From NCBI GenBank assembly GCA_030295235.1, contig AP026147.1, forward strand, positions 186,001-250,000: DNA of 64,000 nt, in the 5' to 3' direction. Origin of the DNA: Fistulifera solaris (Eukaryota). Both the position numbers and the translations under genes were made by a program. The notes under the pieces are model-generated. The model saw nothing but the letters and a program-made list of their open reading frames with translations, did not search any database and was not told the origin of the DNA. Positions 1 through 64,000 of this stretch are shown here, piece by piece. Each line of letters starts with the position of its first letter. The stretch's first letter is position 1.

Positions 1-13
1 CTGACCTTCTGCC

Positions 14-77
14 ACGTCATCTTTTTTACAGTCGAGTATCCATGTGCGCATCATGTTACGTCAGATGTGTGACGTCA
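14..77. promoter_or_regulatory. Cluster of three TGACGT-core bZIP (CRE/CCRE-like) sites
   Basis: ACGTCA at 14-19 and 58-63 (TGACGT on the minus strand) and palindromic TGACGTCA at 70-77, about 230-300 bp upstream of the ATG at 310. Confidence 0.35.
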
Positions 78-309
78 GTGACCGGATGAGCTTCAAGTTG
101 TTGTCCCGAACCCGAACCGTAACGGCCACAAGCATTCATTGCCAGTCCGACACATAATGCTTCCAACGGTCCGAACATAGATGAAAAACGCCCACGACCA
201 TCACGACGACCATGACGCCCTCGATAAAACATTGCAAGTGTTTGCTCCAAGGAAACATTTCTTTATCATCAACCCGTAATCTTTGTAGAGACGTTTCTTC
301 ACGATAAAA

Positions 310-1785
310 ATGACACAAGATGATTCCGATCTAGTCGATCTCCTCGCGAATACTAAGGACCATCACGCTACAGAAACGATGAATTTGGATCATTTGACAA
401 CCTCGGGAATCCGTGTGAAAAGTCCGAGTCACAACAAGAACAACAACAAAAAGAATTATCATTCTTCCGCGCCCATGTCCTGTTGTGACTTTGTGATATC
501 CTATACGTCCCAGTTGTGTCAATATTATCCCAAATGTTGTGCTGGCATCATCACGACACTTCTGGTGGTGTTCGGCCTGCTCCTCAGCAATCTTCTCGTT
601 CACCCCGCTCCTCCCGTCTTATTGGATGAACACGCCGTATTGCAAATTCATTCCAAATACGACCTGACGATCAATCAGGTCGATCATTGGTGTCTCAAAG
701 GTGGCAATGAACATTGTCGTTGTGAAGATCCCTTACAACCTGTGGGCCGGACCGAACACGCGTCCTGGGTGCAAGCCGTGAAAGCCAATCAGCTGTTGGT
801 GAAAGAAACCCCTGCTAACACAGATATAGCGATTGTGGGCGAGTCTGTGGTCGAAGCCATGGGAGGACGATGGATGGGGAAATCGCGATCTTCCTTGAAA
901 TCTGTGGGAGATTTGTTTCAACGCACCTTTCGACATCAGGCCGTCGCGTTGGGTGTCGCGGGCGACACCGCTCCCAACGTCTTGTGGCGCTTACTGCACG
1001 GTGAATTGTCCATCAAACCCAAAATATGGTGGATTTCCTTGGGAATGAATGATTTGGCCCGGATGGGATGTTCGGAAGAAATTGTCGTGTTGGGCCTACT
1101 GAGGGTGGTCGAAGAAATCATGGAACAACAACCGGCCGCACACATTGTCATTAATTCGGTCTTGCCCATGGTGAATGTACGGGGTGGGGCGTATCCGTTG
1201 GTGACGGATTACGAGGATGCCTTGCATTCGCGGCATTTGTTGGTGAGGGAAGCATCGGGTCCAATGAGCCGACATTTGGATCGCAAGAGAAAAAAGCAAC
1301 TTGATGTGACAGTTGAAGAAATCAAGGACCCGAAACAACTTGCCAAATTGCGAGCTGAACAAGCGGAACAAGAAGAAGAACAACGCGCGAAGAAACAGAA
1401 ACGTTGGAGGAAAAAACGTCGCGAACCGGTCAACGCGAAACTCAACGCCCCCACCCTCTTTCATCAAATCCCACTTTGGACCAGCATTCAAGTGATCAAT
1501 CAACAATTGCGGCGTTTTACTGAAAACCAGCCGTCGCGGGTTCATTTCTTTGATGCCACGCCCTTGTTTGTTTCCGAAAAGAATGGCAAATCGCGGATCC
1601 GCAGTGATCGCATTACACCCAAAGGCTATCCCCGCCTCGCCGGTTTTGAAGCATGGGAAGAAGCCATTTTGGCGTTTGCACAACCGATTCTGGACGCACT
1701 GAAGCCTCCCGATAAGGACGACAGTCCGGCGGATGATGATGATGACGAAGATGATTTGATTCCTTTGGAAGATGACAGTGTATAG
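310..1785 (+). CDS. Membrane-anchored SGNH/GDSL hydrolase-family protein (PAF-acetylhydrolase Ib-like)
   Basis: 491 aa ORF with TM helix (GIITTLLVVFGLLLS), block I IVGES, block II GVAGD-NVLWRL and block III LGMNDL; block V His appears replaced (TPKGYP). Confidence 0.75.
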   Translation: MTQDDSDLVDLLANTKDHHATETMNLDHLTTSGIRVKSPSHNKNNNKKNYHSSAPMSCCDFVISYTSQLCQYYPKCCAGIITTLLVVFGLLLSNLLVHPAPPVLLDEHAVLQIHSKYDLTINQVDHWCLKGGNEHCRCEDPLQPVGRTEHASWVQAVKANQLLVKETPANTDIAIVGESVVEAMGGRWMGKSRSSLKSVGDLFQRTFRHQAVALGVAGDTAPNVLWRLLHGELSIKPKIWWISLGMNDLARMGCSEEIVVLGLLRVVEEIMEQQPAAHIVINSVLPMVNVRGGAYPLVTDYEDALHSRHLLVREASGPMSRHLDRKRKKQLDVTVEEIKDPKQLAKLRAEQAEQEEEQRAKKQKRWRKKRREPVNAKLNAPTLFHQIPLWTSIQVINQQLRRFTENQPSRVHFFDATPLFVSEKNGKSRIRSDRITPKGYPRLAGFEAWEEAILAFAQPILDALKPPDKDDSPADDDDDEDDLIPLEDDSV

Positions 1786-2066
1786 AAATATTGTGCCAAA
1801 GACAGAATCAGTTGCTACTACCGAATATCGTTTGCTTTTTTGCTAGATTTATATGTTAGAGGAGGACGTCTTTTGCGCCTGAGATGCATGCGTGACTTCC
1901 ATGACACCGAGTGAGTCGTGAGTCGCGATGCGATCTTTTGGATCCGAGATGCGCGAAAAAAGCGACGACGCGATGACATTTTTCTTTCCAAAATACGGAA
2001 TGGAACAACTACTGATCATAAAACGACAACCTTTTCGACATCCATCCATCAGTTCTTTGCAAACGA

Positions 2067-3006
2067 ATGAGATATCTGAGTTCATTGCTTCGAAATGGCG
2101 GGCTCCGCCGAAGAATAGTACCGTCTTATTGTGCTGGCAATCCTTCCTTATCCGCTCGATTTTCGTCGCACACCGAGCAACGTGTCACACTTTCCGTCGA
2201 TTCCGACGGCATTGCGCACGTTCAGTTGAATCGACCCGACAAATTGAATGCTTTGGATTTGCCCATGTTTGAAGCCCTGCGGTCGGTCGGTCAAGAATTG
2301 CAGTCGAAACCCCAGATTCGGGTCGTCATTCTTTCAGGAAATGGTCGAGCCTTTTGTACGGGGTTGGATGTCCAATCCATCCTGCGGAACAATCCACTGC
2401 AAAGTATGGAACGATTGTTAGAACGACGAAACGATGAAGTGACGAATTTAGCACAAATGGTGGCGTATCAATGGCGGCAATTGCCCGTCCCTGTGGTGGC
2501 GGTCTTGCACGGAATGTGTTTTGGTGGAGGTTTGCAAATTGCGTTGGGTGCCGATTTCCGCTATTGTACACCGGAGTGTCAATTGTCGATCATGGAAACG
2601 AAATGGGGTCTCATTCCCGACATGTCCATGACCGTCACGTTACGAGAATTGGTCCGCATCGATGTCGCCAAAGAATTGACCATGACGGGACGCATTGTCC
2701 AGGGAGAAGAAGCGGAAGCGTTGGGATTGGTGACACGGTGTGTTAAGGATCCGCATCACGAAGCCCAGACCCTGGCACACGCTCTCATCCAAAAAATCAC
2801 CCGATGCGGTGGCCTTGACGAAACAATTGTATCAACAAACGTGGGTCGATTGTAGTGAGTCTGACGCATTATTGCTGGAAACGAAATTGCAACGTCGACT
2901 TTTGAAATCATGGAATCAAATGGCGGCCACGGGACGGGTGTTTGGTGTCAATGTGCCCTATTGGAATCGCAAAGAAACGAAAGAGGGTGAAGTCAAAAGT
3001 AATTGA
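2067..3006 (+). CDS. Enoyl-CoA hydratase/crotonase family, probable mitochondrial presequence; one frameshift at A6 run 2791-2796
   Basis: LNRPDKLNAL, AFCTGLD, CFGGGLQIALGAD, ETKWGLIPD. Removing one A gives ALIQKSPDAVALTKQL, joining ORFs 2067..2855 and 2740..3006. Confidence 0.9.
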
Positions 3007-3016
3007 AACATTATTA

Positions 3017-4612
3017 TTATAACCCAATTTTGGTCAATGCTCCGTACAAGGGTAAACTTTTTTGCAATTTCGCATAATAGACTTCGGATGCCATGAGTTG
3101 TAACGACAATCCAAACGTCGGGTAAGGATGCATGACCGTGGTTAATTGATCGAACGGCAATTTGGCGGCCATTGCGACGGCGATTTCCCCTATCAGATCA
3201 CCGGCCGTCGGTCCCACAATGGTCGCACCCAATATTTGCTGATTCTTTTGCGCAACACTATTTTGAGAAATCCGTCTGTGGCACCTTCGCAAATGGCGCG
3301 ATCGACGTGTTTGAGTTCTTTTTGTACAATGGTAATTTGGTCGGCACCGTACGTTGCTTTGGCTTGGGCTTCCGACATTCCAATCGAAGCCACTTCGGGA
3401 CTGGTAAATGTCGTGGACGGTACATGATCCAAGACACCGGGATCGGTCAAGGGCAAGAGAATATTCCGTGCGGCAATGGCACCTTGGAATCCAGCGTAAT
3501 GTGTACTGTTTAAAAAAAAGGAACCAGTGAGGAACCGATCTAGCCATCCACTGGATATAATATACATCACAGACTCACAATTGTCGATCCCCGGTACAAT
3601 CACCGGCCGCATAGATATGTTTGACGCTGGTTTGCAATTTCTTGTTGACTTCAATTCCACCCTTGGCATTCAATCGAATGCCGGCTTCTTCCAATCCTTC
3701 GACCCGCGGCACACGTCCCAATGCGAGCAGCAGTGTATCTCCCACGACTGATTCGGTACTACTCCCATCATTCTTTTGGACTTGGATCGTATGTTGTGAC
3801 GACGATCCCGAGGATGTCGCTACCGCTCGTCCCTGGATGATTTGAATGCCTTCGGCCGCGAAAACGTGTTGCAGTGTCACCGATACTTGCGGATCTTCCG
3901 CCGGCAACAACGTCGGCGCAATGAGGGTGACTTGAGAGCCCAATCGCGCGAAGGCTTGTGCCAATTCACAACCAACGGGACCTCCTCCCACGACCGTCAA
4001 ACGTTGCGGCAATGTTGGTAACGACCAAATCGATTCAGTGGTGACAAAGGGAACTGCATCCAATCCGACAATGTCGGTCGGAATCCGTGCGGTCGCTCCC
4101 GTACACAGTATGATACCTTTGTTGGCCGTCAATGTGACGTACGATCCGTCGGATTGGGTGACTTGCACCGTTTTCCCCGACGACGACAAGGTGGCAGTAC
4201 CGGAAACAATCTCCACACCGTATCGTTGCATGGCTTCGGGGGAATCATCTTCGTCATAAATTTGCTCTATATTGGCTTGAATGCGAGCACGAATCGCCGA
4301 AAAGTCCACGGGCGTCGTGAGACCCCATTTCCGGGCCGCGTGGACTTCTTTCGCGGCCGCGAGTAACGATTTCGACGGAATGCATCCCGTCCACGTACAA
4401 TCGCCGCCCATGCGTTCGCGTTCCACCAACGCGACCGATTTTTGCAACGTCTTGCCAATGAGTTTGGCGGCTGTAATTCCCGCACTGCCTCCTCCAATAA
4501 TGACTAGTAAAAGATGAGACAAGAGGAGGAATGCTCGGCATCTTCGAAACGAAAGAATCTATGACGTACCGACATCGTACGACAATGCTTCTCCGACCGA
4601 ATGACGACTCAT
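3017..4612 (-). CDS. Pyridine nucleotide-disulfide oxidoreductase, mercuric-reductase/dihydrolipoamide-dehydrogenase-like (3 exons; introns 4504-4569 and 3506-3578; frameshift at 3246-3249)
   Basis: Spliced N-terminus MSRHSVGEALSYDVVIIGGGSAG; redox motif GGDCTWTGCIPSK; GGGPVGCE; spliced GDRQFTHYAG; C-terminal HPYPT. No C-terminal Cys-Cys of true MerA. Confidence 0.85.
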
Positions 4613-4906
4613 GACCGCAATCAGAAGACTTGACCAAGAATAATAAAGAATATTCCGCATGGGTGAAAGAATTTGAGAGAGTATCTAGCGTTTTCTAGCT
4701 AGAGATCAACACAATCGTGACGATCGATCGATCCAACAACACAAATCTCGTCCGACAACATAATGATTTAGGTGCGTGCGCGCGGTCGGTCCGCCAATTG
4801 ACGTCTCATTCGTGAATAAGAATTCGCGCATTTGAAAAAAACCGCCAAAAAAGATGGCGAATTTTTATTGTCGTCATAAATAAATTGGTAATATCCATTC
4901 AACAAA

Positions 4907-5539
4907 ATGCCATCAGTCCCTCTTGTTTTCGTATTATTACTACAACTACTGGGTTCTACGCATGGCCTCAGTCTGCCGTTTGTCATGAAACAAGCCGGGA
5001 AAACGGTCTTTCGACCGGGTGGCCGTCCCGCCCAGGAAGCATTGCTTCGTTGGGTCCGTGCGGATGAACTGGTGACACTCTCTCCCTCCAACGATACTGT
5101 CCCCAAAACATTCCACACCACCATGTTACTCGAAGCCATCTTGACGCATCAACACAACAAGGATGAAATACTTCAATCGTTACATACAAATCAACTTTTG
5201 TTACATGATGTGGTGGTTTTGACGACTTGCGATACGATGCTATCAGATTTGACCGAAGCGTTGGGGATTGGATTTTATGCTCTTACCGCCGAAGAATGGA
5301 AATCATTATTAGAACGAAATGGATATCACGTCGTCCATTGTCAACAGGGACCGTTGGCAAATCCAAATCTCCGACGTCTGGTGCAAGAAGAAGGCTGGCG
5401 TAAGACAATCCGCATCGTGGGGAATTTACTCCTCCACCCGGCTTGGCGTCAACGGGTCAAAACGGCACAAAGGACCATGAAACGGTACCACGCGTCGTTG
5501 GGGTACATAGTATTGCACGCCGTCAAAGATCGGCAATAA
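4907..5539 (+). CDS. Signal-peptide-bearing protein related to bacterial GKxVxRPGG class I methyltransferases, lacking SAM motif I
   Basis: Hydrophobic N-terminus; GKTVFRPGG, LEAILT and the C-terminal RRLVQEEG..GNLLLHP..RQRV..LGYIV match my recollection of this bacterial family; no ExGxG motif. Confidence 0.55.
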   Translation: MPSVPLVFVLLLQLLGSTHGLSLPFVMKQAGKTVFRPGGRPAQEALLRWVRADELVTLSPSNDTVPKTFHTTMLLEAILTHQHNKDEILQSLHTNQLLLHDVVVLTTCDTMLSDLTEALGIGFYALTAEEWKSLLERNGYHVVHCQQGPLANPNLRRLVQEEGWRKTIRIVGNLLLHPAWRQRVKTAQRTMKRYHASLGYIVLHAVKDRQ

Positions 5540-5595
5540 AATCGGGTCTTTTTGAGTAACAAGGCGAGCTTCACTATATCCCTGTATCCGGAAAA

Positions 5596-7307
5596 TCATG
5601 TCATGACCGGCCTGTTTTCTTCATGCCAACCAGGCAGTTCCACACTGGATTCGTCGCACGGAGGTTGTCCATGATGCAATCGATCTTCTGTGTCCAATAT
5701 CGATCGATCTCCCGTCAAGGCCGCAAAATACATGGACATTTCTTCGAGCGATTTATCCTTGGTTTCGGGAAGGTACGACCACAGAAACCAGGCACTCGCG
5801 AGGCATATTATTGCCAAGACGAAGAAAAATCCGGGCCACGTCAACCATTGCGCCAAACTCAAAAGGAGGAGGCCATGAGGGTGGCCATGATACGGTTGGG
5901 ACTTGAAAAATAGTGAGAGGCTGATTCCACGTGATAAAAAAAAACAGTCCGTTACTTACAGTACGGCCACACACATGCCTTTGGCCCGGATACTGGTCGC
6001 AAAGATTTCGGAGACGACCACCCAGTTCCCCGGTCCGACGCCGATACTGAAGAATGCTAAATACAGGGCTAGCCCCAGGACGGTACATGCTTCACTGACA
6101 CGAGACTGGAACAGAAAGGTAATGCTTACGATTGATAACGCCGCCGCCATGCCTAAGAGTGGGTGAGTGCCAAGAAAGGGACACGCGCGCACAACATTTG
6201 GTGAGCAACATACCACAAAGGGACACGAACAAAAGCGGCCGTCGTCCCACTCGATCAAATAGATTGGCTCCGACAAATACAAAGACCAGTTTCACGAGTC
6301 CCAGAACCATCAGCGCTGCGACTTCTCCCAACTCGGTCGCAATGCCCGATCCTTTGATAACGAACATGAGGTAAAACATGACAGCGTCGATTCCCACAGC
6401 CTGTTGAATGGTTGCCATTCCAATTCCAACCATCAGCATTCTTTTCACGGCAGGAGATGGAGCAAATATGGCGTCTGAGTTGAAACGAAAAAGAATATGA
6501 GTTTGGTGTACCTATAAAATGTAGCAACGCACGCAACTCACTCCAGCCAACCGCATTCGATGACTGTCGCTCCAATTCAATGGAACTTTGGATATCATCA
6601 ACGACATCATCAATGGCATCGCTCGGGTAGATTCGCTCCAAAACAACTCGTGCGGCACTTTCTTGGTTCTGAGAAATGAGCCATTGTGGCGATTCGGGAA
6701 GGAATCCGAACGCAACCATGAGCACCATGATGATGGGTAAAATCATCCCCGCACCCACCATGCAGCGCCACTTTGTTGCGACATTTTCCACAGCATAAAA
6801 GACCAGACTGCTCGAAAAACCCAACACCACTCCCAACGCCACTCCCGCCTCGGCCCAGGACACCAAACGGCCCCTCACGTGTTTTGGGGATATTTCCGCG
6901 ATATACATGGGATCGACCGCTTCTCCGACTCCCACGGCGACGCCAACGATCATTCGTCCCACCATGAGAGATTCAAACGACGACGACACAATCATGACCG
7001 CAATCCCCACCAGAAAACCCATCGCGGCCATCACAAACGTTGTGGTTCGACCGTAGCGATCGGTCATACAGGGTGAACTGAGCGCACCAAAAATGGTCCA
7101 AAAATTGAGACTTCCCAAAAACAGTTCTAATTGAAGGGACGTGAGTTGAAAATCGGTCGCAATCAGAGGGCCGGCATTCGTCGAAACACCAATATCGTAT
7201 CCCAAATTACACGAATTGAGGGCGGCGCCCAAGGCGTAAGCGTACGTCGCTCGAGTGACGGGAAAGGTTTTTTCGACGTGCGATTCTTCTTCCTTGTTGT
7301 CATGCAT
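5596..7307 (-). CDS. MFS sugar porter (polyol/inositol/monosaccharide transporter-like); introns 6475-6541, 6153-6213, 5902-5959; frameshift at 5861-5864
   Basis: GYDIG, DRYGR, PMYIAEISP..RG, PESPQW, QQAVGID, DRVGRRPL, SEIF and PETK motifs across spliced exons. Confidence 0.9.
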
Positions 7308-7760
7308 GACACCTTACTGTTACTTCCAGGCAGGCATTGGAGGGTGTTCGTTTCCAACTGACCAGCGCTTCCGTTGTAACAGAATGAAAGCTTCATCACT
7401 TCTTTGTAAACCTTTTTCATGTTCATGTTTTTCTTCGAAGATCGTTTCCTTTAGGAATACCGATACGATGTAAGCACGCACTTGGGGCTAAAAAGTGCGC
7501 TTCATAAATCGATCGATTCGAAAGGGTCTATTCATTCAATGATTCTTAGTTCTTGGTTCATGCATAGCTGCGAAGGCTTCAAGGTTTGGCAGGAATGCCA
7601 TCATTGGACCTACGAAGAAAACGATTTTCACTACAAACAACGACCCTCCGGAAACAAAGAATGGCGCACACAAACGTATCGTATTCACTAACAAAGACTA
7701 CATTCATTGATTCATTCATTCGCTTATGACTGCCTTCGCGTCCCCCACCAGCCCCTATTA

Positions 7761-8573
7761 TTACTGGCAACACCCGGGTGATTTGGACGATCCGCCACCT
7801 TCCGTTGGAGCTAAATGAATGGTTCGATTGTCGGTCGTTGTACTCGCACCATCGGTGCTGGGTGCTCCTCCTCCTCCCTTCCAAATAATCATCAATGCGT
7901 TTGTGTTTGATCGTCGTCGCGAGTGCCGTAAACATGGCTTCCACATTTTGACCCGTCAATGCCGACGATTCAAAGAATTGCACCCCGTATTCATCCGCTA
8001 ACTGTTTCCCTTCTTCGTACGTCACGACCCGATCATTGTCCAGGTCACATTTATTGCCGCACAATACGATATCACAATCCGGTGGCGCCCGGGTCTTGAT
8101 ATCGCGCATCCAACCAATGACATGATCGAAGGACGGTCGATTCGATATATCGTACGTCAACACAAAGCCATCGGCGCGGCCAAAGAAATTGCTAGTCAAG
8201 CTGCGAAATCGTTCTTGTCCCGCCGTGTCCCACAATTGCAGTCGCATCGGGGCTCCTTCGATCTGTATGTATATTCGAAAGAAAAGAATAAAAAGGGCAA
8301 ATTATCGTTCAACAAACAATCCTGTGAGATGAAAAGGTTCCTTCGGCGGATTATCCGAAATACAATTTATTTTGGACGCACCTTGACCATTTTGTCTCGA
8401 TAATCAACACCAATTGTCGTAACAAACTTGGTCGAAAAGACATTTTGATCGAATCGCAAGACGAGCGACGTTTTGCCGCACGCCGAATCTCCGACCATGA
8501 GTAGTCGGACAATATAAGCGCCTTTGGCGCCCATTTGTAAAGGACGTGGTTGTTGTTGTGCGTTGTTGTCCAT
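7761..8573 (-). CDS. Rab GTPase, Rab8/Rab1-like (intron 8263-8381; frameshift near 7877-7879)
   Basis: GDSACGKT, TIGVDY, WDTAGQERF, GNKCD, ESSA; the corrected frame ends in the prenylation motif GCCQ. Confidence 0.9.
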
Positions 8574-9078
8574 AGTATTGTGAATTGTTGTTGTTTGTTT
8601 TTCTTTGGGGTAATAATAGCACGTCCTGTTGCTGTTGACCCGCAACTCACACGCAATAATGCGGTGCAACGCAGCGCCTGCAGTCTTCAACCGTTGAACA
8701 CCGTCCATCGAAAAAAATAGCCGCAACGTCGAGCGCGCCGGGATGGTCACGACCGAATGACGGACGTCACACTTGTTTTTATGAACAATACTGTACTTTG
8801 CTGTACACTTGCGTCTATAATTCGAAAGAACATCTTGTCGCACAGCAACAGATAAGTTTCCTTCCCTATTTATTCCATTGCGACGACGACGAAAGAAGAA
8901 TGAATGATTGCGGAATGGCAACCAAAGTAGACTATTAGTCAAGCAATAACATTTGAATATCGACAACATACTATCTGTGTATAATAACGCAAGTGAAAAG
9001 GTTTTGGTCATTTGAGCTTCCAGTGACGGTGGGTGTTGTTTTCTGTGAGCGAATGGTCGTTGACATCATCCATTGGCG

Positions 9079-11016
9079 TGATGACTTCTTCTTCGTTCAA
9101 TGATGATCATGACAGTAGCTCATCGTCGTCATGGGGAGAATCGGAGCACTTGGAAGAACGGGTCCGCAAGGGGAATGATACAGATGCAATGATACCTAAA
9201 CTTGAAGTAGAAACTGTTCCACCCGATCAGGAACGACAGTTGTTGTTGTTGATGCTGTTGGCGCAAGTTTGCGCTTTGCATGATCCCACGCCTCGCACAT
9301 TTACGGTGCATGTTTTAGAACTCTTTGAACGAGGGATTTTGGATCGACAGTCGATTCATTTTCTGTTCGAGTTGGGATTGGTTCCTTCGTCGTCACAACG
9401 CCGGCTGGCGGGGTCCAGTCCCGAACGGGCACTGGTGTCCGAACCCCTCCAGCATTATCAGCGGTCCTTGGAAGCTTCGGCGATACGAACGAGCTTGGAA
9501 CATTTAGAGGATAGCACGACCCGTCAGAAACAATACGTGAGATACACGTCAACATGGTCCGATCCGGGTCCACAATCATGGACGGCCGAAGCGCATCCCC
9601 TGAGTTTGTCGCGTTATCAACGAGAATTCAACGAAGTCAAATTACTGGCGTCGGGCGCCTTTGGACAAGTGTTCCACGTCACCAGCAAGATGGATGGATT
9701 CGATTACGCCATCAAGAAGATTGCGTTTTCCGCCAAGGGTTATTCCAAAGAATCGGTCCAGCAAGTTGTTCGCGAAGTGCAGTGTCTGGCCGTGTGCGAT
9801 CACCCCAACGTCGTACGGTATTACACCAGCTGGCTGGAACCCAGTTGGATGACGGGACGCCAGGAGGATGACGACGATCGCCACCACCATCTTCTTTTGG
9901 GATTGCAGGATGTGGTAAATGGCAAAAAGAATCAGATTCGGAAGGGTTGCAGGATTATTTCAAAGATCCCAGTCTGGGACGACGCTTGGGTCAACGGAGA
10001 TTTTCGTTCGATGATAGCTATGATGCATCAGCATGGGAATCGCATCATGAAGAAGAAACGGCAAGTACCTGGGACGCGGAGGATGATCTTTTGTGCGAGA
10101 TGACTCGTTTGTTTCCTCAGCATTACCGAAACCAAGCACTGCGGCAGCCAAGAAAAATGATTACAGCTATCAAATATGTCTCTTTATTCAAATGCAATTG
10201 TGTCATCCCAAAACCCTGGCAGATTGGATACGACTGAGGAATCAAGAACGGCCATCCGATTCGGTACGGGATCGCATGGAAGTGGCCGCACAAGTCTTTG
10301 ATCAAATTGTGGCGGGCCTGTGCCATGTGCACGGAAAAGGAATTGTTCATCGAGATTTGAAGCCGGCCAACATTTTTACGAGCGTCGAGGACGGCTTGAT
10401 TTTCAAAATTGGAGATTTTGGGTTGAGTAAGTTAATCCAGACAGCATCGCGACAAGGCACACACTCGACTCGGCGGTCGTTTTTGATGCTCGACCATGAA
10501 CCTGAGCTACGCCAAGATGACACCTTGGCCAGTAACTTTGTACTAGATTGGAATGACCCGCACACCGCCGGAGTCGGTACAGCGTCATATGCTGCTCCCG
10601 AGCAAGTGAGCAGTCGCGACTACGGAACCAAAGCCGATGTGTTTAGCCTGGGCTTGATTCTCTTGGAACTATTGTGCAGCTTTTCGACGGAACACGAACG
10701 ACTTTTGACGTTTCGGGACTGCCGGCAAGGCCGTATACTCCCCACCGAACTCTCCCAGTACAAAGTGGCATCGGAGATTATTCTTTCTTGCACGAATCCC
10801 AATTCCGACTTGCGTCCCTCCGCGGCAGAGTTGTTGGGTCGTGACATTCGTCCGGCTCGAAAAGTAGCAGACGACCTAGCAGGACTGCTGGAAAAGAAAT
10901 TGGCCGATCAAAGAAAAGAAATTGAGCGATGTCATGAAGAAATGGCAAAGAAAGATCGCATCATTGCCGAACTAACGGCTCAGCTGGCGCGTGTTTCCGC
11001 CGAGAATACCCAATAG
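9079..11016 (+). CDS. eIF2alpha kinase, HRI (EIF2AK1)-like; frameshifts at 9924-9928 and 10089-10092
   Basis: SRYQREF..LASGAFGQV, YAIKKI, HPNVVRYYTSW, long kinase insert, LFIQMQLC, HRDLKPAN, IGDFGL, HTAGVGT; HRI-like N-terminal domain and C-terminal coiled coil. Confidence 0.85.
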
Positions 11017-11127
11017 ACTAGTATCATTAGAGTTTTAGAGTTTTGTTATTCATAATGTTTTGCATATTGTCTAAGATATCAATCTCCACCAACAACGGAT
11101 CGTTTCTCTCTATTGTTTATGCGATGT

Positions 11128-11604
11128 CTACACGAAAGAAGCCCAAAATCCTTGAATCCACGGTTCAACTTCTTCCAAACCGGTTCGCTCGTCGGCGAGT
11201 CCCAATGGATACCATCGGGTTCCACCCAGTGCTCCCAACCGCGTGTCCAATGCTTGCGCTACCTGGTTGCAATCCTTCGCGGTCGTCGTTTGCCGGTCCA
11301 GTAATAAATTGGAATCTCCCAATCCGAGGACCGTATAAGCACAATGCAACAAGTTTGTGGGATGCGTCTTTCGTTGAAAGAAACGGGCACAGGTACCTCC
11401 GGACTCGGTCGGAGCGGCATTTTCGATGGTTTGCATGATAAAGCAAAGAACCGTATCTTCCCCATGTGCCACTAAGGTGCTCGGTCGTTCCGATGCGCAT
11501 CTCACTTCAATGACAATGTTGGCGGGCTTTTGCGCCGCTAGTTGCTCCGCCACATCTTTGGCGAGCTCTCCGCCGTGAACAATCACTACTTTGGAGATTG
11601 TCAT
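11128..11604 (-). CDS. Stand-alone flavodoxin-like protein (diflavin-reductase/MTRR-type FMN domain)
   Basis: YTVLGLGDSN, LGALGG and LGLADERTGLEEVEPW; the N-terminal phosphate-binding loop is degenerate. Confidence 0.7.
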   Translation of the reverse strand: MTISKVVIVHGGELAKDVAEQLAAQKPANIVIEVRCASERPSTLVAHGEDTVLCFIMQTIENAAPTESGGTCARFFQRKTHPTNLLHCAYTVLGLGDSNLLLDRQTTTAKDCNQVAQALDTRLGALGGTRWYPLGLADERTGLEEVEPWIQGFWASFV

Positions 11605-11880
11605 GATGTGAAAGTAGTTGCCCTTTTGTTTGGCGACTCACCGACAGGAACACCGAACAATAAGAGGATAGGTGCAAAAATGAGAGGAGCGTCGCACGTG
11701 ACTACTGTTATCACTATAATCGGGTATGTTGTGTAGATTGAATAAGTAGGAGGCAGGCGCGCTTTTTCCAACGGAAACACAGCCGTTCGACAAGAAACAA
11801 GAAAATGCCCTCACACATCCTCATCCCTTGTCGTCGTCCTCTGCTTCATTATTTTGTCGTTGACACTGAACTCCTTTTCG

Positions 11881-13102
11881 ATGAGGAATGACAATGGAAC
11901 AAGAATTACTCATAAAATGAACAAATTATCCAACTTATCTACCAATCAAAAACAAAGTCTGCACAATCGAAAACCAAATGCGACGGACGAAGAACGCATG
12001 GCACTGATTGCCTTTCTGACGCAACGCCACCAACTGGGCCGTGGCGCGATTTCCCTTCAAAAATCCCGGATCCAATGCCTTTGGATGGCAAGCGCGTGAA
12101 TCCGATCCTTCCGGAGTGGCGAGTGTCGCAAGAAGGGTCGATCGGGACGGAAACCGAAACACGGAAGTGAGGAACTGCAGAAATGACAAGAATTCTTGCC
12201 GCAACGTTGCGTGCCTCGCATTGCAAATTCCAAAATCGACATTGTGGCGGTTATTACAAAAAGAAAAAGAAACCTCACCAAGGTCGCTCGCCGCTACGAA
12301 CCAACGGGAGCGTTACGATTTCTGTCGATCGTTCGTCCAAGATAATAGCTGCTTTGATTCCATGATGAATGTCGTTCATTTGGATGTAATTTCGTGTTAT
12401 CGAATGAATGCTCAAGAAAACAAAACGTTCTACTTTTCGTCCGAGGAAGAGAAGTGTTTGAGGAAACCGAACTGCACAAAAACCACGTTCCTGACGGCGA
12501 TAGCACGTCCCCGCTACGATCACTTCAACTATAGAGCCTGGGACGGCAAGATTGGAATCTGGTCGTTTCTATTCATCGACAAGCATGCTATCTGTGAATT
12601 GATTCGAAAAGGCGTCATCCCTGCCATTGAAGACAACATGCCTCGATATAAAACCCACCGTATTACTCTTCAGTACGATCCGGCCCTTCAGTGTGCTTTG
12701 GAGGATGATAACTTTGTCTTGGAGGAAGCAGACTGGGCATTGGTACCGACCACCCAACAGCCCCGGTCTCAGTATTCTCACAGGCTCGCCGTTTTTCAAG
12801 TCCTTTTCGACGTTGCTGCAACACAATGTACCGGAATTTTCTGATGGTTTCATATCAGCGATCGAAAGTTTTTTCATGCCGTGCATTCGGAAACACTAAA
12901 TGAGTCTTTCTTATACTTGCAGATAGTGATGCAATCGATCATGAAATGCGGTGGAAATTATATTTATTCGACGGAGCACGTTGATGTGAATCTATTGCGG
13001 TCCAAGTATTTGGTGACGGAAAATCTCATGTGCGATCCGAGACTTTTAGGGCGTGTCAACGACGACGTTAAAATGTCTAGTGATGGGGATATGACTCTCT
13101 AG
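11881..13102 (+). mobile_element. Degenerate Tc1/mariner (DD39D-type) transposase-derived sequence
   Basis: IPKSTLWRLL HTH, VVHLD, FLTAIARPRYD..WDGKIGIW, PPNSPG (cf. PPNSPD) and LNESFLYLQ..IMKCGGN, spread over several frames; no TIRs found. Confidence 0.75.
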
Positions 13103-13526
13103 GAAAAGCTTATTGACAGTTGCGCCATTCTAGATCCTCAACTCACTCCGACTTGTAAAAGGACATATGAAACGAAACGATGCTGTGATGATTCACGCCG
13201 ATGATGAGATGAGTAAAGCTTTTACAACTCACCTGCTCTAGTTACTACGCAACCTTACCTGGTAGAGACTTAGTTACGAACGCCTGGGCCTATGGTAAGG
13301 TTAAGGGTAACCGTTACAACAAGGTGGCGCACACCGGTTTTCGTTCTACCTTTTGGTTCATTGTGGAGTACCGGTCTAACGACACCCAAAATTCGGGAAC
13401 AACCCAATCATTCAACACTCAACACACACACAACCGAACCGGGCCGTCATTGTTAAGGAATCATTCGTCTGTTCACAATACAACACGGCACGCACTTGCA
13501 GCTTCACAATACTACGCAGCAAAACA

Positions 13527-14617
13527 ATGGACACTCGTAATGTCGTTCGCTTCCTCCGGTCCTTGCAAAATGATCCGCCCTTTTACGAAGATTGCTACGA
13601 AGTACCCGTATGTGCTGCTTGTCACAATCGACCCGGTGTAGCCTGTTGCTCACACTGCCAGACAGCGTGGTACTGCAGCCGTCATTGCCGAAAAGCTCAT
13701 TATAACAAAGGACACAAACAGATTTGTTGTGTAATCGTGGAAGCGCAAAATCGCGTCAACCGAATGGCAATTCCACTGCGCCGGTTGTTTGAAACGCAAG
13801 TGGGAAATTTCATTTCATTTCGGGAAACACGTGCGTATTTGGAAGCCTGCTGCGATTTGATGGATCTTTATGTACAGGCAGCCCAGACTGCGGCATCCAA
13901 TGATGTCTGGGAAAAGGCACTCTTTATGCCTTGGAAGTACAGCGGTTGGAGGCAACGGGGTTAGTGGAGGTACGAAGCGTAAATCCGTTCCTCCTTTTGA
14001 ATTTACACCGGGATGATGATGCGTTTAATTTTATGCGATACTGGATGAAATCGCAGGGTACCTTGGAAGAAACGCGAGACTCATTGCTGCCGTTTCACGA
14101 AGGAACTCAGAAAGGCGACTGGATTTATCCACGCGAACCGAAGTGCCGCTTTCTGAACTTCTTTGAAACATGTCCGGATCGCAACGATCGAAACGTGCCG
14201 GTGGAATTCCTGGTGGCCCTCCTCATTATCAAGTGTCGCATTCTCGTAGCTATTGGTGCCACCTGCAAGTCTGCTAATCTTGCTTTAGGGTCCGTAAATG
14301 GGCAACGCATCCACGAGGTCCATAGCACAGTGACTGAAATGGTGATTGACGGTGAATTGGTGAATATTGAGAGCCAGCGCCAGCAAGCCGACCAACTGGT
14401 CGATGCGATTCACCGAGAGAACGCTATTATTCTTCCAGCAATCCTCAACCCGGCCCCGCTCTTGAATAGTGAACTCCCGCAGAGCGGTGCTCGAGCTGCG
14501 CAATGTGAGGAGGCTTTGAATGTGTTGATGTATTGCGCGCGCTGTCTTCTTCGTGTGTCTGGCGCAAAAGAAATGCTTGAACGGCGCTTCGGACACAATC
14601 CTTCGTATAGCGTGTAA
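13527..14617 (+). CDS. zf-MYND domain protein with helical C-terminal domain; frameshift at 13923-13925
   Basis: CAAC..CSHC..WYCSRHC..H..H..C MYND pattern; adding one T joins ORFs 13527..13964 and 13931..14617. Confidence 0.75.
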
Positions 14618-15121
14618 TTGAGACACGGATGTGACAAACGGAATGGAGTCGATTGAGAGATCGAAGAAAAAGATCTTTTTACGATAGTAGCCGCGCTTTC
14701 GTGTGTTTAAGAAGTTCATGGCGAACAAGATTGCTGAACCCTCATCAGTCCTAGCAACGAGAATCAGTCGAAGTGTCTATAGACTAGAAGCGTCTCATAA
14801 TTATAACGTAATTTGATGATCTGAAATCAACTACAATTCCGAGCACATTTATGCTACTACTGTACAACTACTCGGTTCGCATTCATTACCTTGCTTACTA
14901 AAAAACACGACAAATACCACTGCTCGATAGGCTCTCTTGTCGCGCATGCAGTTTGCGGTGGCACTGAGGCTCAGGAAATTCGCTGCAGCTTTGCTCAACC
15001 CCGTTGTAGTCCAGAACCAACGGAACGCATCTGTCGATTGTACTCTCGTTTGTTCTTCTCATGTAATTGTCGAGTCTAGCCCGATGTATGAAAGTTGACT
15101 CAGTATCTCGCATCCAATAGG

Positions 15122-17729
15122 CTACCCTTCTTTCTGTTCCTCAAATTGCCGAAAGAGTCGACGGAACTCTTCAAAACTAACTTGACCATCTTCATCAACA
15201 TCGACAAACTTCAGCAAAGCCACAATTTCTTCTATCGGAAAGTTGGGATCCATGCGGTGCATCAGTTGGCGCACTTCATCCAAATTCAAAGACCCAGACT
15301 TATCCGCATCAGATTCGTGAAAGGCTTTTACCAAGTCATCATCGGTGAGGCCACGCTTCTTCGAAAGTGAGTACGCTTTGACGGCTTTCTTGAACAATCG
15401 CTTTCGACAAATATTTCGAAACGAAGCAGCCATTTCCGGTGTCGACTCGGCTACAGCCAGAAAGTCTTCGGCCTGCATTTCGGATAGTCGACAAACATCT
15501 GAAACGCACTCAACAGTCGATCTTTCAAGACAACGATAATGTCAGCACAAGAGACGCTCTCATTACAAACACCACACGCCTTGTTTACCTACGATCGAGG
15601 TCTTTTGAATAGTAGCGATGACTCGCCAAACGAGTCTCCTGGAAAATACTTGTGAACTAAGGTCCCGTTATGCGATACATGCAATTCGCCTCCATCTTCA
15701 TCATCAACTCGAAACATGGATGTTCCAGGGTCGCCTTCTTTATATACAATCTCTCCTTTCGTATAGGTTCGAGGGATAATGTTCTTTTGTAAGCGGAGCA
15801 GATTCTTGGCATATTGAAGTTGCCGTCCACGCCACCGAACTTTCAAGTCATTCTTCACTTTAGAACTGGTGGTTAAATACCGATCAAAATCTTCTCGCTT
15901 GATTTCTATAACGTCTACAGGTGTAGCGCATTTAGCGGAAGTAAAACGACCCCGATGTTCTTCCAAAAGACTCCCTTCGCCGAAAAAATCACCCGATCGA
16001 AGAATGGAAACCAGCTGCCCTTTTCTTGTTTGAATTTCAACCTTTCCCGAGCTTAGAAAATACATTGAATCCCCATCGTCACCAGCGTGAAAAATGTAAT
16101 GGCCACGAGGGAAATGTTTTTGGTGCAAACCAGAAAAGAGCTTGTTGAATTGAGACAAAGACAGATTCGATGCCGCCGAGGATATGTCGCCACTTTGCGT
16201 GGCCAAAAATTCCTTCGTATCGCTCGATGATATGAGAGTACCTGTCCGTTCGCTGGCAATGCGACTCAAATCATCCGAAGTGACGAATCCTCGTCCTTCA
16301 GCATCAAAAATGGCAAATGCTCTTTGCATGATATTATGGGTACCTTTGCTGTCTCTCCGATCATCCGAATCGTCGTGCTTCGACCGAGCTTCCGACATGG
16401 TGGCCCCTTCATTTCCTTGACTTACGAGGACGGCAAACATACCCGCTTCCAATTTGGACCGAAGGTCTTTGAAGCGTGACAACTTTTGTCGGAATCTTGA
16501 ATCTTTTCTTTCAACGCGGTTTCTCCCCGAACCCACGGGTGTTGAAGCATTTCGTACGCAGTCAATCTCTTGTTCGGATCTTTCTCCATGAGCTTTTTTA
16601 TCAGATCGATGGCGGATTCGGATAGGTGACCGACCAAATGATGATCCAAGGGAGGGGATGGATCTGCTTTGATTCGTTCTTCGATTTCTTCATCGGTCGA
16701 CAAACCTCGTAAATCAAAGGGATGTACACCGGTTAACATAATGTACAGAATGACTCCGACCGACCACATATCCATAGCGGGTGTCGCTTCTCCGTCATTG
16801 CCGAACCTTTCTTTCGGCCAGTACGCTGTGGTGCCGGTCGAAGCCGCCGAAGATGTCGTGCTGGTGGTAGCCTGTTCCGTACTACTTTTGGAATGATCCA
16901 ATTCATCATCCTTAATTTGTGCGCAACCAAAATCAATCATTTTGATGGTCCCATCGAGTCTGTTTTTGGTCGAAAGCAACAAATTTTCCGGCTTGAGATC
17001 GGCATGTACTACCCCGACGCCATGCAAAAACGCCAATGCACTGGCCACTTCTTGGATCAATCGTGCGGCATCCGCTTCCGAATACGCCCCAAAATGAATC
17101 AAATGCTCAAACATTTCTCCTCCCGACACCAGATCCAATATGAGGTAAAAATAACTGTGATCTTCGTACATATCCCGCAACCCCGAAATATTCGGATGCC
17201 CCCCATTGTCGTAAATCCGCAACAGGGCATCCGTTTCCGTCTTGAATCCCGACGAATTGGTATACCGCCGGGAAATCTTTTTGAGGGCAACTTTTTCTCC
17301 CGTCGCGGCAACCCGGGCTGGATAGACCATCCCGTACGCTCCTTCTCCCAACACAGTATCCCAATCGATCGTATACTTTTCGGTCAATCCCCGTCCTTTC
17401 ATCGACCGCATCCGATGCAACATAACATTCCGGGGTTCCTTGCGGGGTTCACAGGACGAAGTGGGTAACGGAGGTACAGGATACGGTTCTTCCAAGGCGG
17501 CATTGCGGGCCTCGGACCACGCGTAAGGCCGACTGGCGTAATACACACTGGCTCCGGCCACGACGAGACTGGCGGTATAGAACAGAGATGAATGACTAGT
17601 GTTTTCTGTGCCGTGTGACGAAAGAATCGACATGCATCGGAGTGATCGCACTTTTGATGATGATTGTTGGCTCGAGAGGGAAACGAATCTTGCACGCACA
17701 ACTTGTCGTAATGCCAACATGCGACTCAT
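15122..17729 (-). CDS. CaMK/CDPK-like protein kinase with EF-hands and two cNMP-binding domains (intron 15522-15592; frameshift at 16484-16487)
   Basis: GEGAYG, VALK, HADLKPEN, DFG; EF loop DAEGRGFVTSDD; two GD(F/S)FGE-SLL-R cNMP cassettes; EF pair DADKSGSLNLDE and DVDEDGQVSFEE. Confidence 0.85.
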
Positions 17730-18305
17730 GACGTTTGCCAAACAAAAAAGTAAAGCTCTCTTATCTCTCTTTCGTCTTGTTTCTATTGTTATATCAACAG
17801 GTGATTTGCTAAACGAAAGCTTTTCAAAAATATAATGGGCCACCGAATAGTTTCGAAAAGCTTTTCCCTCTTGCCATCAAACACACTCTTCCTCTACTCG
17901 TAATTTTCGCCGTCCAAAAAGGCCGATAATTCATTCGTTTTTACTATGAAATAGAGTGTAGGAGCATGCGCCTTTCGCGCTTTTTCAAACGCGGGATCGT
18001 CGTCGTAGTGTTACTCGGAGTATATCAGATAGTGTACCTGGTAAGTGAGGGGAATTTCTCCACGCGTCATTTCCATCGCGCGACTGAATCCGGGACTGGG
18101 AATTCGTTGAGCTGCTGAACTTATAAAGAGAGAAAAGAGGCAAGGACCATGCAGCTAGGGTCTATAGCTCGTTTAGCCGCTAGCAATGAGAACAATGACG
18201 CGTCAGGTCTAGTTTTGAGTCCAGCACGTGCAAAAATCATCAATCAAACTGTTATTGTTTGATCTGTTTACATATTATATCCGCCTTAACCTCGTTTCCT
18301 GCTCC

Positions 18306-19014
18306 TCAGGTCCAAACATTGTTGACATCGGCCGGAATCGTCACTGTAACGGGAGAATCATTGTCTATTTGCTGCAATAGATCCGGAGTCAGTCGAATTT
18401 GACAACCAAGTCGGGATTCCATATTGGGTTCATACGCTAAATCCAGCATGTCCAGTTCACCTTTATCGGGTGGAGGAACCAGCGAGAGTAGCTTCTCGTC
18501 TAAATACACGTGACACGTACAGCAACTATACTTCGAGTGTGAGAAAAGGAAACCCGTCCATAATCGCAAAACCCACGCCAACACGACCGACGCACCTTTT
18601 TTGCCCCCCACAAGTACCTTCCATGTATTCTCCTAACAATAGAGCCCCATCGGGAGATTTGGCGACATCCAATATGGAGTCACCGAGTCGCCAAGGAAGA
18701 TCGAATGCGCTTTTGTGGTGGGGGATACGAAAGTGGATCATTTTGAAAGGTCGATGGTTGCTGCGAGGACGATCGCGCTGTTCCAGTTTCACCGATTCGG
18801 CCAATGCTTTCAGACCTTCAATGCCAAAACTTTTCAAATGAGAGACTTCAATCTGTTTTCCGTAAACAGTCTGCAGAGCAACAAAGATACCGGCATGCAA
18901 GTTCTCGTCGATGCCGACTTGGTCTTTCAAAAAGGAACTGGCAGGATCGGTGCTCTGGCTCATCCATCGGTACCTCAGGAAAGACGGAGAAAATGTTCTC
19001 CGTATTCGATTCAT
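18306..19014 (-). CDS. Adrenodoxin-type 2Fe-2S ferredoxin, mitochondrial (intron 18526-18595)
   Basis: Spliced EGTCGGQKSCCTCHVY, ELDMLDLA and SRLGCQI; Arg-rich presequence. Confidence 0.88.
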
Positions 19015-19299
19015 GATAGATATATTGTTATGTCAGGGTATAATAGTGTGCCCATATCGTCCAATGAAGGGCATGGAAAAGCATTTATTGTGTGTTCTTT
19101 TTATTTCGCTTTTTGTTGTAAGACGCGTCGATGACGGTCAAAACGTGACTGATTTCGTTTTGCAATCGTGACAGAAGTACGGACCACCCGCGTCCAATGA
19201 ATAGACGTGATCATAGCAACCCTAGCTAGAATATTATTCGTTTCTCAATGTACCACTCTTAAAAAGAGGACCCCTCCGCATTACTATAGTGTTGGTTAA

Positions 19300-20853
19300 T
19301 TACGTGGCAATGCGTGTAAAAAAGCTCGTCAAATCCTTCTGGACGAGCGTATCATCATCGAATTTGGGTTTCAACTGTCGGAGTGTTTCCAGACGATAAA
19401 AATCCAAGATCATCAACCAACCATTCAATCGACGGAAATGCTCGTCCGCGGTATACCGATTCGTATACGTCGTGAGATAATCCAAGGGCGCTCCGAGCTT
19501 GTCACACAAACGGAACATAAAACTCATTTCGTCGCGGGTCCCGTATTCCTTGCCACCCTCTTCGTGGGAAACGGTCACTCCCAGCAACAGTATCCCGGAC
19601 GTGAACGCGAATATCGCGGCCTGTCCAATGGCGCAAGAACGCTGGGAATGGGCATCTTTCACCGAATTCAAGCCTTCCAAATGCTTGCGGAGTGCTTGCA
19701 ACGCACCGAAACTCGCCACGATCGCTTGATGGGACAGCGACGGATCTTTGGCGTCCTCGTCCAAGAGCTGAAACGTCTGCTTCAAAAGATCATCGAACGA
19801 AGCATACAAACAATTCCGGATGGCTTGTAGACTCAAATGCGCATTCATCGCACACGCCGCCGCATCGAGTTTTCCCGTTTCGCGATAAAAAGGAACCAGT
19901 TTCGCCACGATGGGAGCATCTTTCCAGTCCTTCATCATTTGTTCCGTGCGGTGTGCCATGTCGATTGGTTGGCGTGTCGATAACATAACTTGGACTTCTT
20001 CGGCGGCTCGCAACACATCCGAATCACGGAAATTGTTGTTTTGGACCAGTGACGTACACAATTCGGTCAGCTGTTTTTGCAGCGCTGGCGAGTCCGAACC
20101 TACTTTGGCAACAATGCGCAACAAATTCGTCAATCCCTGCTTATTTTGCGTACTCCAACCACTTTCGTGACGCCAATGACCCAGGATTTGAGTCATTTTT
20201 TCCATCGTGGGCCCGGAAAGGCCGTTCTGCAACAAAGCCTGCGTTGCTCCCACGCCAATCGCCCGCAGGTCTCCCAATCCGGCACTAATGGCGACACGAA
20301 AGAGCCATGGGAGTAAATCGATCGGTGGATTCGAAAGGTTTCGCAAGAACAGATTGAGATGGTGGGGATTCTCGGACACCCGAAAAACACAATTTTGCAG
20401 TGAAGGATTGGCCTCCGCCAGGGAACGCAAATCCTCTACGGCGTCCTTCACCGAACCGTAAAACGAAGACGTCACCTCAAACTGTTTCTGCGTACCAGCG
20501 TCTTCTTCGTACTTGCCTTTCATTTGTTCCAACATACGACAACGTCGTTTGCGTTCGGCCACCTCCAATACTTCCGATTCTTCCACTTCAAAGAATCCCG
20601 ATTGCGTGACATCCACTTTGCGTTTTTGTACTGTCGACGAAGTTTCTTGAATAAGTTGAAAGGCATGTTCCGCTTGTTCGACTTGTAGTTGTTTGATTAG
20701 TATTGATTCTTCGGCGTGACGTTTCGATTGTTGAATCAAAGCGGCAATGGCGTTCTGATTCTTTTGTTGCGTCAAGGTTTTCCGACGATCGCTGCTGCGA
20801 AAGACCGGAGTCGTCAATAACAAATCATCGTCACTGTCGTTGTCGTCAGACAT
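19300..20853 (-). CDS. Hypothetical helical protein with C-terminal PIP box
   Basis: Long uninterrupted ORF with an acidic N-terminus, ending QKDLTSFFTRIAT. Confidence 0.7.
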   Translation of the reverse strand: MSDDNDSDDDLLLTTPVFRSSDRRKTLTQQKNQNAIAALIQQSKRHAEESILIKQLQVEQAEHAFQLIQETSSTVQKRKVDVTQSGFFEVEESEVLEVAERKRRCRMLEQMKGKYEEDAGTQKQFEVTSSFYGSVKDAVEDLRSLAEANPSLQNCVFRVSENPHHLNLFLRNLSNPPIDLLPWLFRVAISAGLGDLRAIGVGATQALLQNGLSGPTMEKMTQILGHWRHESGWSTQNKQGLTNLLRIVAKVGSDSPALQKQLTELCTSLVQNNNFRDSDVLRAAEEVQVMLSTRQPIDMAHRTEQMMKDWKDAPIVAKLVPFYRETGKLDAAACAMNAHLSLQAIRNCLYASFDDLLKQTFQLLDEDAKDPSLSHQAIVASFGALQALRKHLEGLNSVKDAHSQRSCAIGQAAIFAFTSGILLLGVTVSHEEGGKEYGTRDEMSFMFRLCDKLGAPLDYLTTYTNRYTADEHFRRLNGWLMILDFYRLETLRQLKPKFDDDTLVQKDLTSFFTRIAT

Positions 20854-21328
20854 GATTGCGAGAAAGAGAAGATGAAAGGTGATCTTGAAAGGTTTCTTCA
20901 CAAATAATAAAATGAAGGAACGATGTTTTGTTGTGCTCGCATTTCTTTCATTCTTTTTTTCTTTTCATCGTTTGGAGGGAAATATTGTAGAGTGTCGCAC
21001 TGGGTTAATAATAACTAAGTACAAGACAACCTATTTGTCTGTTGAAGCGCGGGGGAGTTTTGGCTAAATTCAAAAATTCGAACTATACTGTAGGTGTGTA
21101 ACATTAGGCGGTACTTGATACATACTTACAAACTATGGTCCTTTCATCACACTGAAACCGAAAGTACTAGGCACGACTCGAAAAGGGACTGGAAGTGTCT
21201 TTTGGCTCGGAAGGAAGACGACGGCACGACGAATAATATAATCTTTTGCATTATTCGGAAGCCAATAACAACAAAAGCATTTCAAGCATTCTTTTTGCAC
21301 ACTCAACACACAATTCACTAACAACAAA

Positions 21329-23926
21329 AATGGAACACCCACAACAACGTTTGAAAAGTGCCCGCACGACGCATTGGACAAGTGCTCCGTCGCCCGCGAC
21401 CACCGTCGGACACGCTCTTTTGGCCGACACGGCAGACTATAGTGCCCTCGAACACGGCATTCCGGTCCTCAAAGTGACGCGTCGGGGACAATGGAAACCC
21501 CGCATTCTTACAATCAGCAAAGATCGATTTGCCCTCTTTGTCACGCATCAGACGATGGGACGCGGGAAGGGTGTCTTTTCGAAAATGGCCCGGTCGTTGC
21601 CCCTTCCTGTCCTAACAAGACAAGGCGTCGTCGGTTTTACGAATCGACAAACGTTGCGCGAACAATTTGTGCGATCGTTGGACGTTGCTGACTTGGATTT
21701 TGTCCAATGGGGGTGTATCGCGACACAAAAACTCGAAGGCGCTCGCAGTACCCAACGAAATGTTCACGAATTGGTGACGATTGGTCATTCCGGAAATCGT
21801 ACCCTCGATGTGTGGATTGCGAATGCGCAGCATCGTGCACTGTTAATTCAGTGTTTGCAACACATGATAGCGGCCTATCACGCCATCAAGGTGGCCGTCA
21901 GCAATGAAGCACTCTTGTTGCGGTATATTTGGTACGATGTCGATGTCGATCAAACGGGCGCCATTAGTGAATCGGAATTTTTGAAAATTTTGGCGCGCAT
22001 CAATTTCCATGTCAAACATCCTTTACAACACTATCGACAAGAGGCTGGCAATTCCGAATTGACGTATCCACAAGTCATGACATTGTTGCAGAAATTGAAA
22101 CAAGGCGGCATGGCGAATTCCATATGGAATCAAGTCTTTGGTTCCGAGTCCGAGTGGGTCTCGTCACAAGACTTTCTCCAGAAATTTGTGCATACCCACC
22201 AGGGAGAGCATCACACGTCCATAGATGATGTCGAACGACTCTTTTCCTTTCTCAATCAGGTTGAAACCAATTTGGATCAGAAACCGCGTCAAATGGATGG
22301 AGCCGCCATGATCCATCGTCAACGCTTTGCCGTGTATTTGCATCACGAACTCAACCATGCCTATGATCCGTACATGTTGCATTGTACGGACGAGTCGTTG
22401 CTCCAGTTCCCGCTATCGCACTATTGGATCAATACCAGTCACAATACGTATTTGACCGGAGATCAATTGCAATCGATCAGTTCGGTGGAAATGTATATGA
22501 AGGCATTGCGGAAAGGGTGCAAATGTGTCGAATTGGATTGCTGGGATGGCGACAATAAGGATGGCAGTTGTCGTGCCGTCGTGTATCATGGGATGACCTT
22601 GACGTCCAAAGTGTGGTTTGCGGATATTCTTCGCGTCGTTAATTGTTACGTAGACCATCATCCCCACACACTGCCCATTATTCTGTCTCTCGAGAATCAT
22701 TGCTCGCATGCCTTTCAGAAACAAATGGCGGCCGACTTGAAATCGATTTTGGGAGATAAACTGTTTGTCCCCCAAGAAGCCGATTACAACGTGCAACTTC
22801 CGTCTCCGGCAAGTTTACGAGGCAAGATTGTCCTCAAAGGCAAACGTCCTCCGGAACCCGACGATGCCCCGGATGACGAAGACGAGGATCCGTACGGAGC
22901 CATGCCACCCAAATCGGCCACGCCGTCCCAAGAAGAGATTGTCAAAAAGGCAAACCACCGAAAGTGGTCAAAGAATTGGCATCCTTGACCTTATTCCATG
23001 GCACCAAATACAAAGAATTCAACAAATCCATTGCCGAACCCTGCAGTCACATGCATTCCATCAGTGAACCCAAAATTTACAAATTGGTCCAGAAACGCGC
23101 CTCGCCACAATGGCGGGAATACAACGTTTCGCACATGACCCGGACGTATCCGGCCGGCGCGCGGGTCGATTCGTCCAACTACAATCCCGTATTGGCGTGG
23201 GCGGTGGGATGTCAATTGGTCGCCCTGAATTTTCAAACGGCCGATACGGCGTTGGCGTTGAACGATGGACTGTTTGCGCAGCAGGGAAATTGTGGTTATA
23301 TTCTCAAACCAAAGTCGGTCTTGTTGCAGACATCGTCGGAGACTAAGGACGAACGATCGGAGACTACGGAGGCTGTCCAGTTTGCCGATGAGAATCAACA
23401 CAGGGATCCATCTGATGCGAAGGATTCCGTAATGGCAGTGTTGCACAGTTACCAGCAGTTGACGCGCCAACCCTATCCCGCCTTGAAACAGGGACCATTC
23501 AAGATTGGCATTCGCATTTTGAGTGGAAGCTGTTTGCCCAAACCCCGGGGTGCCAAGATCGGGGAAAGCATAGATCCGTACGTGACCGTGACCGTCCATG
23601 ACGTCCAAGAGAAAACTGATGGAATGTTCGTGCCGGTGCTTACCACGCACACTTCTTCGGCCGTCCCCGACAATGGATTCTGCCCCCAATGGAACGAACC
23701 ACGCGACACGGAATTTGTGATCCACAATCCCGACGTGGCGTTGTTGCATTTTTCGTTGATTGAAGAAGACATTGGTTTGGATGACAAAGTCGGTGACGCC
23801 GTCATTCCCGTGCGATGTCTCCGTTTCGGATACCGCTCCCTATTATTGCACGATCGGCATGCCATCGCACGCAGTGGTCCCTTTGCGTTTGCCACGCTGT
23901 TGGTACACATTGTTATGAAAGAATGA
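21329..23926 (+). CDS. Phosphoinositide-specific phospholipase C (PH-like, EF, X, Y, C2); frameshift near 22944-22954
   Basis: HYWINTSHNTYLTGDQL, CVELDCWDG, PIILSLENHC, RTYPAGARVDSSNYNP, VALNFQT and a C2 domain with DPYV. Confidence 0.93.
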
Positions 23927-23984
23927 TACAGTAATAGTTGATATATGTGTTTTCGAATAGGGCTAGCACTAAAAGAACTTTAGA

Positions 23985-24848
23985 CTATTGTTTTACCTGA
24001 AACAATGCTTTCATTTTGTCAGATCCATCCTGCATGGCACACGACCGGGGTGTATCCCCATCCACATCGGGTTGATCGGGATCGGCGCCATACTGCAGTA
24101 GCAAGGCAACCATATCGCGTTTCGCGGCAATGACGGCCGTCTGTAACACGGAAATCCCATCCCGATCGGCACTATTGGGATTTCCACCCGCTTCCAACAA
24201 CAATTTCATGCATTCGATGGCCCCTTGTCGGCGGCCATGTGCAAGGCCGTTTGCTGATGATCATCGGTTGCATTGGGGTTGACGCCTTCTTCTTGTAACA
24301 AAAATTTGACGAGGGCGACATCGCGTTTCGCCGTCGCATTGAGCAATTGCGACGCGTCCGATGCAACTTCTTTGGCGGCATCGTAACCACCGTGTTCGAC
24401 GGCTGGAAGACTGACCGTCGGTGCCCCAAATCCGTCATAGTCTTTCACTTTGACTCCAGTCTCTTGTTCGAGTTCGTTCACGGCCGTCGTATAATGCGTC
24501 GCCGCTTGTTCTCTCGTCATGGAAGCAACTTTTCGCCAAGCATCCCATTTCGCTTGTTCGACAACAACATTCCAGGATTTGGTTTGAAAGTGTGGAGGAG
24601 CATCACCGACCGTCGCTTGTTTGTAGAGAGCATAGAGGATCAATTTGTCGCCATTGTTTAATTGCAGTGTATGAACACGCTGGGTGGCGTGACGAAAATC
24701 GTCCCACACGGGGCCGGGCGGTAAATTCACTGGCTGCTCCGAGGAGCGACGACGACGACGATACCAGGAAACAGTCGTTGTCACAACGATGGCGGTGGTG
24801 ACGGCGGCGACCGCCCACCACAGTGGGTCATCTTTTTGGCTTTTGCAT
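23985..24848 (-). CDS. TM-anchored acyl-CoA-binding protein with ankyrin repeats (plant class II ACBP/ACBD6-like); frameshifts at about 24833-24837 and 24221-24224
   Basis: Corrected N-terminus MQKPKDDPLWWAVAAVTTAIVV; LYALYKQATVGD, AKWDAW; ankyrin TALHMAA and GADPD. Confidence 0.85.
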
Positions 24849-25222
24849 AATATCGATTCATTCTTCTATGTTGATTGTCAGGGAATGCAATGAAACGACG
24901 CTGATCTTTTAACACTGGCAAAAATAATTATGTCGCACCAAATAATATAGCACGGCGGCTTTCCGGGACTGACAGAATTGGAGTCACGTTCTCCTCTAGA
25001 AGCCTATCTCTAGAGGGAACCCAACGAAAGCTATAGCAAACCTATCATGGAATGTTGCCTTTTCAAGTATTGTTTCAATTAATGAAAAGAATGTCTTGAA
25101 AGCGACAGTCCAATTCGAATAATACGTCAACGAGTTCAAAGAAACGAAAAGTCCGACAGAAATCAACCATTGGAAGTCAACCTTGTCAATGAACTTTTTC
25201 AACCATAATTATTAATGTGATG

Positions 25223-28200
25223 CTACTGCTTCATAACGCGTGGACGGATCGTAGGACCCGACCAGTGACTCAACGACGACAATTCGTCCAAACACATGTC
25301 CAACAGTGCCTGCTGTGACCCGTGCGACGACACGAAGGCTTCCGACCGTAGGATCGCGGGGAAATCCTCCAAAATGACACACGCGGCCACCCACCGCAAG
25401 GCTTCCATGCACGGCAATGGTTTTCGTTGGACCGCATCCCCCACAATCATTTCCACGTCCAGAATGTAATGGTGACTCACGATGTGCTGGGCCAAGACCA
25501 GTGCATCCAATGCCAGTTCGGAACGTAGGGCCAACAAAGAACCGTTCCCGCCAACTGTGCAAACCATACAATCGTTCTGGGATTGCCGCAACAAGCAACA
25601 CGATGGACAAAAGCACTCCTGGAAAGAATCCAGTAACAAACGGAGCTCGCATTCTTGGAGTAATGTCAGACAAAGGAACTCTTCTCCAATGAGAAGGAGT
25701 TCCAGCAACGTTTCATGGTGGATCCTCGGGAGTGAACCGTGGTACATGTGGTAAAGTAAAAGAGAAAGGAACTCGCTACCGAGCGAAACGGTGATCTCAA
25801 CAGGGTGGAGTTTCTCATTTTCGGACAAGCTCATCTGAGAAAAGCGAACCGCGGCAGCAAGCTTTTCGCTTTTTTCGCAAATAATGCGAGAATGGGCTGC
25901 AAAGCGATGATCGTCTTGCGAAATAAGAACAAAGTCGGCGGCTGGTAAATTGCATGCAATGTTATTGCTCGCCTCTGCTTGAATCCAAGCGCATGTAGAA
26001 TCGCGCTGCCAATCCGAATACCACGATTGCTGCACCATTACGCGACTCCAGAACGACATCTCTTCCGATCCCGATTTGCGTACCGATTCCCTTGGGAAAG
26101 GATGACAGTACGTGGCTCGATAACGCAAGTCCATCGGAACGGAATCGACAAGTGAACTGTCGTCCAGAAATTTCAATGACTTTTCTTTCAAGCACGCTTG
26201 TAAAAGTCGTAAACCCACCACGCCGAGTTTCGCCCCGCTGTTATAAAGCGCCAGTACGGAAGATGTCGCATACGAAACTTCCTCCTGTGACTCCGAAGCA
26301 TGCACGACCAGTGCAGTGATTAAGGAAGCTCTCAAAGCAACGTTTCGTTCCAACCTTTCTTTGGATTCGATACCAGCGAAAAACGACTCGGGTTGTTTGG
26401 CGAGGACAGGATCCGTTCGGCGCTTCGAATTGAGTCTGGAAAGAAAGGAATCGTAGGATTTCAAGAGAACATCAATGGCGTCGGCATCTTTCCATTCTGA
26501 CGCCAAAACCAGCGCACATCGTCCCAATCCACTCGTCGACGAAGGCCAACCGATGTGTTCGTTCACCCACGAGGGTAATGGTTGTTCTATGAAATTACAA
26601 GGATTGGCCCCCGCTTCCACCAAAACCCTCAAGATTGTCAACAATGTACGACCGGTGGCTGAGGATCGATGCTGCTGTCGCATCAAGATGGCTACTTGAA
26701 GTGCACCGGTGAGATCATAACCAGACCCACCGGAGTCACTGAATTCTAAAAGAAGCAAGACCATATCGAGATTGTGTGCTTTGACCGCCCACGCCAGAGA
26801 GCATGGCGGAGAATTAACGACGTCCATCTTTTGGGAATCAAGTTTTGGTGATTATTTCCACGCCACATGAGCAGAGACATGACGCAGTCCGAGGAGCCGC
26901 TGGCCACCGCCGCCAATAAAGGTGTTTGCCCGTTACTATCTTGCATCGACAGGACTTTGGAGAGCAGTGCAAAGCTTCCACACAGTGAGGATGTGGAAGA
27001 CAGCAGAATGTCCAGAAACTCTGCCTTGTTTTGCTCACAAACGACGTGAAGTGCGTTTTGACCTGCATGGTTGACTGACGAAAGAAGTTTCACCAAACCG
27101 GCCGCATTGGGGACTGCGACCAACAGACGCAAGACGGAACTCGACACCGATCGTTTACAGCAAGCGTGCAACACACTGTTTCCTTCCGAATCTCTGGTGT
27201 TAACAAAATACGACCCTGTCCCGAATGACGAATGCAATATGATTTGAAGTATTTCTTCATAATCGCGTTCCACGGCGACGAACAGAGCTGGGGGGAAGCG
27301 CGGGTTATCTTGGAGGAACGTTGTACCTTTCCGAGCCGCCGATACAAGGATCCGAACGATGTTGGGTCTTTCCAAATTAACCGCCAGTTGAAGAGGTGAC
27401 TGATTCTGATGAAAAATGCTCTCCTGATCAGCTGGAACATATGATGTTTTTATGAGTATACGAAGTGCGTCTTCGTCATTCTGTCGAACAGCCTCCGCAA
27501 TCGGATCATCCATCTTCATATAAGGCAAGTCCAGAGGCTCTTCGTCTGTATAAATTATGTTTAGCGATGTGTACACCGGAACGTCAGGGGGTTCTGGAAG
27601 GATGACATTTGGGAGCTCACTCTTTTCCGGATCTTTTTCCGTCGTTTCTGGAGGCGGCTTGTTTTTCACCACTTGCCACCATCGGTTCCGAAGTTTCTCA
27701 ATATCCAGTTTCTTCGTGTGAAGTCGAGTTGGTGCAAATGCCAAAGGTTCCTCCTCGGTAGAATTACAATCTGCTTCTTTCTCAGGATCCACATTGGGTT
27801 CCTGACTCTGTTTCGTTTTCCGCAACAGAGTTAGCCGCGATAAGGATAATGAGTCATCGTCATTATCATCGATGAATGCTTCTTCGGACGATGGAGGTTC
27901 CAAAGCATTTAAAAACACCAACGCAGGCTTGTCATCCCACACGGAAAGACCCTGCTGTGGAGCCAAGCTTGACAAAAGTGCAGGGAATGCACTGTCATGA
28001 AATATTGGTTCGTCTTTCGATTCATTCTCCGTGTAATTCGCTGAATCTAGACAGGATGGCGTCTTTACTCGTGTCTGCTTTGAGCGATGTCGTCGTCGTC
28101 GTTGTTTGATGGGATTCCCATTCGGCTGTCCAGTTTGCCTTCGAGCTTTTGTCGATTGTGTCTGTAATTGCTGATCATTTTTCTTCGATCGTCGCGAACG

Positions 28201-28284
28201 AACGGGTGTTGTGTTGGTTGTTGTGTTGGGTGATGCGGACTGAGGAACAAACGATGGAGCGTCAGCTCGCAATTGCGTTATCAT
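25223..28284 (-). CDS. PAM2-motif, ankyrin-repeat and BTB/POZ domain protein; frameshift at 26829-26832
   Basis: N-terminal LRADAPSFVP; repeated ankyrin motifs (SPLQLAV, SVLHACC, NALHVVC, TPLLAAV); BTB ADFVLI..FAAHSRII..LLYHMYHG. Confidence 0.8.
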
Positions 28285-28557
28285 GGGAATCTACTGCTCC
28301 ATCATCGGAAGATTGTCATTGTCTCTCTCCGCTCCCTTTCTTCGACTTTTTGCTATTATTCTATTGCTTCTTTAGACTATGACCGAAGTGAATAAATGCA
28401 ATGAAACAACAAAAACGACGCGAAAAGACAAACAAAAGAAAACGTAGGACGGACAGACGTAGCCGCTAGAAGCACCACCACACGAACGTAAATCTAATCC
28501 ATGCACGTCTAGAACCGACCTTTAAAGTAAATGTTATCTAGGTTACATCATAGTAGT

Positions 28558-29593
28558 CTATATGAGAATGCTTCCGCTTTCATCGCTACAATAGGTTCTT
28601 TGATGAGCCTGCAAGGCTTGCAGGCAAAGGCGATTCTTGCGGACACTGCTGTGCCTTTTGGCACCTCCCGCATCCAAGACGGAGACACGAATGGCGGCCA
28701 AGTCGCGTGCGAGCTGATCCCCGCAACCATACAAGAATACAATGGCTCCTTCCCCGTAGAGATCGACGTAGCGGCGACATTTGTCCAAAATAGCACCCAC
28801 CGCGCTTTTTCCATCGTGTTCAATAGTGGATGCGCCATAGAACATTTTGACTTCAATCCCTTTGTTTAATCGGAGAAATTTACTTGAGAACCTCAGTCCA
28901 TAGTATTCCGTTGACTTCTGTTAACCACTTACAATGTATACACCTTTCTTCCAATACATGTTGCGTTTTCCTTTGAGTTGGATGATTCGGAGAATTCTCC
29001 TTGTATTTCCGCAACAAGACGGGCTGTTTCAATAAAAAGTCGGGCGTGGGAGGATACGGCTCATTCGCTTTTCGTTTCGCATTGTGTTTCTTTTGTTCTT
29101 CTTCCGTATAAAAGGATACACGATGTTTTTGCAAAGATTCCTCCACAGCACGTTCGAACAAATCCGCGGATACCCGAATTATATCTTGGTTTCCCAGGTG
29201 CAACTGCTCCATACTGCGATACGGATTCAATTGTTTGATGTGATGGCGTCGCAAGGAAAGGGCTACCAGCAACGGTACTTGGTGTTGATGGCACTTTTTC
29301 TTAATTTGCGGCAATCGAAACGGCGATTGATCTTTCATCATTTTGCGTTCCTTCGCTCCCCAACGCAACAGCAACGGAAGTAATGCCTGTTCGGCTGCTA
29401 CTGGAATGTAAGGATCCGGACTGAACCACAGCAAGATTCGTTCCGGAGATGTTCCTGGAGGTAATATTTCACAACGGAGGCGTGACGGAAATGGGTCCAC
29501 TTTGCTCCGTTTCGCCGACGAGGAAAGGTCCTCCGCTGCTGCCGTCTCTATTTCAACAGTCTCCATTTGTAAGTATCTCTTTCGCGGCGGCAT
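28558..29593 (-). CDS. CDIN1/C15orf41-like TPD-family (PD-(D/E)xK) nuclease (intron 28860-28932)
   Basis: FYTEEEQK, PTPDFLL, spliced IHWIEVKMFYG and YVDLYGEGAIVF. Confidence 0.75.
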
Positions 29594-30004
29594 GTAGAAA
29601 AGGAAAAGGCACGTCAACAACGAGTATTAACAATAAAGCTTCAATGAATTCATTGCTTTGCATCGTCGTCAACACTTTTTTTTATTTCGCGTCCTCGCGG
29701 CCGCGAAACAAATTCGCAGCGGTGTCGGAAAAGCTGATATTTTGTACCAGTGTGTAGTCTAACGGTTCTCCGTTTGAGTTTGTAAAACGTGAAATTACCT
29801 TGTATACAGTTACAGTGCATTGGACGCCACCAAAAAATTGACGCAAAATAACAAAAAAAAATGAAACAAAACATTGACTACTTGTATCTATCCAAGATGA
29901 TGACTATTATTTCTTCTTAACTAATTCTGTGTTTTGTTTGTCGTTCAATGATAGATCTTTTGGGCGATCGAAGAGTGTGATCCCCCACCGCGGTTAGAAC
30001 AAGG

Positions 30005-31255
30005 ATGATGAAGCGACGACTCCGAAGCTTCTGTACTTTGATACCAAAAATACGATGTGTCACGTTTACGGGAACTTTTCTATCGACGAAGCGGATGCTT
30101 TCCTCAGATTCTTGTCATAAAGTCGTCCCCTCTGTTCATATTACATGTCATCCTGGTTTGGAGCCCTTCTTACAGCAAGAAATCCTGACAATCCTGCAGC
30201 GCCCCGAGATGTCACTTCGCGGCAATCGAGTTCATGTCCCAAATATGACACAGACACAATTGTTTGAATGCTGTTTAAGATTGGGATGTGCCACGCAAAT
30301 ATCGGTCCCCTTACTGGACAAGCCGTTACAGTGTCGCGGATTCGCGGAACTCGAACGCAAACTGCAACAATTGCCGTGGAACAACTGGATTTCGAACGAG
30401 AAACTGTCGTTCCAAGTGCAAGTATCGTGTCAAAAAAGCCGCTTGTATCATACGGCAGCCATTGCGGAACGCATTCAGCGAGTTCTTTCGACAGTAGTTT
30501 TTCCTTCTGCTGACGAGGGACCCGTAGTCGCCTTGCAAGCACAACTCCATCGCGATCAATTGCAACTATTTTTAGACGCCCGATCCTTTCCGTTGCATCA
30601 ACGCGGGTACCGATTGGAAACAGGAAAAGCACCTCTACGAGAGGATCTAGCCTACGCGATGCTGTGGAGTGCGGGACTGCATTCGTTCGATGCCGTTTTG
30701 GATCCATTTTGTGGTTCGGGTACATTGGTGTTGGAAGCGGCCGCCATGCTGAACGGATTACCGCCGGGACGGTTGCACGACGCGCCCTTTTACGGAACGT
30801 TTCTGCAAAATGACAAATTGTGGACAACTCTGAAAGAGAAACGATACCCCTGCCGCCCCGTGCGCGTGGCGGGATCGGATCGGGATGCGGGAGTAATTAA
30901 ATCGGCCCAAGCCAACGCGGTCCGTGCAGGTGTAGAGGACTTGGTCACACTCCAACAAGGTGCATTCTCTTCTCATCCGTGGCTTTCATCCGACATACAT
31001 CCACAGAATCTCCTGTGGATTTCCAATTTGCCGTTCGGCAAACGCACTACTACCACGGGACGTTCGGGCCGCGTACCGGCACTGCTTCCCCTGTATCAAA
31101 CACTCGTGCAACACATCCATCAGACGAAATGTACAGCCGTGCTTTTGACAGACAATCGTTCGTTGTTACGTCGATGTGGAATTTTGAACGAAACAGAACT
31201 GTTTCAATTTTTCCATGGAGGGATACCCGTTTCCGTCGTTCGCGTGCATTCCTAG
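30005..31255 (+). CDS. THUMP-domain RNA m2G methyltransferase (RlmL/Trm14-like), probably organellar
   Basis: GLEPFLQQE, SRLYH, LHQRGYR..KAPLREDLA, LDPFCGSGT, GSDRD and SNLPFG. Confidence 0.85.
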   Translation: MMKRRLRSFCTLIPKIRCVTFTGTFLSTKRMLSSDSCHKVVPSVHITCHPGLEPFLQQEILTILQRPEMSLRGNRVHVPNMTQTQLFECCLRLGCATQISVPLLDKPLQCRGFAELERKLQQLPWNNWISNEKLSFQVQVSCQKSRLYHTAAIAERIQRVLSTVVFPSADEGPVVALQAQLHRDQLQLFLDARSFPLHQRGYRLETGKAPLREDLAYAMLWSAGLHSFDAVLDPFCGSGTLVLEAAAMLNGLPPGRLHDAPFYGTFLQNDKLWTTLKEKRYPCRPVRVAGSDRDAGVIKSAQANAVRAGVEDLVTLQQGAFSSHPWLSSDIHPQNLLWISNLPFGKRTTTTGRSGRVPALLPLYQTLVQHIHQTKCTAVLLTDNRSLLRRCGILNETELFQFFHGGIPVSVVRVHS

Positions 31256-31673
31256 GAATGGCTTACCGCCGAGACGTGTCTTGTGCATAGATTGGCCCGA
31301 GGTCAAAGCACGCTTATATCGGAAAACAGACGGGAATACATCTCCTTGGAATAGCAAACCTTTTTTCATGACTGGACACGAGTGGGTCATGAACGAAGTG
31401 TCGATGTGAGTCGACGTTACGTTACTTCCGGCATCAGCGCGTCCATTGTAGGAAGGAACAAAACTTTGAATGTTGTGCTATTAAAAAGCGACTGGCATTT
31501 TCCAAAGTTTCGATGCATACATAAACTAGAGCTAAACTACTTGTTGAAGTGCTATATTTTGAAATAAGACTAACGACGGCCAGACCGCGCTATTTTGCAA
31601 GAAATGACAAATGCCGACGACCATGATGATGATGTTTAACAATTAGAAGCAGACGAACTAGTTACTGATCACC

Positions 31674-33572
31674 ATGGTGAAATCAAATGCCTTACGGAAT
31701 CGTGTGGTTCTTCAGGAAAGCCCACGACGGACTACCGCGACGGACCGAAAAATACTTCATCCGTCTCGGCAATCGAAAGGGTCGACGACCCCCAATGATA
31801 TGATTTTGTATTTGGCGATCGCGCTTGTCTTGATGGTGATTGCTGCGTGTTTGATTATGTACATTCATTTGATTCAATTCTGTTACTTATCGTCACCGGA
31901 AACGTCAGCACAAGTGCCACAAACAACGACGACGACACTGTATCCTCCACCATTTCCAGAAATCACACGGACGCGTGTCGACCTTTCTCCACAAGCTTTA
32001 GAGATGTGCACACGTACCTTGTGGCATACCGTAGAAACGACCACGATTGTTTTACCCAATGAAGAAACGTTCATTCATACGGGTGATATTGATGATTTAT
32101 GGTTACGAGTACGTAAAAAGTCGATGCATTTGCCTTTTACTTCTCTTATGTAACATGTAACTCACAGTTCGACAGGACAGTGCGGCCCAGATACACCCTC
32201 TTCTCGTTCCTTTTTCAATGGCACGGCACTCATTCAACAGGACCCGCGATTGGACCGTATCGTTTCGGGTTTGATCTTACGAACGGCGATGTACATTCGT
32301 CACGATCCGTACGCCAATGCCTTTCGCATCGATGATACGTACGTCTTTAGTGCGGCACAAAAAGCCATGGGACGGCATGACTTGATTTCGACGTGGAATT
32401 ATGAACTTGATTCGGCGTGTTATTATATGCGCATGCTGTATTTTTATTGGAAACAAGCGCCATCTCCGGAACGTGTGTTACAACGACCGGCCGTGGAACA
32501 AGCCGTGGAGATTATGGTAGATCTATGGATTGCCGAACAACGACATGAAGAGGATGCTTATCCTACCGGAGATCTGTTTGATTGTGTGAATTGCAATAAA
32601 CCGTATCGTTATCCAGGGTTGCCACGCGAAGGCAAAGGGGCGCCCACCAATGCATCGTCGGGACTCATTTGGACGGGTACGTGTTTTTCTTTTCTCAGAA
32701 AGATCAAGCGATGCGATTTGGACCAATCTCTTACACTCCTTTCTCGTCTAGGTTTTCGCCCGAGCGATGACGAATGCGAATTCAATTACTTAATACCAGC
32801 GAATATGTTTGCCGTCGTGGCTTTGGAGTACATGGCAGAAATGGCCGATGATTTGTGGAACAACGATGTACTGGCGAAAAGGGCACGGAAACTGGCAGCC
32901 GAAGTCCAACGTGGAATTGAGGAACACGCCGTGATCCATCATCCAAATCACGGAAAGATCTATGCCTATGAAGTCGATGGTCTGGGCGGTGCCAATCTCA
33001 TGGACGATGCCAATATTCCAAGTCTTTTGAGCATCCCATACCTTGGCTATTTACATTACGATCCACAAATATACCAGAATACCCGCAGCTTTGTTCTTTC
33101 ACCAGACAATCCCACCTACAACGTAGGAACATTTCAGGGGCGTAAGGTCGAAGGTGTGGGTAGTCCGCACATGAAAGCACGTATTCGCAAAAATGTTTGG
33201 CCCATGTCCATCGCAATGCAAGGCCTGACAAGTTCTGATGTAGCGGAAAAGGTGCGACTCATCGAAACACTTGTCGCTACTACCGGAGGAACCGGTTGGA
33301 TGCACGAATCCATCGATCCCAATCGACCACAACAATTCACACGATCATGGTTCTGTTGGTACGTATAGTTTTTCGCAACTTAACGACGTGCGTGCGTTCG
33401 GTCACAGTCTCACGTGTGTGGCGGTTTGTGCCAATCGTAGGAGTGATAGTCTTTTGCTGAACTCGTTTTGTCACTGACCGACCAGTGCCCGGACCCCTCC
33501 CACAAATACAAAGTGCTCGAATGGAGGGACCCCGTAACGGTTCAAGGTGGTCGATTTTCTGCAGGTAGATAA
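31674..33572 (+). CDS. GH125 exo-alpha-1,6-mannosidase-like, type II membrane (introns 32109-32175, 32677-32751, 33359-33440; frameshifts at 32211-32215 and 33452-33455)
   Basis: Spliced TGDIDDLWLRDSAAQ, DPYANAF, YELDS, GFRPSDD, MDDANIPSLL and FTRSWFCW; N-terminal TM helix. Confidence 0.88.
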
Positions 33573-33591
33573 CAAAAAATTGTGCTGAATA

Positions 33592-35745
33592 TTATTGCGT
33601 TTCGAACGTCTCCAGCAACGGATTTATTTTGAGGCGATCAAGAAAGCTTTTTAAACGAACAGCTCCCATCGAAGGCCAGAACCTGAACACTTCCTCCTGT
33701 CGTCGGTTTAGTACGCGGATGAATGACGAAAATGGGTTCAACAAAGACGTTTTCTCCGTCGATACCTCGAATTCAACATCTTTCAGAGCAAACAGTTGCG
33801 TTCTTGTACCGCCTATGATTGGAATGCGCCGTGTAGAAAACAAGATAAATTGACTCGTCACAGTGCATGATCCAGTTCCGGTCGTCCCCGGCAAAAAGCT
33901 CCAAGTGACCAAAGGTACTTGTCGAACTTTAGCAACAGCTTCAAAATCGTTCGCGGCAAGTATAGCTTTCACTGTGGCTTCCGCTTCAATATCATCAATC
34001 ATGGCCTTTTCATGCGATTGCATCGCTGCCAGTCGGTCCATGACTTGGCGGTTCTTTCGATCCAACCTCGCCGTCTGCTCTTCGTCATCCTGCATTTGCA
34101 ATGCATTGAACACCAGATTGACGGCGTTGTCCGCCTTGATCATACTGCTTTCACCCTCCGATTCTTCTTTGGTCCACGTTTGTATTTGACTCAAAGCAGA
34201 TTGTACAGATAATCCCCACGGTGGACACGCAACATGGGGAGGCGTAAAGTCGAGTGAATAATCATTCAGCGACACCGGTTGTGGTAAAGGTGTCTCGGGG
34301 ATCCCGTACATTTGAAATGTCGGTTTTAACAAGGCGATCATATTCGCACAAGCATATTCAGCTTCTCGGGCAAATTCTTCCAACTCTCCGGCGCCCTTCA
34401 ACAACTGCTGAATCAATCGATCGCGCGACAACCGTCGTAATTGACCGCAATACTGGACATCCAAGGTCGGCAATGCCGGAAAGGCTCCGAATGGTGAATG
34501 CTCCAGGGAAGAGTAAAGTAGATCGCGGGTATCCAGTTCGTCCCAGATCGTTTCAATGAGCTGCCACGAACTTTGTATTACCTGATAATCCTGTGCATTC
34601 AGTGCTGGCAACGTGGAGAACCCCTCTTTTACCGAAGGACATGCAATGTAATTCTCCAAAAGATGCGCCGAAACAGCCTGTTGCATGGATTGCTTCGTCA
34701 ATGGATTGGATGACAAGCGTATCGGTTTGCGACTGGATTGAGGTGTCTCAATGCGCTGAATCAGAGCTGCGCATTCACGTAAATGCAGACTGGGTGCATC
34801 TTTGGTCGACACTAATGTACTTGGATCTTCTTCATCGACGTCGTCATTCAAGAAAAGCCCATTTTCAATCAAATATTGAATATCCACCAGTTCGTCCTGT
34901 TCCGATTTTCTCGATGAGGTCAAAGAATCCGTACTCTCTTCATGATGATTGCTGTTATAAAACAGACGCAACAACAGTTGCCGCTCCAACGTGGATTGTT
35001 CCGTCACGAGTTGTAAATCCACGTCATACTGCTGCGACCACGTCGCTTGCATATGTCCTCCTTGTCGTTTGTCAATTTCGGCATTTTGTTTTCCCAAGGC
35101 GTGATGCAGGGCTTCCATGACGGTCCCGCACAACACATCGGGACGGATGCGGATTGTGACCGTGCGAATCGGCAACGTCGTGACATGACTTGTATCCAAG
35201 TTGGTGGACGGTTGCAATCCTACCACTGTTTGTTTTAGGGTATCTTCCGACGGCGCCACGACCCATTCTTGGACGACCGGAATCCGGCACGACGTGTTCG
35301 ACAAATGATTTGTCATGTTGACTCGATACAAGTGATTCCTTGGTTGGTGTGCCGTCGCGGACAATTGCAACACCGTCATGTGATCTTCTTGTCGATAGCG
35401 AGTCGCCTTGAGAGTCGTGGGACTGGCTGTCTCGCCATTCGTCGTATAAAACGACGAAGGACTGTGAGGAGTACTGTCTGTTTTCTGCCATTCTTCTTCG
35501 TCGGAGATCGGTAGATCCTCTTCCCAGTGAACTTGATCCAATTCTCTGCGCAACAAATCTTCCGCATGTTGTAAATCTTGCATTTCTTGATCCATATCAT
35601 CATCTTCTTCCGCCATATGAGAAGTGGAAGGGATCGAATGCAACGTGTGGGTCAAGAGCGCCTCGGCTTGTTCCAACGACGGTGCCAATCGTGCCGCCAA
35701 GGCTCGGACGGCGTCTTCGTCTTCCTCGTCAGCTTCACTTGTCAT
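33592..35745 (-). CDS. Hypothetical protein, acidic N-terminus, possible C-terminal PH/GRAM-like domain
   Basis: 717 aa uninterrupted ORF; the C-terminal beta-rich segment GSCTVTSQFILF..IRV..VFRF followed by a helix resembles a PH fold. Confidence 0.65.
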   Translation of the reverse strand: MTSEADEEDEDAVRALAARLAPSLEQAEALLTHTLHSIPSTSHMAEEDDDMDQEMQDLQHAEDLLRRELDQVHWEEDLPISDEEEWQKTDSTPHSPSSFYTTNGETASPTTLKATRYRQEDHMTVLQLSATAHQPRNHLYRVNMTNHLSNTSCRIPVVQEWVVAPSEDTLKQTVVGLQPSTNLDTSHVTTLPIRTVTIRIRPDVLCGTVMEALHHALGKQNAEIDKRQGGHMQATWSQQYDVDLQLVTEQSTLERQLLLRLFYNSNHHEESTDSLTSSRKSEQDELVDIQYLIENGLFLNDDVDEEDPSTLVSTKDAPSLHLRECAALIQRIETPQSSRKPIRLSSNPLTKQSMQQAVSAHLLENYIACPSVKEGFSTLPALNAQDYQVIQSSWQLIETIWDELDTRDLLYSSLEHSPFGAFPALPTLDVQYCGQLRRLSRDRLIQQLLKGAGELEEFAREAEYACANMIALLKPTFQMYGIPETPLPQPVSLNDYSLDFTPPHVACPPWGLSVQSALSQIQTWTKEESEGESSMIKADNAVNLVFNALQMQDDEEQTARLDRKNRQVMDRLAAMQSHEKAMIDDIEAEATVKAILAANDFEAVAKVRQVPLVTWSFLPGTTGTGSCTVTSQFILFSTRRIPIIGGTRTQLFALKDVEFEVSTEKTSLLNPFSSFIRVLNRRQEEVFRFWPSMGAVRLKSFLDRLKINPLLETFETQ

Positions 35746-36099
35746 AATGGACCGGCTTGGTTCGAGATCCTATATCTGTGTTATATAAAAGGAATGAAAG
35801 AATCAATGGCGTCGTGTTTGAGAACTCAACGGAACATTCGGTGCGTGTCATCATGGTGAGAAATTTTTTCTTCCAGTTCGAGTACCGTTCGGCTAGGCGG
35901 TATGGTCAATAAATGTAGAGAAGGCTAGAATTAGAGTGTAGTATCCGTGATTTTCGGGTACATTCAAATAGACAGTCTCCAGTACCGGTCGCGTCCGCCG
36001 TCGCAGTGCGTGTTTTTGCGTTCGTTTTTGTTTTCTCGTCGCACGATGTGAGGATGCCATTATTTGTTTTTTTCTAAACACACAACCGCTATCGTCGCC

Positions 36100-37179
36100 A
36101 TGTTCAGTTTAGCCTCCGGAGTCTATCAGACTTACATGGCACCCCAACAAGTCAATGTCTTGTTGGTGGGTGCTTCCAGTGTCGGTAAAACCACTTTACT
36201 GGAGCGCATCAAAGTCACGCAATTCCAGAAACAAGGCGTCGTCGTTCTCGACGACGACGATTCGCCCTTTTACAAGAACTGTATCAAGCAGAAGCCGAAG
36301 AAGAAGAAGAATTGCAGGAATCGTCATCATCCTTGGCGTCTCCGTTGCCGACTTCCTTGCCGGGTCGAATTGTAAGTCGACGACGGGTGGTCGAGCCTCG
36401 CAGTGACGAGTCAACCACCACTACAACTACAACGCCAACGCCACGCCCCAAGAAAGGTTTGTGGGTATGTCCGTCTCCACCGAAGTATCAGAATACCGTC
36501 ACGGACGATGAAGAAGATGAAGTGCTGTTGCCCGACCAGCAATCGTTAGAGACCATTGATATTCGCAACAGTGCAACAACAACAACAAAAACAACCACCG
36601 TATCTCCTCCATCTTCCTTATCACCACCACAACAACAATACGACTTGAAACCCAACCTTCGCATGTTGCCCTTTTCAAAGATTCGACCGACGATTGGCAT
36701 GAATTTAGGACAATTCAAGAATATTTATGGAGCAAAGTGTCACGTTTGGGATGTCGGAGGACGCTTGCACGATTTGTGGGAACGCTATTATGAAGATTGT
36801 GATGCCGTCCTGTTTGTGTACAAATGGGAAGAAGAAGATGTCGAAACAAATAATAATCAAAATAAGAATGAGGACGACGACGATCGACCCCGACCGCCGA
36901 CCCGACAAGAACAAAAAGTTTTGTTGCAAACCGTCCGACAAAACATTCCCGAAGACGTGCCTTTTTTGATCTTTTTTGCATTCGTGGCAAAGTCCGGCGT
37001 ACGAACGCTATACCAACAGCATTTACCGGTCGACGGAACCGTTACTGCCGACCTTGCCCAACCAAGCCCTGTGTGTCGGCAATGCCGGGACGGGACAAGG
37101 GGTCCGTGCCGCCATGGAATGGCTCTTGCCTTTGGCGAAGCAACAACAGCGAGTGCGGGACAAGTTGTCGGCCGAGTAA
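36100..37179 (+). CDS. ARFRP1/Arl3p-like small GTPase with a large low-complexity insert; frameshifts at 36268-36271 and about 36972-36977
   Basis: MFSLASGVY N-terminus, GASSVGKTT, PTIGMN, WDVGG, LWERYY and GQGVRAAMEWL. Confidence 0.75.
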
Positions 37180-37333
37180 TTAAAGGTGTCAAACAATTTT
37201 ACAAATGCGCTCGTCACTTCGAATTAATCTATGTTTTATTAGCGTAAACGCTTCCTATTCCATTTTATCCGTGTAGTATTAGGGCCGTTCTGTTAACCGC
37301 CTTCAAAACCACAAAAAGAATAAATCCCTTTTT

Positions 37334-37860
37334 CTAATCTTCCACTTGAATAATTTGTCCCCGATGATCGCGGGTTTTTTTTGGTTTCTTGGTCCACTGT
37401 CCTTCCTTGTAACTGGATCTCAATATGATTCGGGGTGGATCGGCCGGGGCATACAGCAGGGCCGAATGCCCCGACGTTTCAATCAATTCCACCTCTTTTA
37501 AAGACAGTAAATTCAATTCCAACACCATCTGTTGCGCGGTGGCATAGACGTGACGAATATTATCGCGCGAAATGCCCCGAATTTGGACCAATTCGTGTTG
37601 CTGCAACGCCTGTTGGATGCTTTGCAGTGTCTCCTCTGCTGGATCGTTTTCCGGGAGAAAGACTTGTGAGAGCGATTTCCGTGCCAATCGTCGAGCGGCT
37701 TCTTTGCGCAAGAATTTGATTTGATTGGTGTTACGGCGAACAGACGTGTCGTCGTCCAAGTTCGAGTTGTTGTGGGTGATGTGACAGAAAAGGCGTGGAG
37801 GGTCTCTGTCCAGAAGAAGAAGGGTAATATCCCGAGAAGAAAGCGAAAGGTCGATGGCAT
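37334..37860 (-). CDS. Plastid-targeted CRM/YhbY-like RNA-binding protein; frameshift near 37725
   Basis: Signal peptide plus LHA-FSV motif; QIKFLRKEA, ALQQHELVQIR and IETSGHSALLY. Confidence 0.7.
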
Positions 37861-38311
37861 ATTGTGGTCTCTGAATTATTGAATCAAGAAAGACCAGGAA
37901 GAATGGTAGATAATAGTCCAAGATGGTTCCAAAGAGTGATTGATATATTGTTCTTATTCATTTATTTCACTTTCGTTTTTTCGTTTCGTCGCATCATCGC
38001 GCGTCTCGTTTTGAACCAAAATTATATTTTGAATGGTGCGAAGGAGCGATGGTTTTCTATAGCCTCAAAGTGTAAAAACACGACTCGGTTTCAGTCACAC
38101 CTCACAACACAGCTCTAAGGGAGTTGTTGATCATCCATTGGCGCAATTGTTCTGTTTTGGCTTTAGCAATCGGTTTCATTTGTATGCAATATTCTCATTT
38201 CTATTATTGAGAGTTAACAGGTCATTGAATCTTTAGGATAAAAACTAGAGCATTTCAAACACATACATATCATAAAATAATGTACAATTCAATTTATACA
38301 ATAACACACCA

Positions 38312-38656
38312 TCACCTCCGCGTCGTATCTTGTTCAATCCGTTTCCACGCTGCCAAGGTCGCATCATTGAATTTTTGTTGGACTTGCTGCAAACAATCCC
38401 GTCCCGTAATCATCATGCGCGCCAAAATCAGTGGATCCGTTTCTTCCCGCGAGGCTTCAAATTCTTGACGGGCTTGTTGTTTCAGCAGCAAATTATACGG
38501 TTTTCCGGTAACCGGATCGGCCCAATGAAAATGTTTGGCCGTCCGCAAGATTTCGCGATACAACGACAAGGCTTCTTTGCGACGGGTCGTGTCGGTGAGA
38601 TGTTTCATCGGTTTCTCGAGTGTGTTGGCGTTGGGAATCCATATTCGTGGGGGCAT
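38312..38656 (-). CDS. LYR-motif (Complex1_LYR) mitochondrial protein
   Basis: EALSLYREILRTAKHF..ARQEFEASREETDP. Confidence 0.8.
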   Translation of the reverse strand: MPPRIWIPNANTLEKPMKHLTDTTRRKEALSLYREILRTAKHFHWADPVTGKPYNLLLKQQARQEFEASREETDPLILARMMITGRDCLQQVQQKFNDATLAAWKRIEQDTTRR

Positions 38657-39122
38657 TGTACGGAAACGCGATGATTTAAGGAATGACAAGAATGTCAACG
38701 ACAGTGCAGAGAATGAAAATGGTAAGTGAAGTTGCAACAACAAGAGCGTAAACGCAATCAAAGAAAATATAAACAAAGCGATGCGAGCGCAAGTAAAATG
38801 CGACGAGATGCGACGATGACGTCGATCGAGCGAAATGCATCAATGAATGTCTGTCCTTCGTGCTTTCGAACGGACGACGGACGGCTCGAACGGCATTGAA
38901 ATGGTACTTCGCAAGCGAGTCTCACTCAGACTATAACAATGTGTTGTACAGATGCCGAAGCGGAACAAAATTTAAAGCAAAATTTCGAACTGCGGCAAAA
39001 ACAAAAGGCTTCGGTTGCCGCACTCATCGGAATGTCATTGCCTTTTATTAGATCATACATTCCAGTTTACATTTCGACTCGGTTTGTTAATTGATCTCCA
39101 ACATTCTACCGGCAAAGTCAAC

Positions 39123-40910
39123 ATGAAATTCGCGTCCGTCGTTCGCAATGACGACGCCTCACATTTGTCGGAACGAACTCGCCTATTACGGACCGAATCA
39201 TCCTCTTCAGCAGAGAAGAATCATCAAGATGACGAATCAACCAATAGGATATTCTACTGGATCGGCGGTGGCTTACTGCTGTTCTGTGTACTCTGCTTTC
39301 CACATTCTTTTAAATCGTCCTCGGCGACGACTCATTCACCGGACGAGGCCACCATGATGCAACTCTTGCGACAGTGGGACGAATGGGGCAAGCAGAAAGC
39401 ATCGTACAACATGTGGGGGAAGAAGTACACGGACGACGACTCATCATCGTCATTGCGTCCCCAGAAATTATCGAATTCATCCACAACGACCGATGTTGTG
39501 GACGAAGAGGATGCAGAACATGCACCAAAGAAGAACAACAACTTGCATCACGCACAAGAGTGGGCGCAAGAGACATGGAAGAATGCTTCCCACGAAGCCG
39601 AACAATGGTGGCAGGATACTGACAACAACAGGCAATCGACACAAGAATGGTTTCATCACGCCTGGAATCAAACATCGCAACAAGCGCACGCAATATGGAA
39701 TCGTTTGCAACAACAAGAACAACCCCAAATTTGGTGGAATCAAACGATGCACACGGAACAGCAGTGGTGGAATCAGACCTTGCGTCATTTGCATCGGTTC
39801 GGAAGGACCGTGCAGTCGTGGTGGGGACAGGCCACTGCGGAGACGCAAAACGAAACACAAGTGTTGGGACAACAGTTTCAACAGTGGTGGGCCCAAGCCA
39901 GTCAAGTCGAACGACAATGGTGGAAGGATACCGTCCAAGCGTCCCGACAATTCGAGCAGGTTGCGGAACAGAAAACCGGTCTCTGGTGGGATGCCACCAA
40001 GGCGGTGACCGGAAAACAGTGGAATTATACCGTTCATCAAGAACACGTGTGGTGGAATGCGACGGAACGATGGTTTCATGATCATCAATTGGTGGATACG
40101 GCGGCGGACCAGCCGTTATTGTACATGAATTCATCGCAGGCGTATTCCATGCTCATGAATGGCTACGGCTGGTACGATTATTCGTCCGATTTCTTCTTGT
40201 ATCAGTCGGGATGGGATGCCCAAATCAACCAAGCTTACTGTGCGGTGGCGTCGTCGGCCGCCGTGCTCAATTCTTTGCGTGCGCAATTGACGTTGCCGAT
40301 CGATGCCATGTACGATCCCCACCCGTACGCGACACAATCTATTCTGTTGAGTGCGGACTGCGTCAATCGCAAAGTGGTCCGGTACAACGATACCTTCAAT
40401 GGTATTTTGCAATTTCCCGGTGGACTCTCGTTATCGCAGGCCCGACAATTGCTTCAATGTCACTTGGATTCGTCCATCTGGGATGTGACGATCGTTCACG
40501 TCGATCCCTCCGATACAACGACCGATCAAGTCCGAAGGGATTTACAAAGTGCACTCAAGGACCCGAATGCTCGTGTTTTGATCAACTACGATCGTCGGGG
40601 ATTGGGACAAGAGGGAGGAGGACACTTTTCGCCACTGGGTAGCTATTCACCACAGCATGACGCCTTTTTGATAATGGATGTTGCCAAATACAAATATCCT
40701 CCCGTTTGGGTCCCCACCGCTCGCTTGGTGGCGGCTATGGGAACGGTGGATGCGTGTGGGATGTGGGATTATCCGCAACAACAAGATCGATTGGCCGAAA
40801 AGGGCTTGTTGCGACCCGACTCGTCACGGTCGTTTGAGAAAGCACAGGCTATTTTGGGCTGTGAAGAACGCTTCCGGGGATATTTGATTGTGAAGCGTCA
40901 GACGGAATGA
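39123..40910 (+). CDS. Phytochelatin synthase-like enzyme with N-terminal dileucine motif, TM helix and Trp-rich repeat stalk
   Basis: Catalytic triad motifs QINQAYCAVAS, GGGHFSP and LIMDVAKYKYPPVWV; no Cys-rich C-terminal domain; ERTRLL; TM IFYWIGGGLLLFCVLCF. Confidence 0.88.
   Translation: MKFASVVRNDDASHLSERTRLLRTESSSSAEKNHQDDESTNRIFYWIGGGLLLFCVLCFPHSFKSSSATTHSPDEATMMQLLRQWDEWGKQKASYNMWGKKYTDDDSSSSLRPQKLSNSSTTTDVVDEEDAEHAPKKNNNLHHAQEWAQETWKNASHEAEQWWQDTDNNRQSTQEWFHHAWNQTSQQAHAIWNRLQQQEQPQIWWNQTMHTEQQWWNQTLRHLHRFGRTVQSWWGQATAETQNETQVLGQQFQQWWAQASQVERQWWKDTVQASRQFEQVAEQKTGLWWDATKAVTGKQWNYTVHQEHVWWNATERWFHDHQLVDTAADQPLLYMNSSQAYSMLMNGYGWYDYSSDFFLYQSGWDAQINQAYCAVASSAAVLNSLRAQLTLPIDAMYDPHPYATQSILLSADCVNRKVVRYNDTFNGILQFPGGLSLSQARQLLQCHLDSSIWDVTIVHVDPSDTTTDQVRRDLQSALKDPNARVLINYDRRGLGQEGGGHFSPLGSYSPQHDAFLIMDVAKYKYPPVWVPTARLVAAMGTVDACGMWDYPQQQDRLAEKGLLRPDSSRSFEKAQAILGCEERFRGYLIVKRQTE
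39550..40085 (+). repeat. Coding-level WW-containing, roughly 11-residue amphipathic repeat
   Basis: WWNQTMHTEQQ-WWNQTLRHLHR, WWAQASQVERQ-WWKDT and WWDATKAVTGK-QWNYTVHQEHV-WWNAT. Confidence 0.7.
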
Positions 40911-41074
40911 GTGATTGGCATTCAACGCAATAGCAATGGTTCGATTTGAAAAAAGTGATTGTGAATATTAACGTCGTGAACCGAATCCGTTAAAAATGTT
41001 AATTTTAATTGTGAATTGACCCTTGTATATTATATCTTTATTCCTTTCTTCGGATGTCGAAGAGAGTTTAGGTT

Positions 41075-41950
41075 TTACGATGTACTAGCCCTTCGGCGTC
41101 CAAACAAGAATCGTCGTGCTATCGCAATGCGTGTGAGACTTCATAGAAAAAGAACGCTCGATGTCGAATCACGTACCAGACCGAGTGGATTGACTCATCG
41201 TACTGGTGGGTGGTGCTCCACGTCCATTGAGGCGGGTTGTCACTTGCATGGGTGGAAGATAATCGGGACTTTGAAACATGGGTACTTTGGAATTATTATC
41301 TTCGGTCGTCGTGGGACGTCGTCGTGGAGGCCTTGTCGGGGTTCGTCGGGTAACGAATGCGAGTCCGTGCTGTTGGTGCGTGGGATGGGGGCACGTGCGA
41401 ACCAGCAATCATCCAAGGAATGTCCTCGTCTTCGTTCGGGGGCGGGAATTCTCGAGGAGTCCTCGTTCATGTGTTCATCAAACGGATTGATGGGAATTAT
41501 AGGAGACTCGGAGATTGTTGTTGTTGTCGGAGATGCCGACTGTTCCGTACTTATGATCGATGCTGTTCTGGATGAACCGCACAAACAACAAACAGGATTC
41601 CCATCTTCCGCATTATTCTCGTATCGACATTGCGTACAAGACCATTTGATGGTAGAGCGGTCTACTTTTGGAAGCAGTCCATTGGTATTTTGGCTATCAC
41701 TGGATTTGGTACGAAAGATTTTAGGCAATGGCACTTTGCGTTGCGTGGTCAGGGACACCTTTTTCCCCGTGTCGATGAATATCCCAGAAGTCGTCTGATC
41801 CAGTGTTCGCGCGACAATTTGGGCGGTATCGTCTTCTTCTTCAGATAAATGTGGACGCTGGGCTGCTGATGATGGAAGCCGATGGGCGCATTCATCCATA
41901 GCTGCCATTTCGTTGGAGGCTTCGTTTGAGAGTTTTTGGGAAGGGCTCAT
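41075..41950 (-). CDS. Mostly disordered protein with one RanBP2-type zinc finger (3' end uncertain)
   Basis: WSCTQCRYEN..VCCLCGSSR; the C-terminus is inferred via a probable frameshift near 41313-41315 and an intron near 41121-41176. Confidence 0.5.
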
Positions 41951-42362
41951 GAAATAAATTAACGACTTTCACAATCCTTTCCAGTAGGAGTGATAAGTAC
42001 CAGGTAAGTAAGATTCTTTATATTGCGCTCTTACAACGATTCTTGTGCTATTCAAATGCTGCTTATCATCGTCGCTCGCTTTCGGCAACCCTTCTTGGCG
42101 ATCTTGTTGGTGAAGAACGCGGAGGAGGCTCTTTTTACATTGTGGGTCATTCGCGGCATTCGGGGCTTAAATTTCCAGTTGATAATGGTCATTCTCCCAA
42201 TCCCTATTAGCGTTACTGTTACTAAAATCAAAAAAATGAGTTAGCTAGAGCTCCATCACGAAATGATTCATTCTTTGAACTAATCGAGCTGTCCTGCTAT
42301 GAAATTAACCAAGCAATTGGCCTATTTAATAAATTTTTAATAAAAATATAAATTTTTTTAAC

Positions 42363-43907
42363 TCACGCCTCGGGCTTGGCAGCACCGGGACCCGTCGGAA
42401 TGATTTCACCCGCTTCTTTCAAAACAGCCGCAAAGTATTCAATCGTTTTCTTGAGTCCTTCATCCACCGACACCTTGGGCTCCCAATCCAGCTCCCGTTT
42501 GGCGGTTTGAATATCCGGTCGGCGCTGCTGAGGATCATCCGTGGATTTAGGGAGTTTTATGATTTGCGAAGACGATTTCGTCAAGGCCTGGACGTGTTCC
42601 GCGAATTCCGCAATCGTCCATTCCGAAGGATTTCCCAAATTGACCGGTTGGGTGTAGTCGTTGTTCATGAGAGCATGCAATCCATCTACTAGATCCGAAA
42701 CATACTGGAAGGAACGAGTCTGTTTTCCGTCACCGTAAATCGTCATGTCTTTGTTCTGCAAGGCTTCAATGATGAAATTGGACACCACCCGACCATCGTT
42801 CGGGTGCATGCGGGGACCAAACGTGTTGAAGATACGGGCCACGCGAATGTCCAAACCATTCTGTTTCTGATAACTGTACATCATCGTTTCCGCGACACGT
42901 TTGCCTTCATCGTAACAGGCCCGAGGTCCGATGGTGTTGACGTGACCCCAGTAACTTTCCGGCTGTGGACTGACTTCGGGGTCTCCGTAAATTTCCGACG
43001 TGCTGCTGAGCAAAATACGAGCATGGACGCGTTTGGCGAGGCCCAACATGTTGAGTGTACCCATGACGCTGGTTTTGATCGTTTTGACGGGATTGTACTG
43101 GTAATGGGGCGGCGATGCTGGGCAAGCGAGATGGTAGATTTGATCGACTTCGAGTTGGATGGGTTCGGTGACATCATGCACAATCAAACTGGCGTGTGTA
43201 GTAAGATTAGGGAGGAACGAAATGAATGTCGTTGAGTGTTTTGCAAATAAGTAATTGCAAAATCGAACAACGAAAAGAACGCACCTGAAATTCGGATGAT
43301 GAAGCCAATGAGCAATATTCTTCTTTTGACCGGTAAAAAAGTTATCCACCACAATCACTTCATGACCTTCCATCATCAATTTATCTACGAGATGAGATCC
43401 GACGAAACCGGATCCACCCGTCACAAGAATTTTTTTGCGATGATGATCAGGAAGATAGGCCGTTTTCATGACATACGGAGTCGTCGAGGTTGGCAAGGAT
43501 TGCTTCGAAAGCACATCCCGATCTTCAAGTAGACGTTTCTCGGCTTCGGTCGTAATTTTGGCAATTGTAGTTTCCAAAGTACGCTGATCGGCCCGTAAAT
43601 AAGGATTCGAAGATTCGGCGATGGGGTAAGGATTGGCCTTGACGGATTGTTTTTCCAATTTCGGAAGACCTTGCATCGCTTTCTCAATGTCCATTTCCAC
43701 CAGCAAGACCGGCAAAACCACATAGCCCACCAAAATACCGGCACCCAGTAACGCCAGCGACTGACGACTCCACAATCCTCCTCCGCTGCGTCCTCCTTCG
43801 ACGACGCCGTGACGGCGCGTTAACGATCGCGAAGTTGCCACATTATTACTGTTGTTCGATGGACTCGAACCATGCCGACGTTCCGTCAAGGAAGTTACTC
43901 GCACCAT
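42363..43907 (-). CDS. UXS1: UDP-glucuronate decarboxylase (UDP-xylose synthase), membrane-anchored (intron 43189-43284)
   Basis: [51 protein letters not shown]-terminal TM helix. Confidence 0.95.
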
Positions 43908-44284
43908 TTTAGGCAGGTCGCAGCTTGTGTGGAAATGAAGGAAAGTAAGGAAACGAACCAGCTGCTTCCTCTCACTCACTTTTGTACCACTAAGTATTGT
44001 TGCGAACGTTAGCTGGAATGGTGAGAGAAATGGGCGCTGTGACTTTTTCCAGTCTTTGTTTGGACAATATACTTTCTGTCGTACAGTGATTGTTTATTTA
44101 TGGTTCGGGACACAACACATACGTCGGAGTAGCCTATTCAGTCACGGACTAAGTACAAGCATCTGATAAACAACTAGAGATAAAGAAAAACGAAGCGCGA
44201 CAGCGGGGGCAACGAAGCATTACTCCCTATGATACGAAAGAAATCGATGAATAAAGAGAGTGATAGTCTTTATCGAAACGGCTC

Positions 44285-47200
44285 CTACAAGTCCTCATCA
44301 ATGATCTCCGACGGTTTGATAATACCCGGAATAGCGCTGCGTTCTGCTTTCAACGCTTGTTCACGTTCACGAGCGGCACGTTCCTGTTCTTCCGAATACA
44401 AGGCCGAGTTATCTTCCGTACTGAATTCCTTGAGCTCGATCAAAAAATCTCGCAAATGCAACTTAAAGGTCGGTAGATCCATTTGAAGATCAAACATTCC
44501 CTCGACAAATTTGCTCACTTGACTGCGCGTGAGATTCGGAAAGCTCGTTATCAAGAGGTTGGAAATGTGACTGCGCAAGAACGCCGGATTGGTCGTTCCA
44601 GGTGGCTGCGTCGCCGGATCGAAAAGTGGCAATGTCACCTGGTTCATCTGTACCAAATGGAACATGTGCCGCAACAAGGTGGCGTGCATTTTAAAGCCGG
44701 ACTTATGCAGCCGATCCGTCATCACGGCAAAGACATCTTGAATCAGACCCAACAAATACTGCTGGTAAAATGGTTGAGCAACGCTAGGTGTTCCGCCGAC
44801 ATTTAAAAGCAATTCATGTAATACATCAAGCCCCTAGTAAAACAAGAGTGTTAGCGACACAGCAAAAAAAACGTCAAGACCACAACATAGAACGTACCGT
44901 ATCCGATATGTTGCGCTCGGTGTGTTTCATCGCCCAAACCACAGAGTGCACTACCAGCTTTTGGTGCTCCGGTGGTATGTTGAATAACGCCGGAAAACAG
45001 TGCTTGTTGATCGCTCGAAGGAATTCGAAGAAGCGGATACGGTGCTCTGGGAAATCCTCAAAGTTCTTGGTGATCATATCCAGCGTAACTTCAAAGACGG
45101 CTTCCATTATTCTGGGGACGTCTTGTAACACGTGATTCTTCAACTTTATAACCACCGTCGTGAACAATTTTAGAACTTCCGGATCTCTCGCGTCCGCAAT
45201 ATTCCGCTTGTAATCTCCAAGGATCGGATCCAGCACGGGGGGAATGAAGCCTTGCGCAACAGCAAGCGGCTCGGCTTCAGGAGGGCCGCTTTTGTCAATA
45301 AACACATTTAGTAGTCGAAGCACTTCCTTCTTCGCACTTCTCAAAGTTCGAACGAGACTCATTTTCGTGGCAATCGCACCCTGCATGGCGACCTCGGCAG
45401 ATATACGTTCCGAATAAACTTTGTAAACATTGAGCATGTCAACAAAGAACACTTTCAGTTGATGAGTAAACAGAGGTCCCGTAGCCATGCAAACCCTATT
45501 GTTCGTTTTGAGAACTTTTGTCAATTCCTTGATAGTGTTTGGATCCACAAGTGAATTGACATCGTTGCTTGCTCGTTCCATATTCGTCCGCCAGAGCTGG
45601 TTGGGAAGCTCCATCAACTTAGCTAGAAGACCTTCACGATTAATTGTGTTCGAAACACCAGTGTCACTTAACATGATTCCTACTGCTTCGTAGAAAGCTT
45701 GGACTTGATGTGATTCTAGGTCGCTGATGATGCTTGGCAGGTTATCCACCAAGTCGCAGACGAAGGGAACGCTCTCGTCGGACTGCAAAGTAACGAATTT
45801 CCGCTTGCATTTACTAGCGATCTTGAGGAAGGTATCGCATGCCATGTCTTGCACACCTGGGTGCAGCTCGTGCATAAATTCGAACAGTTTGTTCACGACG
45901 GTTTTTAAAAACTTCCAATGGGCTCTTAGGAATCGAGGGTACTGTCCGACAACGTACATGATATTTGAAGCAACAACGGCTTTGTTGTCTTTCCCCCGCT
46001 TCTGTTCACACAACCCCAAGAGATCCTTAATTACAGTGACGAGAAATCGTTTTTCTTCTTCCTCAGTCATGGCTCCCGAGATACTACCAATCGCCCAACA
46101 TAAAGTGTTAAGATTGTTCCAGCTCCATCCACTTCCATCTACCTGCTCGGTGAGTTTTGCGAGCATGATGGATTCCGTATCTTCGCATGACAAGTGCGTC
46201 AAATATACTAACGTATCGCGCATAGTATTATACTGTGCGATGACGTCCAAATCTTTCGCAGTTTCTCGTACGATATCACCGTTCTCATCTTCCACAATCA
46301 AGACTTCTTCGGGCTTGGCCATGCTCGCAATCATGACCTGACGAACCCCGTTCAAAACGGGACTGTAAAGGAACTTTCTCGAGTTCCCTTGCTGACCGCC
46401 GAAACTAGAATGACCATTCAAATTGAGTACATTCCCTCCGATTGAACCACTGTTGTTGTGCGACGAGAATTCCGACTTATACAGGCCTTCCGCAAGCATG
46501 TACCACGCTTCGAGGCAAATTCGAAAAATCTCAACATCTTTGACACTCGACACGCGAACCAAATAAAACATGCCCGTGATCAATGTTTGGTGGGATTCTG
46601 GGACCTCCATTACCAGCAAATGCGCTTTGAAGAAACCAGAAAGGAACATGGCTAGTTTTTGTATGAATATGCGATCGTCTTCAGACCCATTATCGTACGC
46701 AGGTTGCAGGTCGGTCTCTGGACTGAAGATGTCAGCCAGCCGCATCAAGAACTCCGCCAACAGTTTCCGAAACAGCGGATCATACTGGGGATCGAGTCCA
46801 CTGAGCGAACCGATTTCAGTCAAGCAGTCCAGTGCGTCGTTGCGGAAGGTTTGAACAGGAAAGAACTTGTGCACTAAAACATCAATGAGAGTTGTTTGGA
46901 AGATGAATCCAAGCGGAATCCACGTCAAAAACCGCTGCAAAGTCTGAAGTGTGACTTTCAAGAGACTAGGGAGCTGCGAATTAGATAGTACGAAATCGCA
47001 GAGTTGGTAGATCTGCGTGAACTCGCCGTTGAGCGATTCCTTCATACGCTTGACTTTTTCGGTAATCATCTGATCCTTCGAAAAGTCAAAGACTTCTTCC
47101 GACAGCAATTTTAAAATCTGCATATTGTTTTCACAGAGAACCTCGCTTGTTTTTGACGACCCGACGAGATCGGAAATGAAGGAAGGCCAATTGTGCGGCC

Positions 47201-47600
47201 ATTCATGCTTCAGAATCTCTACCAGCGTCAGGTTGAGTTTGCCGACGAGAACTCTCTCCCGGATTATGATTGCCTCATCTTGACACATGTTAATAATCTT
47301 TCCGACAACATAATTTTTTATACCGTCCTTCTGTTCGCTGGGAAGAATTTTCCACTTTGTTTTAATAACATCATCCAGAACTTGCATTCCGAAAAATCGA
47401 GACTGCGGGTTCGTCGCTTGTTCGATGATAGCGTCAGCTTTTGTCCATAACTCGGGAGCCTCTTGAAGCTGCATAAGCGTTTTATTGGCTAGTGCCCGGT
47501 TCGGGTCGATGGGATTGTATGCTGCACTAACAACTTTATCCAAGGCGGCTATTGAAAATTCGCCGCCCATGAGCGCATTGCAAGCATTTTGAACGTCCAT
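44285..47600 (-). CDS. XPO1: Exportin-1/CRM1 (intron 44834-44897)
   Basis: [61 protein letters not shown] and [10 protein letters not shown]. Confidence 0.97.
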
Positions 47601-48228
47601 CCTTCTAGCAGTTTTGCGTCTACAACAATCAGCTTCCTTTGCAGTGTTACTAGTGCGGTTTCAAATTCAACTTTGAAACGAATAAAATCAATTGCAGGCT
47701 TTACTTTTCCGACTGCTTCAAGTCCTTTTATCTTTTGCTATGAAATAGCCATCGATAACAACGCTCTGTTCGCACGCTGCGCCCTTTCTCCTTTCTTCCC
47801 TGCCACATAAATCACTCAAAACGTGCAACGGTTCCACTTCTACACACAACCGAGCTGACTCACAATTTAACTATGGCTTATCATGTGGGCAAGGTTATCC
47901 CTTTGTCTAAGTACTTCGAAGATTTGGAGGTTCACACTAACACTACTATGTGCTAAATAAATCCTTCCTATAGTAAATCAGTTAAAGTGCCATGTGTTCC
48001 TGTCCTGTCCGGAGTCGTACCGGTACACGAACAATGCACTTCCAAGAAAGATGAATTATCAGTCACGAGTCAAGATTAGCCGTCCATCGTTTTGTAGATA
48101 GATGATTCTAGAGTCCTTCATATGCGATGGTATGCTGCAACATGCATTTCTTTTATGAAATCTAATCGTGTGAAACAAACTATGAATGGCTTTATATTAT
48201 TAATCGCTTGGAATAAAAGAAGATTACC

Positions 48229-50935
48229 TCAAACGTTCACAATGAGCAGGTTCAACTCAACTTCGGTACCTTTGTTTCCCTGATTGCTACTTGAAGGCAG
48301 CGGTGTTCCCCTTATCTTTACTGACGCGTAGTTGAGGAAAGAATTGTTCGTTTCAAACGGAGGAACTCTGTCCCAATCCGTGTTGGATCCACCGCCGCCA
48401 TTATTCGATATCACAAACGAAACACTGTTCACTGGACCGTTCGTGACTGAAATGATAGGGCGGACTTTTAGATCTGTACCGTACGTCACGGTGCTGATCG
48501 TTTGACCTTCCGTAAGAGAAGGAATCAAAACAGTGCCCAATCCGTCGACGAGAGACCAACCAGAGATAGTGCCGACAGGTCCCGGTGTCGTGGGCGCGGC
48601 ACTTGGAGATGAAGTTGGATCCACAGTTGGAAGCGGAGAGGAAGTTGGCGCGACGGATGGAGGCGAAGTCGGATCTTCAGATGGAGACGAAGTCGGGCTC
48701 ACAGATGGTGGGTTGACAGGGACTATGACTGGACTTGGAACGGGCACAGATACAGGACTCGGAACGGGGTTTGGAGCCGAGACGGGGCTTGTTATCGGAG
48801 CAGGAACAGGAGCATTACTTGGTGATAAAGTTGGACTCGTGGTAGGACTTCGTGTAGGACTTCGTGTTGGACTTCCTGTAGATGCGCGTGATGGGGCTTC
48901 AGTAGGAGTTCGTGTCTGAGCTTCAACAGGAGTTTGTGTTTGTGATCGTGTTGGACTGTCCGTAGCTGTAGTTATCGGCATTGGAACTGGAGGAGAACCA
49001 CTATCTGGCAGTGATACAGGACTCGCAATTGGCGGGCTGGCAACTGTCGGCGAGGCAACCGGCGCTGTCGGCGCGGTTCCAGTTGGGAATGATTGTCCAA
49101 TCGGCATTGATTGTCCAGTCGGCATTGACTGACCTGTAGGCACGAAAGGACCGACATTAGCTGTCGAAGGCCTAGGGGTTACCGCGGCGGCCGTCGGACC
49201 TGCAACGAATGTATTGGTCGGATTCGCAGTAGCGTCGATACCTACGGGTGGCGTTTGACCGTCAGTCCCTGTCGAAGGTGTCGGGATGACAACAAAACCT
49301 TCCGTAGGGGTATTTGTAAACGTAGCGACTGGCGACATCATTATTGGGGGACTTGAAGAAGGAGGCTCCATCGTAGGCGATACAATTGGCAATGGCGCCA
49401 ACACTGGTAAACCTAAAGGAATTCCAGGTAATGTACTTGTTGTCGGGACACCAGTACTTCCTGGTACTGCTGGAATAGGCGCCGTAACGGGAGACGGAGT
49501 AACGCCGAAAATAGGCTTATTCGTGGGTGACTCGAACGCTGGAAAGGATAGCGGAGATCGGCTTGGTATTCTATCGTAGCTTAGATCATCACCGGGCGAG
49601 GGCGTGGGCTCAAATCCGAGGGATCCCAAGTCTTCAAAGAACGATTCTGGAGAAACCGAAGGAGCACTACCTTCTGTGAGAGTGTCAAACTTGTACGCAA
49701 CGAGCTCGTTTTCTGCGAAAACAGGCTTCGGAACGTTGATTTTCATTTCTTCCTCTGCCATGTAACTTCCCAACGTCGCTCCTCCCAGACCTCCTGCTGC
49801 TATGATGGAGCCAATTGCTACCCCAACAGCGAACTTGGCACTCACGGTGGCAGCAGCAGCAGCTGCTCCTCCAGCCGCGACAGCAGTGGCGCCACCAGCT
49901 GCCGCTCCCGCGGATGCAGCTACTGTGATTGTCGCTGCTCCTTGTCCCACAGAAGCACCCGCTGTCTGTGCTGCTTGGATCATGGCTTGTTTCATTACTT
50001 GTGCCCTGAAAGAGTTGGAAATCGAAAGTTAGCGAATGCGCAGCTGATATCAAATCGATACAACATCACAGATCACCCACAAATTACTTACGTTACATCT
50101 TGTTGAACCACAAAAGCCCCCGTCATATTGCGTGACGACTCGTGCGCTCCCGCTTGTGCGAAACTCGAAAAATCACCTCCTCGATTCATCATTCCGTGTA
50201 GATTCCCGCCGCGGTCTACCATAACGTGAGCTGCCACTGCATCTTCTGCGATATCTTCTTCATTATTTTGGTTGTTTAGAAGTCGTTTCCCCAGCCGCAT
50301 GAGCGGATCCATGGCAAAATACATGCCGCCTTGTAACATGAGTCCGTACCCCATTTGTTTTGCAAATTGCCGTGTCGGGTCCTCCTCTTCCGCCTCCTCT
50401 CCCTTCTTTTCGAAACTACCCCCAGATCCGTTGGCGTTTGTAGCATCCACTAACATAGGAATGTCCTCCAGAGTCATGGAATTTTCCATCGGAGCGGTTT
50501 TTGCATCATGAAAGTGCGATATGGAAGCTTCACTCGCAAACGATTCAAAGGAGCCATCCCACAGGTCGCCAGCGGATTTGTTGAGTGCACTTTAACAATA
50601 ATAAAGAGATGGTACAAAGCAAAAAGCAAAGTGAGGAAGAAGTTGCGGTTGCCAATTTTTAATACCGTGATAGCGCGGATGAAAGGCCTCTTTCCCGGTG
50701 AATACTCCGTAACAAAGCCTGCTACTTACGAGAAGGACATCATACCGTCCGGTATATCGGAATAGGCATCCATGAACGAAGGATCTTCGTCTCCTTCACT
50801 GAGATGCATACTTTCGCTCGAAAGAGTATCCTGATTGTCTTTGGCATCGTAAAATTTCCCGTCCGGGTGTAAGGGCAACTCTCTGGACTCGTTATTCGCA
50901 TCGAAAACGGTCACGGACTCGGCAAATCCGACCAT
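48229..50935 (-). CDS. Unknown family paralog A: FFAT-like acidic N-terminus, Gly/Ala membrane segment, PTS mucin stalk, terminal beta-domain (introns 50590-50729, 50006-50091)
   Basis: Three ORFs join in frame through GT-AG introns; strongly similar to paralog B. Confidence 0.8.
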
Positions 50936-52149
50936 CGTCACCTAACTAATGAATAACAGGGCAGATATTGAGGACCGAAAGCGTTTCAGGGTCTATACTC
51001 TAGTCGGGGATCTATTCTTGTTGTTGTTGCTCCATCCGTCTCGTCGAGGAAAAAAAAAAGCGTTTCGTCGTTTTGTTGCGCGCTTGCGGTGGACGGTGGA
51101 TGGAGAAAATTGCAGGGCCTATATCGCTTCGTTCATTACTTCCACTCTTCTACTATCTTTTGTATACTATCAGCCCCGTGTCGATTCTACTTCTTACGTT
51201 GGTACGGAAAGAATTTTTAGTTTCGCTTGAAGTGCCAGATTCACGTTTAGCACTTAAGTAATTGAGGGGGACGAAAGACACCCAAACTGAAGCGCGACGC
51301 TGCTTGTCATAGTGGATGGTAGAACGTAGATTCAAGAATATTCCTTCTTAATTTTACTATACGTTCCAATGTAGAAAACGTTCACGTTTTGGTCGTAAAA
51401 CAAATCTGCATCGATAGTCTTTTGTACATTATTTATGACTATCGTTCGAAAGGGCACTATAATTGTTAACTCCCGTACGTCATCGTCTATCTCGTAGAAA
51501 TTTGTACCAGCTTCACGTAGGATATTTGAACCATTAACCCTATTGAATGACTGGGTGGTGCATTGACAAAGACGGGAAGACGATGATGTTGTGATGGCTG
51601 GATCTTTTGCATTGCAAAAGCGTTCATTTCATCGAATAGGCTCGTCGATGAGCGATATTTTCTTTTCGACACCAGCAAATGAGACCTCTCGAGTTGTTAA
51701 TAAGAGTTGGACGCCGAACGATGGTCTAAAGAAGACACCATTCCCGAAACAAATGCTCCTCATTTATCTTGATCCTGCTCAAGAGCACAAACAATTAGGA
51801 TTCTTCGGTGACGCGGCACCTGGCCAAATACGCTAATCATTTCTGTTCTCATGAAACTGCGAATAAAACAACGAGATCGCGCAGAAAAGTTGAATATTAA
51901 TCGACAGAACAAGTTGCAAAGCAGAGAACTAATGAGAACATGAGAACGAGTGTAACTCCTTGCGACGAGCACCTTATCGGAGAATGTCTACCGCAAACTA
52001 TCGATCGATTATGCAGCAAAGCTTATTAAATTAATTTGACACGGCCGCTCAGATGCTACTGAGCAGTTGGCTCTACACTATTATGAACACATGGTCGAGT
52101 GTCTCCTGCTTCATGTTAATTTCGGAGCAGCATTCACCGAAGACAAGAT

Positions 52150-55100
52150 TTAGGATATCGTGCCAATGATCGACAAATTCAGCCCAACTTGAACACCCTT
52201 GTTGCCCTGATTACTGTCGGATGGGAGCGGAGTCGCCTTGATGCTGACCGAAGAAAATCGGAGGAATCTGTTATCCGTCTCAAAAACTGGACCGGGTCTG
52301 CTCCAGATCGACGAAGATCCACCGCCGTTGTTGTTATCGATGTCAAAGTTGACGCTCTTGACAGGGCCCCATATTGTCAAATAGAGGGCCCGGACTCGGA
52401 GGTTTGTCCCATAAATCGCTGTATTGATGGTTTGTCCCTGGAACAAAAATGGAATCAGTACATTTCCCCCTCCATCGACCAGCGAAAAGCCAATGATGTT
52501 GCCCACGGGCCCCGTGCCAACCGGCGGCGCGGCCACCGGCGTCGGCTGGGGCGCAATTGGGACCGGCTGTTGCTCCGTGGGTACAGGAACGACAATAGGT
52601 GCGCCGGTCGGATTGTCGATGGGACTTTTTGTTGGTGTTAACGAAGGCTTTGAGCTCGGTCTGGAACTCGGAACAGGAGTGGGAGAACCTGTTGTTGTAA
52701 TCGGATTACTAGTCGGGTCATTGGTTGGCAAAGTGGTCGGTCCTGGACTTGGAATTGAGCTTGGATGATCCGTAGGGACTGTTAACGGGCTTACTGGCGG
52801 GTTACTGACTGGCGTTAGTATGGGACTGCTTGTTGTCGGCGTTGGTCTCGGTAAAGCTACACTTGGCACGGAGCTGGGATGTTCCGACGCCGCAGATGGA
52901 ATGCTAGTCGGACTGCTAGTGGGCAAGAGGTCGGTATCGCGCTTGGTACAACGCTCGGAACAAAGCTCGGAGAATCGGAAGGAACCAATGAGGGCATTTC
53001 GGAAATTTCTGCTACCGGGTTCGTGTTTGGCGCTCTGACTGGACTACCGGTAGTCGGCGTAGGACGAGGCATATCTGTGGGTGAGGAGCTGGGCAGCGAA
53101 TTCGGCAGCGAACCTGCATCGTCAGTCGTGGGCGCAAATGTTGGCTTAGAACTTGGAGTCAAAGTTGGATTGTCGATAACTGAGTCATTGCTTGGGGATG
53201 CGGAGGGAGAAATAACGAAATTCGTTGGACGCAAAGAAGCAGGCATCGATAGGCTTGGCTTAGCGGTCGGTACAAAGGTTGGCTCATCCGCAACCACCGA
53301 TGGTGTGTTTGTGGGACCAGTTTTTGTGGATAGGGGTGCTGAGCTTGGAATTGAGCTTGGACTGTCCGCTGTCATCGTTGGGACGAGGTTTGGCGATGAC
53401 AGGGGGCTGTTTGTCGCAGTTGGTATTTGAACCGGGCTCGACATATTGGGCTGTAATGTTGGAGTCCCAGTAAACGTACTTACTGGACTGTCGCTTAACT
53501 TTATTGTTGGTGATCGCGTTGGCATACCAGTTTTTGCTGATAAAGTGGTGGAAGGACTTGACGAGGAGGCGGCAATAGGGTTGGGGAGGGCTGGAATCTC
53601 CGTTGTCACAGTCCAGTCAGAAGGCACCGTAGTTCCAGTCGGGTCTGTGATTGCAGAGCTTGGCGAAAAAGTCAAGACGCCTTCTAATATGGTTGGTGAT
53701 GGCGTCAACGTAGGGAATGACACAAATTCTTCCGTCGGATTGTTTGTTGAGGTCGGGATGGGTGATGTTGACGGAATGAAACTTGCCAAATCGATGGGAA
53801 TACCTAAAGCTGGTTGCTGAGTTGCAATCATCATAGCAGGATTTCCAGCCAACCCACCACCTGGGACGCCCGTACTACCTGGTGTTGGCGCCACAACGGG
53901 TGATCCACTCGTGCTTATAGTGGGTGTTGATCCAGGACCTGACGGCAATGGTCTTGTTGGATCGACGTGGTTGCCAAGATCTTTGTTTGGCGAGGCTGTG
54001 GGTAGATATCCGAGAGAATCCCACGACTCCGGAGAAACCGAAGGAGCAATCCCTACTGGCAGGTCCAGAGTATCAAATCTGTACGAAGCTAGCTCTTGCT
54101 TAGCGAAGACGGGCGTAACGTCGACGTTTAACTCCTTCTCTCCCATGTAACTTCCGAGCGTCGCTCCACCCAGACCTCCCACTGCAATGATAGAGCCAAC
54201 AGCTAGCCCAATGGCAAACTGGGCACTCATAGTGGCGGCAGCAGCAGCTCCTCCCGCCGCAACAGCAGTGGCGCCACCAGCAGCCGCTCCAGCGGATGCT
54301 GCTACTGTCATCGTTGCTGCTCCCTGTCCCACGGATGCTCCTGCTGACTGGGCAGCTTGAATCATGGCTTGTTTCATTACCTTTGCCCTGTAAAAGGATA
54401 GGAAAGTCAGTCAAAGCAAAAGTCAAACTGCTCTTGCTTGATGCTCCACTCAGCGAACGACTTACGTTACATCTTGTTGGAGAACAAACGCCCCCGTCAT
54501 ATTGCGAGATGACTCGTGTGCGCTAGCATGTGCGAAAGTGGAAAAATCACCCGCACGGGTCGTCATACCGTGTTGCCCGCTTCGGTTCACCATCATCTGA
54601 GCTGCCGCTACATCCTCCAAAATGTCCTCCTCGTTTCCTTCATTGCTAAAGAGCCGTTTTCCTATTCTCATCAATGGATTTAAGGCGAATTGCAACCCGC
54701 CCTGAAGCATGAGTCCATATCCCATCTGTTTTACGAATTGACGAGTCGGATCCTCCTCTGGTTCATCCTCTTCCTTCTTTGGTGTACTGCTTATACTATC
54801 GCTTGAACCGTTTGCGTTGTTTGCGGCTACCAAATTGGGAAGGTCCTCGAGCGTCATGGAGTCTTCCATTGGAATTGGCTTGGACTCGATTGTCGTATCC
54901 TGAAATTGCGACATCGATGCATTCCCGTCACCGCCCAATTCAAAAGAATCGTCCCACAAGTCGCTAACGGATTTGTTGAGTGTGCTGTGTCAAAGAGGTG
55001 AATCAATGTATTTGGGAGAGAGGCAACGTCGATGTTAGCAGGGCACTCATTTGCGTAAATTGAGAGCTCCGCCACTCATTTACTTACGACAACGACATCA

Positions 55101-55308
55101 TGTTATCGGAAAGATCACCGATCGGCATGGTAGAGAACGCATCTATAAATTCATCATCTGCTTCACTCAGATGCAAGCTTTCGTTGCCGAGATTGTCGCT
55201 TTCCTGGTCGTCCTGCGCATCGTAAAATTTGCCGTCGGGATGTAATCTTAACTCCCTGGACTCATTGTTCGCGTCAAAGACGGTAACAGAGTCGGAAAAC
55301 CCGACCAT
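52150..55308 (-). CDS. Unknown family paralog B (introns 54985-55087, 54388-54465; frameshift near 52925)
   Basis: Same exon structure and motifs as paralog A (LHPDGKFYDA, QMGYGLMLQGG, MKQAMIQAAQ, NQGNKG). Confidence 0.8.
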
Positions 55309-56632
55309 GGCGGCGTTGTTTGTTGTTGTTTAACAACTTTTGCTCGGACAAAATAGTCTTGTTGTGATTGTTGTTTGTCGTTTTCGCAGTGGCTTTCGTG
55401 TTCTTGCTTTGAAGTTCATTACTACAGGCCCAAACAGAATGGCGGTACACCTTGTAATATACTACGCCAGAGGCAAGAACTATGACCCTTATGATTGTGT
55501 ACCCTACTGGTTAGTGAAAGTACTAAGTAAGCTGTTTCCTAAGTATTGCTTGTTGCTGGGTTTTAACGGGTTTTCGGAGTATGTTATACGAGCTGACTGT
55601 GCATTACTCTTTTGGTCTTGGTCAAGAATTTGAGTCATGAGTCATAGCAACACGACTGAACGATAATGAGGAGGAGTCCGAGATCCTAGGATAAGATTTG
55701 AAGCTAAGGGATTAAATGAACGCCTAGATTAGATTAGTAACTTGCACTAGAATTTTTAATTCAAAGAAAAAGAGAGAGCGACTGGCGCCTGTTGCGCAAG
55801 GTGAACATAAGCTTAATCGTGTCGCCCGATTAGCGCCGAATGATTTTACTCTCCGAACAGAAAAATCATGCGATTTCATGTCTCACCAGCTGTGCTTAAT
55901 GCTAGTGAGTCCATGAGAGCGATTTGTAGCAAACTATTGCAAATCATTAGCCGCCGTGTGTCCTTCTACAGCTTAGGCCCCATTCAAGCATTGCTTGCAA
56001 CCATCATGGAAAGGGAAGGTGCGGGCAATCACGTAGGTCCACGTAGAGAAATTTACCACAGCAGAGGTGCGTTCCCGTGCCGTGAGTTATAAGCCATAGT
56101 TTCCGTGTCGCCCTAACAAATAGGTCTAGCAAGAAGGTTCCATTGACATCAGTGTTTTCGATGATGTCAAAAAGTGAAGACGAGAGAAAGTCTCCCTCTG
56201 GTCGTGATGACCTCAGTTTTGTATCATCGAGTACCGCTTCGATGTGCGAGACTCCGAGCCTTCCGTACTCCTTCGAGTGTAAACTTTAACCTTAAAACGT
56301 CAGCTAAGTAGGAACGGAATGGGGGCCAAGGGCCAACGCGAACAAAAAAAAAATCGACGATGGCACTTGGCCCAAACTCCGATTACGAGAAAGCGACCGA
56401 AAGAATCTTTCACTATCGATGCAAAAGTACAGTTCTCATGCCTCGATCTTTGGGGTGCTTTTTTGACACGAGAAATGCCACGGGCAATCAGCCCATCAAC
56501 ACTTTGCTCGTGGATTTTTGTTATTCTTTACTCGGAACTATCTCATTGTTTTTCTCAAACAGAGATAATCAAACAGAACAATCCTGAAGGATCAATTCTT
56601 GCGTCAAGCGAAATCGCCTACCTCATACAATC

Positions 56633-56848
56633 ATGTCTAAGATGTACCGTCAACTCCCCATCTTCCTCACTGTCATCGTTATGCTCTTTGCCGCTGTGAG
56701 TTCCTTTGGCGGACGAGGCAAACAAGCCGTTACCTCTCATGGATCCGGTCTCCACGGGCATCGTCTGTTAAACCATCTTTTAGATATCGGCGAGAATCCC
56801 AATGAAGATATCCGCACCAATGTCTTTTTGGCCATGGAAGGTCTTTAA
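56633..56848 (+). CDS. Possible small secreted or plastid-targeted peptide
   Basis: 71 aa ORF with a signal-peptide-like LPIFLTVIVMLFAAVSS-F in an otherwise long non-coding spacer; no homology recognised. Confidence 0.3.
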   Translation: MSKMYRQLPIFLTVIVMLFAAVSSFGGRGKQAVTSHGSGLHGHRLLNHLLDIGENPNEDIRTNVFLAMEGL

Positions 56849-57408
56849 GAGGCGAACATTGACGCCCACACTTTTGAAACCAAACGAACGAGAAAAAGAA
56901 CAATGTATTATTACTACATAGACAACACACAGTGTTGCGATCATAGAACGCAACCAGAACAATTCATTTATAATAGATCTTTTTTAACACCGAAGCTTCG
57001 CACAATCTTCTTTACTTGCGTCCTCTTTGTTGTATTGGGATGCGATTGGCGCCATTACGTCCTCCTTCACACAAGTGCATTGTTCAAGTTTATAAGCTTT
57101 TCTTTTGGAGCGATTTTGAGGGACTATCACGAAATGATCATCCTGTCAATTTCTTCTTCTTTAGAACGTTAACGGTCAAATTTTGCGAGTCATTTCGTCT
57201 GGTACTCGCGTTCGCCTTTTGCTAGGGAGAGAGATTTCCCCAGCAAATGTAGATACAATCAAGTATTTCGAGCAAGTTGCATAATTTGCGCATACCTTGT
57301 AGTAGAGCGGTTACATAGCATGACCTGATATCTGATCTCGAGCCAAAAAAATGCACTATAAATCATTTCTCTACTGTATCCTACATCGTGTTTGTCTACA
57401 ACTCCGCT

Positions 57409-59691
57409 TTACGCGACGACTTCGGCATCTCTTGCTTCGGCTGCATCACTGTCGTCATCTGACTTCTTGTCTTCCACCACAACATCCTGAACCGTCGACA
57501 CGACCTTCTCGTTCATGAGTCTCATCACACGCGACGCAAAGCTCTTCATGTCGGACACATCATAGCCGCTTGTCATAGATGCCACATCGTACATAAGTAA
57601 GGCAAAGTTCTTCAACTCCTCCGAGTCCTTGTCGCCCTTGACCATGCGATCCAAGTCCTGCACAATGGGATGATTGGGGTTGATCTCAAGGACAGCTTTG
57701 TTCATCGCATCAATGCCATTGATGTCCCCACCAGAAGATACAGCCTGTGCGCGCATGTAGCGTTGCATCGTTGGACTCATTCCGTAGGCCCCTTGCACCA
57801 AGGCGGCGGGCGAGTTCGTCAACAAATTGGAAACTTCCACTTTTTGAACTTTGTCTTTTAGTAACACTTCCAAATATTCGACAACCGGCTTGAGCTCCTC
57901 CTTTAGTGTTTCCTTTTTCTTCTTGGTTTCTTCATCTTCATCTAGCTTCAAATTCTCTTTGGCCGCATCGACAATGTCCTTTTCCTTGTAACTGCGCAAG
58001 CTTTCCATCATGATTTCATCCAACGGTTCGGTGGCGAAAAGGACATCATAGCCGCGTGATGCCAGCTTCTCAATGACCGGCGACATGGCGGCTCCGTCGC
58101 GGCCGTCTCCGGTGACAAAGTAAATATTCTTTTGGTCCTCCGCCATGTTTTCTACGTATTTATCCAAAGAGGTGTACTCTTCGCCCGATTTGCTGGAAAA
58201 GAATCGCAGCAACGGTGCGATTTCTTTGCGATTGGCATCGTCTTCGACAACACCCACCTTAAGGTATTTGCCAAAGTTATTCCAAAACATAATGTACTTG
58301 GTCGTGTCTTCGTCTTCCGCAATCTCGCGCATCATATCGAGCGACTTGCGGACCAAGCGTTTGTTGATGATGGAGAGTACCTTGGACTTTTGCAAAATCT
58401 CGCGACTCACGTTCAGTGGAAGATCGTTGCTATCCACAACACCGCGAACGAACTTGAGCCAGCGCGGCATCAACTCGTCGAACTTATCGTTGATAAAGAC
58501 ACGCTTCACATAGAGTCGAATGTTTCGAGCGTTTTCGTCAAACATGTCGCGCGACAATTCAAACGGCAGCATGCCGGGAATGTACAACAAAGCCTTGCAT
58601 TCGACTTGTCCCTCGAGTGAAAAATGGGTCCATTTCATGGGTTCGTCATAAGCGGCACGGAACGAAGTTTTGTAGAACGACTTGTATTCATCCTCTGTGA
58701 CATCTTTCGTGGGTCTCAGCCAAATGGGTTTTTGCGTGTTGACCAACTCATATCCTTGTTGCGTCACCGGAACCGTTTTCATTTTGGGCTCTTCACCTTC
58801 CTTTAGATCCTTGTTGGCTTCTTCATCGGGGACTTTCTTGTATTCGGTCTTTTCCTTCCAAACAGAAATAGGAAATTCAATGAATTCCGAGTAACGCTGC
58901 AATAGCTCTTCAATTTTGGCCGACTCGACGTACTCCACCGCCTCATCTTTCAAGTGCAGAATCAATTGAGTACCCGCTCCACTTTCAAACGTCACGGAAT
59001 CATCTTCTTCAATCGTATAACTACTATCCGCGGTCGAACTCCATCGATATTGTTTGGATCCTTCTTGCATGGATTTGGTGACAACTTCCACGCGGTTGGC
59101 GACCAAATAGGCCGAATAAAATCCGACACCAAATTGTCCAATGAGACCCAAATCCGCGGAACCATCCCCCAAGGCATCCATAAAGGCCCGCGTCCCCGAC
59201 TGCGCGATGCGACCCAAGTTGTTGATCAATTCGTCTTTCGTCATGCCGACGCCACTGTCTTGAATGATGAGGGTGTTGTTGTCGGGATCGGCTTTGATCT
59301 GAATGGATGGCGTGACCGACTCGCCTTCGGTCAGCGACAGGAAACGGCGTTTGTCACACGCATCGGCGGCATTGGAAACAAGTTCTCGCAAAAAGATATC
59401 CTTGTCACTGTACAAGGAATTGATGATGAGATCCATCACCCGACCGACGTCGCTCTGAAGAGACAGATAAGAATGAGTTTTCTGTACATCAGAAATGAAA
59501 CAACATTCAAAAGGACTTACGGTAAATTCATACGTCTCCTTTTCTTTTTCGGCCACGGTGCTCATGAATTTTCGGGTCGTAGTCGGCACGCCTACGCCAA
59601 ACGACGGTGTATTCCGCAGTTGCGAAGGAACAAACGCCGAACATCCGGCGGCGGCCATTAAGAGAGCGACCGATCCAGTACTGAACTTCAT
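57409..59691 (-). CDS. HSP90: Plastid-targeted Hsp90 (Hsp90C/HtpG type) (intron 59455-59520)
   Basis: Bipartite signal CSA-FVP; IINSLYSDKDIFLRELVSNA, IGQFGVGFYSA, DLPLNVSRE and LEINPNHP; no MEEVD or HDEL end. Confidence 0.95.
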   Translation of the reverse strand: MKFSTGSVALLMAAAGCSAFVPSQLRNTPSFGVGVPTTTRKFMSTVAEKEKETYEFTVSPFECCFISDVQKTHSYLSLQSDVGRVMDLIINSLYSDKDIFLRELVSNAADACDKRRFLSLTEGESVTPSIQIKADPDNNTLIIQDSGVGMTKDELINNLGRIAQSGTRAFMDALGDGSADLGLIGQFGVGFYSAYLVANRVEVVTKSMQEGSKQYRWSSTADSSYTIEEDDSVTFESGAGTQLILHLKDEAVEYVESAKIEELLQRYSEFIEFPISVWKEKTEYKKVPDEEANKDLKEGEEPKMKTVPVTQQGYELVNTQKPIWLRPTKDVTEDEYKSFYKTSFRAAYDEPMKWTHFSLEGQVECKALLYIPGMLPFELSRDMFDENARNIRLYVKRVFINDKFDELMPRWLKFVRGVVDSNDLPLNVSREILQKSKVLSIINKRLVRKSLDMMREIAEDEDTTKYIMFWNNFGKYLKVGVVEDDANRKEIAPLLRFFSSKSGEEYTSLDKYVENMAEDQKNIYFVTGDGRDGAAMSPVIEKLASRGYDVLFATEPLDEIMMESLRSYKEKDIVDAAKENLKLDEDEETKKKKETLKEELKPVVEYLEVLLKDKVQKVEVSNLLTNSPAALVQGAYGMSPTMQRYMRAQAVSSGGDINGIDAMNKAVLEINPNHPIVQDLDRMVKGDKDSEELKNFALLMYDVASMTSGYDVSDMKSFASRVMRLMNEKVVSTVQDVVVEDKKSDDDSDAAEARDAEVVA

Positions 59692-60119
59692 GATGACAAA
59701 GTGAGAGTGATTCGAATGCTTTTGATCGTTGTTGTTTTCGAAACGAAAGAAATGAAACAAGGAAAGATCGAAATAAAACGTACTTTTTGATGGCTGGAAA
59801 AGTGGAAGAAAGCTGACGTTGGGAAGCAGTACAAAAACAGACGTAGACTTCTACAGAGCGGCCACTGCGTCAGGGACGATAACAGACGGCAAGGATCGTA
59901 CAATTTGGATACGAGTATCTTTCATCCATGACACGTGGAACGTCTCAGATGGTGTCCGTACGTTTTTCTTGATCTGCGATGCGATGGTGTTTCCGTTGTT
60001 TTAGCGACACGAGAAACGAAAAAGACATCCGTTCATCGACTTGTTGCCTCGCAAACGAGCCTTTACCTTCATTTGGCTAACTTCCCTTCGCCCCATCCTT
60101 TCACAATTTGCATTTAACG

Positions 60120-61006
60120 ATGCCACGAGGAAGTGAAGCCAAGTTGCGTCGGCGCAATCAACGCAAAGACGAAGACAAGCAGGATTTGAACGCTATTTTT
60201 GGTGATCCAAATGGTGAAGAAACCGACGAAGTTCCCTTACCGCCCCGCATGAAGAATGCGGCACCCGTCGACGATCATGACTCGGAAGAAGAAGCACCAC
60301 CGGCCATGCCCAAAAAGAAAAAGGGTAAAGCCGTTCCGATTGGAGTACCTCCACCATCATCGAAAGGCGGCATCAAACGGGCGCCTTTGATTCTGCTCAT
60401 TTTGATGACGGGCACTACGTTGTTACCCGCGTTGTTGTACGCGGGGGACTTTTGAGTTCGTTCTTGGCGAAATCCAACATCACCGGTGGACTGGGCTATC
60501 GCATGGGCATCGGACATGTTCCTCGCAAGCGGGTGTTGTCGTTTTATGAGAAACATGCCCCGGAAAAGGTGAACGATGTTCCGCATATTTTGTCAAAATA
60601 TTATGGCGATTACCCCAAATTGATCAAGAGTTTGGAACGAAAGTATCAAGATTACGGATATTTCATGGGATGGGAAGAAGATGAAGCACCCATGAAACTC
60701 ATGACGGAATATTTGAACGACATTTACAGTCTGTGGATCAAGCAATGGAACAGACACGCACCACAGGCCTTGAAAACGGCGGCACGGAATGCCAAGTACA
60801 ATATCATGACGGTGTACAAGAAAGGACGGAAGATTTGGAAAGCCAAAGTGTGGCCCATGTTGGAGCCCATCTTTGGTGTGCCCGATGGCGCCGACAAACA
60901 AAAGCGACAAGATGCGGCCGAAGCTCGAAAACGCCGCAAAACCGACGGTGGTAACAAACCGCGACGCAAGAATCGGGAGTTCCGAGATGATGTCGATGAT
61001 TCTTAG
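60120..61006 (+). CDS. Hypothetical membrane protein; frameshift at 60450-60453
   Basis: Charged N-terminus, hydrophobic segment PLILLILMTGTTLLPALLY and small helical module SFYEKHAPEKV..ILSKY.G..L..KY; adding one T joins the two ORFs. Confidence 0.7.
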
Positions 61007-61158
61007 AAGCGAATGCATATTTACATATATAAATCGTTCTTAAATATGATTTCATTTCGTCTATACATCGCATGTTTGATAGTCTCTTATAGCTTTTGTT
61101 GGTTTTTGTTCATGACGTTGTCGAGGTGAATGTGCTATACAATAGTGCAAAGTCCTGT

Positions 61159-62184
61159 TCATAGCCGTTGTGTTTCTTCGTGGCGCTGTATTAAGAGACG
61201 TTTGATGTTATCATACAGCGGTAAGTAGATACAAACAAACGGAACAATCCATGATATCCTCGCTTCCATGCCACTGAAAAGTCCTTCCACACCATGAGAT
61301 TCGAGTGTATTCATAGCACAGTCCCAGTAATTGCAACTTTCCTCGGAAAGCATCAATTTCGTTTTGATGGTGTCCATCGGAGTGGTCAAAAATGCCGCTA
61401 TGGCGCCCGTGATCGAGGCCGCCCCGACTTCACGCAGCGTCGACTTGCTCTCATTGTCAAACGCCTTTTTCAACAGTTCGTAAACACCCAATTCCAGCAT
61501 GGTATAAGGAACATCACGATAACAAGTGGCATCATAACCGACCAAGAAACCCTCGACCCCGGCCGATCCGGCGATTCCTTGCACCGCCGCCGAAAAATCG
61601 GGGTACAAACCCATCTGCAGTTGTTGTTTGACGAGTTCTCCTGGAACCAAGAAGAGGGAAGACGAAAGAAACGCAATGCCCGCTCCCACAAACAAAATCG
61701 TGGACGGCATATTCCGTTTCCACCATTCCCACGTGGCGAATTTGGCGGCCCCGGCCAACGCATCGGAACCCGCGTACACCAAAAAGCCGTGATAGAACCC
61801 CGCCAGTCCGGACGTCGTCCACAAGTACTGTGCCGCATCTCCCAAGCTGTTGTGTAGCCCCAATTCCCACCCCAGATCCGATTGCTGCAAGGTCTTGATG
61901 CAATCCATCGGATGGATCATCACGTCCGCCACAAACGTCGTCACGGCACCCGCGAGGGCCAATTGCACGAGAGGTACGGCCGGTACGAAGACTTGGTCGG
62001 GTACGGACGAATCATCCGTCTCTTCGCGACTGCGTTTCCGAGACGTCACTACGGAAGAAAGTTCGGGAAGCGTCATGCGCAATGGACAACTCGAACACCG
62101 AGGGACTCCTCGAGGCACCGCAAAGCCCACGGAAGGCTCACCGTGTTGAAGTAGTAGTAGGAGGAGAAGGACGTTGTACTTCAT
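61159..62184 (-). CDS. Mitochondrial-carrier-family transporter (SAM-carrier-like) with bipartite plastid-type presequence
   Basis: Signature repeats PMDCIKT, PGELVKQ and PMDTIKT; RDVPY; N-terminal signal plus VG-FAV. Confidence 0.85.
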   Translation of the reverse strand: MKYNVLLLLLLLQHGEPSVGFAVPRGVPRCSSCPLRMTLPELSSVVTSRKRSREETDDSSVPDQVFVPAVPLVQLALAGAVTTFVADVMIHPMDCIKTLQQSDLGWELGLHNSLGDAAQYLWTTSGLAGFYHGFLVYAGSDALAGAAKFATWEWWKRNMPSTILFVGAGIAFLSSSLFLVPGELVKQQLQMGLYPDFSAAVQGIAGSAGVEGFLVGYDATCYRDVPYTMLELGVYELLKKAFDNESKSTLREVGAASITGAIAAFLTTPMDTIKTKLMLSEESCNYWDCAMNTLESHGVEGLFSGMEARISWIVPFVCIYLPLYDNIKRLLIQRHEETQRL

Positions 62185-62943
62185 GGTATTTGCTGTCAAT
62201 ATTGGAACTGTATTCTCCGATATGCTTTGGACATCAATGGGAAGTGAAGTGAAGTTTTCTCCTTTCTCATTTGCCAATCAGAAGCTCCCAACAAAGTTCT
62301 TTCGTCTTTCTTCGCATCCAGGTGCCGCATCGATTCGTAGCGGTACCGAAGGTTAATTTTTTTAAAAACGGAAACGTCAGTGCTACGGACGAGTGCAAGA
62401 CGGTATATCTGACCGACGTTCTTTTTCACACACATTCATCCAGTGCCGAGTGTCTTGAAATATGAGTAGTTTTTGCTCAACAATAAAGTGTCCAACCTTA
62501 TTCCTCACTTAGTACAGAACTGCCTGAATTTTGATAACGGAATTTTCGACTCTACCACAAAAGGTAGTGCAGTCCGCCGAATTTTCTGGTAGTACCGTTA
62601 AATGCGTGACAGGGGGTTAAATGATAAAGGCAAATGGTTCTCAGGGGCTTTTGTCAGTGGTTTTGCAACTTCCAGCGAAGTCTTGCTGTGAACGACTGAA
62701 ACCTCGAGCCAGAACTCGAGCGATAAAACTGCAACGATGAAAACTCTCACTCCAGCTGTTGTTGTACCAGTACTTGCAACACAGCAACCCAAAGCAAACA
62801 AGGATTGAAGAGGACTGCACTATCCTTTGGACTTGCTATTAACAATCATCCCTTCTTACGTTAATAAGAAGAATTTTTCTGGCGGTTTCATGGAATGAAC
62901 AGTCAGAGAGAGAGAGCTGCTGTAATAATATATTTAGTCAACA

Positions 62944-64000
62944 ATGGTTCAATTTGCCGATTCTGTCGTCATTATACCGGACGGTTTAGATCCGTATACA
63001 CTGCCCTTGCATCCCGACGGAACCTACGTGGATGGAAGCGAATCGTTGTCGGCGGAAAGCTTGGGTTTGGATGGGCTGGACAATGATGCTTCCTTTCAAG
63101 ATGCGATGCCAGCAGAAATGAGTATGGGCGACATGTACGTGAACAGAATCGATATGCTATTTTTAGTTGCAGCGAATGTTAAAAAGTCTCACTCGATCTT
63201 GTCCTAATTATATTCAGCGGCGGCGATGCCATGGTCTTTTCCGATTCGTTTCTGACCGACGAGGACTTTAGTAGCATGAGTGATTTTTCTGAAGCGACGC
63301 TCGAAAAGGAACCACCTTCGGATTACGACATTCTCAAACAGATGGGCACGAATGCCGCCCTTTCGGGGGCAGTCGCTTTTGCGGCGCCGACACTGATGAA
63401 ATATGGTTCGCGCTTGATGAATCAATCGAATGAAGCCGAAGATGCGGCCCTGGATTCGGCGGCCCTGGCCAATTTGAGCAATTCGGCATCGTTTTCACAA
63501 GGTGGCAACGCGACAGGTGCCTTTCCTGGATTTGGGGCCATTCCGGGTGGTGGCGGCGCGTTTCAAGCGGGTGTCTCGTGAGTTACTTGTGGTTGATTGT
63601 TGGTGCACGCAAGTCATTCTAGTGGCAACTCAACCTTTTGCTTCTCTCTGTTTTTAAGAAAATCTGTGATGCAGCAAGCAATGATTTTAGCGGCACGATC
63701 CGCTTCCACTTCAGTCGGACAAGGCTCAGCCGCCTTGACAACGGCAGCTGGTGGAAGTGGTGTTGTTGCTGGAGCCGTCGGTGGTGCGGTAGGTGGAACC
63801 TTTGGAGCGCTGGGCATAGGCATGAATGTTTTATTTGTTACATCGGTCGCAATGTCCCTGATAGGAGGTGCCATCGTAGGGCTGACAACAGGAGGATTTC
63901 TTCGACCCGAAACGCGGGCGGATATTTTTGTTCCTCTCAATATTTCTCTCTTCGATTTCGAAGTCATTGCTTCTCCGTCTGTGGTTCCATCAACGGTTGA
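62944..64000 (+). CDS. Unknown family paralog C, divergent, truncated by window end (introns 63135-63217, 63578-63658)
   Basis: MVQFADSV..LPLHPDG, KQMG, and spliced exon 3 VMQQAMILAARSASTSVGQG followed by a Gly/Ala hydrophobic segment; same intron phases as paralogs A and B. Confidence 0.75.

Follow-up and report, generated by a model that had tools for sequence, protein, structure and literature searches.

STARD3, PTPIP51 and Kv2.1/2.2 are FFAT-bearing membrane proteins that recruit VAP of the endoplasmic reticulum (ER) (PMC7705450), and ACBD5 is likewise presented as an FFAT-bearing VAP recruiter in the cited passages of PMC8759595. Among diatom proteins, CaFAP1, CaTrailin4 and Ca5609 are described, in the parts of bioRxiv 10.1101/2023.03.06.531300 used here, as having an N-terminal signal peptide together with CAA or Cys-rich domains, the CAA-bearing ones without a membrane anchor. 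TpSAP1-3, according to excerpts of PMC5647440, have a signal peptide, a single type I span, a low-complexity luminal region and a short conserved C-terminal cytoplasmic domain. A diatom adhesion motility complex is hypothesised in the quoted part of PMC11420354. How diatoms hold the membrane and ER beneath a rigid silica wall is an open question; another is which molecules cross the membrane to join the cytoskeleton with the secreted adhesive. Here we describe three related genes of Fistulifera solaris, A, B and C, as a directly testable tether candidate (one motif, one partner); genome editing exists for this species, as the excerpt of PMC13276009 states. A wall-membrane-ER tether of this kind in diatoms was not found in the literature searched, and among the matches listed for FFAT and membrane contact sites none concerned diatoms by title or abstract start. 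New here are the constraint on the head, an FFAT-like motif in exon 1, and a VAP encoded in the same genome.

Gene models and homeologs

The window is the whole stretch of 64,000 nucleotides that was analysed, and it holds the following genes and introns.

48229..50935, minus: gene A, three exons (50935-50730, 50589-50092, 50005-48229), 826 aa, one terminal Ig-like domain
50590..50729, minus: A intron 1, phase 2, GT..AG, its acceptor deduced from the homeolog and the longest frame
50006..50091, minus: A intron 2, phase 2, GT..AG
52150..55308, minus: gene B, three exons (55308-55088, 54984-54466, 54387-52150), ~990 aa with a frameshift near 52924 allowed for
54985-55087 and 54388-54465, minus: B introns, GT..AG, phase 2
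62944..64000, plus: 5' part of gene C, exons 62944-63134, 63218-63577 and 63659->64000, running past the window
63135..63217, plus: C intron 1, phase 2, skipped in the X3 and X4 contigs
63578..63658, plus: C intron 2, phase 2, skipped in the X3 and X4 contigs

The re-derived exon models agree with the strands and coordinates of three related genes proposed in an earlier sequence-only reading, and confirm a three-gene family with two common phase-2 GT-AG introns. All introns of A, B and C (6/6), which had been said to lie at equivalent positions, and of their homeologs (6/6) are GT..AG and phase 2. A homeologous copy of each gene (A', B' and C', with A' of 867 aa) is located on a second contig, C35, and a genome search revealed no further family copies beyond these six. 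The N-halves of A and C share 30% identity (E 2e-32, three-sequence BLAST). Gene C, correctly noted before as cut by the window end, reads onward in the genome to 1363 aa with four terminal-domain copies, Cys-paired and Ig-like, which had been missed.

The splicing check that had been proposed came out in part. Both C introns are absent from contigs of runs X3 and X4, which omit exactly 63135-63217 and 63578-63658 and are RNA-like; the RNA origin of these runs is our guess, and X4 has poly-T loose ends at the HSP90 gene. The A and B introns were bridged by none of the contig joints listed (15 of 17 joints). The public gene model of B' has the same splice sites as the model built here, with an identical prefix of 945 residues, and its record (P0001) is a single protein of 1050 aa. 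The third exon of B is frameshifted near 52924 in the assembly. We attribute this to an assembly error, since both the X1 and X2 contigs have one extra base at full depth; the B locus thus holds, with a one-base assembly frameshift that had been overlooked. A pseudogene was considered for B and rejected on the extra base in X1 and X2 and the intact B' protein. An upstream exon encoding a signal peptide was rejected as well: immediately upstream, B shows an in-frame stop and lacks an AG, and the start is common to 10 of the 11 exon-1 sequences.

The constrained N-terminal half and its FFAT-like motif

50831..50935, minus: A N-terminal mini-domain of ~35 aa with HPDG turn, three-stranded in the B' model
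50759..50797, minus: A FFAT-like motif and upstream acidic tract, score 1.0
55132..55170, minus: B FFAT-like motif and upstream acidic tract, score 1.0
63073..63111, plus: C FFAT-like motif, score 3.0, borderline
50277..50360, minus: A KQMG helix, a small-apolar core, Pro, then a basic amphipathic helix

Constraint in these proteins is strongest in the acidic N-terminal half, with dN/dS between homeologs of 0.03-0.09 in exon 1, 0.08-0.14 in exon 2 and 0.03-0.19 in the Gly/Ala and transmembrane part (0.03-0.19 overall), versus 0.40-0.47 in the stalk. Hydropathy and alignment bear out each of the features previously named here (an acidic N-terminus without signal peptide, HPDG, and the KQMG amphipathic helix, which is basic with a hydrophobic moment of 0.5-0.8), and no signal-type hydrophobic segment was found by hydropathy in the N-termini. 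Residues 1-30 of B' form a small beta-sheet in the AlphaFold model (pLDDT 75-89). Sequence search of the mini-domain gave at best weak beta-propeller-like hairpin matches (best E 0.015), the N-terminal 360 residues had no usable match in ESM Atlas, and the match list of a whole-protein fold search of B' was filled by the Ig domain.

Exon 1 holds a conserved FFAT-like motif, strong by score in A and B and borderline in C. Its F-x-D-A is invariant in 11/11 exon-1 sequences over an identity range of 35-95%. Scored with the matrix of PMC7705450 Table EV4, in a version adapted here for Asp as the fourth residue, the sequences A, A', B and B' reach 1.0; for A and B, shuffling gives p 0.001-0.002. 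At 3.0, C and C' do not fall under the threshold of 3 that PMC8306308 quotes, so that by the conventional criterion only A and B qualify among the three genes. Over the exon-1 sequences, 6/11 score below 3 and 10/11 score 3 or better, one relative having 4. High hit rates are a feature of FFAT matrices (reviewer exchange, PMC7705450 supplement); among tiles of the other window proteins, 0/73 reached 2.5. The motif lies within residues 41-153 of B', which show no secondary structure (pLDDT<50, AlphaFold with a shallow alignment), and a second, weaker FFAT-like motif (residues 27-33) overlaps a predicted strand outside the unstructured segment. The genome contains a VAP gene pair, with MSP domain and KTT and KDKFLVQ stretches. 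OSBP, sought in the genome as an FFAT control, gave no match, as did the search controls. The proteins had earlier been called ER-anchored with no basis in sequence offered; the conserved motif now provides a concrete one.

Membrane segment and topology

49765..49989, minus: A Gly/Ala-rich apolar stretch, with the best transmembrane window (49765-49833) at its end
54150..54374, minus: B Gly/Ala-rich apolar stretch, transmembrane window 54150-54218
63699..63896, plus: C Gly/Ala-rich apolar stretch, transmembrane window 63828-63896

The Gly/Ala-rich stretch ending in a hydrophobic helix, as described before, is present in A, B and C, each with a single best hydrophobic segment (KD19 1.8-2.6, GES21 1.9-2.05) close in value to a type II anchor control within the window (KD19 2.5, GES21 1.98). 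As ~65 residues of the stretch have GES21>=1.0, a two-pass hairpin is possible, and AlphaFold gives the membrane segment no confident helix (pLDDT about 30-35, shallow alignment). Charge flanking the main hydrophobic segment favours N-in in A and B. N-x-S/T sequons are enriched before the segment, specifically at offset +2 (26 observed vs 9.9 expected, where other offsets give 8-15), whereas after the segment they are depleted (17 vs 26.4 expected). The N-side enrichment remains when less redundant pairs are taken (p 0.02 to <0.001) and is absent from presumed cytosolic controls (0/5), which suggests that some of the N-half is luminal; in the A/B-rich segments before the KQMG helix, offset +3 (8) is about as enriched as +2 (9), against about 4 expected. 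Single-pass type II topology, proposed in the sequence-only reading, is plausible but not secure, given the N-side sequons and an apolar stretch that fits more than one pass.

Stalk and terminal domain

48580..49677, minus: A Pro/Ser/Thr stalk (composition, dN/dS)
48232..48576, minus: A terminal Ig/FnIII-like domain (predicted fold, sequence homology)
52153..52506, minus: B terminal Ig/FnIII-like domain (BLAST, fold of the B' copy)

The stalk is 53-58% P+S+T over 365-572 residues and the head is predicted to fold, in keeping with the earlier claim of a membrane protein with a long Pro/Ser/Thr stalk and a globular head. The stalk is mucin-like by composition, and its O-glycosylation is putative. 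By sequence and predicted fold, the terminal domain belongs to a large repeat family of Ig/FnIII-like modules, most of them bacterial. The model is an eight-stranded, all-beta sandwich (pLDDT 95.3, the B' copy alike), with a best Z of 8.5 in a fold search (CopC and FnIII domains, tied; rmsd 2.6-3.4 over 85-95 residues). Since no Foldseek match reached E<=0.001, the domain is not placed in a particular structural family. The repeat family has 478 representatives at E<=1e-3, largely secreted bacterial proteins, and is without a name. Homology extends over the whole domain, as seen for example by hhalign against P0047 (probability 95.8%) and by BLAST of the B domain against P0042 (E 3e-13), and the sole match of the reciprocal genome search with P0047 was the fourth domain of C (E 0.049). 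The module is often tandem (613 copies in 163/164 proteins), its profile matches the C-terminal part of All3314 (E 4.8e-7), and a T9SS sorting domain occurs in 11/30 scanned relatives at E<=1e-3, with 7 above cut-off. In the tree, the diatom domains group by themselves on a long branch (11 sequences, clade support 0.993; sister placement at 0.56), and their central loop is shortened. A Cys pair is present in 7/7 C-type domain rows and in relative P0006, and complete in 0/39 other rows; its gain in C-type domains suggests an oxidising compartment. The A and B domains are without Cys, and A has no Cys at all after the membrane segment. No Pfam or NCBIfam family exceeded its cut-off for these proteins (in Pfam, a sub-threshold PT repeat alone), and for the domain ESM Atlas yielded weak leads of bacterial hypothetical and Big_7-like kind (best 0.90, under the recognition threshold). 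Thus the family is still unrecognised as a whole, as had been said, but its head is a recognisable bacterial-type repeat module.

Range of the family

An alignment search with exon 2 among longer proteins gave one match, B', among 7996 candidates, and C residues 1-290 matched 10 fragments, all C-type, among 8000 shorter candidates. The distribution found is narrow (the present genome and a few close relatives). Because the searches were limited to 7996 and 8000 candidates, absence from other diatoms is weak evidence. No related locus was found in two metagenome scans, nor any relative by plasmid tblastn. The literature gave no match for accessions GAX11322 and GAX11318 or for FisN names, which bioRxiv supplements and subscription-journal proteomes may list, and the gene names are absent from 11 supplements of PMC5935921.

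Discussion

Our leading reading, tentative and at somewhat under even probability, is an ER-to-surface tether in which a cytosolic FFAT-like head putatively docks on ER VAP, with the stalk and Ig heads outside or luminal. The acidic head of a membrane protein without signal peptide would remain in the cytosol, and the C-terminal part would be extracellular, or luminal in a post-ER compartment. The Gly/Ala-rich segment would be a signal-anchor, and the chain would cross the membrane an odd number of times, once or, with the KQMG helix crossing too, three times. An O-glycosylated stalk would project Ig heads that may bind the wall, the matrix or another cell, and the FFAT-like motif would bind the MSP domain of ER-resident VAP, so that the protein could fasten cortical ER to a site, on the surface or on a vesicle, that the extracellular head in turn holds in place. 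The invariant F-x-D-A, low FFAT scores, disordered tract, VAP pair and exon constraint favour the cytosolic head and VAP, and the extracellular-type domain relatives and C-type Cys pairs favour an extracellular or luminal C-terminus. Against the tether count the N-side sequon enrichment, the borderline 3.0 of C and the 4 of one relative, the adapted matrix and the frequent hits of such matrices, the possible hairpin, the low AlphaFold confidence at the membrane segment and the A and B domains without Cys. No finding points specifically to gliding, mating or silica attachment, roles that had been suggested earlier.

The same anchor, stalk and Ig/FnIII fold would also suit a simple adhesin or wall anchor, a type II surface protein with a mucin stalk and without any ER link. 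Its F-x-D-A would then bind another cytosolic partner or be just an ER-residence or trafficking signal. We consider this unlikely. It accommodates the borderline FFAT score of C and the Pro/Thr/Ser-rich stalks typical of diatom adhesive and surface glycoproteins (bioRxiv 10.1101/2023.03.06.531300, in the part cited), whereas the motif and acidic tract of A and B are strongly FFAT-like, F, D and A are invariant, and the sequon enrichment is unexplained here as well. That enrichment, which spans the pre-membrane part and in A and B also takes in sites N-terminal to the KQMG helix, speaks for an N-half translocated without signal peptide and N-glycosylated, the Gly/Ala part forming a two-pass or re-entrant hairpin with both ends luminal or extracellular and the FFAT likeness incidental. 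The apolar stretch of about 65 residues agrees with such a hairpin, and the Cys pairs and stalk fit equally. Yet 200-300 residues would have to be threaded with no signal peptide, offset +3 rivals +2 before the KQMG helix, and the invariant F-x-D-A is left unexplained, making this distinctly unlikely.

Very unlikely, in our estimate, is a hairpin-anchored intracellular protein (e.g. on the ER or on lipid droplets), its two ends in the cytosol, FFAT docked on VAP, and the Pro/Ser/Thr region a disordered, unglycosylated spacer. The long apolar stretch with an extra basic amphipathic helix (moment 0.5-0.8), the missing signal peptide, the Cys-free A and B domains and the sequon depletion after the membrane segment are consistent with it, but the paired Cys gained in all C-type domains, the extracellular-type domain relatives and the N-side sequon enrichment are not accounted for.

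Returning to the tether, a wider proposal, which we regard as somewhat improbable, is that of a lineage-specific diatom family combining a horizontally acquired bacterial adhesin-like module, a mucin stalk and a VAP-binding head, and linking wall or matrix to ER; the link would run through the plasma membrane or silica-vesicle membrane in one polypeptide. The weight of the finding is limited by the narrow distribution found and the unsettled topology.

Comparison with known systems

With CaFAP1, CaTrailin4 and Ca5609, as far as the cited parts of the preprint describe them, A, B and C have in common Pro/Thr/Ser-rich regions and a bacteria-related module. Unlike CaFAP1 and the trailins, they have no signal peptide, a membrane segment and a different module, and Pfam gave no match to a CAA domain in A, B or C. 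TpSAP1-3, in the excerpts cited above, would be alike in a single predicted span, a low-complexity luminal region and a conserved cytoplasmic part, whereas A, B and C are without signal peptide and have the order of the parts, and probably their orientation, reversed. DOAP1 (PMC4113804) has an ER signal sequence, unlike A, B and C. The bacterial repeat module, a homologous domain, occurs in Pontibacter WP_242916762 (T9SS cargo), Chloroflexota PA14 and Ig proteins, and the Anabaena All3314/Cis19 crown protein (PDB 7B5H). In contrast to these, the diatom copies have a shortened loop and, in the C-type ones, a Cys pair, and sit on a eukaryotic membrane anchor, where a widespread bacterial Ig-like module without a name is redeployed. 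STARD3, PTPIP51, Kv2 and ACBD5 resemble the diatom proteins in architecture alone, with no sequence or domain relationship claimed and VAP binding putative here: both have a membrane anchor, a disordered acidic region bearing an FFAT-like motif and a VAP with MSP domain in the genome, but the diatom proteins end in a mucin-like stalk and Ig-like heads, not in a lipid-transfer, enzyme or channel domain.

Gene family and homeologous copies

A, B and C constitute a real, undescribed gene family, with members located as follows:

48229-50935, minus strand: gene A
52150-55308, minus strand: gene B
62944->64000, plus strand: gene C, running past the window end

When the genome (51.7 Mb, 62 contigs; the window is C34:186001-250000) was searched, a colinear copy of the window region with about 80-87% nucleotide identity was found on contig C35, and the C35 copy of B (B') corresponded to the public record of hypothetical protein FisN_15Lh252 of Fistulifera solaris, with an identical 945-residue prefix. 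Fistulifera solaris has been described as allodiploid (PMC13276009, PMC5935921). Therefore, C34 and C35 were taken as homeologs of this diatom. Queries with exons 1 and 2, with the anchor region and with one distant relative each gave the same loci, at least six in number, and a terminal-domain search gave at least 11 matches (of 12 candidates), all inside the six loci.

Exhaustive two-intron modelling of the six genes (A, B, C and their C35 copies A', B', C') placed two GT..AG introns in each, both of phase 2, so that the shared intron pair proposed in the sequence-only reading was borne out in the homeologs as well. The A product has 826 aa, and C, read past the window end, agrees with a 1363-aa record across 1300 residues. 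Splicing was supported for C, both introns of which were skipped exactly in contigs of sequencing runs X3 and X4 (RNA by guess only; X4 showed poly-T ends and covered 14 of 30 bins), whereas no joint bridging the A or B introns was present among the 15 joints listed. In exon 3 of B the frame changes near 52924, where contigs of two other runs, X1 and X2, both had one extra base at full depth; comparable frame breaks, one per gene, affect B', C and C' in this assembly and are absent from public protein records. Therefore, all four breaks are assembly indels.

Neighbouring genes

38976-40910, plus strand: phytochelatin-synthase domain PF05023 (E 3.5e-39), preceded in the product by what looks like a membrane anchor and by a long region rich in Trp, Gln and sequons
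42363-44093, minus strand, upstream of A: NAD-dependent sugar-nucleotide epimerase/dehydratase gene, which we take to be UXS-like
56633-56848, plus strand, between B and HSP90: 71-aa ORF with a hydrophobic N-terminus
60120-61006, plus strand: gene interrupted by a single-base frameshift near 60452
L007:5502-6356, minus strand, and L007:7382-8179, plus strand: two nucleotide-sugar transporter genes directly downstream of C

The product of 38976-40910 is possibly a luminal phytochelatin-synthase-like protein, and the sugar-nucleotide genes flanking A-C may be placed there by chance. X2 contigs carried an extra base near 60452 and the C35 homeolog of that gene is a single 312-codon frame, which indicated homopolymer-type indels in the assembly. 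An X4 contig covered the homeologous form of the 71-aa ORF, and Pfam scans of this ORF and of the split gene gave no match.

N-terminal half and FFAT-like motif

The N-terminal half is disordered in appearance, yet under the strongest constraint of the whole protein: homeolog comparisons gave a dN/dS of 0.03-0.09 for exon 1, 0.08-0.14 for exon 2 and 0.03-0.19 for the Gly/Ala and membrane segment; the stalk had higher values (0.40-0.47), and the terminal domain of A had 0.15. C-type exon fragments were also found in other assemblies (10 matches in total; eight at 61-90% identity, plus one near-identical to exon 1 of C). The B' model had three strands around the HPDG turn at residues 1-30 (pLDDT 75-89), no structure at 41-153, and a low-confidence helix at 155-188 (KQMG), consisting of a small-apolar core, then proline, then a basic amphipathic part. 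Within the N-terminal stretches of A, B and C (50831-50935, 55204-55308, 62944-63048), the first ten residues follow a V-x-F-x-D/E-S-V pattern, presumably similar to an RVxF-type PP1 docking motif minus its basic residue; AlphaFold makes a small beta-sheet there instead.

F-x-D-A follows an acidic tract in all 11 exon-1 sequences. The conventional FFAT motif is given as EFFDAxE with upstream acids, a score <3 being termed strong (PMC8306308), and we scored core and upstream tract with a phospho-FFAT matrix (PMC7705450, Table EV4) adapted by changing position 4 to Asp. The adapted score was 1.0 for A, A', B and B' (shuffle p 0.001-0.002), 3.0 for C and C' (p 0.046) and 2.5-4 in five relatives, and 0 of 73 control tiles reached 2.5; a second match at residues 27-33 was weaker and overlapped a predicted strand. 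Judged by motif sequence, A and B would belong to the FFAT class. The genome holds one VAP pair with MSP domain, coiled coil and C-terminal anchor (660 relatives, one among the top matches annotated VAP-A), the KTT and KDKFLVQ stretches of which presumably map to the FFAT pocket. K87/M89 of VAP have been placed at this pocket (PMC8306308).

Terminal Ig/FnIII-like domain

The terminal domain is present once in A, once in B and four times in C. A ten-copy profile found 478 representatives at E<=0.001, 150 of them listed; the few named members were Pontibacter, Aggregatilineales and Chloroflexota proteins, most members being unnamed. Among 30 relatives scanned against Pfam, 11 had a T9SS C-terminal sorting domain at E<=1e-3 (7 over cut-off), and PKD, PA14, InlB B-repeat and lyase domains were the companions. 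AlphaFold (50-row alignment) gave an eight-stranded beta-sandwich (pLDDT 95.3), which matched CopC and fibronectin type III domains with Z up to 8.5, a level graded by the tool as a common arrangement; Foldseek gave no match at E<=0.001. A tree was built from 166 domain sequences, mostly one per protein, after removal of fragments <95 residues and of redundant members of clusters; in it, the 11 Fistulifera-type copies formed a single clade (support 0.993) with no resolved sister group. A bacterial origin of the domain is likely. Two Cys were present in 7 of 7 C-type domain rows and in relative P0006, the complete pair in 0 of 39 other relatives, and strand order suggests that they form a disulfide.

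Relatives P0018, P0021, P0060, P0097 and P0120, several with Pro/Thr linkers and several with what we take to be diatom-like features, carry the same module but lie apart from the Fistulifera clade, which hints at separate acquisitions. The closest PDB relative by sequence was Anabaena All3314, matched in its C-terminal part (E 4.8e-7) and described as crown protein Cis19 of a thylakoid-anchored injection system, with upper domains too flexible for modelling (PMC8894136). About residues 1290-1405 of All3314 (PDB 7B5H) are a member of the same Ig-like family at the protein end, which suggests a binding role for the flexible crown tip.

Membrane topology

The A, B and C products have no signal peptide, as had been read from the sequence. 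The type II topology proposed with it is plausible, with evidence on both sides: the best membrane window scored GES21 1.89-2.05 (1.98 for a type II anchor elsewhere in the 64-kb window), and the charges flanking the segment in A and B (Lys or Gln before, acids after; neutral in C) favour an N-in orientation, but about 65 residues of the apolar stretch have GES21 >=1.0, so that the chain may cross once, twice or three times, and sequons are in excess on the N-terminal side. Across six related sequences, Asn followed by Ser/Thr at +2 occurred 26 times before the segment (9.9 expected; other offsets 8-15), and N-x-S/T 17 times after it (26.4 expected). This excess was largest in the part that links the KQMG helix to the Gly/Ala stretch (16 vs 5.7) and held when pairs of lower redundancy were taken (p 0.02 to <0.001). 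All five presumed cytosolic controls lacked it; one presumed luminal control, the location of which was itself inferred, had it.

We tentatively consider it most likely that a cytosolic N-terminal head would dock on VAP of the ER while stalk and Ig heads would point outward, the protein thus tying the ER to a surface or vesicle site where its head holds it in place. Less likely is a plain type II adhesin with no ER link; both protein ends being luminal is quite doubtful, and both being cytosolic is improbable. The sequon excess counts against a wholly cytosolic N-half. For the ER-tethering reading, a form with three passes, in which a cytosolic head is followed by the KQMG crossing, a glycosylated luminal loop, a hairpin and the outer stalk, would accommodate both the FFAT-like motif and the sequons; however, the KQMG core is below membrane-level GES scores and basic residues come after it, which counts against such a form. 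No specific role in gliding, mating or silica attachment is favoured by the evidence.

Comparison with known systems

No paper among those searched names these proteins, and a search on diatom, FFAT and contact site gave none about diatoms among the matches listed. Trailins, CaFAP1-type proteins and SAPs all have signal peptides as their sources describe them, whereas the A/B/C family has none, and identity with any of the three was ruled out on this ground. From its sequence, the family might best be likened to a cross of FFAT-bearing membrane tethers and mucin-stalked adhesins.
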